64,000 nt of DNA from Parcubacteria group bacterium Gr01-1014_13 (GTDB lineage: Bacteria > Patescibacteriota > Patescibacteriia > Magasanikbacterales > GWA2-37-8), in contig VMGB01000001.1 of assembly GCA_007376295.1 (NCBI GenBank), positions 182,643 to 246,642 of the forward strand, in the 5' to 3' direction. A program made the translations under genes and the position numbers. The notes under the pieces were generated by a model. It was not told where the DNA came from and did no database searches. It was given only the letters and a program-made list of their open reading frames with translations. Positions 1 to 64,000 of the stretch are shown one piece after another. Positions within the stretch are counted from its first letter, which is position 1, and the number at the start of each line of letters is the position of its first letter.

Positions 1-246
1 CGCCCGCATATTGATACTGGTGATAAAGTTGAAATCCACAATGTTGGTGAAATTCGTTTTACCGGTAAAAAGATGGAGACTAAAGGATTAAGACACCACA
101 GTAATCACCCGGGTGGTTTGAAGACAAAAATGGTTAAGGAATTAATTAAAGAAGATCCAAAACGAATCCTTATCCACGCTATTGGTAGAATGTTGCCAAA
201 AAACAATACTCGTCCACGCAGATTATTGCGTATATCTTTTAAATAA
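1..246 (+). CDS. rplM: 50S ribosomal protein L13, C-terminal part; the 5' end lies outside the window
   Basis: Frame 1 translates to ...HSNHPGGLKTKMVKELIKEDPKRILIHAIGRMLPKNNTRPRRLLRISFK*, matching the L13 C-terminus. Stop codon at 244-246. rpsI follows directly, as in the conserved rplM-rpsI operon. Confidence 0.8.
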   Translation, partial: RPHIDTGDKVEIHNVGEIRFTGKKMETKGLRHHSNHPGGLKTKMVKELIKEDPKRILIHAIGRMLPKNNTRPRRLLRISFK

Positions 247-255
247 AAAACACCT

Positions 256-675
256 ATGACAAAGATTGCAAAGACAAAAGAAAAAGAAGGAGATGTAATG
301 CGTTCTGTTGGACGACGCAAGAGAGCTTCCGCACGCGTACGTTTATCTCCAGGTGAAGGTAAAATTACCGTAAACGGAAAAGATTTTAAAGTATATTTCC
401 CATATTTTGAATGGCAAAATATTATCATGGCTCCACTTACCGCTGTAGGAAAAGATAAAACTTTTGATGTTTCTGCCAAAATTGTTGGTGGTGGTCAAAA
501 GGGTCAAGCAATTTCCATACAGCTTGGTATTGCCCGCGCTTTGGTAAAATGGAATGAAGATTTAAAGAAATCTCTAAAAACTCAAGGATACCTTACTCGC
601 GATGCCAGAATCAAAGAAAGAAAGAAATTCGGTCTCAAGAAAGCTCGCAGAGCGCCACAGTGGTCCAAACGTTAA
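256..675 (+). CDS. rpsI: 30S ribosomal protein S9
   Basis: 139-aa ORF ending ...KKARRAPQWSKR, the S9 C-terminal signature. It sits immediately downstream of rplM. Confidence 0.9.
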   Translation: MTKIAKTKEKEGDVMRSVGRRKRASARVRLSPGEGKITVNGKDFKVYFPYFEWQNIIMAPLTAVGKDKTFDVSAKIVGGGQKGQAISIQLGIARALVKWNEDLKKSLKTQGYLTRDARIKERKKFGLKKARRAPQWSKR

Positions 676-687
676 ATCTCTACCAAA

Positions 688-711
688 AAGACGCTCTTGA
701 AGCGTCTTTTT
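688..711 (+). terminator. Rho-independent terminator after rpsI
   Basis: 8-bp stem aagacgct/agcgtctt with loop cttga, followed by a T-run. Confidence 0.6.
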
Positions 712-737
712 GTAAAATTGCAGTATTATTTAATAAT

Positions 738-1205
738 ATGGAGGTTGAATTACAAAAATTAGCAGAGATTAGAGTTCGGACAGAAGAAGAATATAAAAAG
801 ATAGGCTCAGTTTTTTGTCCTTATTTAAAAAAACAGATTGCTTTTAACGCAAAAGGTTTGGAACATATTAAATTTAAAGGCAGAAATAAAGCTAGAAGTA
901 ATGTGGATCAGTATATACGTTTGCGTTCATTGCCCATTGCTAAAATTATTATAGAATCTTCTCATACCCTACAAGGTTACCAAGAAAGGAATGAAATGGT
1001 AATGATAAAAAAGAAAAAATGGGGCACAATAATGAAACCAGTAAAATATTATGAGTTTGTTGCCGTGTTGAAAAATGTGCGTCTAAGAGTTATTGTTAAA
1101 CAAGTTGAGGGCGGTGAGTTGCATTTTTGGAGCATTATCCCGTTTTGGAGAATGAGTATGCTAGGTACACGGCTTCTTCATAACGGTAACCCAGCAGAAG
1201 ATTAG
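738..1205 (+). CDS. Hypothetical protein, 155 aa; the track start at 660 is a GTG, and ATG 738 (MEVELQ) is more plausible
   Basis: Intact ORF flanked by terminators on both sides. No family recognised. C-terminal motif KYYEFVAVLKNVRLRVIVKQVEGGELHFWSIIPFWR. Confidence 0.45.
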   Translation: MEVELQKLAEIRVRTEEEYKKIGSVFCPYLKKQIAFNAKGLEHIKFKGRNKARSNVDQYIRLRSLPIAKIIIESSHTLQGYQERNEMVMIKKKKWGTIMKPVKYYEFVAVLKNVRLRVIVKQVEGGELHFWSIIPFWRMSMLGTRLLHNGNPAED

Positions 1206-1209
1206 AACA

Positions 1210-1238
1210 AAAAAAACACCATTAATGGTGTTTTTTTG
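1210..1238. terminator. Bidirectional rho-independent terminator
   Basis: A-run, then perfect palindrome aacaccatt/aatggtgtt, then a T7 run. Confidence 0.6.
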
Positions 1239-1417
1239 TAGTGCTATGTGCTACGGTTTACTTATTAACCGTGAGAGGGCCGAAGCCCTACACAAGCACT
1301 AAAGATAGTATACTAAAAACTCGCCATTTTGTCAATATATGTGGATAAACCCCGGTTTGGTTAAAATTCCTGTTAAGTATTTTATTCTTTAAGGTTTTAC
1401 TGTAAAATACAGGCACT

Positions 1418-2866
1418 ATGTCCTCATATACCGTAGCTCAAAACACCTCTTTTCTAACGGTTGCCTCTGTCTTACAGAAGGTAATTTCTTTCTTTTATTT
1501 TATCTTCGTGGCCCGGATGATTCAGGTAGAAAATACGGGGGTATATTTTTTTGCTATTACTTTTACCACCATTTTTACCGTCGTAGCTGATTTTGGCATG
1601 GGCCCTGTACTCACCAGAGAAGCGGCCAGATTCCCAGATAGAGCCGAAAGTTATTTCAATACCGTCTTTTGGACAAAAATGATGTTTGGAGCCGGCGCCT
1701 ATTTGTTGGTAATTATATTCGCCAACATTTTAAAATATCCAGAAACTACTAAGTTGCTTATCTATATTTCCGGTATCACAATGTTTTTTGACAATCTTAC
1801 CACCTCGTTTAACAGTATTTTCCGGGCTAAAAAAAATTTGATCTATGAATCTCTGGGGGTTATTGGTTCTCAGTTTATCACTTTGCTTATTGGTACTTTT
1901 GCTTTACTCAATCACTGGCCGCTTGTCTGGCTTATCTTGGCATATACTATTCCTAGTTTCTTAAACTTAATTTATATCAGTGGTTTTTTAAAAAAAGTTT
2001 ATCGTATCGGTGTTCGTTTTGTTTGGAACAGTGAAGTATTTAGAATTTTTTTGGCCACAGCCTTGCCATTTGCTTTGGCAGGTATTATTGGCCGTTTGTA
2101 TTCGTACAGTGATTCACTGTTGATGTCCAAAATGCTTACAGCCAAAGAGCTGGGGTGGTGGAGTGTGCCGTACAAAATTACTTTTGCTTTCCAATTTATA
2201 CCCGTAGCTTTATCAGCCAGTGTATATCCGGTATTTAGCAGTCTATTTCTTAGTGAAAAGACGGCTATTGGTCCGTTATTTGAAAAATCTTGGCGTTATC
2301 TCTTTGCTGTGGTTTTCCCTGTGGCTTTAGGGTTGATGGCTGTGGCCGATCCGGTAGTAAGGTTAGTTTTTGGCCAACAATATGCTCCATCTGTTGTTCC
2401 TTTACGAATTCTTCTCGTCAGTCTGATTTTTGGTTTTTTGTCGTTTATTACCGGGGCGCTCCTAAATGCCACTAACAAACAAAAAACCCAAACTAAGCTT
2501 ATAGCTAGTGTATTGGTAGTAAATGTTATTTTAAACCTAATTTTATTACCCCGACTACGAATCGATGGCGCAGCTATAGCTGCGTTAACTAGCAACGCCT
2601 TGCTTTGTCTCGGCGGTTTGTATTTTGCTAGCCGACAGGTGTATATAAATTTCAAAAATATTCTAAGGTATATGAATCAGACCTTGTGGCCAGCTTTGGC
2701 CATGGCTGCGGTAGTATATTTTTTGTCTTTCAGAATGCATTACCTGCTTACCATTGTGATTGGTGGTATAATTTATCTAACCCTAATTTGTTTCACCGGT
2801 GTTATTAACAAACAAAATATTTCAATTGTTATTAATAAAATAAAGCTGAAGTCTAAAGTTGTATGA
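1418..2866 (+). CDS. Polysaccharide flippase (MOP/Wzx-like polytopic membrane protein)
   Basis: 482 aa with about 12 predicted TM segments. Head of a flippase-GT4-GT2 cluster. Stop codon overlaps the next start. Confidence 0.7.
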   Translation: MSSYTVAQNTSFLTVASVLQKVISFFYFIFVARMIQVENTGVYFFAITFTTIFTVVADFGMGPVLTREAARFPDRAESYFNTVFWTKMMFGAGAYLLVIIFANILKYPETTKLLIYISGITMFFDNLTTSFNSIFRAKKNLIYESLGVIGSQFITLLIGTFALLNHWPLVWLILAYTIPSFLNLIYISGFLKKVYRIGVRFVWNSEVFRIFLATALPFALAGIIGRLYSYSDSLLMSKMLTAKELGWWSVPYKITFAFQFIPVALSASVYPVFSSLFLSEKTAIGPLFEKSWRYLFAVVFPVALGLMAVADPVVRLVFGQQYAPSVVPLRILLVSLIFGFLSFITGALLNATNKQKTQTKLIASVLVVNVILNLILLPRLRIDGAAIAALTSNALLCLGGLYFASRQVYINFKNILRYMNQTLWPALAMAAVVYFLSFRMHYLLTIVIGGIIYLTLICFTGVINKQNISIVINKIKLKSKVV

Positions 2867-3975
2867 AAACCTTAATAATTACCCTGGAATACCCACCCCA
2901 AATTGGCGGAGTAGCCTCCTACACCTACAATCTGGCCAAAAACATGCCGGTCGCAGATATTGTGGTATATACGGTAAAGATGGATGGAGGCCCAGATTTT
3001 GATAAAAAAAATCAGTGGAAAGTTGTACGTGGCAAACCGTTTTCGCTATTTCTCTGGCCACGTTGGGTTAAGATGCTCGGAGAGATTTGGGGTCTGGTAG
3101 AAAAAGAAAATATCACTAAAATTTATGTACACCACGCATTGCCGGTGGGATATGTGGCGTATCTATTAAAGAAATTTAAAAAAATTCCATACGTTTTGTT
3201 TTTTCACGGCACAGATTTGGATTTGGGTATAAAAAACAAAAAAAATAAATTAAAAAAGATCTGCTTGGCTGCAGAAAAAATTGTGGTCAATAGTAATTTT
3301 TTGAAAAATAAATTCCAGTCCGCTTTTGAAGATCTGAAAAAAGAGATAACGGTTGTTCATCCTTGTCCAAATGATATTTTTTTACAGCCTGTGCCTGAGA
3401 TGGAATTGAAGAAAATAAAATCGCAGTTAGCTCTGGAGGGTAAAAGCGTAATCATCACCGTGGCTCGTATGATAGAGGGTAAAGGTTATCCACACCTTAT
3501 CCGTCTACTGCCAAAGATTTTAGAAAAAGTTCCTAATCTCGTCTGGCTCATAATCGGCGATGGTCCAAAAAAAGATGAAATTATTAAATCTATCCAGAAA
3601 AATTATCTACAAAATGTTACCCGGTTTATCGGTAAACTACCATATACTGAACTGCCCAAATACTACCAACTGGCTGATTTAATGGTCTTGCTTACCCATC
3701 CAGATGAATCCTCGGCCGAAGAGGCCTGGGGCACAGCGTTTGTGGAAGCAGCAGCCTCTGGACTACCTGTGGTGGCTGGTAGAGCTGGAGGGGTAGAAGA
3801 ATCGGTCGCAAATATGCAAACAGGATTAGTAGTTGATGTGTATCAAGATCAAGGCATTATTTCCGCTGTCAGTGAATTGTTGCGAAACCGTGCATTCGCC
3901 AAACAGATGGGCGCAGCAGGTAGAGAACGGGTAATGCGCGAGTTTAATTGGAGTGAGCAATTAAAAAAATTATGA
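2863..3975 (+). CDS. Glycosyltransferase family 4 (GT-B fold)
   Basis: C-terminal motif EAWGTAFVEAAASGLPVVAGRAGGVEESV, typical of the GT4 E-x7-E region. Overlaps its neighbours by 4 nt. Confidence 0.8.
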   Translation: MKTLIITLEYPPQIGGVASYTYNLAKNMPVADIVVYTVKMDGGPDFDKKNQWKVVRGKPFSLFLWPRWVKMLGEIWGLVEKENITKIYVHHALPVGYVAYLLKKFKKIPYVLFFHGTDLDLGIKNKKNKLKKICLAAEKIVVNSNFLKNKFQSAFEDLKKEITVVHPCPNDIFLQPVPEMELKKIKSQLALEGKSVIITVARMIEGKGYPHLIRLLPKILEKVPNLVWLIIGDGPKKDEIIKSIQKNYLQNVTRFIGKLPYTELPKYYQLADLMVLLTHPDESSAEEAWGTAFVEAAASGLPVVAGRAGGVEESVANMQTGLVVDVYQDQGIISAVSELLRNRAFAKQMGAAGRERVMREFNWSEQLKKL

Positions 3976-4697
3976 CCCCGCTAATCAGTGTAATTATTCC
4001 GGTATACAATCATGCCCATACTTTAAAAAGAACTTTAGAGTCTCTTTTTAATCAAACTTACAGACCGCTAGAAGTAATAGTAGTCAATGACGGCAGTACA
4101 GATAATTTTGACGAAGTAGTCAAAGAATGTTTACTTCTTACGGATGGAGATTGTATTGGTGCGGGTAGTGTATTATCTGTAATTTCACAACCAAACAGCG
4201 GCGCGCCAGTGGCGCGCAACCGCGGTTTTGCTATCTCAAAAGGGGAGTATGTAATATTTTGGGATGCAGACACCTTGGCTCATCCGCAAATGTTGCAAAA
4301 AATGTTTGCTTATCTGCAAAAACATCCAGAAGCAAGTTATGCTTACAGCCAATTTAAATTTGGTTGGAAGAGAATAAAAAGCCAGCACTTTGACGCGGAA
4401 AAATTAAAACAGATAAATTATATCGATGTCACTTCGCTTATCCGCCGAGCCGACTTCCCAAAGTTTGATGAATCATTAAAACGTTTTCAAGATTGGGATT
4501 TGTGGCTTACGATGTTGGAGCAAGGCAAAACTGGTATTTTTATTCCAGAAGTGCTTTACGAAAAAGTTGTTGGCAGCAGAGAGGGGATCAGCACCTGGTT
4601 GCCAAGTTTTATGTATCAGTTGCCGTGGAAAACAAAGCAAGTTAAGAAATATGAAGAAGCGAAAGAAATTATTGTAAAAAAACACCATTTGAAATAG
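3972..4697 (+). CDS. Glycosyltransferase family 2
   Basis: N-terminus ISVIIPVYNHAHTLKRTLESLFNQTY...EVIVVNDGSTDN with a DxD-like FWDADT, matching GT-A/GT2. Confidence 0.8.
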   Translation: MTPLISVIIPVYNHAHTLKRTLESLFNQTYRPLEVIVVNDGSTDNFDEVVKECLLLTDGDCIGAGSVLSVISQPNSGAPVARNRGFAISKGEYVIFWDADTLAHPQMLQKMFAYLQKHPEASYAYSQFKFGWKRIKSQHFDAEKLKQINYIDVTSLIRRADFPKFDESLKRFQDWDLWLTMLEQGKTGIFIPEVLYEKVVGSREGISTWLPSFMYQLPWKTKQVKKYEEAKEIIVKKHHLK

Positions 4698-4701
4698 TTA
4701 T

Positions 4702-5049
4702 ATGTTGAATTTAGAAGAAGTTCAGAAAAAAATTATTGCCTTTCGCGATGAGAGGGATTGGAAGCAATTTCATACGCCAAAAGATATGGCCATTTCTTTG
4801 GCGCTGGAAGCGGCTGAAGTGCTGGAGCATTTTCAATGGAAAAATGAAGCAGAAATGAAAGAATATATTGCCAACCATAAAGAAGAGATAGGGGATGAAT
4901 TGGCCGATGTGTTGTGGTGGGTGTTGCTTATGGCCAACGATCTAGGAATAGATATTTTGGAAGCGGCAGATAAAAAGATAGATAAAACCGCATTGAAGTA
5001 TCCCGTGGAAAAATCTAAGGGGAGGCATACAAAATATACGGAGTTGTAA
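4702..5049 (+). CDS. MazG-like nucleotide pyrophosphohydrolase
   Basis: Motifs RDERDWKQFHTPKDMAISLALEAAEVLE and EIGDELADVLWWVLLMANDLGID, the MazG/dCTPase all-alpha NTP-PPase signature. Confidence 0.75.
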   Translation: MLNLEEVQKKIIAFRDERDWKQFHTPKDMAISLALEAAEVLEHFQWKNEAEMKEYIANHKEEIGDELADVLWWVLLMANDLGIDILEAADKKIDKTALKYPVEKSKGRHTKYTEL

Positions 5050-5060
5050 AAATAGAAATT

Positions 5061-5726
5061 ATGACAAAAATTAAAGATATTCCTAAGATAGACAGGCCTA
5101 GAGAAAAACTAATAAAATATGGCCCGGAGAAATTATCTAGTTCAGAATTGTTGGCAATTTTATTAGGTACTGGGGTAAAGGGTGTAAATGTGGTTGAATT
5201 ATCCAATAAAATTTTAAAGAAATTTAGTGGTGAAGGCCTGGCAAGTGCAAGCTTTAATGAATTAAAAAATACTTTTGGTCTGGGTCCTGCTAAAGCCTGT
5301 GAAATCACGGCTTGTTTTGAATTGGGACGCAGATTGCTTAAAGGGAAAAAATTTGCTCTGCTGTTGTCTCCCCAAGAAGTATGGCAAGAGTTAAGGGATC
5401 TCCGGGATCTAAAAAAAGAGCATTTTGTCGTTTTTTATCTTGATACCAGAAATCAGGAAATTAAACGGGATATTATTTCCTTTGGTACGTTAAATGCAAA
5501 TTTGGTACATCCGCGTGAAGTATTTGAACCTGCTATTTTGCATTCGGCAGCACAAATTATCGTGGCTCACAATCATCCTTCGGATAATCCGGAACCGTCC
5601 GAAGAGGATATAGACATTACTAAGCGTTTGGTTGAAGCTGGCAAGATATTGGGGATAGAGGTTCTGGATCATGTGGTGGTGACCAAATCCAGTTTCAGTA
5701 GCCTTAAGGAACTAAGTTTGATGTAA
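5061..5726 (+). CDS. radC: RadC-like JAB/MPN domain protein
   Basis: HhH N-terminal region plus the C-terminal JAB motif HNHPSDNPEPSEEDIDITKRL. Confidence 0.85.
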   Translation: MTKIKDIPKIDRPREKLIKYGPEKLSSSELLAILLGTGVKGVNVVELSNKILKKFSGEGLASASFNELKNTFGLGPAKACEITACFELGRRLLKGKKFALLLSPQEVWQELRDLRDLKKEHFVVFYLDTRNQEIKRDIISFGTLNANLVHPREVFEPAILHSAAQIIVAHNHPSDNPEPSEEDIDITKRLVEAGKILGIEVLDHVVVTKSSFSSLKELSLM

Positions 5727-5729
5727 ATT

Positions 5730-5766
5730 TGACATATTTTAATATGTACGTTATTATGTACATATA
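5730..5766 (+). promoter_or_regulatory. Sigma70-type promoter with overlapping palindromic operator upstream of the Phd/RelE pair
   Basis: TTGACA (5730-5735), 17-nt spacer, TATTAT (5753-5758). The 8-bp inverted repeat ATATGTAC (5743-5750) and GTACATAT (5759-5766) flanks the -10. Confidence 0.5.
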
Positions 5767-5790
5767 GCTAAATAGCTTAAACTATTTTAT

Positions 5791-6150
5791 ATGAATTCTA
5801 AAACAACCATTTCTATCTCTGAAGCCAGAAAAAAAATATTTGATATTGCCGAGGAAGTCCAACGCCCCGGTAATTACTATACCTTTACAGAAAACGGAAA
5901 GCCCAAAGCCGTGCTAATGAGCGCGGAGGAGTTTGAATCCTGGGAAGAAACCCTGGAAGTTAGCCGTATTTTTCCTGATCTAGATAAATATATCAAAGCG
6001 GCCGACCGAGCCGTCAAATCAGGCGAATACAAAAAATGGCCGACTTTGGCCGATGTAATGTCTAATTACGGCTTTGTTGTAGCCGATAAAAGCAAAAAGA
6101 AGTATGAAGTGGGAAGTAAGGTTCGAAAACAAGGCAAGAAAAGAGCTTGA
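5791..6150 (+). CDS. Phd/YefM-family type II antitoxin with a long C-terminal extension
   Basis: N-terminus TISISEARKKIFDIAEEVQRPGNYYTFTENGKPKAVLMSAEEFESWEETLEV matches the Phd/YefM fold. The 3' end overlaps the toxin start by 47 nt. Confidence 0.7.
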   Translation: MNSKTTISISEARKKIFDIAEEVQRPGNYYTFTENGKPKAVLMSAEEFESWEETLEVSRIFPDLDKYIKAADRAVKSGEYKKWPTLADVMSNYGFVVADKSKKKYEVGSKVRKQGKKRA

Positions 6151-6355
6151 GGGAATCCCTGAGGATTTTAGGATGCGCATCCTTGCGTCTCTGCCTGCTC
6201 TGGCAGAGAATCCTTTTATTGGTAAGAAAATGAAGGGTAAGTATACCGGTTGTTACAGTCTGCGCGTCTGGCCATACAGGATAATTTACCGAATATATAA
6301 AAATCTTGTTTTGTTGGTAATTATCCGTATTGGACATAGGCAAGGGGTGTATTAA
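6104..6355 (+). CDS. RelE/ParE-family type II toxin
   Basis: MKWEVRFENKARKELEGIPEDFRMRILASLPALAENPFIGKKMKGKYTGCYSLRVWPYRIIYRI, a canonical RelE/ParE layout. Confidence 0.8.
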   Translation: MKWEVRFENKARKELEGIPEDFRMRILASLPALAENPFIGKKMKGKYTGCYSLRVWPYRIIYRIYKNLVLLVIIRIGHRQGVY

Positions 6356-6370
6356 TACTCTTTTTTTGGC

Positions 6371-7453
6371 TTGAATTTTTGGTGGGAAGCGGGTAACATG
6401 TATATTATGGTAAAAGATAAAAAAGAGCGTATTTTACAAAAAATGTTTATGGCAAAAATTAAGCAAAAAAAACAAAAAATTATTACACCAACGCTGTTTG
6501 ATACGTCAAAGAAAAAGAAAAATCACGAGTTTACTTTCATTGATCTTTTTGCTGGTGTTGGGGGTACAAGATTGGGATTTGAGCGAGCTGGTGGGGAATG
6601 TGTTTTTACTTCAGAATGGGATTCATCTTGTCAAAAAACATATCAAGCAAATTTCGGGGAATTACCTTATGGGGATATAACAAAAATTAAAGAGACCGAA
6701 ATACCAGCCTTTGATATTTTGATCGCAGGTTTTCCTTGCCAGCCTTTTAGTTCAATCGGGAAAAGACAAGGTTTTATGCATGCTACCCAAGGAACATTAT
6801 TTTATGATGTATTAAGAATAATAAAAGGTAAAAAGAATAAAGCTTTTTTACTTGAGAATGTTGGAGGCCTGGTTACTCACGACAAGGGGAACACTTTTAA
6901 AACAATTCTGGAAGCCCTGGATAAGGTTGGGTATAAAGTTTTTTATAAAATTTTGAATGCGGCTAATTATGGTGTGCCACAACACAGAAAAAGAATTTAT
7001 ATAGTAGGGTTTAGGCGTGATTTGTTTAAAGATGAAAATATAGAATTTGAATTTCCTGAAGGTACGAATAATAAAGATTACATAAATAAATATCTCGAAA
7101 AAGATGTTAAAGGCTATTCTATCTCTACGCATTTACAAAAAAATTATCTATTTAAGAAAAAGGATGGCAGGCCAATCATTGTAGACAAAAACTCCAAATT
7201 TCAAATAAAAACCCTTGTATCGAGTTACCATAAAATTCAAAGATTAACTGGTACCTTTGTAAAAGATGGAGAAACTGGCCTCAGACTTTTAACAGAAAAG
7301 GAATGTAAGGCGATAATGGGTTTTCCAAAAAATTTTATAATTCCAGTTTCCAGAACTCAGATGTATAGACAGATGGGTAATTCAGTAGTTGTTCCTGTTA
7401 TAGAAGCGGTGGCGAAACAAATGGTAAAAACATTATCAAAAATAAAAAAATAA
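6371..7453 (+). CDS. DNA (cytosine-5)-methyltransferase. True start may be internal at 6408 or 6443.
   Basis: Motif I FIDLFAGVGGTRLGF, motif IV GFPCQPFSSIGKRQG (the PCQ motif), motif VI ENV, and a C-terminal QMGNSVVVPV. Confidence 0.9.
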   Translation: MNFWWEAGNMYIMVKDKKERILQKMFMAKIKQKKQKIITPTLFDTSKKKKNHEFTFIDLFAGVGGTRLGFERAGGECVFTSEWDSSCQKTYQANFGELPYGDITKIKETEIPAFDILIAGFPCQPFSSIGKRQGFMHATQGTLFYDVLRIIKGKKNKAFLLENVGGLVTHDKGNTFKTILEALDKVGYKVFYKILNAANYGVPQHRKRIYIVGFRRDLFKDENIEFEFPEGTNNKDYINKYLEKDVKGYSISTHLQKNYLFKKKDGRPIIVDKNSKFQIKTLVSSYHKIQRLTGTFVKDGETGLRLLTEKECKAIMGFPKNFIIPVSRTQMYRQMGNSVVVPVIEAVAKQMVKTLSKIKK

Positions 7454-7454
7454 T

Positions 7455-8060
7455 ATGAAAAATAAATCAGATAAAAAAAAGGATGAGGTAAGTCAGAATA
7501 GTTTGCTGGTTGAGTATTTTCAGAATAATCCAAATAAGAGCGTTGCTCATTTTCAGATTGTTCCTTGGGTGACCAATGAATATAAAAAACTTACAGGAAA
7601 ACCATTCGCCGACCCTGATAGAGGGATAAGAAAGTTGCATCAGGAGGGTTATTTGGTAAAGGAAAAAAAAGGTGTGTACCGGTTTGACCCGTCAATGGTT
7701 AAAAAAAGAGAGCTTGAAGATTTTACGCCAGCAATAAAACAGGCAATATTTGAAAGAGATGGATTTAAATGTGTAATGTGTGGTAAAGGAAAAAAAGAAG
7801 GAGTCGAAATACATGCTGATCACATAAAACCAAAGGATTTGGGCGGGAAAGCTACGCTTGAAAACGGACAAACTTTATGCAGTGCGCATAATTTTTTAAA
7901 GAAAAATTTAAAACAGACAGAAACAGGAAAAAAGATGTTTATTAGGTTATACGAATTAGCAAAGGTTTCGGGAGACACTAATTTGGTTAAATTTTGTACC
8001 GATATATTAGAGGTGTTTGAAAAAAATAATATTAATGGGCATATTGAGTGGAAAAGATAG
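7455..8060 (+). CDS. HNH endonuclease, probable restriction enzyme partner of the C5 methyltransferase
   Basis: HNH core CVMCGKGKKEGVEIHADHIKPKDLGGKATLENGQTLCSAHN. N-terminal winged-helix-like region. Starts 1 nt after the methyltransferase stop. Confidence 0.7.
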   Translation: MKNKSDKKKDEVSQNSLLVEYFQNNPNKSVAHFQIVPWVTNEYKKLTGKPFADPDRGIRKLHQEGYLVKEKKGVYRFDPSMVKKRELEDFTPAIKQAIFERDGFKCVMCGKGKKEGVEIHADHIKPKDLGGKATLENGQTLCSAHNFLKKNLKQTETGKKMFIRLYELAKVSGDTNLVKFCTDILEVFEKNNINGHIEWKR

Positions 8061-8063
8061 GGT

Positions 8064-8477
8064 ATGGTTGATGTTCATACCAAAGAACAGCGTTCAAGAA
8101 ACATGGCCGCTATAAAATCACGTAATACAGGTCTAGAAGTCATTGTTTTTAAAATACTTAAAAATAGGAAAGTTTATTTTCAAAAACACTATAAAGGAAT
8201 TACTGGATCACCTGATATTGCGCTTCCGAGAAAAAAGATTGCAATTTTTATTGATGGTGATTTCTGGCATGGTTATAACTTTGCAAAATTAAAAAGAAGA
8301 TTGCCAAAAAAGTTTTGGATACAAAAAATAGAAAATAATATAAAAAGAGATAAGGCTGTCAGGTTAAAATTAAAAAAAGATGGTTGGAAAATAATGAGAA
8401 TTTGGGAGCATGAAATTAAGAAGAAACTGTTGCAGACTTTGGATAAAATTGAGGATTTTTTAAAAAATATAAAATAA
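8064..8477 (+). CDS. vsr: Very-short-patch repair endonuclease (Vsr)
   Basis: MAAIKSRNTGLEVIVFKIL...IAIFIDGDFWHGYNF matches the Vsr FxDGCFWHG core. Vsr classically accompanies a C5 methyltransferase. Confidence 0.85.
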   Translation: MVDVHTKEQRSRNMAAIKSRNTGLEVIVFKILKNRKVYFQKHYKGITGSPDIALPRKKIAIFIDGDFWHGYNFAKLKRRLPKKFWIQKIENNIKRDKAVRLKLKKDGWKIMRIWEHEIKKKLLQTLDKIEDFLKNIK

Positions 8478-8505
8478 AAACCGCCTATTTACGGCAGTAT
8501 AAGTC

Positions 8506-8553
8506 TATCTCTTTACTTGTAAAATCCCCGTAGGGATTTTACAAGTAAAGAGA
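8506..8553. repeat. Perfect 22-bp inverted repeat with a 4-nt loop
   Basis: atctctttacttgtaaaatccc, loop cgta, gggattttacaagtaaagagat. Read directly from the sequence. No T-run follows. Confidence 0.6.
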
Positions 8554-8703
8554 TGTGATGTCAATAACATTACAAAAATTTCAAGTGTAAGTAAAAATTT
8601 TGATATAGAGTTTAATGATTTTTTAGACATCATAAAAGTATCGCTCAAAGGAATTATACCAAATAAAAAAAGAAAAAGCAAGCGATAAATATTAAAACAT
8701 AGT

Positions 8704-9330
8704 ATGTTCTCTCTCACAAAACAAGAAATAAAAATCCTAAAAAAACTTTCCACCCCCATAAAAATCCAAGATTTTTTGGATAGCCTACCGGTAAATTGGG
8801 AGAAGAAAGGGGAGACATATATGTCTCCGCGTCGGGCTTTAAAGGCGAAAAAAATGCATTGTTTTGAGGGTGCGTTGTTGGCCGCATTGGCTCTGTGGCT
8901 GCAGGGAGAAAAGCCATTGCTAATGGATTTCCAAAATAGCGGGGATGAGGATCATGTGATTGCTTTGTACAAACGCAATGGATATTGGGGGGCGATAAGC
9001 AAAACCAACCATTCCACTCTACGCTACCGTGACCCTGTGTATAAAACCTTGCGCGAACTAGCTATTTCATATTTCCATGAGTATTGGCGGCAGAAAGATG
9101 GCAAAAAGACTTTGGTTGCATTTTCTACTGAGCCATTTGATCTACGTAAGTACGGATATAAATGGGTAACTGCCGAAGAAGAGCTATTTGACATGGTAAA
9201 CGATCTAGACGACGCTCCGCATACAAAAATTATTCCGAAGAAAAATAAAAAATTCCTCCGTCGAGCCGATAAAATGGAAAGACGCGCTGGAAAGATTATA
9301 GAATGGAAGAAAAGCCACCCAAGAACATAA
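8704..9330 (+). CDS. Transglutaminase-like cysteine peptidase-fold protein (hypothetical)
   Basis: Cys...His...Asp arrangement in MHCFEGALLAALALWLQGEKPLLMDF...DEDHVIALYKRNGYWGAISKT, resembling the transglutaminase-like core. This is inference. Confidence 0.45.
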   Translation: MFSLTKQEIKILKKLSTPIKIQDFLDSLPVNWEKKGETYMSPRRALKAKKMHCFEGALLAALALWLQGEKPLLMDFQNSGDEDHVIALYKRNGYWGAISKTNHSTLRYRDPVYKTLRELAISYFHEYWRQKDGKKTLVAFSTEPFDLRKYGYKWVTAEEELFDMVNDLDDAPHTKIIPKKNKKFLRRADKMERRAGKIIEWKKSHPRT

Positions 9331-9360
9331 AATAGAGTGGAAAAATCACTCTATTTTTGT
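9331..9360 (+). terminator. Rho-independent terminator
   Basis: Stem atagagtg/cactctat with loop gaaaaat, then ttttgtttt. Confidence 0.55.
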
Positions 9361-9425
9361 TTTGTATATAAATCAATTTAGTTGTATAATTAATAAAGAG
9401 CGTTTTATTCACTTAATTTATTTGT

Positions 9426-9719
9426 ATGGACACAAAGCAGTTAAAAGAGGAGTTGGCTTCAGGGAAAGATGTAATGATAGTGGATGTGCGCGAACACGAT
9501 GAGTACGAAAAAGGCGACAAAATGGCAGAAGCGACTAATATTCCTATGGGCCAAATGTTTATCGAAGCTTCACAGGGGCATTTGCCTAAAGATAAAAAAA
9601 TTATTACCGTCTGTAAGAGTGGCACCAGATGTGAAATTGTGGCCAGAGAATTAAAAGAAAAAGGATACGACATTGAACACCTGCAAGGCGGAATGGACGC
9701 TTGGAAAGCAGAAAAATAA
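9426..9719 (+). CDS. Rhodanese-domain protein (single-domain sulfurtransferase)
   Basis: DVMIVDVREHDEYEKGDKMAEATNIPMGQ...ITVCKSGTRCEIVARELKEKGYDIEHLQGGMDAWK, with the active-site Cys in CKSGTR. Confidence 0.8.
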   Translation: MDTKQLKEELASGKDVMIVDVREHDEYEKGDKMAEATNIPMGQMFIEASQGHLPKDKKIITVCKSGTRCEIVARELKEKGYDIEHLQGGMDAWKAEK

Positions 9720-9720
9720 T

Positions 9721-10941
9721 GTGAAGAAAACAGTTTTGATTATTATTTTGCTTCTGGTTTTAGCCGGCCTAGGCTGGATCGGTGTTTTTTATTACCAAAA
9801 TTTGCGTGGAATTGCGCCGGTTATATTTCCACCATCTGGCGATATTTCCCAAACTGTTACTAGTACCAAACCTACGGCTTCAAAACCTATCAACAATGGA
9901 TCTTTAAAAATGCCAGATGGTTTTGCTGTTTCTATTTTCGCCAAAAATTTACCTGGCGCGCGGGTAATGATTGCCGACCATGATGGCAATATCTGGCTTA
10001 GCCAGACAGGGCAAGGTAAAGTTTCCAAACTTATTATCAAAGACGGCAGTTTGATAAAACAAACCACAGTTTTGAGCGGGTTAAAAAATCCTCACGGTCT
10101 AGCTTTTGACCCGGATAATTCCAGCATTCTTTTTATTGCCGAAGAAACGAAAATATCCAAAACAACTATTACTCCCACAGGCGTTGGGCCACTAGAAAAA
10201 ATTATAGATCTGCCGCCAAAAGGCAATCATTTTACTCGCACACTCGGCTTTGGCCCGGATGGGCGATTGTATGTCTCAATTGGTTCTACTTGCAATGTCT
10301 GCCATGAAAATGATCCGCGCTACGCTTCTATTTGGTCTATGAAAAAAGATGGCAGTGATTTTAAACAAGTTGCCAGAGGTCTGCGCAACAGTGTTTTCTT
10401 TGTTTTCAAAGATAGTAAAATGTGGGCCACAGAAATGGGGCGGGATTTATTGGGCGATGATATTCCGCCAGATGAAATTAATATTATAGACATTACCTCA
10501 CCTTTAACTTTAAATTTTGGCTGGCCAAATTGTTACGGCAAAAATATTCATGATGATGCTTTTGATAAAAATACATATATCCGTAACCCATGCATGGAAC
10601 CATTTGAAAAAGAAAGCCATATAGATATTCCGGCGCATTCTGCTCCACTGGGTTTGGCTTTTGTATCTCCTAAGGCTGGTTGGCCGGGGGATTATAAAAA
10701 TGATTTGCTTGTGGCCTATCATGGTTCTTGGAACAGAAGCGTGCCAACAGGATACAAGGTGGTGCGCTACCATTTGGATGTTTCTGGGAAAGTATTAGGT
10801 GTAAGTGATTTTCTTTCCGGATGGATAAAAGGAAAAGCAGCCGATGGCCGTCCTGTAGATATTATCTTTGATCAGAACGGAAAAATGTATGTATCGGACG
10901 ATAAAGCCGGTGTGATCTATCAAATTGAATACGTGAAATAA
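9721..10941 (+). CDS. Membrane-anchored glucose/sorbosone dehydrogenase-like beta-propeller protein. GTG start chosen; the track start at 9673 is a TTG overlapping the rhodanese gene.
   Basis: N-terminal TM helix KKTVLIIILLLVLAGLGWIGVFYY. Motifs FGPDGRLYVSIGSTCNVC and GRPVDIIFDQNGKMYVSDDKAGVIYQIEY, typical of the GSDH family. Confidence 0.6.
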   Translation: MKKTVLIIILLLVLAGLGWIGVFYYQNLRGIAPVIFPPSGDISQTVTSTKPTASKPINNGSLKMPDGFAVSIFAKNLPGARVMIADHDGNIWLSQTGQGKVSKLIIKDGSLIKQTTVLSGLKNPHGLAFDPDNSSILFIAEETKISKTTITPTGVGPLEKIIDLPPKGNHFTRTLGFGPDGRLYVSIGSTCNVCHENDPRYASIWSMKKDGSDFKQVARGLRNSVFFVFKDSKMWATEMGRDLLGDDIPPDEINIIDITSPLTLNFGWPNCYGKNIHDDAFDKNTYIRNPCMEPFEKESHIDIPAHSAPLGLAFVSPKAGWPGDYKNDLLVAYHGSWNRSVPTGYKVVRYHLDVSGKVLGVSDFLSGWIKGKAADGRPVDIIFDQNGKMYVSDDKAGVIYQIEYVK

Positions 10942-10942
10942 T

Positions 10943-11410
10943 ATGTCTTTCAAACCAAATCATATTGTTATTCCACTTATTACCGTTGCCACTATTAGTG
11001 TCGGTAGTTTGGTTACTTCTGCCGGAATGAATTGGTATAAAACTTTAAATTTGCCAGCCTTCACTCCGTCGGGAAGTTTTATTGGCACAGTGTGGACAAT
11101 CTTATTTATTTTGGCCACCATTTCGGCTTTGATAGCTTGGAATAAAGCTTGGGGCAAAAGAAAGACGGCAATTGGCGCTGCTTTTGTTTTAAATATTTTG
11201 CTCAATGTGGGTTGGAGCAGTCTATTTTTTGGGTTACATTTTATAGGTCCAGCCATTTACGAAGCTGCCCTTCTAGGCCTATCAGTTTTACTGTTAATAA
11301 TTTTGATTTGGCGGGTTTCAAAACCGGCTTCTTGGTTGCTAGTACCGTATTTGGCTTGGGTTTTGTTTGCAACATTTTTAACTTACACCATCTGGTCTCT
11401 TAATAAATAG
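10943..11410 (+). CDS. tspO: TspO/MBR tryptophan-rich sensory protein
   Basis: WYKTLNLPAFTPSGSFIGTVWTILFILATISALIAW and five TM helices, the TspO pattern. Confidence 0.8.
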   Translation: MSFKPNHIVIPLITVATISVGSLVTSAGMNWYKTLNLPAFTPSGSFIGTVWTILFILATISALIAWNKAWGKRKTAIGAAFVLNILLNVGWSSLFFGLHFIGPAIYEAALLGLSVLLLIILIWRVSKPASWLLVPYLAWVLFATFLTYTIWSLNK

Positions 11411-11412
11411 GT

Positions 11413-11805
11413 ATGCAAATTCCTGAAAGTGAATTAAATATAACTTTTGCCAGATCATCGGGTGCGGGTGGGCAAAATGTTAACAAAACTTCTACTAAAG
11501 TTATTATCCACTGGTCAGTAGGGAAGTCGGCTGTTTTAACCGATGAAGAAAAATCTCGAGTGCGAGAAAAATTGGCCAATAGAATAAATAACGAAGATGA
11601 AGTAGTGTTGATGTCCGAAGAAGAACGCTCGCAACCGCAGAATAGGGAATCCGCCATTTCCCGTTTGCAAGAATTAGTTACTCAAGCTTTACATGTACCA
11701 AAGAAACGTCGTCCAACTCGTCCAAGCAAAGCTTCTAAACTTAAACGGCTCGAATCTAAAAAAATACGGTCGCAAATAAAAAAAGAGCGACGCAGTATCG
11801 AGTAG
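11413..11805 (+). CDS. arfB: ArfB-type peptidyl-tRNA hydrolase / alternative ribosome-rescue factor
   Basis: GGQ motif in ARSSGAGGQNVNKTSTKVIIHW, with a basic C-terminal tail. Confidence 0.8.
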   Translation: MQIPESELNITFARSSGAGGQNVNKTSTKVIIHWSVGKSAVLTDEEKSRVREKLANRINNEDEVVLMSEEERSQPQNRESAISRLQELVTQALHVPKKRRPTRPSKASKLKRLESKKIRSQIKKERRSIE

Positions 11806-11806
11806 T

Positions 11807-12046
11807 ATGTATTATTTATATATTCTGGAATGCGCAGACAAAAGCTTGTATACTGGTATTGCTACAGATTTGGCGCGCAGGCTGGAAGAACACAATAATT
11901 CTTTGTTAGGCGCTAAGTACACTCGCGGGCGTCGGCCTGTAAAATTAGTTTATTCCAAAAAATTTCGCAATCGTTCTCTGGCTTCAAAAGCAGAGGCGAA
12001 GATAAAAATGTTGAGCCGGATAGAAAAGTTAGAACTCATTAAGTAA
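11807..12046 (+). CDS. GIY-YIG nuclease-domain small protein
   Basis: MYYLYILECADKSLYTGIATDLARRLEEHN...KYTRGRRPVKLVYSKKF matches the GIY-YIG UPF0213 family. Confidence 0.8.
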   Translation: MYYLYILECADKSLYTGIATDLARRLEEHNNSLLGAKYTRGRRPVKLVYSKKFRNRSLASKAEAKIKMLSRIEKLELIK

Positions 12047-12051
12047 TTTTT

Positions 12052-13671
12052 ATGACCCAAGAGCAGGCGCTAGCCATACTCAAAACTGGTGCCAATGTTT
12101 TTTTAACCGGCGAACCCGGAGCAGGTAAGACTCATACCATAAATCAATATGCGGCATATTTGCGCGCCCGGGGCATAGAACCATCTATCACCGCCTCCAC
12201 AGGCATCGCAGCGACCCATATTGGCGGTATGACTATTCATTCTTGGAGTGGAGTTGGCATCAGAACTTATCTGGATAAATATGCTTTGGATAAAATCTCT
12301 ACTACCGAATATCTCACCAAACGTATTCGTCGCGCCAAGGTTTTGGTTATAGACGAAGTGTCTATGCTTGGACCAGAAACTTTTTCGATGGTAGAAGCAG
12401 TCTGTCGAGCTATCCGGCAAACTAATGACGCTTTTGGCGGTCTGCAAGTTATTTTAGTCGGAGATTTTTTTCAATTGCCGCCTATTGTAAAAGGGGAGAC
12501 CAATAATAATCCCCAGACTTCGATGTTGGAAACTGCCAAAGCGCGTTTTGCGTATGATTCTCCGGCCTGGAAGAGATCCAACCCGATGGTTTGCTATCTC
12601 ACCGAACAGCACCGTCAGGATGATAATAATTTTTTGGATTTGCTTTCGGCAATCCGCTCTAATAATTTTTCTGATGAGCATTTGTCTCAACTTGAAACCA
12701 GAAGAGTGCAACGCGACAAAATGCCGGATAAAGCCGTAAAACTTTACACCCACAATTTAAATGTAGACCGCACTAACGACGCCATGTTGGAAACTTTTTC
12801 CGGCCATCCGGTAACTTTTACGATGAAAACAAAAGGCGCGCCGATGTTGATAGAAACTTTGCAGAGAGGTTGTTTGTCGCCATATAATTTAGTTTTAAAA
12901 GTTGGAGCCAAAGTAATGTTTACGAAAAATAATCCTAAGGAAGGATATGTAAACGGTACTTTAGGCACCGTAGAGGCGTTTGATAAATTTGTAGGCTTGC
13001 CGCTGGTTCGTACTCATGATGGCCGGTTGATTGCGGTAGACAAAATGGATTGGAGTGTAGAAGAAAATGGTAAACCGCGCGCCACAATTTCACAATTGCC
13101 ACTGCGTTTGGCCTGGGCCATTACTGTCCACAAAAGCCAGGGCATGAGTTTGGATCAGGCAGTAGTGGATTTAAGTGAAGTGTTTGAGTTTGGACAGGGA
13201 TATGTGGCATTATCCCGCGTACGCCGGTTGAAGGGTTTGCATTTGCTGGGGTGGAATGAAAGAGCATTTCAGGTGCATCCAGAAGTATTAGCAGAGGATA
13301 AGACGTTTCGCGCCAGCTCCGAAGCGGCGTTTACGGCCTTTGGGCAGATATCTCCAGAAGAACTGCAAAAAATGCACGATAATTTTGTTAAAGCATGTGG
13401 TGGCAATGTTCTCAGCGCTATTGTTCCCAGCGAGTCTGTTACCGACGAGGAATCTAAGCCTAAGAAAAATAAAAAACAAAAGGGCAAGGGTTTTGATAAA
13501 ATAAGAGAAAAGCATCCTAATGCATTTCGGCCATGGACAGAAGGGCAAGACGAAGAGCTGCGGCAGTTTTTTTCCAATGATATGGCTGTAGAGGAGTTGG
13601 CAAAAACCTTTGGCCGGAAGACCGGGGCTATTCGTATGAGGTTGGTAAAGCTGGGGCTTTTAGAGGAATAA
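12052..13671 (+). CDS. Pif1/RecD-family SF1 DNA helicase with C-terminal HTH
   Basis: Walker A LTGEPGAGKTHTIN, Walker B VLVIDEVSM, the Pif1/RecD motif ITVHKSQGMSLD, and a C-terminal sigma-region-4-like HTH. Confidence 0.8.
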   Translation: MTQEQALAILKTGANVFLTGEPGAGKTHTINQYAAYLRARGIEPSITASTGIAATHIGGMTIHSWSGVGIRTYLDKYALDKISTTEYLTKRIRRAKVLVIDEVSMLGPETFSMVEAVCRAIRQTNDAFGGLQVILVGDFFQLPPIVKGETNNNPQTSMLETAKARFAYDSPAWKRSNPMVCYLTEQHRQDDNNFLDLLSAIRSNNFSDEHLSQLETRRVQRDKMPDKAVKLYTHNLNVDRTNDAMLETFSGHPVTFTMKTKGAPMLIETLQRGCLSPYNLVLKVGAKVMFTKNNPKEGYVNGTLGTVEAFDKFVGLPLVRTHDGRLIAVDKMDWSVEENGKPRATISQLPLRLAWAITVHKSQGMSLDQAVVDLSEVFEFGQGYVALSRVRRLKGLHLLGWNERAFQVHPEVLAEDKTFRASSEAAFTAFGQISPEELQKMHDNFVKACGGNVLSAIVPSESVTDEESKPKKNKKQKGKGFDKIREKHPNAFRPWTEGQDEELRQFFSNDMAVEELAKTFGRKTGAIRMRLVKLGLLEE

Positions 13672-13696
13672 ACATATACACACCCGCCAAATTTCA

Positions 13697-13733
13697 AAAA
13701 AGCCTTGACTTTTCAAGGTTTTTTGTGTAAAGT
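13697..13733 (+). promoter_or_regulatory. Terminator hairpin after the helicase gene, with the atp operon -35 element embedded in it
   Basis: Hairpin aaaagccttga/tcaaggtttt followed by T's. TTGACT (13705-13710), 17-nt spacer, TAAAGT (13728-13733). Confidence 0.5.
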
Positions 13734-13746
13734 AGTGGCGCAATTT

Positions 13747-14010
13747 ATGCAGGAGAACCAACCCAAAAAAACTACTAGCCGCGAATATCATCTATTTGCT
13801 TTCAAAATGCTTGGTGATTTTGGCGCTTCAATTGCCGCGCCGGTTGTCATATTTGTGCTCATTGGGCAATACTTGGATGATAAATACGCCAAATCACCCC
13901 TTTTCACTATTCTAGGATTTGTGTTAGCCGCACTGTTGTCCGCAAAGATTATTTACAAAAAAGCAAAGATATACGGGGAAGAGTACAAGAGAATGAACGA
14001 GAATAAATAA
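13747..14010 (+). CDS. AtpZ/AtpI-like small membrane protein of the ATP synthase operon. The track start at 13705 is the TTG of the -35 box.
   Basis: Two TM helices (ASIAAPVVIFVLIGQYL and LFTILGFVLAALLSAKIIY), located directly upstream of atpB. Confidence 0.5.
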   Translation: MQENQPKKTTSREYHLFAFKMLGDFGASIAAPVVIFVLIGQYLDDKYAKSPLFTILGFVLAALLSAKIIYKKAKIYGEEYKRMNENK

Positions 14011-14013
14011 ACT

Positions 14014-14793
14014 ATGGAATTACATATACCAACTTTAGCTCCAGAAACTATTTTCCACTTAGGAAAATTTCCAGTAACAAATACCATTGTTAATGTCTGG
14101 TTAGCTATTGCGGTATTTATTATTGTCGGGTTGATAATTAGAAACAGAGTGAACCTAAAACCTGGCAAAATACAAAACTTCATGGAATTCTTTTTAGAAA
14201 AACTACTTGTCTATTTTGATCAAGTTACCGGCGATCGCAAAAAAACACTGAGTTTTCTACCTTTGGTAGGCTCAGTGTTCTTTTTTATCCTGCTTTCCAA
14301 TTGGTTGGGGTTACTGCCGGGCACGGGCAGTATCCATATTGGCGAAGCGCCATTACTCCGTCCGGCCAATGCCGATTTAAACATGACTCTGGCCATGGCT
14401 GTTTCAGTTGTAGTTATTTCCCATATAGTAGGCTTGGTTACCGTTGGCGTCTTTACCCATATCGGAAAATTTGTCCAACTTGGCGGTCTTATTAAAAGTT
14501 TTAGCAAAGGCCCAGTAGCGATATTTACCGCTGTAATTAATTTGGCAGTTGGGTTTATAGAAATTATCAGTGAATTTGCCAAAGTATTATCCTTGTCGCT
14601 TCGGTTGTTCGGAAATATTTTTGCCGGTGAAGTTTTAATTACTGTGATTGCCAGTATTTTGGCTATCGTTTTACCTGCTCCGTTTATGCTTTTGGAGTTA
14701 CTGGTTGGTTTGGTGCAGGCAAGTGTATTTACCATGTTAACGTTGGTTTATTTAACGGTAATGTCCAGCGCGCCGCATGGGGAACACAGTTAA
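14014..14793 (+). CDS. atpB: F0F1 ATP synthase subunit a
   Basis: LSLRLFGNIFAGEVL motif containing the conserved Arg; polytopic membrane protein. Confidence 0.9.
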   Translation: MELHIPTLAPETIFHLGKFPVTNTIVNVWLAIAVFIIVGLIIRNRVNLKPGKIQNFMEFFLEKLLVYFDQVTGDRKKTLSFLPLVGSVFFFILLSNWLGLLPGTGSIHIGEAPLLRPANADLNMTLAMAVSVVVISHIVGLVTVGVFTHIGKFVQLGGLIKSFSKGPVAIFTAVINLAVGFIEIISEFAKVLSLSLRLFGNIFAGEVLITVIASILAIVLPAPFMLLELLVGLVQASVFTMLTLVYLTVMSSAPHGEHS

Positions 14794-14861
14794 AAAGATT
14801 ATTAAAATAATTAATTGATATCGTTAGTCCAAACGGGCAAGGATATCGGAAAGGTCAAAAT

Positions 14862-15083
14862 ATGGATCATGAATCAATGTTGGCCCTAGCAAAGGGTCTT
14901 ACAATGGCTATCGGCGGATTTGGTCCGGCTATAGCTATCGGTCTACTTGTGGCAAAAGCCATGGAAGCAATCGGACGTAACCCGGAAGCTTCGGACAAAT
15001 TGTTTGTACCGATGTTGTTGGGTGCTGCTTTCGCAGAATCCATCGCTATCTACTCACTTGTAGTTGTCTTTACTCTAAAGTAA
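14862..15083 (+). CDS. atpE: F0F1 ATP synthase subunit c
   Basis: 73-aa hairpin proteolipid with GLLVAKAMEAIGRNPEA...AFAESIAIYSLVV. Confidence 0.9.
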   Translation: MDHESMLALAKGLTMAIGGFGPAIAIGLLVAKAMEAIGRNPEASDKLFVPMLLGAAFAESIAIYSLVVVFTLK

Positions 15084-15139
15084 TTCGACTCATTGGGTTC
15101 GAGGGAGCCCAATGGAATTGAATTATTTAATAACAATAT

Positions 15140-15700
15140 ATGTCACTAATAAATACCGTTTACGCAGCTGAAACCGCTCCGCATACAACCGCCGAATCGA
15201 CAGACGGGGGAGTATTGGCAACGCTAGGAATAAATAGTACACTTTTTGCTTTTCAACTGGTAAACTTTGCTATTGTAATCGCTGTTTTGTGGTTTATGAT
15301 CCTAAAACCACTTACCAAAAAAATGTCCGAGAGACAAAAAATGATTGATGACAGTATTGATAATGCTAAGAAAATAGAAACAAATTTGGGCATGAGCGAA
15401 AGAAAATATCAAGAGAAAATAGATCAAGCCAAAGTTGACGCTAATAAGTTTATCGAAAAAGCCCAACAGGAAGCACTGCTCGTAGCTGAAGCTACAAAAG
15501 AAAAAACCAAAAAAGAAATAGAGCAATTAGTAGAAACTGCGAGAAAAAATATTAAAACCGAAAGAGATGAATCCATAAATGAACTAAAAGAGCATGCCGC
15601 AGATTTAATTATTGCCGCAGCAGAAAAAATCTTATCTGCAAAAATTGATGTGGATAAAGATGATAAATCAATTGAAGAAGCTGTAAAGAGCTTAAAATAG
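15140..15700 (+). CDS. atpF: F0F1 ATP synthase subunit b
   Basis: N-terminal TM helix, long charged coiled coil, and position in the operon. Confidence 0.8.
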   Translation: MSLINTVYAAETAPHTTAESTDGGVLATLGINSTLFAFQLVNFAIVIAVLWFMILKPLTKKMSERQKMIDDSIDNAKKIETNLGMSERKYQEKIDQAKVDANKFIEKAQQEALLVAEATKEKTKKEIEQLVETARKNIKTERDESINELKEHAADLIIAAAEKILSAKIDVDKDDKSIEEAVKSLK

Positions 15701-15701
15701 T

Positions 15702-16091
15702 ATGCGAAAAAAAAGTAATCTACAATTTGCTAAGGCTCTATACGAAGTTACCAAGGATTTACCAAAGAGCCATTTACCGGAAGCGATAAAGCAATTTGTT
15801 TTGATTTTACAAAAAAATAACAAACTAAAGAAAATAGATTACATAATAGAAGAATTCGAGGCTTACGCCAAAAAACAAGATAGGGCAAAGATAATAGAGA
15901 TTGAAACTGCTAGAAAACTGGATCAGACGGCCCTAAACAAGATTAAAAAAATATTTGGTGAAAAATCGGAGATTACGGAACTGGTAAATAAAGAACTGCT
16001 CGGTGGGGCCAGAATCACAGTGAACGACATGATATACGACGCCAGTTTAAAAACACAATTAAAATCACTAAGACAACAGTTAATTTCTTAA
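15702..16091 (+). CDS. atpH: F0F1 ATP synthase subunit delta (short form)
   Basis: Lies between atpF and atpA. C-terminus ...[29 protein letters not shown] is delta/OSCP-like. Confidence 0.7.
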
Positions 16092-16098
16092 TTACCAT

Positions 16099-17586
16099 AT
16101 GTCCACAAATAACATCGTCGAAGAACTGAAAAAAAATATTGCCCACTTCCAAAAAGAGACAGAAAAAGAAGAAGCCGGCAAAGTAGTTGAAGTTGGTGAC
16201 GGCATCGCCCGTATTTCTGGTTTAAGCAAATGCCAAGCCGGGGAAATGTTAGAATTTTCTGGTGATGTGTTTGGTTTAGCCTTAAACTTAGAAGAAGAAA
16301 CTGTTGGTTGTGTGCTTTTGGGTGATTACGAACATATTAAAGAAGGGGATACTGTAAAACGCACCAACAAAATTTTATCTGTACCAGTTGGAGAAGAATT
16401 GATTGGCCGTGTGGTTAATTCTCTTGGTATGGCTATAGATGGAGGCAAGGATATTAAAACTACCAAATTTTACCCAATCGAAAAAATCGCTCCGGGCGTA
16501 ATGACGAGAGAACCAGTAACTCAACCTGTGCAAACTGGTATCAAAGCTATTGATGCGATGATTCCAATTGGCCGCGGTCAGCGCGAACTTATTATCGGCG
16601 ACCGCCAGACTGGTAAAACAGCTGTGGCTATAGACACCATTATCAACCAAAAAGGTAAAGACATGATCTGCGTCTATGTGGCTATTGGTCAAAAAGAATC
16701 AAAAATTGCTCGTATCGTGGCCAAACTGAAGGAAACTGGCGCGATGGACTATACAATTGTGGTTGTAGCCGGCGCATCTTCTCCAGCCGCTTTGTCATAT
16801 ATTGCTCCATATTCTGGTGTAGCTATGGCTGAATACTTTATGGATCAAGGTAAAGATGTTTTGTGTGTTTACGATGATTTATCCAAACAAGCTTGGGCAT
16901 ATCGTGAAATTTCTTTGTTGTTACGCAGACCACCAGGCCGCGAAGCTTATCCAGGTGATGTATTTTATCTTCACTCCAGATTGCTAGAACGCGCTTGCCG
17001 CCGAAATAAAGAATCAGGCGGAGGTTCTATTACCGCTTTGCCTATTATCGAAACTCAAGCATCTGACGTTACTGCATATATTCCGACCAACGTAATCTCT
17101 ATTACCGATGGTCAGATTTTCTTGGAAACAGATTTGTTCTACCGCGGTATTCGCCCAGCTTTAAACGTAGGTATTTCCGTATCCCGTGTTGGTGGTGCAG
17201 CTCAAATCAAACCAATGAAAAAAGTTGCCGGTAAATTAAAGCTGGCCATGGCTCAGTTCCGCGAAATGGAAGCCTTTGCTCAGTTTGCCAGCGATCTAGA
17301 TCCGGAAACAAAGAAACAAATCGAACGCGGTCAACGTATTACCGAGTTGTTAAAACAACCTCAATATCAACCAGTATCAGTAGAAAACCAAGTGGTAAGT
17401 ATTTTTGCTACCAACAACGGATATTTTGACAATGTGGCTGTAAAAGATATTTCCACAGCAGAAAAGAAACTAAATGATTTCATGAACAAATCAAAACGTT
17501 CGCTATTAGATAAAATTGCAGCAGGCGAATGGGATGAAAAAATAGAAAAAGAATTAAAGTCCGCTTGCGAAGAATTTAACAAGTAA
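16099..17586 (+). CDS. atpA: F0F1 ATP synthase subunit alpha
   Basis: Walker [19 protein letters not shown] and typical alpha-subunit sequence throughout. Confidence 0.95.
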
Positions 17587-17591
17587 ACGTT

Positions 17592-18545
17592 ATGCCGGTA
17601 AATACTAAAGCAATTAAAGGCAGAATTAAATCCGTGGGTAGTACTAAAAAGATTACCAAAGCCATGGAGATGATTGCGGCTGCCAAAATGCGCAAAGCTG
17701 TAAATGCAGCTTTGGATACGCGTACTTATGCGACGCTTGCTTGGGATTTATTAGTTAGTCTTTCTAAAACACAAAAAACACAGCTTCCTTTATTGGCTGT
17801 CCGGCCTGTACAAAAAATTCTGGTGATTATAGTTACTTCCAATAGAGGATTATGCGGCAGTTTTAATTCCAACATCATAAAAAAAGTTTCCGCCCAACTT
17901 AAAAACCCAGCTCACATTGCTAAACAAATAGTGGGGGACAAGGAACTTCCGGGAAGTGAGAATATAACTATAGATGTGGTTGGTATCGGCAAAAAAGGCG
18001 CGGACTTTGCTAAAAAAATGAACTACAATTTGGTGGCCGCTTTTACCAATATGACAGATACACCGAGTGTAGATGACGCTTTGCCGATTGCTAAGATGGC
18101 CATAGATGCTTATGAAAGCAAATCTTACGATAAAGTAATTGTCGCTTATACAGATTTTAGATCCGCTATTTTCCAATTGGCAAAACTACGACAAGTTCTG
18201 CCAATTTCCGAAGCTGATCTGGAAAAAATGATAACGGGAAAAGAAGATTTAGAAAAACAAGAAAGCAAACAAAAAAATTTACAAGAAGATACATATTTAT
18301 TTGAACCAAACCGACTAGATGTTTTACAAACAATTTTACCAAGACTGGTAGAAACACAGATTTATCAAGCCATGCTAGAATCCGCAGCCAGTGAACACAG
18401 CGCTCGTATGATGGCTATGAGAAGCGCAAGCGATGCCGCCGAAGATATGATCAAAGAACTAAATTTAAATTTTAACAAAGCTAGACAGGCCGGCATCACG
18501 CAAGAGATTGCGGAAATAGCAGGCGGCGCAGCAGCTTTAGAATAA
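17592..18545 (+). CDS. atpG: F0F1 ATP synthase subunit gamma
   Basis: IKSVGSTKKITKAMEMIAAAKMRKA N-terminus and C-terminus ...ITQEIAEIAGGAAALE. Confidence 0.9.
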   Translation: MPVNTKAIKGRIKSVGSTKKITKAMEMIAAAKMRKAVNAALDTRTYATLAWDLLVSLSKTQKTQLPLLAVRPVQKILVIIVTSNRGLCGSFNSNIIKKVSAQLKNPAHIAKQIVGDKELPGSENITIDVVGIGKKGADFAKKMNYNLVAAFTNMTDTPSVDDALPIAKMAIDAYESKSYDKVIVAYTDFRSAIFQLAKLRQVLPISEADLEKMITGKEDLEKQESKQKNLQEDTYLFEPNRLDVLQTILPRLVETQIYQAMLESAASEHSARMMAMRSASDAAEDMIKELNLNFNKARQAGITQEIAEIAGGAAALE

Positions 18546-18549
18546 ATAA

Positions 18550-19926
<1,377 letters not shown>

Positions 19927-19969
19927 AAACCCACCAAAGTCTGGTAGGCAAAGTAGGGAACATGGACTG

Positions 19970-20272
19970 TTAATTTGAGCTGTTTTCTGAGTATGAATCT
20001 TCGAGCCGAACTGCCTTTACGTGAATAGTATGGTACACAATCTTTCGAGGAAGTGAGGGCATAATTTTACGAATAATTTTATATGCATCCTTATCGATAA
20101 TCTTTGTTTCCATCACCGTACGAATTTTTGCCTGGTCTAATTGAGAAAGAGCTAAAATTTTCTCGTTTAAACCGTTGCCTTTAATAGTCGTTCTAAAATC
20201 AATACTTTCGATAAATCTACCCTTTTTATCAAATGTATCAACACCAACAAGCCATACCTTGACTTCGGACAT
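19970..20272 (-). CDS. Hypothetical 100-aa protein on the opposite strand, between atpD and atpC. Start MSEVKVW chosen because it has a strong SD (AAAGGAGATAAAATG).
   Basis: Open frame with an AAGGAG Shine-Dalgarno. No recognisable family. It occupies a 387-bp gap that is normally less than 30 bp in atp operons. Confidence 0.5.
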   Translation of the reverse strand: MSEVKVWLVGVDTFDKKGRFIESIDFRTTIKGNGLNEKILALSQLDQAKIRTVMETKIIDKDAYKIIRKIMPSLPRKIVYHTIHVKAVRLEDSYSENSSN

Positions 20273-20313
20273 TTTATCTCCTTTGGGTAAAAAATTAACA
20301 CAAATAAGCATAT

Positions 20314-20742
20314 ATGTCAACACTTAAATTTAAAATCGTAACACCGGAAAAAGTAATTTACGAAAACGAAATTCTTCAAGTTACCATTCCTACTATGAGC
20401 GGTGAAATTACGATTCTTCCCAATCATATTCCTTTGGTTTCAGTGTTAAAAGCGGGGGAGATGAGAATAAAAGATAAAGACGGTGAACAGAATCTGGCAG
20501 TTTCCGGAGGATTTTTGGAAATACGCGGCAACAACGAAATTGTAATTCTGGCTGATCATGCCGAAAGAGCAATAGATATCGACACTGCTAAGGCTGAAGA
20601 AGCCAAGCAGAGAGCCGAAGAACAAATGAAAAATCTTAAAAACGTTCAGGATGTTGATTATGCCAGACTTCAAGCTGTTATTGATAGGGAACTCAACAAA
20701 ATAAAAATTGCTCGAAAATATAAAAACTTACCAAATAAATAA
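20314..20742 (+). CDS. atpC: F0F1 ATP synthase subunit epsilon
   Basis: LKFKIVTPEKVIYENEILQVTIPTMSGEITILPNHIPLVSVLKAGEMRI, the epsilon beta-sandwich plus C-terminal helices. Confidence 0.85.
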   Translation: MSTLKFKIVTPEKVIYENEILQVTIPTMSGEITILPNHIPLVSVLKAGEMRIKDKDGEQNLAVSGGFLEIRGNNEIVILADHAERAIDIDTAKAEEAKQRAEEQMKNLKNVQDVDYARLQAVIDRELNKIKIARKYKNLPNK

Positions 20743-20747
20743 AAAAG

Positions 20748-20776
20748 ATGGAGACCGTTCAACGGTCTCCATTTAG
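20748..20776. terminator. Bidirectional terminator. Serves atpC on + with a weak T-run and the minus-strand small gene with a good T-run.
   Basis: 10-bp stem atggagaccg/cggtctccat with loop ttcaa. A-run upstream and T-rich sequence downstream. Confidence 0.55.
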
Positions 20777-20791
20777 TTAAAGAACAGAAAT

Positions 20792-21088
20792 TTATTCTGG
20801 TTTGCGCTTTGCTAGCTTAGCGGCTTTTTTCCAAACAGATTTTTTGGTACCGTGATCATTTTCAGCGTAATCACTAACATCGTTCTTAACCGGGAAAACA
20901 CCGGGCCTATAGAGAACCACAGTCCAATGCTTAGGTTTGTGTCCATACTCTTTACGCGGTTCAAACACGCGCACTGTTGATGGATGGCTTATAGAAAGCC
21001 AATGTTCGGGAAGTTTTGACCATCTATATTTTTGCACCCAGACGAAGTGGACACCGTCTACTACTTTGGGATTTCTTCTTGTGGCCAT
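20792..21088 (-). CDS. Small hypothetical protein, paralogue 1 (HWLSISHP...VRVFEP family, unassigned)
   Basis: Shares VHFVWV...HWLSISHP..VRVFEP...LY(K/R)PGVF with the adjacent gene. The track start is a TTG; internal ATG (MATRR) taken instead. Confidence 0.5.
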   Translation of the reverse strand: MATRRNPKVVDGVHFVWVQKYRWSKLPEHWLSISHPSTVRVFEPRKEYGHKPKHWTVVLYRPGVFPVKNDVSDYAENDHGTKKSVWKKAAKLAKRKPE

Positions 21089-21096
21089 AACACCGC

Positions 21097-21405
21097 TCAA
21101 CTCACCGGACGCTTTGCCCAGTTAACGGCCTCTCGCCAAGCAATTCTTTCAGTGCCTAGGTACATTTCCGCATCATACTTGTCGTCGCTGCTAGGCGGAA
21201 TGAATACCCCGGGTTTATAAAGGATCGTCATCCACTCACCATCTTCTTTCGTAAGCGGATGTGGTTCAAACACACGGACTACTTGCGGATGACTAATAGA
21301 AAGCCAGTGCCCCCGAAGATTTGATCCTTCATACTGATCCACCCATACAAAGTGCACATCCAAAACGATTTTGGGTTTTCTCTCGTTATCATTTTTGTTT
21401 TGCAT
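21097..21405 (-). CDS. Small hypothetical protein, paralogue 2
   Basis: About 45% identical over the core to paralogue 1. GGAGG Shine-Dalgarno 5 nt upstream of ATG (MQNKNDNE...). Confidence 0.5.
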   Translation of the reverse strand: MQNKNDNERKPKIVLDVHFVWVDQYEGSNLRGHWLSISHPQVVRVFEPHPLTKEDGEWMTILYKPGVFIPPSSDDKYDAEMYLGTERIAWREAVNWAKRPVS

Positions 21406-21554
21406 GATATCCTCCATTCCTCAAGGGAATTTGTTGAGCGTAGTTAATCACAAAACAACTATGTCAGTCAACTTGACATTTTAAAAAATATATATTGCCT
21501 TCAATTTTTGGTTTTGATATAATCTTTGTAGTATTTATCTTCTAACCTCTACGT

Positions 21555-21683
21555 ATGGAAAAATGCAATAAATGTAGTATACCTTTTGAAGACCAAGTTG
21601 ATTTTTGTTTATGTAACGAAAGCCTCTGCGCACCCTGTTGCGAGTGCGACGATACTTGCGGCTGTCAATGCGGTGAAAAATAG
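21555..21683 (+). CDS. Cysteine-rich 42-aa peptide (11 Cys), not in the ORF track: MEKCNKCSIPFEDQVDFCLCNESLCAPCCECDDTCGCQCGEK
   Basis: Intact ATG..TAG frame. Own promoter-like TTGCCT-N17-TATAAT (21495-21523) and own terminator (21716-21738). No obvious Shine-Dalgarno. Confidence 0.4.
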   Translation: MEKCNKCSIPFEDQVDFCLCNESLCAPCCECDDTCGCQCGEK

Positions 21684-21715
21684 TTGAAAAACAGATGGGC
21701 ATAGATTATACTACG

Positions 21716-21738
21716 AACAGCCAAATAGGCTGTTTTTC
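21716..21738 (+). terminator. Rho-independent terminator after the Cys-rich peptide
   Basis: Stem aacagcc/ggctgtt with loop aaata, followed by TTTT. Confidence 0.5.
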
Positions 21739-21786
21739 AGTCGTAATTTTGTAGAAAACAAGTTATTTTAAATTTTATTATATAAT

Positions 21787-22944
21787 ATGATTAAAAAAAT
21801 AAAAATTAAAAAATCACATAAAACTATTCAAAAAGATTTTGAATTAGATTTAGAAAAAACAACAGTTATTACTGGGAAAAATAACTCTGGGAAAACAAAC
21901 TTTATTCAAGCGGTAAATGCTAAAAAAGACGTGGAATTTACTAATGCAGAGTTCTTGGATGAAAAAGATAAATTAATAATTCCAATTACTATTTATATAG
22001 CTGCAGAAAATATAAACCCTTCTGATAATGAATCAAACTCTTCGGCTAAAAAAAGTAGTTTGATACAAAATTTAGCAGAATTATTTTCTAATTTAGGAAT
22101 TAAATTTATTCTTGAAGAACAACCTAAAATTATTCAGGAAATAAAAACTTTAATAGATAAGGCGGATGAAAATTTAAAGGAATTCAGCGGAAAAAATGAT
22201 CATGGTATTAAAATAAAATTTAATGAAGGAGAATTGGACCCCGCTACCATAGCACAAGCCTTAATTAAAAAAATTATTGGAGACGAAAACGGAGAGGAGG
22301 TAGATCTAGACGATTTAGGACAAGGCACTCAAAGAATAATTGTTGCTTCAATTTTGAAAGCGTATGTGGATATTTTGATCGAAAGAAACAAACATTCTCA
22401 AGAACCAATACTAATTCTTTTTGAAGAACCCGAAATTTATTTACACCCTGAATTGAAAAGGACTCTTAACATAACATTAAAAAAGATAGCTGAGCAAGAT
22501 AATCATCAGGTTATAATTACGACCCACGATCCATACTTTGCTTATACTAATTTAAATGGTGAAAATAGCGTTGTTTACTCTTTTTTAAAAACTGCAGAGT
22601 ACACAGAAAAAACAGAGCCAGGTATTATATTTGGAATTGAAGATGAATTACTTCATATTCATCTTTTTGAAAAAATGATACAAATATTAAAGAAAAGTGG
22701 GAAGGTTAAATCTTTTATATTAGACCCTGGTAAAGAATTAGACATCTATATAAAGGGTTATTGCGGAAAAGAATTAAGAGCAAATACATGGTATAAAGAA
22801 AAAAAAGGCATAGAAGATAAGCTTTCTCTACCTTTACATATCAGGCATTTAATCCACCATCCTGGAGGTAAAGATAAATTCACTGATATTGATTTAGAAA
22901 AATCAATAGAAATATTAAATTTAATTCTAAGCAAAGCATCTTAA
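21787..22944 (+). CDS. AAA/ABC-type ATPase of the OLD/AAA_15-AAA_21 family (385 aa)
   Basis: Walker A VITGKNNSGKTNFIQAV, ABC-like signature region DLGQGTQR, and Walker B/D-loop ILILFEEPEIYLHPELKRTL...VIITTHDP. The C-terminal 130 aa has no obvious match; it may be a degenerate Toprim-like region (GIEDE...LDPGKELD). Confidence 0.8.
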   Translation: MIKKIKIKKSHKTIQKDFELDLEKTTVITGKNNSGKTNFIQAVNAKKDVEFTNAEFLDEKDKLIIPITIYIAAENINPSDNESNSSAKKSSLIQNLAELFSNLGIKFILEEQPKIIQEIKTLIDKADENLKEFSGKNDHGIKIKFNEGELDPATIAQALIKKIIGDENGEEVDLDDLGQGTQRIIVASILKAYVDILIERNKHSQEPILILFEEPEIYLHPELKRTLNITLKKIAEQDNHQVIITTHDPYFAYTNLNGENSVVYSFLKTAEYTEKTEPGIIFGIEDELLHIHLFEKMIQILKKSGKVKSFILDPGKELDIYIKGYCGKELRANTWYKEKKGIEDKLSLPLHIRHLIHHPGGKDKFTDIDLEKSIEILNLILSKAS

Positions 22945-22970
22945 TGATGATCTAATTTTTTGTATTAAAT

Positions 22971-24476
22971 ATGGATTTTATTAGTAAAACAACTTATTTA
23001 GAGTATTTATCTTGCGGTAAAAATGCCTGGCTTAGATGTTATAAACCGGAATTAAAATCATTATTTAAATTATCTGATTTTGATAAAAGCCTAGTAGATA
23101 AAGGAAACTTAGTGGAAGATTGGGCGCGCAAACTTTTTCCAGACGGCGTTTTAATTACCGAATCAGACGAAGAAGCTTTACGAATTACCAAACAGCATAT
23201 CGCAGATAAAACACACGTTATTTTTCAATCAAAATTCATTCATGACAAATTTTTGGCAAAAAACGACGTGCTTGAGTATGATAAATTTAATGATTGTTGG
23301 AATTTATACGAAATTAAAGGCACTAATACTTTAGACGAAAATGTAAAAGAAATAGATCATATAGAAGATGCCACTTTTCAAACTATTATTCTAAAAGCCG
23401 TAGGAATTAAAGTTGGTAAAGTATTCATTATCCACCTAAACAAAGAATACGTCAGAGAAGAAGAAATAAACGTGGAGGAGCTTTTTATTAAGGATGACAT
23501 AACTGAGGAAGTTAAAAATAGGGAAGAAAATACAAAAGAAAAAATGCAAAAAGCAGCCGAATGTTTATTTCAACAAAATGAACAAGCTTTGGTCTGTCAA
23601 TGTGTCTATTCAGGCCGAAGCGCGCACTGTGCAACATTTAATTACTCCTATCCCAACATTCCAGAATACTCGGTTCATGATTTATCTAGAATAGGGAATA
23701 GTAAAAAAAAGTTAGAATCTTTGGTTGATTCACAAATTTTTGATATAAATGAAATTCCTGAAGATTTTGAATTAACACCCAATCAGCAAAATCAAGTTTA
23801 TGTACACAAAACTCAAAAACCAATAGTAGATTTAGTGGCTATAAAAAAAGAGCTTAAATCGCTTGCATATCCTCTGTATTTTTTGGATTATGAAACATAC
23901 CCGCCGGCCATACCTTTGTTTAAGGGTTTTAAGCCATACCAACAAATACCATTTCAATTTTCTTTACATATAATAGATGATGAAGATAGCGAACCGATCC
24001 ACTTGGAATATTTGCACGAAAATGCTACGGATCCATCTTTGTCTATTATACTCAAATTAAAAGAAATGATTGGTCCAAATGGCAATATAATTACCTGGAA
24101 TAAAAGATTTGAAAAAGGAATAAATACACAATTAGCTGAAAGAAACCCGGAATATGCAGATTTTATTGAAGATATAAATAGTAGAATTTATGATTTAATG
24201 GAAATATTCCAAAAACAATTTTATGTTCATCCTGGTTTTAAAGGAAAAGTTTCCATAAAAAAAGTTTTACCTATTTTAGTTCCTAAATTAAGCTATAAAG
24301 AACTAGAAATAAAAGAGGGCGGATCTGCTATGGAAGCATGGTACGAGATGGTATTTGGATCTGGCTCACAAGCAGATAAAAATAAAATAGCTGACGACCT
24401 GCGAAAATATTGCGGTTTAGATACTTATGCAATGTATGCAATTTGGAAAGAATTAATGAAAATTGTATGGCAATGA
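22971..24476 (+). CDS. Cas4/RecB-like PD-(D/E)xK Fe-S nuclease N-domain fused to a DUF2779 domain (predicted RNaseH-like exonuclease)
   Basis: N-terminal Cys-containing region (LSCGKNAWLRCY), D...EIK motif (NDVLEYD...YEIKG), Cys cluster CQCVYSGRSAHC, and DUF2779 core YFLDYETYPPAIPLFKGFKPYQQIPFQFSLH. Confidence 0.65.
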   Translation: MDFISKTTYLEYLSCGKNAWLRCYKPELKSLFKLSDFDKSLVDKGNLVEDWARKLFPDGVLITESDEEALRITKQHIADKTHVIFQSKFIHDKFLAKNDVLEYDKFNDCWNLYEIKGTNTLDENVKEIDHIEDATFQTIILKAVGIKVGKVFIIHLNKEYVREEEINVEELFIKDDITEEVKNREENTKEKMQKAAECLFQQNEQALVCQCVYSGRSAHCATFNYSYPNIPEYSVHDLSRIGNSKKKLESLVDSQIFDINEIPEDFELTPNQQNQVYVHKTQKPIVDLVAIKKELKSLAYPLYFLDYETYPPAIPLFKGFKPYQQIPFQFSLHIIDDEDSEPIHLEYLHENATDPSLSIILKLKEMIGPNGNIITWNKRFEKGINTQLAERNPEYADFIEDINSRIYDLMEIFQKQFYVHPGFKGKVSIKKVLPILVPKLSYKELEIKEGGSAMEAWYEMVFGSGSQADKNKIADDLRKYCGLDTYAMYAIWKELMKIVWQ

Positions 24477-24763
24477 AATCACTTGGAGAAATTTTAAAAA
24501 GACAAATGAAGCAAACGGCGGGTTGGAAGCATGTTGAGGCTTCTATAGTCGTAGAGAAAACAAATGAGGTTTTGCAAGAATTTTTTGGGGTGGAATCAAA
24601 GAGATTTGCCCAAGCTGTGTACTTCAAAGACCGAACAATTAGCATTACCTGCTTAAGTTCTGTGATGGCGCAGGAGATAAGGTTAAATGAAAAAAAACTA
24701 ATTCCGGCCATAAACAATAAGCTTGGTGGCCAGACCGTAGAAAAAATCAGGTACTTAGCCTAA
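24473..24763 (+). CDS. DUF721 (DciA-like) small protein, ATGA-overlapped with the upstream nuclease gene
   Basis: C-terminal pattern ISITCLSSVMAQEIRLNEKKLIPAINNKLGG..VEKIRY resembles the DUF721/DciA motif. Start overlaps the stop of the preceding gene. Confidence 0.5.
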   Translation: MKSLGEILKRQMKQTAGWKHVEASIVVEKTNEVLQEFFGVESKRFAQAVYFKDRTISITCLSSVMAQEIRLNEKKLIPAINNKLGGQTVEKIRYLA

Positions 24764-24813
24764 AAATAACTATTGCCAAACTCTCTAAACAGAGCTAAAA
24801 TTAAGTTACTATT

Positions 24814-25206
24814 ATGACTCTTCGCCAATACCTCGTTTTAATGTCTGTAGGAGCGGCCATCTGCTGGATGGCCTGGGTTTTTGTTTTAGGAAGCACAGAC
24901 CCCGCAGAAGCTGGATTTTTTGGTTTTCTATTTTTTTATTGCAGCCTATTTTTGGCTTTGGCCGGCACTTTTTCTGTTATCGGGTTTCTTATTAAAAAAA
25001 TTATTTTAAAAAATGATCAAATTGTTTTTCATCACGTAAAAAGTACTGTCAGACAAGGCATGTTGGTAGCCGTATTTATCATTGTGGGTTTAATTTTATT
25101 ACAAATTAAATTACTTACCTGGTGGAATGGAATTTTGTTAATTCTGCTATTTGCGGTAGTCGAAGGAATTATTTTCACAAATAGAAAGTACAACAATTAT
25201 GTTTGA
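24814..25206 (+). CDS. Hypothetical membrane protein (4 TM)
   Basis: 130 aa with four hydrophobic helices. Overlaps mreB start by 8 nt. Confidence 0.45.
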   Translation: MTLRQYLVLMSVGAAICWMAWVFVLGSTDPAEAGFFGFLFFYCSLFLALAGTFSVIGFLIKKIILKNDQIVFHHVKSTVRQGMLVAVFIIVGLILLQIKLLTWWNGILLILLFAVVEGIIFTNRKYNNYV

Positions 25207-26251
25207 AAATCTGTTGGGGAAATTAAGAAAGGACATCGGTATTGATTTAGGAACTGCCAACACCTTAGTGTACGTTAAAGGCAGAGGGATAATCATAAAC
25301 GAATCAAGTGTGGTGGCTGTAAATACCAAAACAGAACAAATTTTGGCTGTAGGCAATGAAGCCAAAGAAATGTTAGGTAAAACACCGCCGCACATTGTTA
25401 CCACCCGTCCGCTCATAAACGGTATTATTTCTGACTTTGAAGTAACCGAAAAAATGCTTAAATACTTTATTGATAAAGTATACGAAGATAGCATGAATTT
25501 TATGACCCGCCCAAGAGTGGTGGTGGGAGCGCCGCTGGAAATTACCGAAGTTGAATTAAAAGCCATCAATGACGCAGCGATTAACGCCGGCGCCAGAGAA
25601 GTGATTGTAGTTCAAGAACCGATGGCTGCCGCTATTGGCGCCCGAATGCCTATTCGAGAGCCAGTAGGAAATTTCATCGTAGAAATTGGCGGCGGTACGG
25701 CAGAAATTGCCGTTATTTCTTTGGGCGGTATAGTTACTTGGCGCTCTATTCCGGTTGCTGGAGATGAGTTAAATAGAAATATTATCCAATACGCCCGAGA
25801 TAAATTCAATTTATTACTGGGTGAAAAACAAGCTGAGGAAATAAAAATTAAAATCGGATCAGCTATAGAGTTAAAGGAGTCTATGCACTTTCCCATGCGC
25901 GGCCGCGATCTTGTTTCCGGTTTGCCAAAAGAAATAATGATCGATGATTCTCAGGTCAGAGAGGCAATTACCAAATCATTACGAACCATTATCGAAAATA
26001 TAAAAGGCACGCTAGAAATTACGCCACCCGAATTAGTGGCTGATATTCACGAGAGGGGAATCGTGCTTTCTGGTGGGGGTGCGTTACTGCGAGGATTTAA
26101 TCAGCTAATTAGCCGGGCCATAGAAATTCCAGTGCGTATTGCCGACGATCCACTAACTTCAGTAGTCAGAGGCACCGGTTTACTTCTAGATGATCTGGAA
26201 TTACTGAATGAAATATCTATCAAGACCGACCAGAATAAAAGATCTTCTTAA
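25199..26251 (+). CDS. mreB: Rod-shape-determining protein MreB
   Basis: IGIDLGTANTLVYVKGRGII at the N-terminus and an actin-fold sequence throughout. Confidence 0.9.
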   Translation: MFENLLGKLRKDIGIDLGTANTLVYVKGRGIIINESSVVAVNTKTEQILAVGNEAKEMLGKTPPHIVTTRPLINGIISDFEVTEKMLKYFIDKVYEDSMNFMTRPRVVVGAPLEITEVELKAINDAAINAGAREVIVVQEPMAAAIGARMPIREPVGNFIVEIGGGTAEIAVISLGGIVTWRSIPVAGDELNRNIIQYARDKFNLLLGEKQAEEIKIKIGSAIELKESMHFPMRGRDLVSGLPKEIMIDDSQVREAITKSLRTIIENIKGTLEITPPELVADIHERGIVLSGGGALLRGFNQLISRAIEIPVRIADDPLTSVVRGTGLLLDDLELLNEISIKTDQNKRSS

Positions 26252-26259
26252 GAAATACT

Positions 26260-27060
26260 ATGCTGCGTTTTAAAGCTAAAAATTACTTCTTTTTAGGGTT
26301 TATATTTTTGTTGCTGGTTTCTTTTCACTATTTGGGATGGCTAAATGGCCTGGAAAACGGCGTTCGCGCTTTATTTATTCCAATTTCCACAAAAATAAAT
26401 CGCTGGCGCTCGGCTTCGCAAGATTCTTACAACTATTTCTTCAACCAAAAAATGTTAGTGGATCAATACCATGCTTGTCTGGACAAAAGTCAAAATTCAC
26501 AAGTAGCCGAAGCTAAATTGATTGAGCTGGAAAGAGAAAACGCTGAAATTAGAAAGCAGCTTAATTTTTTTCATCGCCGTAATTTTACGAGTGTAGCCGC
26601 CGATATTGTCGGCCAAAGTTCGGACAGCGTGGAAAAAATGGTAATAATTGATGTTGGTGATGCCGCCGGAATAAAACTTGGTCAGCCGGTGATTTCTGGA
26701 GATGGTATCCTTGTGGGTATTATCGCTAAAGTTGAAAAAAATATTTCCATGGTACGTTTGATAAATGACAATCAAAGTAAAATTGCCGCTACTATTTTAA
26801 ATAAAAATAACAGTCTGGGGGTTGTTGAAGGCGGTTATGGACTAAGTGTACGAATGAACTTTATCCCTAGAAACGAAGATGTGCTTCTCGGTGATAAAAT
26901 TATTACCTCCGGTTTAGAAGAAACTATACCGCGCGGACTGTTCATCGGTGAAGTGGCAGTGGTTGAAAATGAAGCCTACCAACCGTTTCAACAAGCTGTT
27001 CTTACTACCGCCATTGATCTTTCGAAACTTACCATTGTCAGCGTTCTGATTTCTAACTAA
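26260..27060 (+). CDS. mreC: Rod-shape-determining protein MreC
   Basis: N-terminal TM helix, coiled coil (LIELERENAEIRKQL), and a beta-rich C-domain with ...VISGDGILVGIIAKV. Confidence 0.8.
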   Translation: MLRFKAKNYFFLGFIFLLLVSFHYLGWLNGLENGVRALFIPISTKINRWRSASQDSYNYFFNQKMLVDQYHACLDKSQNSQVAEAKLIELERENAEIRKQLNFFHRRNFTSVAADIVGQSSDSVEKMVIIDVGDAAGIKLGQPVISGDGILVGIIAKVEKNISMVRLINDNQSKIAATILNKNNSLGVVEGGYGLSVRMNFIPRNEDVLLGDKIITSGLEETIPRGLFIGEVAVVENEAYQPFQQAVLTTAIDLSKLTIVSVLISN

Positions 27061-27065
27061 TACCT

Positions 27066-27608
27066 ATGCGATTACTCTGGAGAGCGCTTTCGCTTATTCT
27101 AACCATCTGGCTAATTCTGATAGCTCATATTTTTGTTGTAAACTTTTTACCTTTTCCGTTTAACTCTATAAATATTACATTTTCTTTATTATTGCTATTT
27201 TTAACGGTTAGTCAAAATAAAAAAATTATCTGGCTTGGTCTGATTACCTCTTATTTTTTGGAGTTATTCAGCGGCTCACCGTTTGGCATAGGTATGGCTG
27301 CCACTATTATCAGCCTGTTAGTAATAAATTGGTTTCAGCTAAATATTTTAACCAACCGCTCCGGGTATATAGTTTTGTTATCACTTCTTTTGGGTATAGC
27401 TCTGTATAGAATTTTGTTTGTTGCTTTTTTGGTTGTTTCCCGGTATTTCTTTCATCAAGAGTCGTTATCCTACAAACAAGTTATTGTCGACGCGGGCTGG
27501 GAAGTCTTGCTTTCTTCCGTGCTTTTATTTTTATTGCAATTAATTGGTTCGAAATTTATAAAACGCTTCAACTCGACGCGTACAAAAACTGGAATAATTT
27601 ATGGCTGA
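27066..27608 (+). CDS. mreD: MreD-like membrane protein
   Basis: Polytopic 180-aa membrane protein at the canonical position between mreC and PBP2. Confidence 0.5.
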   Translation: MRLLWRALSLILTIWLILIAHIFVVNFLPFPFNSINITFSLLLLFLTVSQNKKIIWLGLITSYFLELFSGSPFGIGMAATIISLLVINWFQLNILTNRSGYIVLLSLLLGIALYRILFVAFLVVSRYFFHQESLSYKQVIVDAGWEVLLSSVLLFLLQLIGSKFIKRFNSTRTKTGIIYG

Positions 27609-29568
27609 ACTGTTTAACATTTCCGAAGACAAAATACAGCATGGTGATCTGGAAGGAAAATACAACCATAATTGGGTGGAGGAGTCTTTTAATTTCGAAG
27701 CTAAAGCGGGAAAACAAGTTCCTATATCTCATACCAAAACCTATCTCGGAACCAGTATTTTAAAAAAGAAGATTTTTTTTATGAGTTTGGTGGTAGCGAT
27801 TGGATTGGGGATTATAGCCGCTAGGACCGCTTACCTGCAAATAGTTCGCGGAAGTCACTATCGCGGTTTGGCCGAAGGAAACAGAATTCGTCTCCAGCCA
27901 ATATTTTCCGAACGGGGGATAATCTACGATAGATTTCATACCGAACTGGTAGAAAATGTGCCTAATTTTTCTTTGACAATGATTCCGCAGGATCTGCCGC
28001 GTGATTTGAAAAAACGTGAAGCTATTATTGATACAGTCGTAAATCTAAGCGGGGTACCTAAGGAAAAAATTCAGGATTTGTTGAAAAGATATAGTTCTTA
28101 CAGCTACGCTTCTTTAGTTGTTAAAGAAAATTTAGACTACCAATCAGCTCTGAAACTATATATCCAAAGCTCTCAGCTCCCCGGTATATCCATAGAAAAA
28201 GGAAGTAAGCGCAAATACATTGCCGGCGATAGCGCAACCAGCAGCGTTTCTAGCGCTTCCCACTTTCTTGGTTACTTGGCAAAACTTAACGATGAAGAAA
28301 TAGAAAAGTTAAAGGATAAAGGGTATTTGCTTTTTGATAACATAGGAAAAAGCGGTTTAGAAAAAACTTATGAATCGGATTTACGTGGTAAGTATGGTAT
28401 TAAAAAAATAGAAGTTGATGCTTTAGGGCATGAACAAACTGTTCTCGCTGAAGAACCGCCTCAACCGGGCAAAAATTTAGTCTTGACTTTGGATTTGGAA
28501 GCTCAAAAAAAATTAGAGGAACTTCTGAAAAACATGCTGGTTAGAGCAAACAAAAAAAGAGCCGCCGCTGTCGCCATGGATCCGCGTGACGGATCTATTT
28601 TGGCTATGGTCAGCCTGCCTGCATTTGATAACAATGAATTTTCCGGAGGAATTACTCAAAAAAATTACAATACTTACATCAATAACCCCGATAACCCTTT
28701 GTTTAACCGGGCCATTGGTGGTACCTATCCTTCTGGCTCTACTGTTAAGCCAATAGTTTCTGCGGCTGCTCTGCAAGAAAAAATAATTACCGCTAACACT
28801 ACTTTTTTAAGTACGGGTGGATTACAGCTTGGCGATCGTTTTTTTAGAGACTGGAAACCTGGTGGCCATGGCACTACAGATGTCAAAAGAGCCTTGGCCT
28901 GGTCTGTTAATACTTTTTATTACTATATTGGCGGGGGATACAAAAGTTTTGTCGGGTTAGGCGTTGATAGGATTATAAAATACATGCAATACTTTGGTAT
29001 TGCGCAAAAAAGTGGCATAGATATACCCGGTGAAGCCACCGGATTTGTACCTAGCAAGGAATGGAAATCAAAAACCAAGGGAGAAATTTGGTTTGTCGGA
29101 GATACCTATAATTTATCAATTGGACAGGGTGATTTATTGGTTACACCTTTACAAGTCGCGGTCTGGACAGCGGCGGTAGCCAATGGTGGCCAACTAGTTC
29201 AGCCCCATTTGGCAGATAAGCTAGAAGAGCCTGTAACCGACAAGGAAGTGTCTTTAAAGTTTAATAAACAGAGTGTGCCTATCTCGCCGGAAAACTTTGC
29301 TATAGTCCGCCAGGGCATGAAGGACTGCGTCTCCTACGGGAGTTGTCAGATGATGAAGAGCTTGCCATTTGCTTCAGGTGGAAAGACCGGTACGGCTCAA
29401 TGGAACTCTAATAAAGAAAACCATGCATGGTTCACTGCTTTTGCCCCATTTGATTCCCCAAAAATAGTGGTCACCGTGCTCATTGAAGAAGGGGTAGAAG
29501 GAGCTGTAGTGGCCGAACCAGTGGCCAGGGATTTTCTTGCCTGGTGGGGTAAAAAATACCCAAACTAA
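27601..29568 (+). CDS. mrdA: Penicillin-binding protein 2 (elongasome transpeptidase)
   Basis: N-terminal TM helix, dimerisation domain, SxxK (STVK), SxN and KTG (GKTGTA) transpeptidase motifs. Confidence 0.85.
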   Translation: MAELFNISEDKIQHGDLEGKYNHNWVEESFNFEAKAGKQVPISHTKTYLGTSILKKKIFFMSLVVAIGLGIIAARTAYLQIVRGSHYRGLAEGNRIRLQPIFSERGIIYDRFHTELVENVPNFSLTMIPQDLPRDLKKREAIIDTVVNLSGVPKEKIQDLLKRYSSYSYASLVVKENLDYQSALKLYIQSSQLPGISIEKGSKRKYIAGDSATSSVSSASHFLGYLAKLNDEEIEKLKDKGYLLFDNIGKSGLEKTYESDLRGKYGIKKIEVDALGHEQTVLAEEPPQPGKNLVLTLDLEAQKKLEELLKNMLVRANKKRAAAVAMDPRDGSILAMVSLPAFDNNEFSGGITQKNYNTYINNPDNPLFNRAIGGTYPSGSTVKPIVSAAALQEKIITANTTFLSTGGLQLGDRFFRDWKPGGHGTTDVKRALAWSVNTFYYYIGGGYKSFVGLGVDRIIKYMQYFGIAQKSGIDIPGEATGFVPSKEWKSKTKGEIWFVGDTYNLSIGQGDLLVTPLQVAVWTAAVANGGQLVQPHLADKLEEPVTDKEVSLKFNKQSVPISPENFAIVRQGMKDCVSYGSCQMMKSLPFASGGKTGTAQWNSNKENHAWFTAFAPFDSPKIVVTVLIEEGVEGAVVAEPVARDFLAWWGKKYPN

Positions 29569-29653
29569 TTCTTCTTTACTCGCCCCCATTAACTGTGTTA
29601 TACTTTTTATGATAATTACCCTTAATTTAAAGGGATAAGATTGCTATTTTCCT

Positions 29654-30124
29654 ATGACAAATGACAAAGTTCAGTACCTCACGCCTCAAGGATTAGAAGA
29701 CCTCAAAGAAGAATTTGAAATTTTAAAAAACAAAAAAATTCCGGACATTGCCAATCTTATCGATGAAGCCAAACAGCAAGGCGATTTATCGGAAAATGCG
29801 GAATACCAACAAGCCAAAGAAGAAATGGCTTGGGCTCAAGGACGTTTGCAGGAACTACGATATCTTTTGGATAATGCTCAAGTAATGGAATCGACGCAAA
29901 ACAAACAGGATATGGTAATGGTCGGCAGTACGATTGTAATAAAAAATAGTACCACCACAAAGTCTTATACTATTGTTGGTCCGCGCGAAGCCAGCCCTCT
30001 GGAAGGAAAAATTTCCAACGAATCTCCTTTGGGAGAATCTTTTCTGGGGCACAAAGTTGGTGATAAAGTTGTTGTTACTACGCCGGCTGGCAAACAAACT
30101 TATGAAATTTTAGAAATAAAGTGA
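29654..30124 (+). CDS. greA: Transcription elongation factor GreA
   Basis: YLTPQGLEDLKEEFEILKN...GDLSENAEYQQAKEEMAWAQGRLQEL coiled coil plus FKBP-like C-domain. Confidence 0.85.
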   Translation: MTNDKVQYLTPQGLEDLKEEFEILKNKKIPDIANLIDEAKQQGDLSENAEYQQAKEEMAWAQGRLQELRYLLDNAQVMESTQNKQDMVMVGSTIVIKNSTTTKSYTIVGPREASPLEGKISNESPLGESFLGHKVGDKVVVTTPAGKQTYEILEIK

Positions 30125-30128
30125 TAAT

Positions 30129-31592
30129 ATGTCAGATCAAATCAAAGAAGATGTAGTTCGATTAGAAAGGTTGGAGCACCTACGTTCTTTGGGGATTAAT
30201 CCTTACCCAAGCAATACTGAAGATAGAATTTCCACTAAAGAAGCTCTGTCAAAACCGGAAAAAACCCAAGTAAAAGTTGCTGGCAGACTGATTTCCAAAA
30301 GAGAAATGGGGAAAATTAGTTTTTCTCATTTGAAAGACGAAAGCGGAAAAATCCAATTGGCTTTTTCAGAAAAAGAACTGGGGAAAGATAGTTATAAATT
30401 ATTTATAAAATATTTTGATTTAGGTGATTTTCTCCATGTAGAGGGTGAGATTTTTGTAACTCATAAAGGTGAGCTAAGTATTTTGGTAAAAAAATACGAA
30501 CTTCTTACCAAGACGTTATTGCCGTTGCCGGAAAAATTTCATGGGTTAGCAGATATAGAAATAAGATACAGACAAAAATATCTGGATCTGATTGCAAACG
30601 AAGACTCAATGAAAATTGCTAAAACACGTAGTTTAATCGTACGCGAAATCAGAAAATATTTTGATAATAATGGTTTTTTTGAAGTAGAGACTCCAGTTCT
30701 TCAGTCGTTATATGGCGGGGCAGCGGCTAAACCCTTTAAAACTCACCATAATGCCCTAGATATTCCACTTTTTCTTCGTATTGCCCCAGAACTATACTTA
30801 AAACGCCTGATTGTGGGCGGATTTGAAAAAGTATATGAAGTAGCTAAATGCTTCCGTAATGAAGGTATAGACAACAATCATAATCCAGAATTTACTCAAG
30901 TAGAATTTTATTGGGCTTATGCAGATTACAATGACTTGATGAATTTGATAGAAGATTTGCTTCCCAAAGTTATTCAAGCCGCTGGTTTACCGCTCAAATT
31001 CAAAGCACATGACAAAGAAGTTGATTTTACCCCGCCTTACCCGCGTCAAACCATGCGAGAAATAATCAAGGAATACGCGAAAATTGATATTGAAGAATTT
31101 CCTGATCAAAAATCTTTGTATGCAAAAATAAAAAAATTAAATATTGAAGGCGTTGATGCTAAAACTGGTTATGGAAAAATGGTTGATGAAATATATAAGA
31201 CTTATGCACGACCAAAAATTATCAATCCAGTTTTCATGATTGATCACCCGGTAGAACTTTCTCCATTAGCCAAACGCAAAACAGATAATCCAAAATATGT
31301 GGAACGCATGCAATTGGTTTGCGTTGGTGGTAATGAGTTATGCAATGGTTTTTCTGAATTAAATGATCCGCTTGATCAAGAAGCAAGATTTAAAGATCAA
31401 GAACGTCTACATGCTGCCGGTGACGAAGAGAGTATGCCATACGATGAAGATTATATTATCGCTCTTAAACACGGTATGCCGCCAACGGCTGGCTTGGGAA
31501 TGGGTATAGATCGATTGGTAAAACTGCTCGTTGACGCTCCAAACCTAAAAGAAGTAATACTTTTTCCTATATTAAAACCAGAAAAGCAATAG
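30129..31592 (+). CDS. lysS: Lysine--tRNA ligase (class II)
   Basis: OB-fold N-domain and class II motifs (FRNEGIDNNHNPEFTQVEFYWAY, GLGMGIDRLVKLL). Confidence 0.95.
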   Translation: MSDQIKEDVVRLERLEHLRSLGINPYPSNTEDRISTKEALSKPEKTQVKVAGRLISKREMGKISFSHLKDESGKIQLAFSEKELGKDSYKLFIKYFDLGDFLHVEGEIFVTHKGELSILVKKYELLTKTLLPLPEKFHGLADIEIRYRQKYLDLIANEDSMKIAKTRSLIVREIRKYFDNNGFFEVETPVLQSLYGGAAAKPFKTHHNALDIPLFLRIAPELYLKRLIVGGFEKVYEVAKCFRNEGIDNNHNPEFTQVEFYWAYADYNDLMNLIEDLLPKVIQAAGLPLKFKAHDKEVDFTPPYPRQTMREIIKEYAKIDIEEFPDQKSLYAKIKKLNIEGVDAKTGYGKMVDEIYKTYARPKIINPVFMIDHPVELSPLAKRKTDNPKYVERMQLVCVGGNELCNGFSELNDPLDQEARFKDQERLHAAGDEESMPYDEDYIIALKHGMPPTAGLGMGIDRLVKLLVDAPNLKEVILFPILKPEKQ

Positions 31593-31594
31593 GT

Positions 31595-32014
31595 ATGAAA
31601 AAAGTGTTAGCTTTTGGTACTTTTGATATTTTGCATCCAGGACATATGCATGTGCTAGAGGCCGCTAAAAAACTGGGAGACCACCTAACGGTAATTATAG
31701 CCAGGGATGCTACAGTGCTAAAGGTAAAAGGACAAGAACCTGTATTCAACGAAAAAACTAGGTTAAAGAATTTAAAAAAACTAAATATTGCCGACAAGGT
31801 GCGTCTTGGCAGTCTCGGAAATAAGTATCAGGTTATAATAGACGAAAAACCAGACATAATTGCTTTGGGGTATGATCAAAAGTTTTTTGTGGACGATCTA
31901 AAAAATTTTGTCGGTAAAGATATTCGGATTGTGCGTTTAAAGTCGTATAAACCAAAAATACATAAGAGTTCAAAGATGAGAGGCCTGTATGAGAAAAATT
32001 CTAATAGCCACTAG
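31595..32014 (+). CDS. Cytidylyltransferase-like nucleotidyltransferase (RibL/TagD-like, HxGH motif)
   Basis: FGTFDILHPGHMHVLEAAKKLGDHLTVIIARD matches the CTP_transf_like HIGH-type motif. Confidence 0.65.
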   Translation: MKKVLAFGTFDILHPGHMHVLEAAKKLGDHLTVIIARDATVLKVKGQEPVFNEKTRLKNLKKLNIADKVRLGSLGNKYQVIIDEKPDIIALGYDQKFFVDDLKNFVGKDIRIVRLKSYKPKIHKSSKMRGLYEKNSNSH

Positions 32015-33020
32015 CAATATCGGAAAATTTACAGAAATTACTGCGGAATTAGAAGACCTGCAATTTAAGTTTGTTAATTTAAAAGATCTTAAATTAGATA
32101 AATTTGAAGTAGAAGAACCGCATAGCACTACTTGGCAAAATGCTTTAGAAAAAGCAAAGTTTTTTGCAAAAAAAAGCGGACTGCTTACCGTAGCTGAAGA
32201 CACAGGTTTATTTGTAGATCACTTAGACGGAGCGCCAGGTGTAAAATCAAAACGTTATGGCGCTACGAGTCTAGAAAGAAACGAAAAACTTTTGGCCGAA
32301 TTAAAAAATGTTCCAGATGAAAAAAGAGGCGCTTATTTTGAAACCGCTGGCTGTATTTATAATCCTGGCAATGATAATTTTTCCATTTTTATTGGTAAAG
32401 CACGGGGAGTAATCACAAAAAAAATTAATCAAGCATCAAGACAGGGTATGAGTTTTGATTCTATTTTTTATTATCCACCTCTTAAAAAAACTTTTGCCGA
32501 ACTATCGATGTTAGATAAAAATAGAGCGAGTCACCGCGGACAGATGGTTGTTCAATTAAAAATTTATTTAATGACTCACTATTCTTTAAAGCAAGTAATT
32601 TGTGCTGCCGGAATAATTGTTAAAGACCGTAAAATGTTAATGACCAAACGCCGTGATTTACGTCCAGCTTTTAATAATAAATGGGAATTTCCAGGCGGGG
32701 GAGTAGAGAATGGAGAAACTTTTGATGAAACTTTGTACAGAGAAGTAACTGAGGAAACTGGTTATAAAATACAAAAAATAGAGCAACTACCTGATATTCT
32801 TACTGCCACAGCTCTTAACAGTAAGGAGAGTTATCAAGTACATCTTTTTATGTCTGTGTGTAAAATAAAATCAGGTAAATTTAATCCGGCTGATGCCGAA
32901 ACTAGCGGACACGGTTGGTTTACTTATCAAGAAGCATTAAAAATGCCTATGTTACCGTTGAACAAAAAAGTTATTCAATCAACAGTAAATAAAAAAATAT
33001 TAAAAAAATACATAGATTAA
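31989..33020 (+). CDS. Fusion protein: RdgB/HAM1-type non-canonical purine NTP pyrophosphatase plus a C-terminal NUDIX hydrolase
   Basis: HAM1 motifs ILIATSNIGKFTE and EDTGLFVDHLDGAPGVKSKRY. NUDIX box GGGVENGETFDETLYREVTEETGY. Confidence 0.75.
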   Translation: MRKILIATSNIGKFTEITAELEDLQFKFVNLKDLKLDKFEVEEPHSTTWQNALEKAKFFAKKSGLLTVAEDTGLFVDHLDGAPGVKSKRYGATSLERNEKLLAELKNVPDEKRGAYFETAGCIYNPGNDNFSIFIGKARGVITKKINQASRQGMSFDSIFYYPPLKKTFAELSMLDKNRASHRGQMVVQLKIYLMTHYSLKQVICAAGIIVKDRKMLMTKRRDLRPAFNNKWEFPGGGVENGETFDETLYREVTEETGYKIQKIEQLPDILTATALNSKESYQVHLFMSVCKIKSGKFNPADAETSGHGWFTYQEALKMPMLPLNKKVIQSTVNKKILKKYID

Positions 33021-33023
33021 TAT

Positions 33024-34277
33024 ATGTTAGACATAAAATTTATCCGCGACAACAAAGAATTGGTTAAAGAAAATTGCAAAAACCGCAATGTGAATATAGA
33101 TATTGATCTATTGTTGAATTTGGATAATGAGAGGCGTGCCGGGTTAAAAGAAGTAGAAACCCTGCGTGCTTTACGCAATAACAAATCCAAAGGTAAGCCA
33201 ACTGAAGAAGAAATTGCTAAACTTCGTCAGGTGGGTGAAGAAATATCAGGATTAGAGAAAAAAATGGAAGATATTGAAAATAAATACCGTGAATTATTAT
33301 ACAAGGTCCCGAATCTTACCCACCCCGAAACTCCTATGGGAGGGGAGAGTGATTTTAAAGTTATTCATACTAGCGCTAGCCCAAAACCATTTAAATTTAT
33401 TCCAAAAAATCACGAGGAATTAATGCTCAATCTTGATCTGATAGATTTTGAAAGAGGCGCCAAGGTAGCTGCTGCAAAATTTTATTTTTCTAAAAATAAT
33501 TTAGTTCGCCTAAATCAGGCTTTATTAAATTACGGGATAGATATGCTGACCAAGAACGGATATACCTTGGTGGAAACTCCAGACGTAGCAAAAAATGAAA
33601 TTTTGGCCGGGGTTGGTTTTAATCCCCGTGGTGAAGAAACTCAAGTTTATTCTCTAGAAAATACAGATTTAAGCTTAATTGGAACTGCGGAAATAACTAT
33701 GGGTGGCTATCATGCCCAAGAGGTATTGGATTTAAGTAAAGGGCCAAAAAAATATGTAGCTTTATCACATTGTTTTCGAACCGAAGCTGGCGCTTACGGC
33801 AAAACCAATAAGGGTCTTTACCGAGTGCATCAATTTACAAAATTAGAGATGTTTATTTACTGTAAACCTGAGGATAGTGAAAAAATGCATTTAGAATTGT
33901 TGAGCATGGAGAAAAAAATTGCTGACGGACTAAAGCTTCCTTATCGCGTAATCGAAGTGGCTAGTGGGGATTTAGGCGGCCCTGCATACAGAAAGTATGA
34001 CATTGAAGCCTGGATGGTGATGAACGCAGAAAATGATCAACAGGGCGGATATGGTGAAATAACTAGTACCAGTAATTGTACCGACTATCAATCTCGCAGA
34101 CTAAATATAAAGTATCGTAAAGAAAATGGCGAAACCGAATTTATGCATACGCTAAATGGTACCGCTATAGTTACTAGTCGTTTTCCTTTAGCTATAGTAG
34201 AGAATTTCCAACAAAAAGACGGCAGTGTTTTAGTGCCAAAAGTTTTACAAAAGTATACCGGATTTAAAAAATTGTAA
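33024..34277 (+). CDS. serS: Serine--tRNA ligase
   Basis: N-terminal coiled-coil arm and class II core (FRTEAGAYGKTNKGLYRVHQFTKLEMF). Confidence 0.95.
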   Translation: MLDIKFIRDNKELVKENCKNRNVNIDIDLLLNLDNERRAGLKEVETLRALRNNKSKGKPTEEEIAKLRQVGEEISGLEKKMEDIENKYRELLYKVPNLTHPETPMGGESDFKVIHTSASPKPFKFIPKNHEELMLNLDLIDFERGAKVAAAKFYFSKNNLVRLNQALLNYGIDMLTKNGYTLVETPDVAKNEILAGVGFNPRGEETQVYSLENTDLSLIGTAEITMGGYHAQEVLDLSKGPKKYVALSHCFRTEAGAYGKTNKGLYRVHQFTKLEMFIYCKPEDSEKMHLELLSMEKKIADGLKLPYRVIEVASGDLGGPAYRKYDIEAWMVMNAENDQQGGYGEITSTSNCTDYQSRRLNIKYRKENGETEFMHTLNGTAIVTSRFPLAIVENFQQKDGSVLVPKVLQKYTGFKKL

Positions 34278-34294
34278 AAACAAAATAAAATAGT

Positions 34295-35398
34295 ATGCTT
34301 ACCTGGCTCGAAATCAATTCTCGGGCTATTCAACATAATTTGCGACAGTTCAAAAAAATTGCTGGTCGCAAGGTTTTGCTTATGCCAGTAATCAAAGCCA
34401 ACGCGTATGGACACGGATTTTTAAACGTAGCCAAAATTTTACAAAAAAATAAGGAAACAGACAGAGTTTGTGTGGCTAGCCTGGATGAAGCGCTGGAGCT
34501 GATAAAAAATAAACTTACCAAAAAACCAATAATGATTTTAAGCTTTTTTGATCAGGATGAAAAAAAATTAGCTTTAACTATAAAAAATAATGTTATTTTT
34601 CCTTTATACAGCTTGGAAAATGCCGGACTGCTAAACAAAGTAGGGGAGAGTACGGGCAAGAAAGTAAAAGTGCATCTTAAAATAGATACCGGCGCTTCCA
34701 GATTAGGAATTTTACCGAGAGAAGCCTTGGATTTTATAGATAAATTAAAAAAATATAAAAAATTATATTTAGAAGGGATATGGAGCCACTTCGCTTCTAG
34801 TGAAGATGATTTTACTTATACCAAGAATCAGCACGAAATTTTTCAATCAGTTTGTAAAAATTTAAAAGACCGTAATATTTTTATTCCTATCAGACATATT
34901 GCTTGTTCGGCCGCAACGCTGAGTTATAAGTTTACCCATGAAAACGCTTTGCGTTTGGGCTTGAGTCTGTATGGTTTATACCCAAGCTCCAAAAATAGCG
35001 CTATTCAATTAAAACCGGCTTTATCCTGGTATACCGCTATAATTCAAGTAAAAACCTTGCCAACAGGCACTAAAATCGGTTATGGAGGCACTTATACGAC
35101 TAAACGACCTACAAAAATAGCTGTTTTACCAGTGGGGTATTGGGATGGCTATGACCGCAGGCTTTCCAATCATGGGTATGTGCTTATCAAAGGCAAAAAA
35201 TGTCCTATATTAGGCCGAATTTGTATGAATATCTGTATGGTAGATGTCACTAATCTATCAGTAAAAGCAGGGGATAAAGTGGTGCTAGTAGGTAAAGATA
35301 AAACAAAGAATATTTCGGTTGATGATCTCGCCAAATGGTGCGGCACTATCAACTACGAAATAGTAGACAGAATCAATCCGTTACTACCAAGAGTATGA
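34295..35398 (+). CDS. alr: Alanine racemase
   Basis: PLP-lysine motif VIKANAYGHG and a C-terminal beta-domain. Confidence 0.9.
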   Translation: MLTWLEINSRAIQHNLRQFKKIAGRKVLLMPVIKANAYGHGFLNVAKILQKNKETDRVCVASLDEALELIKNKLTKKPIMILSFFDQDEKKLALTIKNNVIFPLYSLENAGLLNKVGESTGKKVKVHLKIDTGASRLGILPREALDFIDKLKKYKKLYLEGIWSHFASSEDDFTYTKNQHEIFQSVCKNLKDRNIFIPIRHIACSAATLSYKFTHENALRLGLSLYGLYPSSKNSAIQLKPALSWYTAIIQVKTLPTGTKIGYGGTYTTKRPTKIAVLPVGYWDGYDRRLSNHGYVLIKGKKCPILGRICMNICMVDVTNLSVKAGDKVVLVGKDKTKNISVDDLAKWCGTINYEIVDRINPLLPRV

Positions 35399-36399
35399 AG
35401 CATTTTCGTTCTGAATACGCTTTTCAAAAATATAAACCACATGTAAGTTGGCGCAAAAGATTTTTGCGGTTTTTTCGTAAAAAACAATATGTAATTCCAT
35501 CTTCTCAAGATTCGTTTCATTATAAAACAAATCCTTTTAAAGCGCATAAGAAACCGAGTAAGATTAAAATTAAAGTTATAATTTTTGTTATATTTTTGGT
35601 AGCTTGGGCTATCTGCTTAGCTTATATTCCTTATTTTAAAATCAGTAAAATTAATTATTCCGGATTAAATAATACTACAAGAAGCGAGCTGGATACATTT
35701 ATTTATACAAATTTTCTAAATAAAAAGAGTATTTTACCATTGAATGCTTACTTTTTTATTAATACTCCTAAAATATCTGGCGAGCTTTACAAAAAATTTC
35801 CTTTTGAAACTATAGAAGTAATAAAAACTTTTCCAAATCAATTAGATATAAAAATTAAAGAAAAAATTTCTTCTGTTATATACGACAATGGTAAGAAATA
35901 CTTTTTGTTGGATAGTGGGGGAACAGCTATTAAATATTTAAAAGATGTAGAGTCTTATGAAATAACAGAACAAATTAGTACCAGCAGCTTTGATCTTTTG
36001 GCCTCCAGTACTATGCCTATAGCAAACACTTCTACAATCGAACACACTCCAGATTATAAAAAAATAAATAAACTATTTGGTAATTATCCTTTAGTTTACG
36101 ATCGACGTAGTTTTGAAGTTGAAATTAAACAAGAAAACATTTTACCTTCCGAACATATTGCCGCTATTATTAGTTGGTATAAAACTCTTACCGAACAGGG
36201 GATAGCAACCCCTAAATTCTTTGTTATAGACAACCTTAACTCCGGGATAGTGATAGATACGGCGGATTCCTGGGATATTTTATTCCAGCCAAAAAATAAT
36301 AACGATGCACAAATAAATACTCTAAAAGAAATTTTACCAACAATAAAACCACAGTATTACGTAGATCTTCGTTACGGAGAAAAAATTTACTGGAAGTAG
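35395..36399 (+). CDS. FtsQ/DivIB-like cell-division protein (POTRA domain). Start MKHFRSEY overlaps the alr stop (ATGA).
   Basis: Basic cytoplasmic N-terminus, single TM (IKVIIFVIFLVAWAICLAY), and a POTRA-like segment INYSGLNNTTRSELDTFI...FETIEVIKTFPNQLDIKIKEK. Confidence 0.5.
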   Translation: MKHFRSEYAFQKYKPHVSWRKRFLRFFRKKQYVIPSSQDSFHYKTNPFKAHKKPSKIKIKVIIFVIFLVAWAICLAYIPYFKISKINYSGLNNTTRSELDTFIYTNFLNKKSILPLNAYFFINTPKISGELYKKFPFETIEVIKTFPNQLDIKIKEKISSVIYDNGKKYFLLDSGGTAIKYLKDVESYEITEQISTSSFDLLASSTMPIANTSTIEHTPDYKKINKLFGNYPLVYDRRSFEVEIKQENILPSEHIAAIISWYKTLTEQGIATPKFFVIDNLNSGIVIDTADSWDILFQPKNNNDAQINTLKEILPTIKPQYYVDLRYGEKIYWK

Positions 36400-36507
36400 A
36401 GAGGGGAAGGGCTTATTTGATTGAAATGTAGTTGTTTGGTATTATATACTTAACGTCGTATAACATAGATTAAGCGACTATATACTCGATTTAACCTAAC
36501 TCACCAT

Positions 36508-37470
36508 ATGCATAAATCCAATCAACCTATAGCCCAACATGTCCTCGCCTTTCTCGAATACTGCGAGGTGGAAAAAGGTTTAAGCCCTGTCTCCACTCGT
36601 AACTACGACAATTTCTTAAAAACCTTTATAAAGTGGCTTGACGAGTCAAAATTTTCGAGTTTAAAGCCTCACGAGCTTAATCCTGAGCATATTTGGTCAT
36701 ATCGCGTATATTTGTCGCGTAAAAAGGATGTTAAGGGTAAATATACCAAAAAAACGACCCAAAACTATTATCTTATAGCCATCCGTAATCTATTGAACTA
36801 TTTTGCCGAAAAAGATATAGTTTCCCTGCCTTCGGAAAAAATTAAGCTGCCAAAATTAACGGACAAAGATAAAACAATAAAATTTTTAAAATTCGAACAA
36901 ATAGAAAAATTAATGAAAATGCCTGATACTTCTACGCCTGAAGGTTTACGCGATCGAGCTATTTTAGAAACATTGTTCTCTACCGGTATGCGGGTATCAG
37001 AGTTAACGTCGCTTAATATAACACAGTTTAATAAAGAGAATTTAGTAAAAGGAAAATTTGATGATCAAGAATTAAGTATCTCCGGTAAAGGTGGATCCAC
37101 CAGAACTGTATATTTTTCTAACCGAACTCTAAAATGTTTAGCTGACTACATTAAAGCCAGAAAAGATATGTTTACTCCTCTCTTTGTTAATTACAAAAAA
37201 GACGATGACGACAAAGAGCATCGCTTAACTCAAAGATCTGTCGAAAGACTGGTGCGAAAATATGCCACTATGGCTGGTTTGCCAGTAGAAGCTACGCCAC
37301 ATACCTTGCGACATAGTTTTGCTACGGATTTACTTCAGCAAGGAGCGGACATGCGCTCAGTGCAAGAGCTTCTTGGTCACAAAAATATTGTTACCACTCA
37401 AATTTATACCCATCTTACCAACCCTCACTTGCGGGACATCCACAAAAAATTTCACAGCGGAAAAAATTAA
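36508..37470 (+). CDS. Tyrosine site-specific recombinase (XerC/XerD family)
   Basis: C-terminal catalytic motifs ...LRHSFATDLLQQGADMRSVQELLGHKNIVTTQIYTHL, the R-H-R-Y family signature. Confidence 0.85.
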   Translation: MHKSNQPIAQHVLAFLEYCEVEKGLSPVSTRNYDNFLKTFIKWLDESKFSSLKPHELNPEHIWSYRVYLSRKKDVKGKYTKKTTQNYYLIAIRNLLNYFAEKDIVSLPSEKIKLPKLTDKDKTIKFLKFEQIEKLMKMPDTSTPEGLRDRAILETLFSTGMRVSELTSLNITQFNKENLVKGKFDDQELSISGKGGSTRTVYFSNRTLKCLADYIKARKDMFTPLFVNYKKDDDDKEHRLTQRSVERLVRKYATMAGLPVEATPHTLRHSFATDLLQQGADMRSVQELLGHKNIVTTQIYTHLTNPHLRDIHKKFHSGKN

Positions 37471-37473
37471 CAT

Positions 37474-38451
37474 CTATAAACTCGCTTCTATAATATAATC
37501 CAGCATTTTGCTAAAGTTTATCCCCGCTTTGGCTGCAGCTTCTGGAAATAAACTGGTCGGAGTCATGCCAGGAATGGTATTTGTCTCTAAAATATATAAT
37601 TTTTTATCGTCACCTACAAAAATATCCGTACGCGACATGCCGCGGCAATCCAGGGCCTTATGTGCCATGACCGCTAAATTTTGTATCTGCTGATTAATAA
37701 TATCGCCAAAATCGGCCGGACAAATATGGGTAGAGCCACCGGCAGCATACTTGGATTTATAATCATAAAATTCTCCTAAATTTGGCAAAATATGTGTGGG
37801 TGGCAAGACCATCATTTGCCCATCTTTTTCTAATACGCCGCATGTCGCCTCTTTGCCTTTAATAAATTTTTGCGCCATTAACCAAGGAAATATTTTAATA
37901 GTTTTATCTATAACTTTTCGGAGCTCATCATGAGATTTTACTTTGTTGACCCCCACAGCAGATCCTTGATCGACTGGTTTTACCACCATCGGAAAACCTA
38001 CTTTACTCACAATATCGTTTATTATTTTATCCGGACTTCTTTTCCATCCGTCTCTTTTGAAATGAACAAAATCCGGATGGGGTAAGCCGTTGGCTAAATA
38101 AACTTCAGCTGCAAAAACTTTGTTCATCGCCAGAGCGCTGGAAAGCACGCCCGGACCTGTATATTTGACCCCTAAGGTATCAAACAACCCCTGTACTCCC
38201 CCATCTTCACCCGGGGATCCATGCATAGCAATAAAAACGAGATCAAATTTTGTTTTAACTAAATTTAAAAAATTAAATTTCTTTTTTTTATTTTTTTGGA
38301 TAACAAAAAAATTGGCATTTTTATCCATTTCTACTAGCGTAGTTGAGTATTTTTGTTTATCCAAATTTTCAAATACTGCCTTGCCGGTTATAAGTGAAAT
38401 TTCTCTCTCCGCCGATGGTCCTCCCATTAAAACAGCAACTTTAAGCTTCAT
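37474..38451 (-). CDS. ddl: D-alanine--D-alanine ligase
   Basis: MKLKVAVLMGGPSAEREISLITGKAV... and an ATP-grasp domain. Confidence 0.9.
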   Translation of the reverse strand: MKLKVAVLMGGPSAEREISLITGKAVFENLDKQKYSTTLVEMDKNANFFVIQKNKKKKFNFLNLVKTKFDLVFIAMHGSPGEDGGVQGLFDTLGVKYTGPGVLSSALAMNKVFAAEVYLANGLPHPDFVHFKRDGWKRSPDKIINDIVSKVGFPMVVKPVDQGSAVGVNKVKSHDELRKVIDKTIKIFPWLMAQKFIKGKEATCGVLEKDGQMMVLPPTHILPNLGEFYDYKSKYAAGGSTHICPADFGDIINQQIQNLAVMAHKALDCRGMSRTDIFVGDDKKLYILETNTIPGMTPTSLFPEAAAKAGINFSKMLDYIIEASL

Positions 38452-38467
38452 AATTATAGTTAAATTA

Positions 38468-39673
38468 TTACAGATAACCCATTGGGTCTACCGGAATACC
38501 ATTTAAACGTACCTCAAAATGCAGGTGTGGTCCAGTAACAAATGGCCCGGCGCCAACGGTCCCCGGCCGACCGCCAGAAAGCCCGATAATATCTCCTTTT
38601 TGCACAAACTGATCACCAACTACATCTACTCGGCTAAAATGACCGTATAAGGTCGATACGCTGCCTGTATGCACAATTAATACATATGCATAACAACTGG
38701 AGGTGCTACAAATTTTAGCGCGGGCTACATAGCCAGATGCCGCTGCGCGTATCGGTGTGCCCTGTGAAGCGCGGATATCTATACCACTATGTTGGAAAAC
38801 ATTTCTAAACGGATAATCTGGATCATGAAAAGTGGCATTTACGACACGGCTGGGTACAGGCCAAGTCAACACATCTATGCTGTTGTTTAATTTATTTTCC
38901 AGAGCAAGTTTTTTTCTAACTTGATCTTCAAATGCCCGCTGTTCGTTTATAACCGACTGGTACTGTTGTTTTAAACTGGATAAAAGAGTCTTGTATCTTA
39001 ATTCCGATGATCTGGTTTCCACCAGTAAATTTTCTTTTGCTTTTGACTGACCCTTTAATTTATCTTGCTTAGCTAGCAATTCTGTCTTTAGGTTTTCATA
39101 TGTTTTTTTTCGACTAGCCACTTGGGCTTCTTTCGTTTGCAAATCTTCTTTTACTAAACGCAAAATTTTTACCGACTTGCCCAAGTCGGTAAAAACATTC
39201 ATGGTATATTGCAATTGATCATAGAATTCGGCAAAACTATTGTTAGTTAAAAGAACCTCCATATAGTTTTTTCGTTTGTCGGCATTGATACCCTGAACTA
39301 TTTTGGAAATAATCTTTTTTTGTTTTTCCATTATTGCTTCCTTGTCAGCAATGCTGAGCTGTAAAGCCTCTATTTCCAACTCGGCCTTTTTTATTTTTTC
39401 TTGGGTAAGTTCTATATCTGTTTGTGCTTTATTGATGTGATTGTCGAGAATGCTTAATTGGTTTTTCAAAGAAACAGCTTGCGTTTGTTTTTGTTGAATG
39501 TTTTTATTGTATTTATTTATAGTCTCCTCGAGCTCTTTAATTTTATCTTTTCTTTGAGCAATCTGTTTATTTAACTCTTCAATTTCTGCGGAATTAACAG
39601 TTTGCGCTAACGCAAAAACGGGGTTAAAAATTAAACCCACTATAATTAAAAAAATAACCAGAATTTTTTTCAT
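38468..39673 (-). CDS. M23 family metallopeptidase with N-terminal coiled coil (EnvC-like)
   Basis: Signal/TM, long coiled coil, and C-terminal M23 motifs HTGSVSTLYGHFS and GPHLHFEVRLNGIPVDP. Confidence 0.85.
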   Translation of the reverse strand: MKKILVIFLIIVGLIFNPVFALAQTVNSAEIEELNKQIAQRKDKIKELEETINKYNKNIQQKQTQAVSLKNQLSILDNHINKAQTDIELTQEKIKKAELEIEALQLSIADKEAIMEKQKKIISKIVQGINADKRKNYMEVLLTNNSFAEFYDQLQYTMNVFTDLGKSVKILRLVKEDLQTKEAQVASRKKTYENLKTELLAKQDKLKGQSKAKENLLVETRSSELRYKTLLSSLKQQYQSVINEQRAFEDQVRKKLALENKLNNSIDVLTWPVPSRVVNATFHDPDYPFRNVFQHSGIDIRASQGTPIRAAASGYVARAKICSTSSCYAYVLIVHTGSVSTLYGHFSRVDVVGDQFVQKGDIIGLSGGRPGTVGAGPFVTGPHLHFEVRLNGIPVDPMGYL

Positions 39674-39698
39674 GATTATATTATACCACGAGGAAGCT

Positions 39699-41165
39699 CT
39701 AATTGCTTAATTTGCCAATAGCGAGGTTTATACGCTCCAAAACAGCATCTTTTCCTAAAACTTCCGCAATCTCAAACGGTCCTGGGGATTTTTCTTGTCC
39801 AGATAAAGCGGCGCGCATAGGCCAAAGGACCGAACCGGTTGAATACCCATTTTGGCCAACCCACTCCCCTATCTTTTCTTCCAGTTTTTCTTTATTCCAA
39901 TCACGAACACTTATTGTGTTCATGAATTCCGCCAGCTTTGGCAGAATATTTTTTACTTCATCGGCTGTACTTTTTTTCCAAACCAATAGTCCGGCATTAT
40001 AATCTGGTAAATTGAAGACAAATTTTATAGCTTCTGGCAATTCAGAAAGCACCTCGATTCTTTCTCTTTCCAATCCAACCGCTCCTTCTATGATTTTATT
40101 ATCTATATCAATACCAGCTTCAGCTAACCAAGGTGTAGCGATTTTTACTAAATCTTTGTTGGATAAGTTTTTAAGATACTGTTTGTTAAACCAATTTAGC
40201 TTATCTACATTAAACACTGCGCCAGTTTTACCAACTTTTGAAAAATCAAAATCCGCTACTAACTCATCTAACGTATACATTTCTTTTTCTGTGCCAGGAT
40301 TCCAACCTAAAAAGGCCACAAAATTCACCAGTGCTTCTGGTAAGTATCCTTTTTTCATATAATCCTCTACAGCCACATCACCTTGGCGTTTGCTCAACTT
40401 AGATTTATCTGGATTGAGCAATAATGGCAGATGAGCCATTTCTGGCACCTCCCAGCCAAAGTACTTATATATCTGCAGGTGTTTGGGTACGCTACTAATC
40501 CATTCCTCGCCACGAATAATATGGGTAATTTCCATTAAATGATCATCTACTACCACTGCAAAATGATATGTAGGATAGCCATCAGATTTCATCAAAACTT
40601 GATCATCCACCAATTCATTTTTAAATCGCACTTCCCCGCGGATCATGTCATTAAAAACAGTTTCGCCACTCTTTGGCATTTTGAGTCTCACAACGCATCT
40701 TTCTCCAGACTTAGCTCGTTTTTTTGCTTCTTCTGGATTAACCGACAAACAATGACCGTCATAGCCTGTGGGCATTTTTTTGGCTGTTTGCTGTTCGCGC
40801 AACTGGGTTAATCTTTCTGGTGTACAAAAACAATAATAGGCATGGCCGTCTGCCAAAAGTTTTTCGGCGTGTTCTTTATATATATCCAAACGTTGCGATT
40901 GAACATACGGACCATTTTTACCTTTTTGAGTAATTTCTTCCTTGTCTAAAATTACTCCTTCGTCCGGTACAACACATGCCCAGTATAAAGATTTTAAAAT
41001 GTTAGCAACGCCGTCGGCTACATAGCGCTCTCTGTCAGTGTCTTCTATACGTAACAAAAATTTGCCTTTATTTTTTTTGGCAAATAAATATGAATACAGA
41101 GCGGTGCGCAATCCGCCGACATGTAAATATCCGGTTGGGCTAGGGGCAAAACGAGTCCGAATCAT
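39699..41165 (-). CDS. gltX: Glutamate--tRNA ligase
   Basis: MIRTRFAPSPTGYLHVGGLRTALYSYLFA... with the HIGH motif, plus KMSKS-like KLSKRQG. Confidence 0.95.
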   Translation of the reverse strand: MIRTRFAPSPTGYLHVGGLRTALYSYLFAKKNKGKFLLRIEDTDRERYVADGVANILKSLYWACVVPDEGVILDKEEITQKGKNGPYVQSQRLDIYKEHAEKLLADGHAYYCFCTPERLTQLREQQTAKKMPTGYDGHCLSVNPEEAKKRAKSGERCVVRLKMPKSGETVFNDMIRGEVRFKNELVDDQVLMKSDGYPTYHFAVVVDDHLMEITHIIRGEEWISSVPKHLQIYKYFGWEVPEMAHLPLLLNPDKSKLSKRQGDVAVEDYMKKGYLPEALVNFVAFLGWNPGTEKEMYTLDELVADFDFSKVGKTGAVFNVDKLNWFNKQYLKNLSNKDLVKIATPWLAEAGIDIDNKIIEGAVGLERERIEVLSELPEAIKFVFNLPDYNAGLLVWKKSTADEVKNILPKLAEFMNTISVRDWNKEKLEEKIGEWVGQNGYSTGSVLWPMRAALSGQEKSPGPFEIAEVLGKDAVLERINLAIGKLSN

Positions 41166-41166
41166 A

Positions 41167-41616
41167 CTATTTTATAATTAACAGAGAACCCTTGCTATTT
41201 TTATAAGCTTTTTCTACTTGATTTTTTGTTAAATACTTTCCAGAAATTCTGGGGTCGAGGTAGTGTCGGCCTGTTCTAATTTTTCCATCCTTTATTTCAA
41301 GTATTAGCACAAGCGGTGTTCGGTATGCCTTTTTTGTTTTTGGATCAGGATAACTTTCTACTAATTCCACCATAACAACCCCTTCTCCTTCTGCTATATT
41401 TCTAATTTCATATTGTCGGCCCTTAATTGGATAAACTTCCTCTAACTCAGCTTTGAGATTGGGTGTAGTAGAAGGAAAAAGGTTTTTACCAACATAAACC
41501 CACGTCATTGTATAATCGTTAGTCATTCTTTTTAAAGCCGAGGCCACATCGCCATCCACCTCATTTTTAAGAATTTCCAACACAACCTTAATATTTTTAC
41601 TAAATTTTTTCTTCAT
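41167..41616 (-). CDS. Hypothetical protein, possibly NTF2-like fold
   Basis: 149 aa. Weak resemblance to SnoaL/NTF2-like proteins. Coupled to gltX. Confidence 0.35.
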   Translation of the reverse strand: MKKKFSKNIKVVLEILKNEVDGDVASALKRMTNDYTMTWVYVGKNLFPSTTPNLKAELEEVYPIKGRQYEIRNIAEGEGVVMVELVESYPDPKTKKAYRTPLVLILEIKDGKIRTGRHYLDPRISGKYLTKNQVEKAYKNSKGSLLIIK

Positions 41617-41852
41617 AAGAACAGTTTAACAATAACCACCATCGCGATTATTAACCAAACAATGTTTAAAAAAACTGACTGGTAGGCGCGTTTTAAAAGT
41701 GAGATATAAGCAATTCCGCACGCACCTGCAACATTCAAAAGCTGGTAAGTTAAACCGGCCGCCTCAATTACTTCAAAACTAATCAAGAAATAAGCCAACA
41801 AAATTGCCAACGCAGCCAGCCATCCAATAATCTCGTTTAAAATCTTAATCAT
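41613..41852 (-). CDS. Small hypothetical membrane protein (2-3 TM)
   Basis: 79-aa hydrophobic ORF. Overlaps its neighbours by 4 nt. Confidence 0.4.
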   Translation of the reverse strand: MIKILNEIIGWLAALAILLAYFLISFEVIEAAGLTYQLLNVAGACGIAYISLLKRAYQSVFLNIVWLIIAMVVIVKLFL

Positions 41853-41853
41853 T

Positions 41854-42588
41854 TTAAAATTTGGATTTTAAAACCAAATAACTAAATTTGGCTGTGGCAT
41901 TAAATATTCTACCGATACGACTGGGTTGTTGAATTAATCGGTACATCCATTCTAACCCAAGTTTACGCAAAAATAAAGGGGCGCGTTTTATATGTCCGGA
42001 AATAAAATCAAATGATCCGCCTACTCCCATCGCTATTTTTATCCCTGGCATTTTGGTTAAATTGTCGCAAATCCATTTTTCTTGTTTACCCATACCAAAA
42101 GCGACAAATAAAATCTGCGCTCCGGACTGATTTATTTGTTCAAAAATAGGGCCTTCAAATTTGCAGGCGGGATTTTCATTTATTTCCGGGCCCTTGTTGT
42201 ATCCAGAAATTTTTAAATTTGGGAATTTTTTTTCTAGTTCTTCAAATGCTCCACCCACAACTTCGTCGCTTCCGGAACCTAACAGGTAGACGCCTCTCCC
42301 CTGCTCCGCGGCTAATCTACAAAGTTCCAACATAAAATCTATCCCGGGAATTCTTGTTTTAATCTTGGCAAAAATTTGCAAACCCACACCGTCGCACAAA
42401 TTTAAATCGCCTGAATTTAAAACATTTTTAAAGCTTTCATCTTTTTGGGCCTTAACAATTATCTCCGGGTTGGGAGTGAAAATTTTATGTTGACCAGATG
42501 AATTTAAAAATTCAGTCGCTTTTTGCAGCGCCTGTTCTTTGGAAACTTCATCAACTCTAATACCCAAAAATTGCATACTACTTACCAA
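41854..42588 (-). CDS. WecB/TagA/CpsF-family glycosyltransferase (N-acetylmannosaminyltransferase-like)
   Basis: FLGIRVDEVSKEQALQKATEFLNS...IFTPNPEIIVKAQKDESFKNVLNSGDLNLCDGVGL. Confidence 0.8.
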   Translation of the reverse strand: MVSSMQFLGIRVDEVSKEQALQKATEFLNSSGQHKIFTPNPEIIVKAQKDESFKNVLNSGDLNLCDGVGLQIFAKIKTRIPGIDFMLELCRLAAEQGRGVYLLGSGSDEVVGGAFEELEKKFPNLKISGYNKGPEINENPACKFEGPIFEQINQSGAQILFVAFGMGKQEKWICDNLTKMPGIKIAMGVGGSFDFISGHIKRAPLFLRKLGLEWMYRLIQQPSRIGRIFNATAKFSYLVLKSKF

Positions 42589-43279
42589 ACCTTCTTTGTC
42601 GTTTATTAAATTCTGCTATTGCCTTGTCAAATTCTTTTTCATTAAAATCCGGCCAATGAACTTTGGGGAAATACAATTCACTATATGCACCCTGCCAGAT
42701 TAAAAATCCAGAAGTTCTCTGTTCCCCTGAAGTGCGGATAATAAAATCTGGATCAGGCAAACCAGCAGTGTCCAAATTATTGCCGATTAGATCCAAAGTA
42801 ATATCTTTGGCCTCTACCCCGTCGTCAACCAACTTTTGCACAGCACGTTTAATTTCATCCCGACCGCCATAATTCAAAGCCAGATTAGCAACAATCCCCT
42901 GGTTATTTTTTGTTAGCTCAATGGCGCTCTTAAGTTTCTTTTGCAGAGATGCGGGCAACTCTTTTAGCGATCCGATGTGTCTAAATTTTATGCCTCGTTT
43001 ATGGTAATCATCTATGTATTTATCTAAGTAGTTTTCAAAAAGCTTCATTAAATAATTTATTTCCTTCTCTGAACGCGACCAGTTTTCGGTGGAAAAGGCA
43101 TACATAGTAATGACCTTAACTCCCGCTTTTTGGGCATACAAGACAACTTTTTTGGCATTTTCCATACCTTTTTTATGGCCAAAAAAAGTCGGCAGACCGC
43201 GCTCTTTGGCCCACCTTCTGTTCCCATCCAAGATGATAGCTATGTGGTTGGGAGTAATTTTTGGGTTAGTATTAGTCAT
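42578..43279 (-). CDS. uppS: Undecaprenyl diphosphate synthase (cis-prenyltransferase)
   Basis: HIAIILDGNRRWAKERGL motif and a C-terminal RFG. Confidence 0.9.
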   Translation of the reverse strand: MTNTNPKITPNHIAIILDGNRRWAKERGLPTFFGHKKGMENAKKVVLYAQKAGVKVITMYAFSTENWSRSEKEINYLMKLFENYLDKYIDDYHKRGIKFRHIGSLKELPASLQKKLKSAIELTKNNQGIVANLALNYGGRDEIKRAVQKLVDDGVEAKDITLDLIGNNLDTAGLPDPDFIIRTSGEQRTSGFLIWQGAYSELYFPKVHWPDFNEKEFDKAIAEFNKRQRRFGK

Positions 43280-43326
43280 TTGACTATGCTAGAATATGGT
43301 GCAATAGTACTAAATACTACCATATC

Positions 43327-43382
43327 TTGACACAATTTATCAAGATGGTATAGTATTATCACTCTCGGCTAATGAGTGATAA
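43327..43382 (+). promoter_or_regulatory. clpB promoter followed by a CIRCE-like HrcA operator
   Basis: TTGACA (43327-43332), 16-nt spacer, TATAGT (43349-43354). Then TTATCACTC-N9-GAGTGATAA (43356-43382), compared with CIRCE TTAGCACTC-N9-GAGTGCTAA. Confidence 0.6.
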
Positions 43383-43393
43383 TCATAAAGCCT

Positions 43394-46021
43394 ATGATAC
43401 CACAAAATTTTACCAATAAATCACAAGAAATTATTCAAAATGCGGCCAAAATTGCCTATGAAAATGGGCAAGGGCAAATCGAGCCACCGCACTTGTTTTT
43501 TGCATTGCTCGAGGACACGGAAGGTGTTGTAGTTTCAGTTTTGCGTAAATTTAACGCTAATGTTATCGCTTTAAAGGCAGGTACTCAATCTCTCATAGAT
43601 AAACTGCCGAAGGGAATAGCGCCAAATGGCGGAATTGGTCAAATTTTACTTGGCCAGTCCATGCTTTATATATTTCAAACCGCAGTTGGCGAAGCTAAAC
43701 AAATGGGTGATGAATATATTAGTGTCGAACATTTATTTTTAGCATTTTTAGTCGGACACAATCCTATCGGAGATTTGTTAGACACAAATGGCGTAAGCTA
43801 TGATGAAGCTCTAAAAATTCTGGCCGGCATCCGCGGGACCCAAAAAGTAGACAGTCCGGAACCGGAAAGTAAATACAATGTTTTAGAAAAATACGGTAAA
43901 AATTTAACTGATTTAGCGTTCAAAGAAAAACTTGATCCGGTAATTGGCCGCGACGATGAAATTCGACGCGTGATGCAGATCCTTAGCCGCCGAACGAAAA
44001 ATAATCCGGTGCTTATCGGCGAACCTGGTACCGGAAAAACCGCTATTGCCGAAGGTCTGGCCCAAAGAATTGTTAATGGCGATGTGCCGGAATCTTTAAA
44101 AAATAAACAGGTTATCGCTTTAGATATCGGTTCCCTGCTCGCGGGTACAAAATTCCGCGGCGAGTTTGAAGATCGGTTAAAAGCAGTATTAAAAGAAGTA
44201 GATGAATCAGCCGGAAAAATAATTTTATTTATCGACGAACTACACATCATTGTTGGTGCCGGATCATCCGAAGGTTCTGTAGATGCTTCCAATATGCTTA
44301 AACCTGCGCTCGCCCGCGGCACTCTTCATGCCATTGGCGCGACCACTTTAAAAGAATACCAAAAATATATTGAAAAAGATGCGGCCCTAGAACGCCGTTT
44401 TCAACCGGTAATGGTAAACGAACCATCCCGCGATGATGCTATCGCCATCTTGCGCGGTATCAAAGAAAAATATGAGGTCCATCATGGTGTACGTATTACC
44501 GACTCCGCTATTTTAGCCGCCGTTGATCTTTCCCAACGATATATATCAGATCGTTTTCTACCGGATAAAGCTATAGACTTAATCGACGAAGCGACTTCAG
44601 CTTTGCGTTTACAGATAGATTCCATGCCCGATGAGCTGGATAAAATGAAACGCGCCATGATCAAACTGGAAATCGAAAAACGAGCTTTAAAAAAAGAAGA
44701 AGAAAAGGAAGCTAAGGAGCGTTTGGTAAAACTGGAAAAAGATCTGGCCGAATTAAAAGATAGAAGTACTGAACTCGAGGCGCGCTGGAGAAATGAAAAA
44801 GAAATAATCACCGACATCCATAAACATAAAAAGGAGATTGAACAAATCCGCCAAAAAGCGGAGATAGAAGAAAGAAAAGGTGATTTGCAAAAAGTAGCCG
44901 AGATTAGATATGGAAAAATTCCTAATTTAGAAGCGCAAATCCGCCAAAAAGAACATAAATTACTGGAGCTGAAAAAAACTAGCGGTATTTTGAAAGAAGA
45001 GGTTACTGAACAAGATATTGCTCAAGTGGTATCGCGCTGGACTGGTATTCCAGTTTCCAAAATGTTAAAAGGCGAAGCCGACAAACTTCTGCATATGGAA
45101 GACGAACTCGCCAAACGCGTAGTGGGACAAGAAGAGGCGGTCAAAGCCGTGGCCAACGCTATCCGCCGTTCACGCGCCGGCATTGCCGAACCGAACCGCC
45201 CTATTGGCTCATTTATCTTTTTGGGTCCAACGGGTGTGGGTAAAACCGAACTGGCCAAAGCACTGGCTGAATTTATGTTTGATACAGAAGAGGCGTTAGT
45301 GCGCGTTGATATGAGTGAATATATGGAAAAGCACTCTGCTTCTAAAATCATCGGCTCCCCTCCTGGCTATGTGGGCTATGAAGAAGGCGGTCAACTCACA
45401 GAAATCGTACGCCGTAAACCATATTCCGTAATATTATTTGATGAAATAGAAAAAGCGCATCCCGATGTGTTTAATATTTTATTACAAATTCTTGACGACG
45501 GCCATGTTACCGACGCCAAAGGCCGCACGGTAAATTTCAAAAATACCGTAGTCATCATGACAAGCAATATTGGTAGTAATTTAATTTTGGATTGGAATAA
45601 AAAAGGCGAATTTGGTTTTGCCGGCTCACAAACCAAAGGCGGAGAAAAAAGTATGCGTGATAAAATTATGGAAAATTTGCGCGAACATTTTAAGCCGGAA
45701 TTCTTGAACCGTGTTGATGAGATAATCACCTTCCATTCCTTGGCTGAAAAAGATATTGCCAAAATAGTTGAATTACAATTGGAAGAAGTTCAAAATAGAT
45801 TGCTTGAACAAAAAATTTACTTGATCATCGCTGATACTGCTAAAAAATATTTGGCTAAAAAAGGTTTTGATGAAAACTATGGCGCCAGGCCGCTCAAACG
45901 TTTGATTCAAACTGAACTTTTGGACGAACTGGCCATGGCCCTTATAGAAAAAAAGTTTAAAAATGAAGATAAAATAAAAGTTGGTACCAATAAAAATAAA
46001 ATCGTGTTGGAAAAATCATAA
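43394..46021 (+). CDS. clpB: ATP-dependent chaperone ClpB. ATG 43394 chosen; the track start at 43376 is a GTG inside the operator.
   Basis: Two AAA+ modules ([15 protein letters not shown] and [15 protein letters not shown]), a long coiled-coil middle domain, and N-terminus [11 protein letters not shown]. Confidence 0.95.
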
Positions 46022-46142
46022 AAAATACCAAGGTATTTTTTACATACGCTCGGAAATGAAAATAAATTTTTATTTCTCTCACTTTATATTAAAAATAAAA
46101 GCGAGGTGATATGCCTCGCCTGAAAATATTTCTCTCTTTTTT

Positions 46143-46886
46143 CTAACCACCCTTCAACATCTTTAGCGAACCGTTCGCTTCGGGTAGAGCCAGCTCGCGA
46201 TACGGATCATCAGACGGATCTTTTGCCGTATTAAGCTGATGCTGACTAATTGTAGTGCTAATTTTTTTCGCCTCTCTATATAATAGTTGTCGGCGTTCTT
46301 CTAGCCACTCACAAAATTTTTCATTCATTTTTCCTGATGTTTGCAGATGATCTAGGATATCAAACAGGTTGCAGCCATGAGCTTTTTGAAGCACTGGACA
46401 GATGAAGCTGCTATTTAGACGGCCGACACCAGCTGGCTTCTCGTCATTTTTTTCAGCTGTAATTCTTTGAAAAATACCACAGCTATTGCAAAAAGTGCCT
46501 ATATTTCCTGCACCAACTAGAAATGCTCCTGTCACTGAATGATCTTTCATTTCACTGATTTCGTGGAGCACTAGAAAATTTTGTTTACAATAAATACAGA
46601 CACTTTCAGCTCTACTCGTTTGCAACCAGCCTAGCATGTGCGCCCGCGGCGCTACGTTCTTTTCCAAAACAGTAAACCCCAACTGTCGCAAACGTTGGAC
46701 AACTGTTTGCCCGCCTTCCGGTCCTCCGCCGGTACCGAGCAAAAGAGCCTCTTTTGCTGCCAGTCGTCTGATTATCGTAGTTTCTAGCAAGAGACTGTAT
46801 TTGATTTCTGCGAGTTTACTGGCCAAGATAAAACCGCCACCCCCAGCGAGTAACACCCAGACTAAACATACAATGAGATAGAACAT
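46143..46886 (-). CDS. Hypothetical membrane-anchored Cys/His-rich protein
   Basis: N-terminal TM helix, Gly-rich GTGGGPEGG, and CIYCKQ...H...CNSCG...HGC clusters. Strong GGGAGG Shine-Dalgarno. Own promoter and terminator. Confidence 0.55.
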   Translation of the reverse strand: MFYLIVCLVWVLLAGGGGFILASKLAEIKYSLLLETTIIRRLAAKEALLLGTGGGPEGGQTVVQRLRQLGFTVLEKNVAPRAHMLGWLQTSRAESVCIYCKQNFLVLHEISEMKDHSVTGAFLVGAGNIGTFCNSCGIFQRITAEKNDEKPAGVGRLNSSFICPVLQKAHGCNLFDILDHLQTSGKMNEKFCEWLEERRQLLYREAKKISTTISQHQLNTAKDPSDDPYRELALPEANGSLKMLKGG

Positions 46887-46988
46887 GATGTCCTCCCTTT
46901 TTTGTCTCCCAAACTTAGCAAAATTTTAACGCTTTGTCAAGATAAAAAAAGGGCTCCTATATGTTTTCACATGTAAAAGCCCATTGAC

Positions 46989-47792
46989 TTACTGATCCAT
47001 CCCGCACTCATTCCAGTTGACCGGCGCGAATCCCTGTCCTGGGTACCTATCAAGGATATTACTCATGGCCGTGGCAATCTCTTCATCCCACCGTTCTCCA
47101 GTTGTTAACAGGAGAAAGGTATTTTCGGTCGGGCCGAATGAGACACTATTACGATTCATGATACACTCGTCCTCACCCGGCGGATACGCTTCCGGACAGG
47201 TGTGATCTCCGGGCTCGTTCCCGCTACCACAATAATGGTGATGCAGTCCCAATGTATGACCAAACTCATGGGCAAAGATTGTTTCGTAAACCAGATAGAC
47301 TTTGTGTCCGCCACCATAGGAAGTACCAGTACCTCCTAGAGTAGCCACGATATCATGACCAGGTAGCTGGTCGGCATCCATACCTGGCTGGTATTCCAAA
47401 AATGTGAAACTCCAACCCGGAAATTGCAGTTCCGCTAGGCGCTTGAGAGTGGCGAAATGTTCGGCTTCGTTTGTCCATGGCGGGTTGTAAAGTACCGGGT
47501 TTTCGTAGCGAACGTAGACGTTTACTTCGTGCTCATGACGACCGCTGAGATAGGCCCTGGACCACGTATTCTTACGTTTGAGCATCCAATCGGCCCACTC
47601 TGGCAGCATGCCAATTTTTGCTTGATAGGCCGCCATTTCAGCTTCATAGCCCAGCAAAATCTCTTCGTCTTCGGAGGTGCCAACATCGTTTGGCCCTGCA
47701 TCGGCGACCGAATCGTCGCTCTCCGTATCGCTATGGCAAGCAGCAAAAGCAAAAATGAACAAAGCAAACATCAGACAAGCCTTGAATTTCAT
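46989..47792 (-). CDS. Lipoprotein zinc metalloprotease of the metzincin type
   Basis: Lipobox LFIFAFAAC, the HExxHxxGxxH motif (HEFGHTLGLHH), and a downstream Met-turn candidate (ECIMN). AGGAGG Shine-Dalgarno. Confidence 0.7.
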   Translation of the reverse strand: MKFKACLMFALFIFAFAACHSDTESDDSVADAGPNDVGTSEDEEILLGYEAEMAAYQAKIGMLPEWADWMLKRKNTWSRAYLSGRHEHEVNVYVRYENPVLYNPPWTNEAEHFATLKRLAELQFPGWSFTFLEYQPGMDADQLPGHDIVATLGGTGTSYGGGHKVYLVYETIFAHEFGHTLGLHHHYCGSGNEPGDHTCPEAYPPGEDECIMNRNSVSFGPTENTFLLLTTGERWDEEIATAMSNILDRYPGQGFAPVNWNECGMDQ

Positions 47793-47916
47793 GAGTTTCC
47801 TCCTGTTAAAGTTGATTGCAAGCTACCATATTTTAGTGGTTTTGTCAAGGTTAAAAGTTTAAAAAAGCCCTCGTACGTTTACACATACAAGGGCCCATCA
47901 AAACCAACAAAATTTG

Positions 47917-48420
47917 TTAAATCACTTGCGCCAGAGTCAAAGCTCTGTGCTCTGTCTGCTGAAAAATTATGACTGCGTCTTCCGGATTCAAAAACCGATC
48001 AAACCGGTAACGACAGAAACATCGTCTCGAGCCCCTTACTCTGGCATAAGCAACGCAGATATCATTATCTGTGTTTAGCCATCTGGAATCTTCATCCAAA
48101 GCAAAAACTGCGGAATACTTTTCAATCTCCTCTGGATAGTGTCTGGCAAACTGGACAAGCTCACCGATATTCCCAAGGATATAGCCTTCGGCCACAAGAT
48201 CGCGCGCAAACTTTTCGATCCCTTTCCAACACAGGCACGGCGCCAATCTGGGAAGCATTATTCCGCTATTACCCCCGGCGCAATTAAATGTTTCAAAAGG
48301 AATATCCAGAGAAATATTGTAAAGATTTTCTTCGCCTACCGCCTTACGGGCCAATTCCCTTAAGCTACAGGTACTATCCAACACAGTTGGAAAAACCTGG
48401 CTGATTTTCGTTTCGCTCAT
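47917..48420 (-). CDS. Hypothetical protein (167 aa, Cys-rich, no family recognised)
   Basis: AAAGGAGG Shine-Dalgarno. Bounded by promoter and terminator modules like its neighbours. Confidence 0.5.
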   Translation of the reverse strand: MSETKISQVFPTVLDSTCSLRELARKAVGEENLYNISLDIPFETFNCAGGNSGIMLPRLAPCLCWKGIEKFARDLVAEGYILGNIGELVQFARHYPEEIEKYSAVFALDEDSRWLNTDNDICVAYARVRGSRRCFCRYRFDRFLNPEDAVIIFQQTEHRALTLAQVI

Positions 48421-48554
48421 CGCGCAACCTCCTTTTACCCGTTATTTTCTAACCCCAGTTTAATCAAATTTTTACGCTTTGTCAATATTGAATAATAAAA
48501 AAATACCTGGCGTATGAATGTTCTACAACTAAACATTTCTTTACGCAGGTATGA

Positions 48555-48965
48555 TTAGAGCCGCTTAGGAAACTCAAGCACTTTGTTTACTTCAGAATCT
48601 TTTTTAAGTTCATCGATTTGCTGACCCAAATCGGAAATCTTTCCCTCTAATTCCGCTCTCTTTTCCTGTAAAGCGTTCAACTTTTCAGCCACATCCACAG
48701 CAGAATCTTGAGCCTCATCCGTTGATGGAGGTAATGCCTCAACCTGCTTTGCTGGTGGTAGCTCTTTAGCGCTCTTTTCTAAGCCACTAAATATGAAGAT
48801 GGGCCAAATTGCTCCTCCAAATATACTAACAAGTACGGCAAACTGTTTATCGCAATCATTCCCTGCTCTAGGCAGTAATTTTTTAGCGATATTTTTCCCA
48901 GTCACATAGCCAAGATTGGCGTAAATAATGCTACCAAGAACCAACAAAACTATGTACAGCGGCAT
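48555..48965 (-). CDS. Hypothetical membrane protein with C-terminal coiled coil. Start MPLYIV chosen; the track start is the TTG of the -35 box.
   Basis: Two TM helices plus a charged coiled coil. GGGAGGG Shine-Dalgarno 4 nt upstream of the ATG. Confidence 0.5.
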   Translation of the reverse strand: MPLYIVLLVLGSIIYANLGYVTGKNIAKKLLPRAGNDCDKQFAVLVSIFGGAIWPIFIFSGLEKSAKELPPAKQVEALPPSTDEAQDSAVDVAEKLNALQEKRAELEGKISDLGQQIDELKKDSEVNKVLEFPKRL

Positions 48966-49002
48966 AGACCCTCCCTTTCCTTCTGGGTTTGAAGGAGCTT
49001 GC

Positions 49003-49053
49003 AAATTATCATAAAAATTAGCCTTTGTCAATATTGAAACCTTGTGCTACAAT
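49003..49053. promoter_or_regulatory. Divergent promoters sharing one palindromic -35 element (TTTGTCAA)
   Basis: Plus strand: TTGTCA (49025-49030), 17-nt spacer, TACAAT (49048-49053), leading to ATG 49064. Minus strand: TTGACA (49031-49026), 17-nt spacer, TAATTT. Confidence 0.45.
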
Positions 49054-49063
49054 TAACAATAAT

Positions 49064-51271
49064 ATGTGTAGAGAGATACGAAAAATTATATCCTTTATTT
49101 TGCTAAGTGGGCTTTTTTTGAGTCCGCCTTTGATTGCTTTGGCGCAGGTAGAATTCAACCCTCAATTTATAATTTCCGACGAAGAAATGCAGAGTACTGC
49201 TAACTGGACACAAACAGATGTTCAAAAGTTTTTACAAGACAGGGGTAGTTACTTAGCTACTCTCGTTGCCGAAGACCCGGATGGATTGTTTAAATCAGCG
49301 GCGGAGATTATTTATGATACGGCTGTAAAATATCAAATCAACCCAAAATTCTTGCTTGTTACTTTACAAAAAGAACAGAGCCTAATTACTGATGATACTC
49401 CCACCCAAAAACAACTCGACTGGGCTACAGGTTATGGTGTTTGCGACAGTTGTGATTTAAATGGCGACAGTCTTTTGAAATACAAAGGTTTTGGCAAACA
49501 AGTAGACAACGCCGGTGGCCTCATTCGTTGGTATTACAATAATACTGACAAATCTTTTGTTAAGAAAAAAGACCAAAACACCACAATAGATAATCAAATC
49601 ATTATTCCTCAAAGCTGGGCCACGGCTTTTTTGTACACTTACACTCCGCATATCCATGGCAACAAAAATTTTTGGCGTATTTGGAACACTTGGTTCAGCC
49701 AGATTTATCCTAATGGCACACTGCTTCGCTCGGCTTCTAGTTCTGAAGTCTGGCTTATCCAAAACAACATTAAACGTAAATTTAAAAATCAATCCACTTT
49801 GCTTAGCCGGGCTGATCCAAAAATGATTGTCACCGTACAAGAATCTGAATTAAGTAACTACCAAACTGGACAAGAAATATCTTTTCCTAACTACTCTGTT
49901 CTAAAAACTGCGTCTAGTTTTTATCTTTTAGACTACGATACTCTGCGCCCATTTGCTTCGGCCGATGTGGTGCGACAAATTGGTTATAACCCGGATGAGT
50001 TTATCGAAATTACCGACGCTGATATTGTCGGTTATCAACTAGGTTCGGTTATAAACGCATCAACCACTGCCCCGCAAGGTATAGTTTACCAAATTACCGA
50101 CCTAAACAATTCTTACTACTTATTTAAAGACAGCACTTTGTATCCGATAACCGACAAAAATATTATTGCTACCAATTACAAAGATTTGGCAATTGAAAAA
50201 CATCAACTTAAAGACATCAAAAATTTACCAGTCGCGGATTTGCCTTTGAATTTTAAAGACGGCACTCTTCTGCGGGTTACGGATAGTAGTAATGTTTATG
50301 TTATAGAAAATGGAAAGAAACGGCTGATTGCTGATGTAGATACATTTGCAGCTTTAGGTTACAATCGAAATAACGTAATTTCAGTCAGTGCTATTACAGC
50401 TGCCAATATTTTAAACGGCGAGCCTATTTTTATTAATGGTAGCCTTATTTCTTCACGCAATAAGTATCTGGGAGACAGTGAAGTAAAAGTTGATGATTTG
50501 TTTGGTAGTAAAATCCCCTCTTACCTGGTAGCCGAATACCCTAGCGGCCGAATTATTTCCGGCAAAAACATCGACAAACCCCGGTCTATCGCTTCGATGG
50601 TCAAATTATTGGTTGGGTATGAAGCTTTAAACCAAGATTTTAATTTAGCTAAATTCTCTGTTTATTCCAAGACAAAAAATGGCGCTCCGGGAAATAACCT
50701 GGCTTTACGAAATGGTGCGGTGATAAAAAATGCAGACTTATTTAACGCCATGCTTATCGGATCCACCAACAACACGGCCCGTTTAATCGGCCAATCCAGC
50801 GGTCTAAGTGAAGCATCATTTATTGAAAACATAAATAAAAGACTGGAAAATTGGGGTGCCGATGACACCAAAATTGTCGACGTCACTGGACTCGATGGCA
50901 AAAATAAGTCTACTCCCCGTAATTTATTAAAGATATTTACGCGTATTCTGGATAATCCAAACCTAAAAACATCGTTATCAAAAACCAAATATACCTTTAA
51001 AGAATTACCTAGTAAAGTTGGTGCTAAAAGTCATGCTATCTCCACTCCCAACAAGCTTGTTCCTTTAGCAAATGCAAATTACAAAATAATTGCGAGCAAA
51101 ACTGGTTCCACCAATGAAGCGGGAGTAGTTACGGTTATGCTTATAGAAACAATCAAAACCAAAAAACAATACACAATTATTACCATGGGCAGTACGGATA
51201 TAAAAAATCAAGAAGCCAACAAAATTGCCAAATGGATTTCCACTGGCAAAGTAAAAATTACCAGTAACTAA
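49064..51271 (+). CDS. Secreted multidomain protein with N-terminal domain, about four tandem 50-aa repeats, and a C-terminal D-Ala-D-Ala carboxypeptidase (S11, PBP5-like)
   Basis: Signal peptide ending ALAQV. C-terminal SxxK (SIASMVKLL), SxN (STNN) and KTG (SKTGST) motifs. Confidence 0.75.
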   Translation: MCREIRKIISFILLSGLFLSPPLIALAQVEFNPQFIISDEEMQSTANWTQTDVQKFLQDRGSYLATLVAEDPDGLFKSAAEIIYDTAVKYQINPKFLLVTLQKEQSLITDDTPTQKQLDWATGYGVCDSCDLNGDSLLKYKGFGKQVDNAGGLIRWYYNNTDKSFVKKKDQNTTIDNQIIIPQSWATAFLYTYTPHIHGNKNFWRIWNTWFSQIYPNGTLLRSASSSEVWLIQNNIKRKFKNQSTLLSRADPKMIVTVQESELSNYQTGQEISFPNYSVLKTASSFYLLDYDTLRPFASADVVRQIGYNPDEFIEITDADIVGYQLGSVINASTTAPQGIVYQITDLNNSYYLFKDSTLYPITDKNIIATNYKDLAIEKHQLKDIKNLPVADLPLNFKDGTLLRVTDSSNVYVIENGKKRLIADVDTFAALGYNRNNVISVSAITAANILNGEPIFINGSLISSRNKYLGDSEVKVDDLFGSKIPSYLVAEYPSGRIISGKNIDKPRSIASMVKLLVGYEALNQDFNLAKFSVYSKTKNGAPGNNLALRNGAVIKNADLFNAMLIGSTNNTARLIGQSSGLSEASFIENINKRLENWGADDTKIVDVTGLDGKNKSTPRNLLKIFTRILDNPNLKTSLSKTKYTFKELPSKVGAKSHAISTPNKLVPLANANYKIIASKTGSTNEAGVVTVMLIETIKTKKQYTIITMGSTDIKNQEANKIAKWISTGKVKITSN

Positions 51272-51281
51272 TTTAATAAAT

Positions 51282-52079
51282 ATGCCCCTTGTTTTTGCGG
51301 CTATCACCCCTCACCCACCACTCCTGATCCCCACTATCGGCAAACAGTCATTAAAAAAATTGGAAAAAACAAAAATTGCTCTGGAGCAGATGGAAAAAGA
51401 TCTGTACATCACTCATCCGGAAATTTTAATAATCATTTCTCCTCACGGCAGCTATTTTCATGATGCTTTTACGCTTAACGTCAGCACTCACTACCAGACC
51501 GATCTGCGCGAATTTGGCGATCTGGCTACAAAGATAAAATTTCAGGGCGAAACACATCTGGCCACTATGATTCGCGAAGGCACAAAAAAAGAAAATTTTC
51601 CCGCTACCATGATAAGTGAACAAAATTTGGACCACGGTTCTTCCGTGCCTTTATCTTACCTGACTAAACATCTTAAAAAAACAAAGATAATCCAGATTGG
51701 CTTTTGCGATTTAGATTGGAAAACCCATGTTGCTTTTGGAGCTATGATTGCCGATAAAATTTCGCAAATAAATAAACGGGTGGCGGTTATTGCTTCCGGA
51801 GACTTATCACACGCTCTGATTTCCGATGCACCCGCCGGCTACAATCCAGCCGGTCCGGAATTTGATAGAAAAATTCAGGAACTTTTGGAGAGTAAGAATT
51901 TATCCGGCATGTTGCAGTTGGACAAAAAGTTGGTGACTAACGCGTCTGAGTGCGGTTTTAGATCATTTTTAATTTTGATGGGCATCTTGCAAGGTGTTCA
52001 TCACACTTACAAATCGTACAGCTACGAAGCCCCTTTTGGCGTTGGTTATTTAACAGCAAATTTTGCTTTGTCTCCCTAA
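51282..52079 (+). CDS. LigB/Memo-superfamily protein (class III extradiol dioxygenase-like)
   Basis: MPLVFAAITPHPPLLIP..., ISPHGSYFHDAF and SGDLSHAL His-containing motifs. Confidence 0.45.
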   Translation: MPLVFAAITPHPPLLIPTIGKQSLKKLEKTKIALEQMEKDLYITHPEILIIISPHGSYFHDAFTLNVSTHYQTDLREFGDLATKIKFQGETHLATMIREGTKKENFPATMISEQNLDHGSSVPLSYLTKHLKKTKIIQIGFCDLDWKTHVAFGAMIADKISQINKRVAVIASGDLSHALISDAPAGYNPAGPEFDRKIQELLESKNLSGMLQLDKKLVTNASECGFRSFLILMGILQGVHHTYKSYSYEAPFGVGYLTANFALSP

Positions 52080-52087
52080 TTTTATAT

Positions 52088-53965
52088 ATGATTGCTCAAG
52101 TGATTCCGGCTAGGCGCATGCCGTTGTCATTGCCTTTTTTGGATTACTCTGTTCCAGAAGAAGACAAAACCAAAATTAAAATTGGCCAACTAGTCAAAAT
52201 TCCTTTTCGTAATAAGGAAGAATTTGGCGTGATTTTAAATATTAAATCCTCCGGTGCGTTGAATATAAAAACTAAACCGATTAAAGAAATAATTTTTTCT
52301 GAACCCATTTTATCTAAAGAACAATTAAATTTTTTAATAGATATTTCCGAATTTTATCATGTTTCTTTGGGATTTTTACTCAAAGGAAATTTGCTTCCCT
52401 TGCAGATCAGAAAATTGCAAAAAGTTTTTTCTTCAGAGCGGCTTGGCGCTCCCCATACAAACAAACCCGCAAAACCACAAGTTTTTATTCACAAAAATGA
52501 GGAGGAGAAAAAAGATTTTATCCTTGATAAAATAAAGACGGGCGGACAGTCTTTGATTCTAGTTCCGGAATTGACCGCTATTGCTAAAATAACCAATTTA
52601 CTTCCTAGTAATATTTTGGACCGTTCCGTAACTATTACCAGTGAATTAAAAACTAAAGAACTTTTTGCTAAATGGCTGCAAATTTGGTCTGGTGAAAAAG
52701 ATATTATTATCGGTACCAGAACAGCTTTATTTCTGCCTTGGTTTAATTTAAAAAACATTATCCTCACAGACGAAGGAAATCCCAACTATAAAAGCTGGGA
52801 TATGGCTCCGCGTTTTCATACGCGGGACGCGGCACTATTTTTATCGAAACACCATAGAGCCGAATTGTCCATTCTATCGCACACTCTTTCGGTAGAAAGT
52901 TATTATTTTGCGAAAAATAAAGTTTATAATACAACCGATGATTTGCAAATCAAATCTCTAAACAAAACCACCGAAATTGTAGATATGAAATCACAATGGC
53001 GCGGCGGCAATCGCAGTATGATGAGCACTGATGTGCTGGAAGAATTTAAAAAAATAAAAACCGGTGATGTTGTTTTTTTTCTCAACCGGCGCGGTACAGC
53101 CAGTTATGTCGGTTGTGCTGATTGCGGTAATGTTTTAAGATGTCCGCATTGTAAACTTTCTTTGACTTATCATCAGGATAAAAAAATTCTGGTCTGTCAT
53201 TATTGCAAATTCTCCGAGCCAATGCCGCTTGCTTGCAAAAATTGTGGCAGCGTAAATATCGGTACCCGTGGTGCCGGCACGCAAATGGCCGAAGAATTAA
53301 TAAAAAAAATTACAGAAAAAATTACCGACACCCGCCCGGTAATCAGATTAGATAGCGATGAAAACGAATTGGGTAAACTTGAAAATAAAGAAGACAAAGT
53401 AATAGTCTGTACGCAATTGGCTTGGGGTCATTTGCCATGGGATAGAATAAAATTATTTGTATATCTGGATGCTGACTCTCCGCTTTTTATCCCCGAGTAC
53501 AAAATTGTCGAAAATTTATGGCAACAGCTTCGCGATGTTCAATATAGGCTTAATCCGGAATCAAGTTTTCTTGTGCAAACTGAACATCCGGAACATCAAG
53601 TTTTCAAATCATTATATAGCCCCGATCTTTTCTACTCCGAACAACTGGCCGAACGTCGGGTTTTGGGATATCCACCGTTTAAATACATGCTCAAACTACT
53701 GACAAGTAACCCAAAATCTGCTATCCTGGATAAAGAAACAGCCCAGGTACAGGCTGGCCTGATAAACTTGACTAAAGGCGTTTCTGGGGTTAGAATACTC
53801 GGCCCGCTAGAAATGTCACCATATTACTCTGGTGGGCAATATAGACAGGTTATCTTAGCTAAAATAGGCTACGAAAACTATAAACAAAATACCAAATTGC
53901 TGGTGGCGAATGTGCCGGAAAATTGGAAAATAGACCCAAACCCAAATTCATTACTTTCAGAATAG
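52088..53965 (+). CDS. priA: PriA-like primosomal protein lacking Walker A and Walker B motifs
   Basis: Zinc-ribbon CADCGNVLRCPHCKLSLTYHQDKKILVCHYCKFSEPMPLACKNCGS and C-terminal FLVQTEHPEHQ are conserved. The helicase motif I region and the DEEH box (here TDEGN) are degenerate. Confidence 0.75.
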   Translation: MIAQVIPARRMPLSLPFLDYSVPEEDKTKIKIGQLVKIPFRNKEEFGVILNIKSSGALNIKTKPIKEIIFSEPILSKEQLNFLIDISEFYHVSLGFLLKGNLLPLQIRKLQKVFSSERLGAPHTNKPAKPQVFIHKNEEEKKDFILDKIKTGGQSLILVPELTAIAKITNLLPSNILDRSVTITSELKTKELFAKWLQIWSGEKDIIIGTRTALFLPWFNLKNIILTDEGNPNYKSWDMAPRFHTRDAALFLSKHHRAELSILSHTLSVESYYFAKNKVYNTTDDLQIKSLNKTTEIVDMKSQWRGGNRSMMSTDVLEEFKKIKTGDVVFFLNRRGTASYVGCADCGNVLRCPHCKLSLTYHQDKKILVCHYCKFSEPMPLACKNCGSVNIGTRGAGTQMAEELIKKITEKITDTRPVIRLDSDENELGKLENKEDKVIVCTQLAWGHLPWDRIKLFVYLDADSPLFIPEYKIVENLWQQLRDVQYRLNPESSFLVQTEHPEHQVFKSLYSPDLFYSEQLAERRVLGYPPFKYMLKLLTSNPKSAILDKETAQVQAGLINLTKGVSGVRILGPLEMSPYYSGGQYRQVILAKIGYENYKQNTKLLVANVPENWKIDPNPNSLLSE

Positions 53966-53967
53966 CT

Positions 53968-54459
53968 ATGATTCTACCAATCACAAAGGAACCAAATCCA
54001 CTTTTACATCAGGTTTCTAAAAATTTAACCGCGGAAGAAATTAACTCCAAAGAAACAAAGGAGTTTCTTACTAACCTCGTAGAAACCATGTATGCCAAAG
54101 ACGGTGTTGGTATTGCTTCAGTGCAAGTGGGAAATCCAATTCAACTTTGTGTAATTGCCAAAGATTTTACTCCAGACAAAAAAACAGACCTCGTGTTGAT
54201 CAATCCAACTTTTACCAAAGCTTCAGTTTTGCGCGAATGGGCCGAAGAAGGCTGTTTGTCCGTACCAAATATATACGGATCAGTAAGACGATACAAAAAA
54301 ATAAAAGTGTCTGCTTTAAATGTTAAAGGCGAAAAGATAGAATTTGTAGCCACAGAATTTTTTGCTAGGATCATTCAGCATGAAATAGACCATTTAAACG
54401 GGATTTTGTTTATAGAAAAAGCAAAAAAGCTTCACACTTTTGAGAAAGAAAAGATTTAA
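53968..54459 (+). CDS. def: Peptide deformylase. Start MILPITKEP chosen, directly after the priA stop.
   Basis: Motifs GVGIASVQVG, EGCLSVP and HEIDHLNG. Confidence 0.9.
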   Translation: MILPITKEPNPLLHQVSKNLTAEEINSKETKEFLTNLVETMYAKDGVGIASVQVGNPIQLCVIAKDFTPDKKTDLVLINPTFTKASVLREWAEEGCLSVPNIYGSVRRYKKIKVSALNVKGEKIEFVATEFFARIIQHEIDHLNGILFIEKAKKLHTFEKEKI

Positions 54460-54461
54460 TT

Positions 54462-55361
54462 ATGCAAAAAGTTAAGACTGTTTTTTTCGGCACACAAGAT
54501 TTTGCTGCCACTATTTTGCAAGGATTGCTGGACAGCGATATTGTTTCGATAGAAATGGTTTTTACTCAACCAGACAGAAAAACTGGACGCAAACAAATTA
54601 TCGAAGAATCTCCGGTAAAAAAATTGGCTAAAAAATATAATATAAAAATAGAACAGCCGGAAACATTAAAAAATTCCGAGATTGATTTATCTGGATTTGA
54701 ATTAGGAATCGTGGCGCAATACGGTTTGATCATCCCAAAAAAGATTATTGACTCCTTCCCTAAAGGCATGATCAATGTACACGGCTCTCTGCTTCCAAAA
54801 TACCGTGGCGCCTCCCCTATTCAGGCAGCCTTAATAAATGGAGAAAAAGAGACTGGGGTAACTATTATGGTTATGGACGAAAAGATGGATCATGGCCCTA
54901 TTTTATCTCAAAAATCCATACTTGTTGACCCAAACGACACTTATACCACCCTGGCCTCTAAAATGGCTGTGGAAGGCCAAATTTTGCTTTTAAATACCCT
55001 TCCAGATTGGCTAAATGACACTTTAAAAGCTCAGCCACAAGACGAAAGCCAAGCTACCTTCACTAAGCTCTTGGCTAAAGAGGATGGGCTTGTAGATTTT
55101 CACAAAACTAATGATGAAATATATAACCAGTACCGAGGTTTGAGTCCTTGGCCTGGGGTTTGGTGTATGCGTAATGACAAACGATTAAAACTTTTAAAAA
55201 TTTCTAAATCAGGCAAAACTTTGCCTGTCGGTGAAGCCATGGTAGAAAACAAACGCATTTTTATTGGTTGCAGTAAAGGCTCAATTGAAATTTTGGAACT
55301 ACAATTAGAAGGAAAGGCCGCTATGGATGCCTCTACCTTTTTGAACGGATATAAAGTATAA
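54462..55361 (+). CDS. fmt: Methionyl-tRNA formyltransferase
   Basis: Formyltransferase N-domain (VFFGTQDFA...HGSLLPKYRGASPIQ) and C-domain. Confidence 0.9.
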   Translation: MQKVKTVFFGTQDFAATILQGLLDSDIVSIEMVFTQPDRKTGRKQIIEESPVKKLAKKYNIKIEQPETLKNSEIDLSGFELGIVAQYGLIIPKKIIDSFPKGMINVHGSLLPKYRGASPIQAALINGEKETGVTIMVMDEKMDHGPILSQKSILVDPNDTYTTLASKMAVEGQILLLNTLPDWLNDTLKAQPQDESQATFTKLLAKEDGLVDFHKTNDEIYNQYRGLSPWPGVWCMRNDKRLKLLKISKSGKTLPVGEAMVENKRIFIGCSKGSIEILELQLEGKAAMDASTFLNGYKV

Positions 55362-55423
55362 TGTTAGTGGTATCGCCAACCATTCGGGTTGGTATGAGCC
55401 GTGGCTAGTAAGAGGAGCGATCG

Positions 55424-55573
55424 TTGACGACGAAACAGCGAAAGAAACAAGTCCGTAGAACTGTGGCCAGGGAATACCAGTTGCCGGTTCAGAAGTTCTT
55501 CTGGGATGGCAACATTTTGTTCCTGTGCAAGGACGGCAAGAAAGAGCGTGTTGCGGAGGTTCGCACCAACTAG
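55424..55573 (+). CDS. Possible small basic protein (49 aa, TTG start) in a GC-rich segment: MTTKQRKKQVRRTVAREYQLPVQKFFWDGNILFLCKDGKKERVAEVRTN
   Basis: Strong Shine-Dalgarno AAGAGGAG 6 nt upstream of the TTG. Followed by a strong terminator. Not in the ORF track. Could instead be part of a structured RNA. Confidence 0.35.
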   Translation: MTTKQRKKQVRRTVAREYQLPVQKFFWDGNILFLCKDGKKERVAEVRTN

Positions 55574-55587
55574 GGTCAGACCCTGAT

Positions 55588-55627
55588 ACAAGGCTTTTAC
55601 CAGCGTTTGGGCCCATCAAACGCTGGA
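55588..55627 (+). terminator. Rho-independent terminator
   Basis: 10-bp stem ccagcgtttg/caaacgctgg with loop ggcccat, followed by T6. Confidence 0.6.
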
Positions 55628-55639
55628 TATTTTTTCCTC

Positions 55640-57073
55640 ATGACGCAGATTTCCAAAAAACAAATTTATCTATACATCGCCATCTATTTTGGCATAAGAA
55701 TTTTCTCATATTTTTTCAGCCCGGCCACGCCACTATATTTTGCAAACCCTGTAAACTGGATTGTCTCCACCACCATTCTTTTGGTGGTGGTTTATTTTTT
55801 ATTAAAAAAGGATATTCATGGCTGGCTGCTTATCGCCAGCGGAATGGTTTTGGGCGGAGCAGGTAGCTTTTTGGAAATAAAAGGAATTTATTTAAGGACC
55901 TTCCTTTTGGTGTTCTCAATAGCAATTTTTACTTATCAAACTATTAAGGAGAAGAAATATAACATATTTTTGGAAAATAAAACTATTCTTTTTGCATTCC
56001 TCGCCCTGTATACAATTGTTGGCATGTCTGCCTTACGCGGTTATTATGCCGGCCATAACCTTAAACTTGTTATTGCCGACACTCTCCCCTATCTTTTTTT
56101 CTTATACTACTTCCCTATCAAAGAACTCTTGAAGTCAGAAAAATTCCGCAAAGCAGTATTTAACATGCTGATTGTAGCTGTAATTTGTAATTTTGTTTTT
56201 GTCTATTTTACCTTGGTAGCATTTTCTTCAGGGATTTTTGTTTTGCAGGATTCTTATTATCACTGGTTTAGAGATGTGGCGAGCGGTAAAATTACGGATT
56301 ATGGCACAGGATTTTTCCGAATATTGTTAAACGAACAGTTGTTGCTGGTGCCGTTATTTTTATGGCTGTTTGCCAAACAAATTTACAGCGAGAATACGAA
56401 AAAAATCGTTTTCATAATATCTGGCATGGCTCTTTTAGCAGTACTCAGTATAAATATTACCAGAATCTACTTGGTTGGTTTGGCTGTGGGAATTTTATTT
56501 TTATTTTCTTTCAAAAACTGGAAACGCTGGCTGGCATACTCCGCTGGCGCGCTTGGGTTTTTTATTATAGCTTTTACACTCACTCACTTGGGTGCGACAA
56601 AAGGAAAAAGTTTAGGATGGGAGTACTTGGGTTTGCGCCTACAAAGCATAGCTATGCCGCAAACAGAAGATAGTTCGCTAAGCCGACTGTTGCTCCTGCC
56701 GAAGATTATGGAGAAGATCAAAGCTCATCCCCTACTGGGCAATGGTTTAGGAGATACAGTTACGGCTTATAGTCCAATTTTTAAGGCAAACATAACCACA
56801 CCACACTTCGACTGGGGTTACTTAGAGATTATTGCCGAGATGGGAGTTCTGGGATTGATGATATGGGGTTTAATAATTGGATATTTGATATTAAAAATTA
56901 AACAAAACAGAGGCTTGTTGGCCTCTGTGATTGCGTTGTTGGTTATAAACATTACTTCTCCCGCGCTATTTCATGTAATGGGGATAATTCTGATTGCTTA
57001 TTTCTTTTCTGTAAACAAAGCTACTCCTCTACCTAATAGCCAGGCTACGAGCCCGATGGCCATCGGGAAATAA
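55640..57073 (+). CDS. Polytopic membrane protein, O-antigen ligase/polymerase-like. ATG 55640 (MTQISKK) chosen; the track start is a TTG inside the terminator.
   Basis: More than 10 TM helices, with a large periplasmic loop near the C-terminal third that is typical of Wzy_C/WaaL-like proteins. This is inference. Confidence 0.5.
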   Translation: MTQISKKQIYLYIAIYFGIRIFSYFFSPATPLYFANPVNWIVSTTILLVVVYFLLKKDIHGWLLIASGMVLGGAGSFLEIKGIYLRTFLLVFSIAIFTYQTIKEKKYNIFLENKTILFAFLALYTIVGMSALRGYYAGHNLKLVIADTLPYLFFLYYFPIKELLKSEKFRKAVFNMLIVAVICNFVFVYFTLVAFSSGIFVLQDSYYHWFRDVASGKITDYGTGFFRILLNEQLLLVPLFLWLFAKQIYSENTKKIVFIISGMALLAVLSINITRIYLVGLAVGILFLFSFKNWKRWLAYSAGALGFFIIAFTLTHLGATKGKSLGWEYLGLRLQSIAMPQTEDSSLSRLLLLPKIMEKIKAHPLLGNGLGDTVTAYSPIFKANITTPHFDWGYLEIIAEMGVLGLMIWGLIIGYLILKIKQNRGLLASVIALLVINITSPALFHVMGIILIAYFFSVNKATPLPNSQATSPMAIGK

Positions 57074-57348
57074 ATGTGTTGTAAATCAAAGTAGACTTCA
57101 AATAATGCTGCTGGAATTAAAGTGATGGCAATCCACCAGTATTTTTTTGCGCCGCCGAAGGCGGTGAAGAGGAGGGTGAGGAAAAAGATGTAGGCTAAAA
57201 AAATACCTACAATAAATTTTCCGGCATTAGCGGGAATAGATATAAAACTGCCTACTTGTGGAAATAAGTAAAAATAAAATTTTCCAACAAGCTCGGCTAT
57301 CAACACTGATAAGATTAAACTTGCTAAAAATAATAGGATTTTTTTCAT
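56998..57348 (-). CDS. Small hypothetical membrane protein (116 aa, about 4 TM) downstream of the lipase-like gene
   Basis: Hydrophobic ORF. Its 3' end convergently overlaps the preceding + gene by 75 nt. Confidence 0.4.
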   Translation of the reverse strand: MKKILLFLASLILSVLIAELVGKFYFYLFPQVGSFISIPANAGKFIVGIFLAYIFFLTLLFTAFGGAKKYWWIAITLIPAALFEVYFDLQHIYFPMAIGLVAWLLGRGVALFTEKK

Positions 57349-57352
57349 AAAT

Positions 57353-60076
57353 TTAATTATTTAGTAACCAATTTATATCTTCTGCTAATAAATCATGCGC
57401 CGTATCATTCATCCATCCTCGCTCTTTATAATGATCCAGCTCTCGTAATAGTTGTTTGGCCAAAACTCTGTCTATCTTATTCTCCAAGCGCTCGATTAAT
57501 TTAGCCACCTTTGGTTTGATAAGTAACTTTTCCTCCAATATGTCTATTCTTTTTTCAATTTTTATAATTCTTGTCAAATCACGCTTCAATTTTTCCTTTA
57601 CTTCCTCTTTAATAATCCAGCCAAGAATGTAAGATCGTTCAACATCACTAATAGTACTTGAGACCGTCGCAACAATTTTGAAATTGTTGCTTGAGGTAGC
57701 AGTATTGCCCACAAAGTCAGTGGAAGTAACGGACACAACATGATCGCCTAAATGTTCAAAGAAAAAATCTACTGCGTCGCCATTATTTATAATTTTACCA
57801 TCAAACGAAACTTGATGCAACAATACGCCAGTACCACTGTCAGTACTTGTTGTGTCTACTACCATAACTTCTGAACGCAAATAATCGCGGGCTTCGGGCG
57901 AAGTGATGGTAATAATTGGTGATACATCATCATTCGGTACCACCTCTATGGTGTTGCTAGAATTATTAACTTCAATATTCAAAGATGTAATCATTCCCGG
58001 CAAAGTTGTAGCTGTAAAATCATGCTCATTGGAACCTTCATCCGTAATCAAACCCGTGGCCACTGTATATTCACCACCATTGTCGGTACCAACAGTTTCT
58101 ACCTTGTATTCACCGTCCAATGGGTTGGGAATAGTGATATATTCATCATCAGTCATGAACCCAGAATAAAAAGCTCCGTCAATTTCATTTACTTCCTGCT
58201 CACTTATAAAACCCTTTCCAACTCTCTTGCCGTCTGGCGCAATAACTACCATATCCACTGGTGAAAGAAGTCTGATAATTAAAAACCTCTCAATAAAGCT
58301 CTTGTGGATAAGTATAGACGCTGTTTGATTAGTTAATTTTTTATAAATTAAATCCTCCCCATTGGATGGTATTTGTGTATGTCCTGTATTAATTTTATTT
58401 AAATCATTATTAATGGCTGCGGCACTAAAGCCTGGAACTGTTCCATCTCCCCCACCTACTTCTAACCCTCTGTCACCTATTTTTTCATTAAAGCCGTCCG
58501 GGTAACCGTGCTCCCATAGTGGCAAATTAATTGTCGGCACAACACGCAGAGCATTGATAGTACTAGACACACCTGCTTCACCCACAATATTAGTAATTTT
58601 TATACCGGAATTAAATAATGATGACGATGTATTATTGAGATTCTCTAGAAATGTATTTACTGGATAATTATTTGGGTATTCACGCATCAAGCCTGTGTCC
58701 TTGTCGCGAAGATAGTTATAAATTGGCAGTAATTCTTGTACCGAAACTATGGGATTATTTTTAATATAATCAAACAAATTATTATAACCAGCCTTTTTGG
58801 CTTCTGCTGAAAAAAATAATTTTGCAATACTATTGAGAATACCTGGAGCATTTGTACCACCCTCCCACGTTAAATAATCTTCGGGTGCACCCAAATGTGG
58901 TGTCCCTAAAAATATTAGCTGATCAACATCATTTTCGTAATAATTTGATTGCGCGTATTGGCGCGCCACCAAACCACCCATTGAGTGTCCAACTAAATCT
59001 ACCTTATCACAATTACAAACAGCTTTGACTTCGTCAATTTTTTGATGCAACTGAAAAGCAGTCAAAATATTTGATTGTCGCCAGTTATACGGAAAAGAGA
59101 ACAGGTCAACGCCTTTGGTATAACCATTAGCTGCCAGCGTATCAATCAAATCATCGTAAGTATGGAAAATAGGATCAATCAACCATACGCCATCTTTTTC
59201 CGCCGAACCCAAAATTCCCGGTATTATAATAACTGGATCATTTTTAGTTATTTTTCCAATCCACGGATCGTAAACAACATTACCAAAAAAAGTCTGACCC
59301 GTTCCGCCTGGATTAGATGGTGTGGTTGGACCGCTAGCATCGCCCCACCAACTGTTGGTAGCAAAAACCTGCGGATTCCAAAACCAATCAGCATTGATAG
59401 CTCCGCTTAGATTGTCATGGAAACTGCTTGAAGTTATAACAATAGGGATTTTGGTGTAAAGACCATAGCTTTCGCTGTATGCTAATTCCAAATTATTCAA
59501 TTGTAGTAAATTTACATTCCTATCAATTTTTAATTCGGCGTTAAATGTGCCAACGCCACCATAGCGGATAATGGCATTATTAATACTCACATTATTGTCC
59601 CCGGAATTTTCGATGCTAAGACCTGCCCAATCACCTGGATGTGGCAAGGTCGTGCTGGCATCTCCATTAGTGTCACCGCCAGCTGTATCATCATTCCAAG
59701 AAGTGAAAATTACCGGATCATCAACTGTGCCATTGACGATAAAATTACCGCTGATATCTATACGGGTTTTTATGGGTGAACCAAAACAAGTTCCAACCGG
59801 TGCGAATTTCACTACTACGCCAGCTTCTACAGTAAAGGTATAGCCACCGGATACTTTGTTAAAACTGTTATTACAGCCACCTAATACAAGATACGGGCTT
59901 TTATCTTTAGTTAAAATTTGGTTGGAAAGATTGCTTGTAAATTGTTCGTATTTAATTATGGTATAGCTCGCTGCTTCCGCAGGGAGGGAGCTGAATCCAA
60001 AAAATAAAAAAGCGGCCACAATAGTGCCGGTCTTCAACATTTTTATCACTGCCCTCCTAGCAGTTTTGTTTTGCAT
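57353..60076 (-). CDS. Large secreted multidomain protein with alpha/beta-hydrolase lipase/esterase domain
   Basis: Signal peptide (IVAAFLFFGFSSLPAEA), N-terminal beta-helix-like region, lipase nucleophile elbow VDLVGHSMGGLVARQY, and a C-terminal coiled-coil tail. Confidence 0.7.
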   Translation of the reverse strand: MQNKTARRAVIKMLKTGTIVAAFLFFGFSSLPAEAASYTIIKYEQFTSNLSNQILTKDKSPYLVLGGCNNSFNKVSGGYTFTVEAGVVVKFAPVGTCFGSPIKTRIDISGNFIVNGTVDDPVIFTSWNDDTAGGDTNGDASTTLPHPGDWAGLSIENSGDNNVSINNAIIRYGGVGTFNAELKIDRNVNLLQLNNLELAYSESYGLYTKIPIVITSSSFHDNLSGAINADWFWNPQVFATNSWWGDASGPTTPSNPGGTGQTFFGNVVYDPWIGKITKNDPVIIIPGILGSAEKDGVWLIDPIFHTYDDLIDTLAANGYTKGVDLFSFPYNWRQSNILTAFQLHQKIDEVKAVCNCDKVDLVGHSMGGLVARQYAQSNYYENDVDQLIFLGTPHLGAPEDYLTWEGGTNAPGILNSIAKLFFSAEAKKAGYNNLFDYIKNNPIVSVQELLPIYNYLRDKDTGLMREYPNNYPVNTFLENLNNTSSSLFNSGIKITNIVGEAGVSSTINALRVVPTINLPLWEHGYPDGFNEKIGDRGLEVGGGDGTVPGFSAAAINNDLNKINTGHTQIPSNGEDLIYKKLTNQTASILIHKSFIERFLIIRLLSPVDMVVIAPDGKRVGKGFISEQEVNEIDGAFYSGFMTDDEYITIPNPLDGEYKVETVGTDNGGEYTVATGLITDEGSNEHDFTATTLPGMITSLNIEVNNSSNTIEVVPNDDVSPIITITSPEARDYLRSEVMVVDTTSTDSGTGVLLHQVSFDGKIINNGDAVDFFFEHLGDHVVSVTSTDFVGNTATSSNNFKIVATVSSTISDVERSYILGWIIKEEVKEKLKRDLTRIIKIEKRIDILEEKLLIKPKVAKLIERLENKIDRVLAKQLLRELDHYKERGWMNDTAHDLLAEDINWLLNN

Positions 60077-60146
60077 ATCTAGTTAATTGTTTAACTTAAA
60101 CCAGACTACACCTTACTATTCTTCCCAAACACACGCAATAGGCTGC

Positions 60147-61007
60147 TTAAATTTTATCCACACCCCTATAAACTATCTTTTGGAAGAGATTTTTGGCATT
60201 TTTAGTCGTGGCTGCCGCAACTTCCTGTAAAGAAAGACCTTTTACTTCGGCAATTTTCTTAATCACTTCTTCTACCATCCATGGTTCACAGCGTTTGCCA
60301 CGGTACGGATTTGGAGCCAAATACGGAGCGTCGGTTTCTACAACTATGCGATCTAACGGGCAGTTTCGGACAACTTCCAGTAAAGACAGTTGTGTTTGAG
60401 GATCAGATTTTTTAGGCGGGAAAGTAATAACCCCGGTAAACCCAAGATTTAAACCCAAAGCCAAATACTTTTGAGCAAAGTGCCAATTACCTGTATAACA
60501 ATGCACAGTGCCACGAACTTTGTCTGTCAAACTTTTTAGCAGCTCAACCATTTCTTCGTGCGCTTCTCGCACATGAATCACCATTGCCAAACCTAATTCC
60601 TGCGCCAAATTATATTGAGCTGTAAAAGTCGTTTTTTGTTTTTCCAGTATTTCTTCTTTTGTTCTGCCTTCCGGTAATCTGTATAGATCCAATCCGCACT
60701 CGCCTATCGCCACCACCTTTGGGCTTTTGCCCAAATTCTTGTAATATTCGTAATCAAAATTTTCTTCTCGCGATAAAAATTTGCTTTCTTCTTCGTCTAC
60801 ATGCGTAGAAAATAAATGAATCGGGTGTAGCCCGATACTGGCATACATAAAAGGATGTTTCTCGGCAATTTCTACCGCGGCTCGGCTAGTATCTTTTTGT
60901 GTGCCGACAACGTTTAAGATAACACCTTTTTCTTGGCAGCGTTTAATCACATCGGCTTGGTCAGTTTTGTAGGCATTAAATTGTATATGACAATGCGTGT
61001 CTATCAT
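60147..61007 (-). CDS. tatD: TatD-family metal-dependent hydrolase (DNase)
   Basis: MIDTHCHIQFNAY N-terminus and TIM-barrel His/Glu/Asp motifs. Confidence 0.85.
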   Translation of the reverse strand: MIDTHCHIQFNAYKTDQADVIKRCQEKGVILNVVGTQKDTSRAAVEIAEKHPFMYASIGLHPIHLFSTHVDEEESKFLSREENFDYEYYKNLGKSPKVVAIGECGLDLYRLPEGRTKEEILEKQKTTFTAQYNLAQELGLAMVIHVREAHEEMVELLKSLTDKVRGTVHCYTGNWHFAQKYLALGLNLGFTGVITFPPKKSDPQTQLSLLEVVRNCPLDRIVVETDAPYLAPNPYRGKRCEPWMVEEVIKKIAEVKGLSLQEVAAATTKNAKNLFQKIVYRGVDKI

Positions 61008-61016
61008 ACAGGATTT

Positions 61017-61541
61017 TTAAATCAGATTATCTACCGTACTTCGCAGTAATCTAAAGGCTTCTGGGAATAACGGAATAAGGATTGAAGCCAGCTTTACTAG
61101 AGCTGGAGCTATTTTCGATTCTCCCAGTCCCTGCATGAATGTCAAACTTATCGGGAAACGTGAAATAAAAAATAAACTTACACCTAGGACAACTGCGCCC
61201 TCTAAAGCTCCAAAAATCGCACCCATTATCCTATCTAAACCATGAATAAAAGGCATGCGGGTGAATATCATCAAAAATTTTTCCATAATCCAAAAAACAA
61301 AACCCACTATTCGAGTGATGAGCAGAAAAGTGATCACAAAAACTATCACTTTTATGTAATTCTGATTCCAACCGGAAAAATTTATTATCCAACTCGCAAC
61401 AGGTTCATAAAAACGACTGGCCAGATAAACACCAAAAACTGTACCGATCAGTGAGCCTAGAGTATGTATTAAACCAAACCAGAGACCAAAAAGAGAAAAA
61501 CTGGCGATGATAACGAGAAGCACTATGTCAAAGATAGACAT
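61017..61541 (-). CDS. cvpA: CvpA-family membrane protein
   Basis: MSIFDIVLLVIIASFSLFGLWFGLIHTLGSLIGTVFGVYLASRFYEP, typical of CvpA. Confidence 0.75.
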   Translation of the reverse strand: MSIFDIVLLVIIASFSLFGLWFGLIHTLGSLIGTVFGVYLASRFYEPVASWIINFSGWNQNYIKVIVFVITFLLITRIVGFVFWIMEKFLMIFTRMPFIHGLDRIMGAIFGALEGAVVLGVSLFFISRFPISLTFMQGLGESKIAPALVKLASILIPLFPEAFRLLRSTVDNLI

Positions 61542-61550
61542 ATTATAAAA

Positions 61551-63083
61551 TTATGTTAAGCGTGGAAATAATTGTTCTGGTTTTGCAATCTTATTTCCCG
61601 CTAAAGCATTCCCCCACTTCTGCAGTTTGGCTAACGGCTTGGCTAGTTCTTCAGAGACATCTAACCCTAATTGAACAAATAATTTTTCAGCTGTTTCTGG
61701 CATAACAGGCCAGATCATAACTGCGATATGGCGCAGAGCTTCGGAAAGATTGGATAATAAATCATAGACTTCCTTCTCTTTTCCAGCTTTCATCATTGCC
61801 CAAGGTTGGCTCTTGGTAATTATACCATCGCAAAAACCAATCAGCTCCCAAATCATTTCTAAAGTATGGCTAAAACCAAAATTAGACATCTGTTTGTTAT
61901 ATTTACTTTCTATATCATTTGTATGCTTAGCTAAATCTTTGAGCGGAGATTTGGCTTTTGGTATTATTCCTTCACAATATTTTTCTACCATCACTAAAAT
62001 ACGATTAGTGAGGTTGCCTAAACCATTGGCCAGATCCGCTTCATAGCGTTCACCAAATTTTGCATAAGAAAAATCCCCATCATTATCAAATTGAATTTCG
62101 CGCATCAAAAAATAACGGACAGCTTCCAGCGGATATTTTTTAGTTAATTCCAACGGGTCAATTACATTACCAATAGTTTTGCTCATTTTTTGCCCGTCTA
62201 CAGTAATCCAACCATGTACAGCAATTTGTTTAGGTAAATCAATGCCTACCGACAGAAGCATGGCCGGCCAAAGCAGAGAATGAAAACGATTAATCTCTTT
62301 TCCGATAACATGGGCATCTGCCGGCCAATATTTTTTGAATGATTTATTATCTTTTGTCCCCCAACCCAAAGCGGTAAGATAATTTGTTAACGCATCAAAC
62401 CAAACATACATAACCTGTTTGTCGTCTCCTGGCACAGGCACACCCCAACTTAATTTTTCTTTGGTTCGGGAGATGCTGATATCTTCCAAACCTTTTTTTA
62501 ACATGTTGCTAGCTTCGTTGAATCTGGATTCTGGGTACACAAAATCAGGATGTTTTTTGAACAGTGCTTCCAAAGGCTTTTGGAATTTAGATAAACGAAA
62601 AAAATAATTTTCTTCGGAAACTGTTTCTGGTACAGTGTGATGGTCTGGGCACTTGCCATCTACTAAATCTTTTTCCAACTTAAATGCTTCACAGCCCACA
62701 CAATACAATCCGGTATATGTTTTTTTATAAATATCACCGCTAGCCATGGATTTTTGCCAAAATTCTTGCGCACCGGCAATATGTCTATCTTCGGTAGTGC
62801 GAATAAAATCGTCATTGGTAATATTCCACGCATCGGCGAGTAACTGGTACTTCGCAGATTTTTCGGCAGCAAATTTTTCTACTGGTTGACCGGCTTCTTT
62901 AGCTGTATGTAACATTTTTTGACCATGCTCATCTGTACCAGTGAGAAAGTAGACATCTTTTCCTAAGAGTCTTTGGTAACGAGCCATGACATCGGTATAT
63001 AAAATTTCCAAAGCAAAACCAATATGCGGATCTGCATTGGCGTATGGAATGGCTGTGGTTATATAAAATTTGTTTTTTGCCAT
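61551..63083 (-). CDS. metG: Methionine--tRNA ligase
   Basis: HIGH-type motif (ANADPHIGFAL), zinc knuckle (CVGCEAF...CPDHH), and KMSKS (KMSKT). Confidence 0.95.
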   Translation of the reverse strand: MAKNKFYITTAIPYANADPHIGFALEILYTDVMARYQRLLGKDVYFLTGTDEHGQKMLHTAKEAGQPVEKFAAEKSAKYQLLADAWNITNDDFIRTTEDRHIAGAQEFWQKSMASGDIYKKTYTGLYCVGCEAFKLEKDLVDGKCPDHHTVPETVSEENYFFRLSKFQKPLEALFKKHPDFVYPESRFNEASNMLKKGLEDISISRTKEKLSWGVPVPGDDKQVMYVWFDALTNYLTALGWGTKDNKSFKKYWPADAHVIGKEINRFHSLLWPAMLLSVGIDLPKQIAVHGWITVDGQKMSKTIGNVIDPLELTKKYPLEAVRYFLMREIQFDNDGDFSYAKFGERYEADLANGLGNLTNRILVMVEKYCEGIIPKAKSPLKDLAKHTNDIESKYNKQMSNFGFSHTLEMIWELIGFCDGIITKSQPWAMMKAGKEKEVYDLLSNLSEALRHIAVMIWPVMPETAEKLFVQLGLDVSEELAKPLAKLQKWGNALAGNKIAKPEQLFPRLT

Positions 63084-63084
63084 A

Positions 63085-63753
63085 TTACTTTTGATTCACC
63101 ACTACTACAAACTCACCCCTCTCGTCAGTCATCTGCTCTATAATCTCATCGATATTTCCTCGGTAAATTGTTTCAAATTTTTTAGTTAATTCTCTACAAA
63201 CCACCAATCCCCTGCCTACATCCAGATTTTCTTTTAATTCCTGCAAACACTTTTTTATTCGGTGGCCTGATTCGTAAAACACAACTGTATATTCGGCCGC
63301 GGCAACTTCTTTAAAAAATTTCTGTCGTTTATTTTTATGCGGCGGAAAACCCATGAAAACAAATTTGTCTGTAGGGAATCCGGAAATAGATAATGCTGCC
63401 ACTACTGCTGAGGCGCCAGGAATAGGAATAATCTCCGGTTTTAAATTTTTAACTAACGATTTGATAAGCAATCCTCCCGGATCGCTGATTCCAGGTGTGC
63501 CTGCATCGGTAACTAAGGCTAAATTTTTACCTTCTTCTAATAATTTAGCTATTTCTTTTACTTTTCTTTCTTCAGTGTGTTGGTGGTAACTAACCATTGT
63601 TTTGTTAATTTCGTAGCGTTCCAGTAAATTTTTAGTGACTCTGGTGTCTTCGCACAAGATAAAATCAACATTTTTTAATGTCTCAATGGCGCGTAAAGTA
63701 ATATCGCCCAGATTACCAATCGGAGTAGCTACTATATAAAGTTTACCTAACAT
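63085..63753 (-). CDS. rsmI: 16S rRNA (cytidine1402-2'-O)-methyltransferase RsmI. Start MLGKLYIVATPIGN chosen.
   Basis: LYIVATPIGNLGDITLRAIETLKNVDFILCEDTRVT, the tetrapyrrole-methylase-like RsmI N-terminus. Confidence 0.85.
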   Translation of the reverse strand: MLGKLYIVATPIGNLGDITLRAIETLKNVDFILCEDTRVTKNLLERYEINKTMVSYHQHTEERKVKEIAKLLEEGKNLALVTDAGTPGISDPGGLLIKSLVKNLKPEIIPIPGASAVVAALSISGFPTDKFVFMGFPPHKNKRQKFFKEVAAAEYTVVFYESGHRIKKCLQELKENLDVGRGLVVCRELTKKFETIYRGNIDEIIEQMTDERGEFVVVVNQK

Positions 63754-63839
63754 ATACAGTGATATTTTAGCAAATAAATAACAAAAAGGCAAAAGAAAAG
63801 CTCCGCGCGCATCTTTAATACGGGGAGCCTGAATGAACA

Positions 63840-64000
63840 TTATAGATTAGGACTTTCAGCCTCTTGTTTACTCAATTGGCATTCTACCTTACCAGATTCA
63901 TAGATTGTACAAGTCAGCGGGCCGGGATTCTTTATCCAGCTTACCAGTACGTCCGGATCATTTGTAATAGCCCCAATCCCTTGGCAATTCAGTTCTAGAA
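63840..64000 (-). CDS. 3' end of an unidentified gene; the 5' end lies outside the window
   Basis: Open frame on the minus strand ending ...TNDPDVLVSWIKNPGPLTCTIYESGKVECQLSKQEAESPNL*. Too short for the ORF track. Confidence 0.3.
   Translation of the reverse strand, partial: LELNCQGIGAITNDPDVLVSWIKNPGPLTCTIYESGKVECQLSKQEAESPNL

Follow-up and report, generated by a model that had tools for sequence, protein, structure and literature searches.

Many bacterial metzincins are collected in the Pfam families Reprolysin_4 and Reprolysin_5. It is a rule of the adamalysin family, in the classification of Gomis-Ruth, that the third zinc ligand is followed by an Asp. Certain metzincins have a dedicated adjacent helper: CpaA of Acinetobacter has the membrane-bound chaperone CpaB and serralysin has the inhibitor Inh/AprI, and CpaB and Inh both act outside the cytoplasm. 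A second, structural zinc site has been described for archaemetzincins and for IgAse, a gut-bacterial IgA peptidase (PMC12237041).

The metzincin analyzed here is a lipoprotein of a groundwater member of the Parcubacteria (CPR), Parcubacteria bacterium Gr01-1014_13, encoded in a locus where four minus-strand genes lie between two housekeeping genes. The whole stretch of DNA that was analyzed, 64 kb in length, is referred to as the window. The gap between the flanking genes, dac and clpB, appears to be a lineage-specific hotspot for accessory genes and not one dedicated machine (probability about 0.6). On this reading the locus is an ordinary, though neatly built, accessory hotspot and no new kind of system.

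Genomic setting

The four open reading frames given in a preliminary description of this DNA were all present. The gene order along the window is:

43376 to 46021, plus strand: clpB, conserved and bounding the slot on the left (full-length relatives are 93-95% identical), with its own promoter TTGACAC...TATAGT at 43327
46143 to 46886, minus strand: g1, ORF for a 247-aa protein with an N-terminal membrane anchor
46989 to 47792, minus strand: g2, 267-aa lipoprotein metzincin, from its ORF, lipobox and zinc motif
47917 to 48420, minus strand: g3, ORF for a 167-aa cytoplasmic protein, conserved upstream partner of the metzincin
48555 to 48965, minus strand: g4, ORF for a protein of 136 aa that has two membrane segments and, at its C terminus, a coiled coil
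49067 to 51271, plus strand: S11-family DD-carboxypeptidase gene ('dac'), conserved right flank (85-88% identity to relatives)

Between dac and clpB the ORFs of at least 50 aa are just these four genes and shorter ORFs overlapping them. The listed ORF of g4 begins at an upstream TTG (49031); the credible start is the ATG at 48965, with GGAGG upstream.

Slot contents in related lineages

The same dac-clpB slot is found in at least seven related lineages, with differing sets of cassettes. It holds g4-g3-g2 in lineages L027 and L003, g3-g2 and then an unrelated gene of 99-132 aa in L005 and L028, and g3-g2 and then a 228-aa ORF in L008. L007 has g3-g2 and its contig stops downstream; in L019-L022 the g1 ortholog is the sole gene. 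g1 and g4 appear to be optional, coming and going independently. The hotspot picture is drawn from about eight metagenomic lineages, and an empty slot was seen in none of them. In each of the six lineages whose slot is readable (L003, L005, L007, L008, L027, L028), the g3 ortholog immediately precedes g2; the two are 10 nt apart in L003, and in L007 the g3 stop codon overlaps the g2 start codon. No g3 adjoins the distant relatives of g2 in other phyla. Judged by this gene order, g3-g2 is the conserved core of the slot, an apparently co-inherited pair. The preliminary description had overlooked both the conserved slot with its variable content and this pair.

The cassette proteins diverge much faster than their neighbours. 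Identity to relatives is 58-65% for g2, 39-59% for g3, about 41% for g4 and 64% for g1, compared to 93-95% for ClpB (full-length matches), 85-88% for the S11 protein, 89-92% for LigB and 77-82% for PriA. Values of dN are 0.24-0.63 for the cassettes and 0.03-0.10 for the flanks, which is 4-10 times higher. As pairwise dN/dS of the cassette genes stays under 1 (0.12-0.35), with dS at saturation, this divergence could reflect relaxed constraint and not diversifying selection. A host-directed function, as suggested earlier, would be compatible with the fast evolution and variable gene content. Among 5.8 billion clusters 22, 2 and 5 relatives were found for g2, g3 and g1, respectively, and 10 representatives for g4; true relatives of g4 number about 8 among 1.84 billion representatives. 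These counts support the view that g1-g4 are rare, non-core proteins, as had been proposed.

The cassette proteins

The g2 protein shows the fold and motifs of a metzincin. It has a lipobox (Cys19), the zinc motif H175-E-F-G-H179-T-L-G182-L-H-H185, followed by H186 and Y187, and a Met-turn C210-I-M212. Across 22 sequences there is no variation at Cys19, H175, E176, H179, G182, H185 or M212; C188, C199 and C263 are other conserved cysteines. Reprolysin_4 scored 22.2 bits against a cut-off of 22 and Reprolysin_5 stayed under its threshold; several family members carry precomputed PF13688 or PF13583 assignments. The AF2 model has a core with pLDDT of about 90; its Cys-rich loop (residues 188-198) and Met-turn (210-216) are not reliably modelled. 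Solved structures have a sequence identity of 8-16% to g2, and the best match in a Foldseek search was no better than E = 0.05. The Sec pathway most likely exports the protein, and a lipid on Cys19 would anchor it to the outside of the cell membrane. It would be a zinc endopeptidase in which His175, His179 and His185 bind the metal and Glu176 is the catalytic base. Its substrates would be external proteins or peptides, cut either to scavenge them or to remodel the surface of a partner. A second metal site may be built from C188, C199 and C263 together with the residue that follows the third ligand; in a protein that is exported, these cysteines could instead form disulfides.

For g3, sequence reading revealed neither signal peptide nor membrane segment. 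Matches were absent in Pfam, NCBIfam, PADLOC, PHROGs and a PDB profile search, and relatives outside the clade were not detectable. Adjacency suggests a functional link with g2: g3 would be a cytoplasmic protein, co-inherited and in some relatives co-translated with the metzincin, that probably supports its production or control.

g1 contains a domain with an invariant four-Cys zinc-ribbon pattern (C97-x2-C100 ... C133-x2-C136) and a block C172-NLFDIL; its AF2 model is poor (pLDDT 50) and a PDB profile search gave no match. The coiled coil of g4 ends in a conserved ...EV.KVL.FPKR[LF]. Its orthologs in the same slot of L003 and L027 are about 40% identical, and apart from coiled-coil noise no curated family matched. 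The soluble domains of g1 and g4 are probably cytoplasmic, because basic residues flank the membrane segments on the soluble-domain side (positive-inside rule), and both would be optional, membrane-tethered proteins that probably face the cytoplasm. The earlier protein descriptions were broadly right, except that the Cys-richness of g3 is not kept in its orthologs. The idea of a secreted or surface module holds for g2 only, with its lipobox and invariant Cys19, and not for g3, g1 and g4.

The elevated dN, the variable content of a fixed chromosomal slot, as in defence islands, the strict g3-g2 pairing and the orphan families could also point to a conflict system (anti-phage, anti-competitor or host-attack) with parts co-evolving in an arms race, in which g2 is the effector and g3, g1 and g4 serve as sensor, immunity or control. 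However, PADLOC, PHROG and viral-contig matches are absent and dN/dS is not above 1. Furthermore, an immunity protein against an extracellular protease should be exported, which g3 is not, and g1 occurs without the other three. Such a system is considered rather unlikely.

Promoters and terminators

Each gene has its own GGAGG Shine-Dalgarno sequence and TTGACA -35 hexamer, in agreement with the preliminary description, and from the sequence the four look like individually transcribed units built of related promoter and terminator pieces.

g1 ribosome-binding site, minus strand, by sequence reading: AAGGGAGGACATCATG
g2 ribosome-binding site, minus strand, by sequence reading: ACAGGAGGAAACTCATG
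g3 ribosome-binding site, minus strand, by sequence reading: AAAGGAGGTTGCGCGATG
g4 ribosome-binding site, minus strand, by sequence reading: AAGGGAGGGTCTATG
46912 to 46940, minus strand: predicted g1 promoter, TTGACA, 17 nt, TAAGTT (-35 at 46940)
47820 to 47848, minus strand: predicted g2 promoter, TTGACA, 17 nt, TAGCTT with TG before (-35 at 47848)
48457 to 48485, minus strand: predicted g3 promoter, TTGACA, 17 nt, TAAACT (-35 at 48485)
49003 to 49031, minus strand: predicted g4 promoter, TTGACA (49031-49026), 17 nt, TAATTT (49008-49003) with TG before
46090 to 46121, minus strand: predicted intrinsic terminator of g1, GGCGAGGC ... CCUCGCUU, then UUAUUUUU (z = -5.0), conserved in L019
46944 to 46982, minus strand: predicted intrinsic terminator of g2 (-16.4 kcal/mol, z = -3.9), paralogous near-copy of the g3 terminator
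47859 to 47896, minus strand: predicted intrinsic terminator of g3, 14-bp stem, loop UAAA, UUUUUU (-25.3 kcal/mol, z = -7.4)
48496 to 48552, minus strand: predicted intrinsic terminator of g4, long imperfect hairpin, UUUUUUU (-16.3 kcal/mol, z = -4.15)

All four promoters combine a perfect -35 with a 17-nt spacer and a TAnnnT -10; because these -10 hexamers match at 3-4 of 6 positions, 'strong' promoters are not established. The g1 promoter shows 73% identity over 51 nt with the g3 promoter region and is orthologous to that of L019. Orthologous copies of the g2 promoter are present in L027, L005 and L008; it is missing in L003 and L007, which carry g3 and g2 as one fused operon. The spacer and 5' UTR of g3 (AAGCGTAAAAATTTGATTAAACTGGGGTTAGAAAA) are kept in relatives, and the g4 promoter is conserved in L027 and L003. 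The -35 of the latter has the heptad TTGnCAA in common with the divergent plus-strand dac promoter TTGTCA-17-TACAAT (49025-49053).

Folding of the terminators yielded a hairpin and U-run in each case (z -3.9 to -7.4 against shuffles), predicted to be one-directional on the minus strand. What had been described as an A-run corresponds to the transcript's U-run, and a second T-run is absent. The two reported near-copy modules are the g2 and g3 terminators, which align at 29 of 40 positions with a score of 17, compared to 1-8 for pairs of unrelated terminators; tested against synthetic GC-clamped hairpins, P is 0.001-0.02. The g3 terminator is related to that of g3 in L008, where a similar hairpin also follows g2. 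The g2 terminator is visibly of the same type as in L027 and is not orthologous to those of L003 and L007 (scores 4-6). A search of the 64-kb window for other copies of either module gave none apart from a similar promoter at 1335, and a profile of the cassette terminators found no further copy.

The positions reported for a recurring promoter motif were correct to within 1-4 nt. TTGTCAAKRT has 5 matches in the window, all on the plus strand and 4 of them within 46.9-49.0 kb (0.96 expected; none of 100 shuffles reached 5). TTGACAAA is intergenic in 5 of 5 cases, with intergenic DNA making up 10% of the window, and 14 of its 16 copies in the clade loci are cassette promoters; clpB has TTGACAC instead. 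Downstream of TTGACAAA the promoters are kept within each cassette type, and the DNA upstream depends only on the neighbour, being the dac -10 region or a terminator.

It had been proposed that a shared regulator binds this motif, so that a dedicated protein at a TTTGTCAAKAT box would switch all four genes as a surface or secretion regulon for host interaction. The box is indeed enriched, confined in the window to the locus and one other site, and invariant in 13 aligned promoters from several lineages. For g3 and g4 of the window, the box falls inside the palindrome TCAATATTGA, which is 10 bp long; it is also overlapped by the dac promoter, and g2 is fast-evolving and predicted to be surface-exposed. 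However, the recurring motif amounts to the -35 hexamer plus AA(A/G), and what stays invariant in it is TTGACAAA, a consensus -35 hexamer with two further bases that lies at the correct distance of 17 nt from a -10, so that its conservation is explained by RNA polymerase itself. The surrounding palindrome is not conserved in L005, L007, L008, L027 and L028. The locus contains no regulator gene, cassette content varies with g1 found alone, and all of the proteins but g2 are cytoplasmic or probably face the cytoplasm. Nothing in the analysis supports a dedicated regulator, and the regulon is unlikely.

In the hotspot reading, the dac-clpB gap of a genus-level clade of groundwater Parcubacteria would hold 1-4 self-contained expression cassettes, each with one ORF that is preceded by a sigma-70-type promoter starting with TTGACAAA(G/A) and by a GGAGG ribosome-binding site, and followed by an intrinsic terminator. 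Promoter and terminator pieces would be partly paralogous copies of one another, which is why the intergenic DNA resembles a repeated module.

Base composition and codon usage

The GC content of g1, g2, g3 and g4 is 44.2, 50.4, 45.2 and 41.6% (gene mean 38.0%, sd 4.0) and their GC3 is 0.387, 0.515, 0.452 and 0.372 (mean 0.336, sd 0.058). The four genes are atypical in composition, in agreement with the preliminary description. The raised GC noted there is clear only for g2, at about +3 sd, and for g3, at about +2 sd, and likening it to atpA and clpB was loose, as these are lower (41.2 and 40.7%).

Recent acquisition of a foreign islet, the four genes arriving together by horizontal transfer from a higher-GC donor, would agree with g2 having the highest GC and GC3 of all genes in the window, with a high codon-usage distance for g1-g4 and with an excess of C- and mostly G-ending codons that does not follow atpA/atpD preferences. 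Relatives of g2 at 31-38% identity are found on contigs of high-GC Acidobacteriota, Gammaproteobacteria and Myxococcota, and one of them, in L017, adjoins a large serine recombinase. Yet genes, promoters and position are common to at least seven relatives with saturated synonymous sites, which means that they were not acquired recently. Every ortholog of g2 keeps the raised GC3, the 64-kb window contains no tRNA gene, none of g1-g4 matched a mobility family, the dac-clpB gap has no extra ORF of at least 50 aa apart from overlapping ones, and cassettes vary one by one and not as a block. Joint recent arrival is therefore improbable; an ancient transfer of g2 alone fits the hotspot reading.

That these are ordinary housekeeping genes, with GC and strong signals that mirror nothing but high expression, could be argued from the consensus -35, GGAGG sites and tight terminators and from the somewhat raised GC3 of some core genes (LigB-like, 0.425). 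But the codon deviations do not track those of atpA/atpD (r = -0.14), and the earlier assumption of high expression like that of atpA is thus not supported either. These are tiny families restricted to the clade, with proteins that diverge far faster than the flanks, and gene distribution, differing between close relatives, already contradicts this explanation, which is highly implausible.

Comparison with known systems

The g2 protein resembles adamalysin/reprolysin-type metzincins (MEROPS M12B; Pfam Reprolysin_4, Reprolysin_5) in its HExxHxxGxxH motif, the invariant downstream Met and a catalytic domain of ~180 residues. It differs in having His186 where adamalysins have Asp, and in being a lipoprotein without disintegrin or other extra domains. 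With IgAse it shares a Met-turn beginning with Cys (C-I-M, compared to C606-I-M608-R) and a Tyr two residues past the third ligand (Y187, compared to Y552). Its cysteine spacing differs from that of archaemetzincins and IgAse, and its putative second site falls in a region of low AF2 confidence. Unlike the helpers of CpaA and serralysin (CpaB and Inh/AprI), g3 has no signal peptide or membrane segment, nor sequence similarity to either of them.

As a locus, the slot resembles genomic plasticity hotspots and defence-island-like slots, in that the core flanks are fixed, close relatives differ in accessory content, the composition is atypical and the orphan genes evolve fast. It differs from these in being very small (1-4 genes), without integrase, tRNA or recognizable defence genes, and in that copies of a single promoter type precede all genes, with the -35 box marking the cassette boundary.

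Gene content of the slot between dac and clpB

The slot between dac (S11-family DD-carboxypeptidase gene, 49067-51271, plus strand) and clpB (43376-46021, plus strand) contains all four minus-strand open reading frames (ORFs) named in the preliminary description, g1 to g4. GGAGG stands at normal spacing ahead of all four start codons. The antisense ORFs listed across g1-g4 are by-products of the coding strand.

Features of the slot, with base composition
46143-46886, minus strand: g1, 247 aa, hypothetical protein G01um101413_236; -35 hexamer starts at 46940; GC 0.442, GC3 0.387
46989-47792, minus strand: g2, 267 aa, hypothetical protein G01um101413_237; -35 hexamer starts at 47848; GC 0.504, GC3 0.515
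47917-48420, minus strand: g3, 167 aa, hypothetical protein G01um101413_238; -35 hexamer starts at 48485; GC 0.452, GC3 0.452
48555-48965, minus strand: g4, 136 aa; -35 hexamer starts at 49031; GC 0.416, GC3 0.372
Genes of the window, mean (sd): GC 0.380 (0.040), GC3 0.336 (0.058)

The most informative result came from comparison of the slot across related genomes, based on the contigs that carry relatives of g2 or g1. These relatives were always found downstream of dac and, wherever the contig reaches that far, ahead of clpB, the exception being locus L008 with a helicase gene downstream of the slot. The wider gene order common to the relatives is priA, a LigB-like gene, dac, the slot, clpB, uppS, wecG, gltX, M23 and ddl. 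The content of the slot itself varies.

Content of the slot in the window and in related loci
Window: g4-g3-g2-g1
L027 and L002-L004: g4-g3-g2
L005/L006 and L028: g3-g2, then an unrelated gene encoding 99-132 aa
L008/L009: g3-g2, then a 228-aa ORF
L007: g3-g2; the contig stops downstream
L019-L022: g1 only

Flanking proteins of the relatives are 77-95% identical to those of the window (ClpB 93-95% in full-length matches, S11 85-88%, LigB 89-92%, PriA 77-82%), whereas the cassette proteins share only 39-65% identity. Likewise, dN is 0.24-0.63 for the cassettes versus 0.03-0.10 for the flanks; dS is saturated everywhere, and dN/dS is 0.12-0.35 where computable. Recent horizontal transfer of the cassette genes is a weaker explanation of the locus, contradicted by the conserved synteny together with the saturated dS. 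The conserved slot holds accessory genes that diverge quickly, neither a recent insertion nor core genes.

The unrelated gene following g2 represents a fifth cassette family (L005 8749-9147, 132 aa; L028 6947-7246, 99 aa). Both members share SWSGFGVT..WP..WEKEV and matched no known family; the L028 member has its own TTGACAAAATGTTATAATTT promoter. The 228-aa ORF following g2 in L008 starts inside a hairpin resembling the g3-type terminator (L008 5752-5810; nhmmer E = 0.029), and this ORF, or its start, may be miscalled. Fragments 84-85% identical to g3 (L025 2456-2695 on contig Ga0209542_10123381, and protein P0024) show that another metagenome holds a genome far closer to that of the window, with which dN/dS could be estimated without saturation.

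Promoters of the cassettes

All four genes are preceded on the minus strand by TTGACA and TAnnnT with a 17-nt spacer, an arrangement kept by the orthologous promoters in relatives. A sigma-70-type promoter, with hexamers 16-18 nt apart upstream of the gene, is thus predicted for each of them. The motif (T)TTGTCAA(G/T)AT of the preliminary description does recur, but read on the other strand it is this -35 hexamer with its neighbouring bases. As TTGTCAAKRT it occurs five times in the window in a single orientation (0.96 expected), and all five TTGACAAA copies are intergenic while intergenic DNA makes up 10% of the window. Only 3-4 of the 6 positions in each -10 hexamer fit the consensus, and two of the hexamers have an upstream TG; judged by sequence, these are convincing, though not evidently strong, promoters.

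Seventeen cassette promoters from eight lineages were compared, anchored on TTGACAAA. Downstream of this box the DNA is specific for the type of cassette and conserved among orthologs (for the g3 promoter, TTGACAAAGCGTAAAAATTTGATTAAACTGGGGTTAGAAAA in the window and TTGACAAAGCGTAAAAATTTGATTAAAGTGGTGTTAGAAAA in L005). Upstream of it the DNA is set only by the neighbour, being either the divergent -10 region of dac or the terminator of the preceding cassette. In the loci of the clade 14 of 16 TTGACAAA copies are cassette promoters, and the clpB promoter reads TTGACAC... throughout. Over 51 nt the g1 promoter is 73% identical to that of g3, with 17 matches in the 23 positions after the -35 element (manual count); the promoters of g2 and the 99-aa gene belong together as a second subgroup (TTGACAAAA...). 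A separate g2 promoter is present in the window, L005, L008 and L027. The genes g3 and g2 are fused in L003 (10-nt gap) and L007 (overlapping stop and start codons), and no TTGACA was found between them in L028.

The dac promoter on the plus strand is TTGTCA-17-TAYRAT with a preceding TG (TACAAT in the window). It shares a 7-bp near-palindrome, TTGnCAA, with the promoter of the adjoining cassette, and the two -35 elements overlap fully. This back-to-back overlap is kept in relatives, whichever cassette adjoins dac. In the window (49003-49053, both strands) the dac and g4 promoters use the same TTGnCAA (49025-49031) as -35 element, so that two polymerases should be unable to bind together.

Regulation of the cassettes as a dedicated regulon is a weaker explanation of the shared motif: neither a conserved operator nor a fixed set of genes was found, and the 17 aligned promoters gave no evidence for a dedicated operator. 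A palindrome, TCAATATTGA, lying over the window's g3 and g4 -35 elements was considered as an operator and rejected, being unconserved in relatives. The shared motif is explained by recognition by RNA polymerase and common descent of the promoter copies.

The fifth TTGACAAA copy of the window belongs to a good minus-strand promoter, ATATTGACAAA... (TTGACA-17-TATACT, -35 at 1335-1330), between the plus-strand genes 660-1205 and 1418-2866. It faces about 90 nt without an ORF that end in a two-way hairpin, AAAAAAACACCATTAATGGTGTTTTTTTT (1210-1238), and because this DNA is non-coding and ends in a hairpin, the promoter may drive a small RNA. Rfam searches of the whole window gave no family at gathering score; the best match at 1207-1340 was RNAI with 27.7 bits versus a gathering score of 47.

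Terminators of the cassettes

Each of the four genes is followed by a hairpin with a U-run (z -3.9 to -7.4 versus shuffled sequence). With a stable GC-containing hairpin and a direct U-run past the stop codon, all four are predicted intrinsic terminators. The A-run/stem-loop/T-run unit reported earlier for each gene is correct as to the hairpin; the A-run on the plus strand corresponds to the U-run of the transcript, and the terminators are one-directional. The g2 and g3 terminators are alike at 29 of 40 positions and score 17, whereas unrelated pairs from the window and related loci score 1-8 and known orthologous pairs 12-26 (P 0.001-0.02 versus synthetic GC-clamped hairpins with a T-run). 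By these scores the intergenic near-copies already noted in the preliminary description are real paralogs. The g2 terminator of the window is of the g3 type and not orthologous to those of g2 in L003 and L007 (scores 4-6); in L008, too, g2 is followed by a weak hairpin of the g3 type. No further copies of either terminator module were found in the 64-kb window.

Composition and codon usage

The most GC-rich gene of the window is g2. The GC content of the cassettes had been likened to that of atpA and clpB, a loose comparison given the values of 0.412 and 0.407 for these two genes. The codon shift of the cassettes consists of an excess of C-ending and, above all, G-ending codons, and is not correlated with the preferences of atpA/atpD (r = -0.14). 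Translational selection for raised GC3 was rejected by this codon-level comparison, made against a small reference set. Raised GC3 of g2 was found in every ortholog (0.36-0.58 versus mostly 0.29-0.42 in flanking genes), the LigB-like gene being the GC3-rich exception among the flanks.

This LigB/Memo-like gene (51282-52079), adjoining dac, has a GC3 of 0.425, and its orthologs in L005, L007 and L008 have 0.44-0.50. Gene-specific differences in GC3 are therefore stable in the clade and not peculiar to the cassettes. Genes of very low GC (28-31%, GC3 0.19-0.23), far under the mean of the window, are located at 21787-24476, 8064-8477 and 35335-36399; these are the other accessory genes of the preliminary description and may constitute a second atypical region.

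The metzincin g2

The g2 protein has a signal peptide with a lipobox, MKFKACLMFALFIFAFAA-C19, whose Cys19, unlike the adjacent residues, shows no variation across 22 sequences. The zinc motif H175-E-F-G-H179-T-L-G182-L-H-H185, with its five key positions invariant in 22 members, was assigned using the definition for metzincins (PMC12237041). Met212 in C210-I-M212, 27 residues past H185, is also invariant and by sequence agrees with the Met-turn of metzincins, in which a conserved methionine sits in a tight 1,4-turn below the zinc; pLDDT is below 50 at 210-216. C188, C199, C210 and C263 are conserved cysteines. The AF2 model (pTM 0.74) has a pLDDT of about 90 for residues 40-185 and is unreliable at 188-198 and 210-216. 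It contains the predicted metzincin catalytic-domain fold of beta-sheet, backing helix, active-site helix and C-terminal helix. Foldseek and sequence profile searches gave marginal matches only; the Pfam scores against their cut-offs were 22.2/22.0 for Reprolysin_4, 25.5/27 for Reprolysin_5 and 14.2/20.8 for Reprolysin.

In adamalysins (M12B) an Asp follows the third zinc-binding His, HExxHxxGxxHD. In g2 this residue is His186, invariant in the family, and g2 is therefore classed here as a metzincin but outside M12B, the adamalysin/reprolysin family. Archaemetzincins and IgAse possess a second, structural zinc site (PMC12237041). In g2 the putative Met-turn begins with a Cys, a Tyr stands two positions beyond the third ligand, and further cysteines are conserved. 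Although the cysteine spacing differs, such features recall this second site and might by analogy reflect a similar one.

The relatives retrieved by a genome scan with the g2 profile were all distant (31-38% identity) and from other phyla, on high-GC contigs and none with a g3 neighbour; lipoboxes are likewise present in them. Scans of viral contigs with g1, g2 and g3 gave no relatives. Two of the distant relatives (L010 5956-6771 and L017 5959-6774) are nearly identical and have the same ECF-type sigma factor gene beside them. Of these high-GC contigs, one carries the label Candidatus Paceibacter, although 65.6% GC is odd in a CPR genome, and the other the label Gammaproteobacteria; one of the two is therefore probably misbinned. 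A large serine recombinase just upstream of the g2 relative in L017 hints at mobility.

Most likely, g2 is a lipid-tethered surface zinc endopeptidase. Its substrates may be proteins used as food, the envelope of the cell itself or the surface of a host. In the literature no paper was found tying CPR or Patescibacteria to this kind of metzincin.

The products of g3, g1 and g4

No export signal and no detectable family (Pfam, NCBIfam, PADLOC, PHROGs) were found for g3. It has only about eight known orthologs, all of which, where the neighbourhood is readable, lie directly upstream of g2, and its cysteines are unconserved among them. A metagenome scan with the g3 profile gave 4 loci, three of them already in the set. 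By analogy with metzincins that have dedicated neighbours, e.g. CpaA-CpaB, g3 probably serves g2 in some way.

The g1 protein has an N-terminal membrane segment, then basic residues and a domain with an invariant CxxC...CxxC pattern, predicted to be probably cytoplasmic; its AF2 model from 5 sequences has a mean pLDDT of 50 and a pTM of 0.38, values too low for searching folds. In g4 two membrane segments, the second followed by a basic cluster, precede a coiled coil, and the part beyond the second segment is probably cytoplasmic as well. Thus just one of the four products, g2, is clearly extracytoplasmic, and the secreted or surface module proposed initially fits this product only.

Neither g3 nor g1 gave any match when their profiles were run against the PDB sequences, even at E = 10, and Pfam searches at E = 10 with every member of their alignments gave scattered noise only. 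NCBIfam, PADLOC and PHROGs returned nothing meaningful for g1, g3 and g4; with the PADLOC models g1, g2 and g3 had no hits and g4 gave coiled-coil noise (E = 0.01). A conflict system is possible but a weaker explanation of the locus, supported by none of the tests run here.

Nature of the locus

The locus is best read as a small accessory-gene hotspot of self-contained expression cassettes, each with promoter, ribosome-binding site, a single ORF and terminator, in which g3-g2 is the persistent core. The observation made in the preliminary description thus stands, and its interpretation is partly supported.

The sole shared boundary element of the cassettes is the promoter box. It is exactly at TTGACAAA(G/A) that the 17 promoters of the eight lineages pass from neighbour-specific to cassette-specific homology. 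In the window, L003 and L027, g4 has exact direct repeats of 10-16 nt on either side. Loss of the DNA between these repeats would be predicted to yield the arrangement of L005, L007, L008 and L028. It is conceivable, though improbable, that the TTGACAAA(G/A) box doubles as boundary and as short direct repeat for loss, duplication and swap of promoter-gene-terminator units. Deletion scars would then lie exactly at the TTGACAAAG repeats. Frequent recombination at the box could explain the persistently raised GC3, via GC-biased gene conversion, and the higher synonymous divergence of the cassette genes. If true, this would be an integrase-free cassette array in reduced genomes, with an expression signal as recombination substrate.

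The genomes of CPR bacteria, Parcubacteria among them, are tiny, and these organisms presumably live attached to other cells or depend on them; to our knowledge very few of their surface effectors have been described. Being clade-specific, predicted to be lipid-anchored and diverging several times faster than its neighbours, g2 is a candidate for such an effector, always accompanied by one cytoplasmic partner of unknown fold, g3. The array also provides CPR promoters and terminators that are clearly predicted by sequence, rare as a set and of use in annotation and in the design of expression tools, and the slot a small hotspot for studying gene gain and loss in streamlined genomes. The value of the locus is descriptive, as a well-defined experimental target that does not overturn current ideas.

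Integron-like arrays have a site-specific integrase and attC-type sites around promoterless cassettes. The slot in the window lacks this pattern: its ORFs of at least 50 aa are only g1-g4, all four without a match to integrase families, plus shorter overlapping ORFs, and every cassette has its own promoter. The locus is made up of known kinds of elements, a divergent metzincin subfamily within a variable chromosomal slot.

Follow-up and report, generated by a model that had tools for sequence, protein, structure and literature searches.

The GC-rich spacer downstream of fmt

The window (the whole stretch of 64,000 nucleotides [nt] analyzed here) comes from a Magasanikbacteria-like genome of the Patescibacteria (Candidate Phyla Radiation [CPR]). 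In this DNA, priA, def, and fmt are followed by a spacer and then by a gene for a Wzy_C-type membrane protein. The spacer (positions 55362 to 55639, 278 nt) has a GC content of 51%, compared with about 38% in its surroundings; in 100-nt windows, the GC fraction is 0.51 over 55400 to 55650 and 0.28 to 0.45 in the flanks. A sequence-only reading had singled out a GC-rich segment after fmt as the site of either a 49-codon frame or a structured RNA. The GC contrast is borne out, and the elements that it named (a hairpin, a strong Shine-Dalgarno [SD] sequence, a 6-nt gap, a TTG codon, the 49-codon frame, and a terminator) all lie where it had placed them. The features of the locus are as follows.

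54462 to 55361, + strand: fmt (methionyl-tRNA formyltransferase), a 299-amino-acid (aa) open reading frame (ORF) with its TAA at 55359 to 55361
55366 to 55374, + strand: remnant of the 3′ arm of leader hairpin P1, recognized in alignments with relatives
55375 to 55393, + strand: leader hairpin P2 (GCCAACC/ATTCG/GGTTGGT), kept in all seven loci
55410 to 55417, + strand: SD sequence AAGAGGAG, predicted to be unpaired and separated from the start codon by the 6-nt spacer CGATCG
55424 to 55573, + strand: small protein gene with a TTG start, 49 codons, and a TAG at 55571 to 55573; product MTTKQRKKQVRRTVAREYQLPVQKFFWDGNILFLCKDGKKERVAEVRTN
55588 to 55599, + strand: 3′-untranslated-region (3′-UTR) box ACAAGGCTTTTA, 12 nt, conserved in the alignment and directly 5′ of the terminator
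55600 to 55635, + strand: intrinsic terminator with a stem of 10 to 11 bp (arms CCAGCGTTTGG and CCAAACGCTGG, 55600 to 55626), a loop of 5 to 7 nt, and then the T-run ATATTTTTT
55640 to 57073, + strand: gene for a Wzy_C (O-antigen-ligase-like) membrane protein (Pfam Wzy_C, E = 2.7e-9)

The SD sequence occurs three times in the 64 kb, against 1.4 occurrences expected. The 49-residue product of the frame behind it has a net charge of +8 and an isoelectric point of 10.4 and contains the segments QVRRTVAR and FFWDGNILFLCK. Its stop codon is located 26 nt upstream of the terminator stem, and 4 nt separate the end of the terminator from the ATG of the downstream gene. Because longer ORFs (104 and 75 aa) run antisense in the same GC-rich stretch, ORF length alone is uninformative, and it is the comparison with relatives, not the window by itself, that lifts the segment above chance.

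Relatives and distribution of the cassette

Relatives were sought by scanning species-representative genomes with fmt and metagenomes with the downstream membrane protein, which yielded 74 loci; two more came from look-ups of called proteins. Besides the window, six metagenomic loci (L001, L014, L015, L016, L017, and L076) carry a homologous spacer, referred to here as the cassette, directly after fmt. The sequence of a further locus, L075, is identical to that of L017, and the two were counted as one. All seven loci share one insertion site, and each has fmt immediately 5′ of the cassette (Formyl_trans_N/C domains are recorded for the fmt orthologues of L075 and L076), and the fmt proteins of the other six are 79 to 89% identical to that of the window. 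Since the cassette-bearing loci form a single clade on the fmt tree and since in the sister locus L021, as in about 40 relatives further removed, fmt abuts or overlaps the Wzy_C gene with no spacer, the distribution points to one gain of the cassette, in the ancestor of a narrow Magasanikbacteria-like clade of the Patescibacteria.

The cassette is linked to fmt and not to the Wzy_C gene, which is not part of it; in L017/L075 and L076, genes on the opposite strand, other than Wzy_C, come after the cassette. In L017 (1950 to 2882, − strand) and L075 (4190 to 5122), the cassette and the Wzy_C gene are separated by a 310-aa gene of the Mem_trans (auxin-efflux-carrier) type on the opposite strand. 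L076 has a different pair of minus-strand genes 3′ of the cassette, and ATGACGCAA, which resembles the start of Wzy_C, persists 3′ of the terminator.

One copy of the cassette was found in the 64 kb, and no second copy was found elsewhere among 83 loci. A repetitive or mobile element (MITE, REP, or integron cassette) was considered and rejected on account of the single copy, the single insertion site, and the lack of transposon features. One contig (L001, DATION010000002.1) is labeled “Candidatus Udaeobacter sp.” (Verrucomicrobiota), but the proteins of its priA-def-fmt-Wzy_C region are 72 to 79% identical to those of the Patescibacteria window, so this contig is probably mis-binned or mislabeled.

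Conservation of the reading frame

The same frame is open in all seven loci, with 49 to 60 codons except in L001 (96 codons), and the window copy is the shortest of the set. Length differences among the orthologous ORFs are all multiples of whole codons, and the proteins align without frameshifts. DNA identity within the ORF is only about 50%, and blastn between orthologues matches the leader and the 3′ blocks and never the ORF. The window protein matches the L001 protein with 41% identity over 39 aa without gaps (BLASTP, E = 5e-9) and the L017 locus with 54% identity over 48 aa (tblastn), aligning end to end with the 51-aa L017 protein; R11, A15, P21, W27, and a C-terminal N are invariant. 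A search for the frame in related genomes, which the sequence-only reading had proposed, thus found it conserved.

The pattern of substitution is that of a coding sequence. Between the window and L001, the 39 aligned codons agree at 17 first, 26 second, and 14 third positions, and eight conserved residues use different synonymous codons; the order 2 > 1 > 3 holds in most pairs. When BLASTP bits were summed for the six frames, the sense frame reached 855, the codon-aligned antisense frame 475, and the others about 260. L015 and L076, the sole unsaturated pair, differ at 13 sites, 8 of them third positions (dN 0.047, dS 0.21, dN/dS of about 0.2); dS is saturated in all other pairs, and dN/dS is to be read as a rough figure. 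The dN of the small protein is 0.28 to 1.1, which is 4 to 8 times that of fmt, so the constraint on it is weak. These comparative tests rest on seven sequences from six distinct lineages, and they show a conserved coding frame on which purifying constraint acts, if weakly.

The initiation signals are conserved as well: GGAG, a 6-nt gap, and TTG are kept in six of the seven loci, and L001 has GGGG, a 5-nt gap, and ATG. Three of the orthologues (P0001, P0003, and P0004) have been called independently by gene callers. In L001 (5011 to 5301), the stop codon has been lost (TAG to ACA), and the frame continues for 47 extra codons across an insertion of about 190 nt seen at this locus only; the product has 96 aa and a net charge of +13. 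The antisense ORFs of 104 and 75 aa were rejected as candidate genes; neither is conserved, and the 75-aa product, which was run as a control in structure prediction, was poorly predicted (pLDDT 65.7, pTM 0.37).

The predicted protein

For the small protein itself, AlphaFold2 with two input sequences gave a confident model (pLDDT 91.8, pTM 0.67) with a helix at residues 3 to 18 and strands at 25 to 28, 31 to 36, and 39 to 45. The product is accordingly described here as a predicted soluble, strongly basic protein in which an amphipathic N-terminal helix would be followed by a three-stranded antiparallel sheet. All members are basic (net charge of +4 to +13, isoelectric point of 9.7 to 11.4). 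The charge resides mostly on the N-terminal helix, in agreement with the basic N terminus noted from the window peptide. The SH3/KOW-like beta pattern suggested for the remainder did not hold up: the model has one helix and three strands and no five-stranded barrel, and neither Pfam nor the fold searches returned a KOW or SH3 match. Taken together, the conserved frame, the codon-position pattern, the GGAG-6 nt-TTG arrangement, and the confident fold prediction favor the 49-aa ORF that had been proposed from the window.

Homology searches returned the orthologues and little else. A word-indexed protein search with the 49-aa peptide gave no candidate in a collection from which the window's own ORF is itself missing. 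An exhaustive HMMER profile search of 1.84 billion representatives recovered only the L001 orthologue and a marginal, unrelated match to the L001-specific tail, and a six-sequence profile run against 5.8 billion proteins recovered only the three orthologues already called by gene callers. Nothing significant was found in Pfam, NCBIfam, PADLOC, PHROGs, or the sequences of the PDB (best PHROGs match, E = 0.19); a DUF5372 match (E = 0.056) was dismissed, as it involved one member only. Fold searches returned only generic helix-plus-three-strand substructures, the best match to a small protein being an uncharacterized 55-aa siphovirus protein (BFVD A0A8S5Q8J0, TM 0.71, E = 0.017). Viral contigs and phage genomes contained no relatives, and seven hairpin-pattern matches in viral contigs are chance matches; for a scan by pattern, the six aligned sequences proved too divergent. 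As judged by these searches of sequence collections, the protein is established as a lineage-restricted orphan.

Our best guess at its activity, drawn from charge and shape only, is that it might bind nucleic acid through the basic helix, a function that we regard as possible but less than probable. A type I toxin was rejected, since the protein is hydrophilic, basic (net charge of +8), and predicted to be globular alpha/beta and has no hydrophobic segment.

RNA structure in the leader, the coding region, and the terminator

The rival reading of the segment is that it is a structured noncoding or cis-regulatory (riboswitch-like) RNA and that the ORF is incidental to a GC-rich RNA. Such a reading would account for a GC-rich segment in an AT-rich genome, for a + strand that folds somewhat better than its shuffles (z = −2.75), for covarying leader hairpins, and for flanks that are more conserved than the middle. 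Rfam, however, gave no match in the window segment, either at gathering thresholds or at E ≤ 10, or in five related loci at E ≤ 1, and ARAGORN detected no tRNA or tmRNA in the segment. RNAalifold applied to the codon alignment of the seven ORFs returned a consensus energy of 0 and an SCI of 0, and the folding of the ORFs did not exceed that of their own synonymous permutations (z = −1.6 to +0.7). Conservation in the central 150 nt is codon periodic and frame specific. The comparison with synonymous permutations also led us to reject selection on mRNA structure as the cause of the high GC content at third codon positions (GC3; see below). The terminator accounts for the folding seen in the segment as a whole, with z scores of −3.5 for the 3′ UTR and −0.45 for the 5′ leader alone.

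Only the hairpin or hairpins of the 5′ leader and the terminator show conserved RNA structure. In relatives, the leader consists of two adjacent hairpins upstream of the SD sequence, P1 (16 bp) and P2 (7 bp); over the seven sequences, 91% of cells in P1 and P2 are paired, compared with 32 to 44% in slid controls, and 7 pairs have changed on both sides. The 16-bp stem of P1, present in the other six loci, has five pairs altered on both sides. In P2, 96% of the cells of the seven pairs are paired, two C-G pairs have been replaced in a compensatory manner by U-A, and the loop varies freely. The hairpin that had been noticed upstream of the frame (gccaacc/attcg/ggttggt, 55375 to 55393) is therefore a conserved RNA structure with compensatory changes, and this part of the structured-RNA proposal stands; the part that concerned the body of the segment does not, given its SCI of 0 and its lack of excess folding. 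Weighing covariation against codon periodicity, as had been suggested, thus separates the segment into a codon-periodic ORF and covarying leader hairpins P1 and P2. The reading of the whole as an RNA gene is largely refuted, and we assign it almost no remaining probability. The GC-rich stretch is very probably an unannotated gene for a 49-residue basic protein confined to a narrow clade of Patescibacteria, and with good confidence the locus as a whole is best explained by one copy of a compact gene cassette lying between fmt and the Wzy_C-like gene.

The terminator that had been seen behind the frame is well supported, with its 10- to 11-bp stem and T-run. The stem is nearly invariant in all seven loci and shows no covariation, and it is present also where the downstream gene differs (L017 and L076). 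The 12-nt box and the terminator together are 89 to 96% identical between the window and L014, L015, and L016, compared with 55 to 63% for fmt third positions, and in blastn comparisons the leader and 3′ blocks of orthologues are 86 to 100% identical. These noncoding blocks are thus more conserved in DNA than the ORF that they enclose, a hint that elements acting as RNA or DNA may be no less important than the protein. Strong selection on termination is a candidate explanation for the conservation of the terminator and box, and the only one that we can offer; signals for the downstream gene may be embedded in the terminator region, 4 nt from its start codon. Pairings between the 5′ and 3′ parts (GGTAWGAGCC with GGCYTTTRCC and GGCTAG with CTAGCC) and a pseudoknot of the 3′ box with the terminator loop were considered and dropped, as by eye they are not kept consistently across loci.

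Another hairpin with a T-run (9 bp, GC rich; 55767 to 55800, + strand) lies inside the Wzy_C-like gene, about 125 nt past its start. It gave a sub-threshold Rfam match to RF02278 (29 bits, gathering score of 50) and is probably a by-product of coding for TTILLVVV.

Expression of the cassette

The P1 region of the relatives reads as a promoter-like TTGRCG-16/17-TAAAnT (sigma-70-like). The L016 site (TTGACG-17-TAAAAT) matches at 10 of 12 positions, and other relatives have weaker sites (TTGGCG-16/17-TAAAnT, judged by eye). If this promoter is used, P2 would come to lie close to the start of the transcript, where stabilizing hairpins are typically located; a role of P2 as an mRNA stability or processing element is conceivable, and we propose it tentatively, as less likely than its alternatives. 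In the window, a deletion of about 45 to 55 nt has removed P1 and left P2 in place. No promoter-like site was found upstream of the window ORF, whose mRNA therefore probably arises by read-through from fmt, and none was found between the terminator and the next gene.

From these features, a course of expression can be proposed. The cassette, made up of a 5′ leader, an ORF led by an SD sequence, and a terminator, would have been inserted once between fmt and the Wzy_C-like gene. Leader hairpin P1 would overlap the promoter-like site in relatives, with P2 downstream of it. In the window, because the P1/promoter part is deleted, the gene would most likely be transcribed as the last cistron of priA-def-fmt. 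Translation would start by SD-dependent initiation at the TTG codon, 6 nt past an accessible SD sequence, and the strong intrinsic terminator would end the priA-def-fmt transcript 4 nt before the next gene.

Having lost the promoter-like part of its leader, the window copy may be expressed poorly or may be in the process of disappearing. A stronger version of this idea, that the window copy is a decaying remnant, no longer functional, of a gene conserved in relatives, draws on the absence of the P1 and promoter-like region that the six other loci have and on the window ORF being the shortest. We judge it very unlikely, however, since the ORF is intact and aligns over its full length with the L017 protein, and since no damage is seen in the SD sequence, its spacing, the start codon, or the terminator, with the SD sequence predicted to be accessible.

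The position of the terminator raises a different question, namely, whether the ORF encodes an attenuator leader peptide whose translation controls read-through into the Wzy_C-like gene. The latter starts 4 nt past the T-run without a promoter or SD sequence of its own, its ATG directly follows the terminator not only in the window but also in L001, L014, L015, and L016, and no promoter-like site intervenes. As cassette-free relatives have fmt and the Wzy_C gene as one operon, expression of the downstream gene must pass through or around the terminator. The cassette stays with fmt when the downstream gene changes, however, and this argues against an attenuator: in L017/L075 and L076, the full cassette with its terminator precedes unrelated genes on the opposite strand. 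Moreover, the loci share no alternative (antiterminator) pairing that we could find, 26 nt separate the stop codon from the stem, and the peptide has a conserved, confidently predicted fold, unlike leader peptides. A leader-peptide attenuator is thus highly improbable in our view.

Composition, SD usage, and origin

The GC3 of the small ORF is 0.69 in the window and 0.52 to 0.84 in its orthologues, compared with 0.28 to 0.42 for fmt and 0.19 to 0.52 for every long ORF in the window. An SD core (GGAG, GAGG, AGGA, or AAGG, counted at 4 to 17 nt upstream of the start) precedes only 4 of 53 genes of the window, the typical upstream sequence being AT rich (e.g., ATAAT ATG); by the 53 long ORFs of the window, the genome is essentially SD-less. 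With its high GC3 and with a strong SD sequence where so few genes have one, the cassette looks foreign to its genome.

Three of the four SD-bearing genes form a neighboring, GC-richer group with promoters and terminators of its own. This trio (− strand, 46143 to 48485; genes at 48420 to 47917, 47792 to 46989, and 46886 to 46143; GC content of 0.44 to 0.50) comprises all the genes of the window, apart from the small ORF, that are clearly SD led. Each of its genes has a TTGACA promoter-like box, a strong SD sequence, and a hairpin with a T-run, and two of the promoter boxes are nearly identical (TTGACAAAGCGTWAAAAWTTTG, at 48485 to 48464 and 46940 to 46919). Two of the trio proteins have no Pfam match, and the middle one is weakly reprolysin-like.

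We put the chances at about even that the cassette is of foreign origin or else that its expression signals and GC-rich codons have been kept by selection. Synonymous sites between orthologues are near saturation, and GC3 is still high; either GC-rich codons have been selected, or the saturation estimates are misleading and amelioration is incomplete. Selection and recent transfer are equally compatible with synonymous sites that are saturated and a GC3 that has stayed high, and no donor was identified for a foreign origin.

A more specific version of foreign origin is that the cassette is a horizontally acquired, moron-like unit that came from a phage or from the host and that its product is not a housekeeping protein but one of conflict or symbiosis (anti-phage, anti-defense, or toxin). 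High GC3, the SD sequence, a terminator of its own, the promoter-like site in relatives, the fast evolution of the protein, the siphovirus protein as best fold match, and confinement to one clade are all consistent with such a unit. We nonetheless consider it unlikely, as PADLOC and PHROGs gave no match, phage genomes and viral contigs gave no relatives, there is no partner gene, integrase, or repeat around this single-copy element, inheritance at its one chromosomal site is stable, and the protein lacks the hydrophobic segment of a type I toxin.

Two other compositional or coding oddities were observed in the window. A low-GC island (21787 to 24476, + strand; GC content of 0.21 to 0.33, GC3 of 0.19 to 0.23) holds two genes, one encoding a 385-aa AAA_15/AAA_21 (AbiEii-like) ATPase and the other a 501-aa DUF2779 protein, and looks like an acquired defense-type pair. 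A tandem pair of paralogous ORFs, each of about 100 aa, lies at 20792 to 21417 (− strand); both contain the motif VHFVWV..Y..S.L..HWLS, and neither has a Pfam match.

Significance and comparison with known systems

The cassette is a new lineage-restricted small protein gene and, as such, a finding of an already known kind. It adds a gene to a stretch annotated as empty and is a concrete case in which a GC-rich intergenic island in an AT-rich genome is a small protein gene and not an RNA. With a confident predicted fold and no relatives beyond its own clade, it is a clean illustration of a CPR orphan that is young or was acquired horizontally, and the rare SD sequence, the TTG start, the GC-rich codons, and UTRs more conserved than the protein offer handles on how acquired genes are expressed in reduced genomes. 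Lineage-specific genes of unknown function are frequent in Patescibacteria, and one such gene will not, by itself, shift the views of specialists.

Among known systems, unannotated bacterial small-ORF proteins (less than about 60 aa) share several traits with this one: they are missed by annotation, have their own ribosome-binding site and terminator, are narrow in lineage, and have no detectable homologues or domains. The present case differs from them in its confident globular fold prediction, its GC-rich codons, its SD sequence in an otherwise SD-less genome, and UTRs conserved above the protein. Phage “morons” are autonomous small expression cassettes. As in morons, a small ORF with its own expression signals and terminator and an atypical composition is inserted here between genes that are adjacent in relatives; unlike morons, the cassette lies outside any prophage at one stable chromosomal locus, has no phage homologue that we could find, and in the window is without the promoter-like part.

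In the GC-IGR approach of the Breaker laboratory, GC-rich intergenic regions of AT-rich genomes serve as candidates for noncoding RNAs. The spacer, a 51% GC intergenic region with hairpins in a genome of about 38% GC, resembles such candidates, but its GC-rich body is coding, and conserved RNA structure takes up only a leader of about 20 to 60 nt and the terminator. With regard to fold, HicA/dsRBD-like small proteins have an alpha-beta-beta-beta(-alpha) order, and the product modeled here is likewise small and basic, with a predicted helix followed by three strands. It has no C-terminal helix, no conserved catalytic His, and no HicB partner, and no sequence match or significant fold match links it to these proteins.

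A parallel in gene expression is the rpsU gene (bS21) of Bacteroidia. Jha, McNutt, Fredrick, and coworkers reportedly found this gene to be SD led in these SD-poor bacteria, the rare SD sequence marking a specially regulated gene for a small basic protein. Both cases combine a gene for a small basic protein with a strong, conserved SD sequence in a nearly SD-less genome. The present protein differs from bS21 in that it has no similarity to it in sequence or fold and no match to Pfam Ribosomal_S21, and its gene, in contrast to those for ribosomal proteins, is lineage restricted and fast evolving. It is quite unlikely, although of interest, that the cassette founds an undescribed family of SD-dependent, specially regulated basic mini-proteins in an SD-less Patescibacteria genome. 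Were this so, the protein would be more than an orphan; the rare SD sequence, the conserved TTG start, the GC-rich codons retained at saturated synonymous sites, and the UTR conservation would be marks of special regulation, and by analogy the product might be a ribosome- or RNA-associated factor, like SD-led bS21, or a symbiosis or conflict effector of foreign origin.
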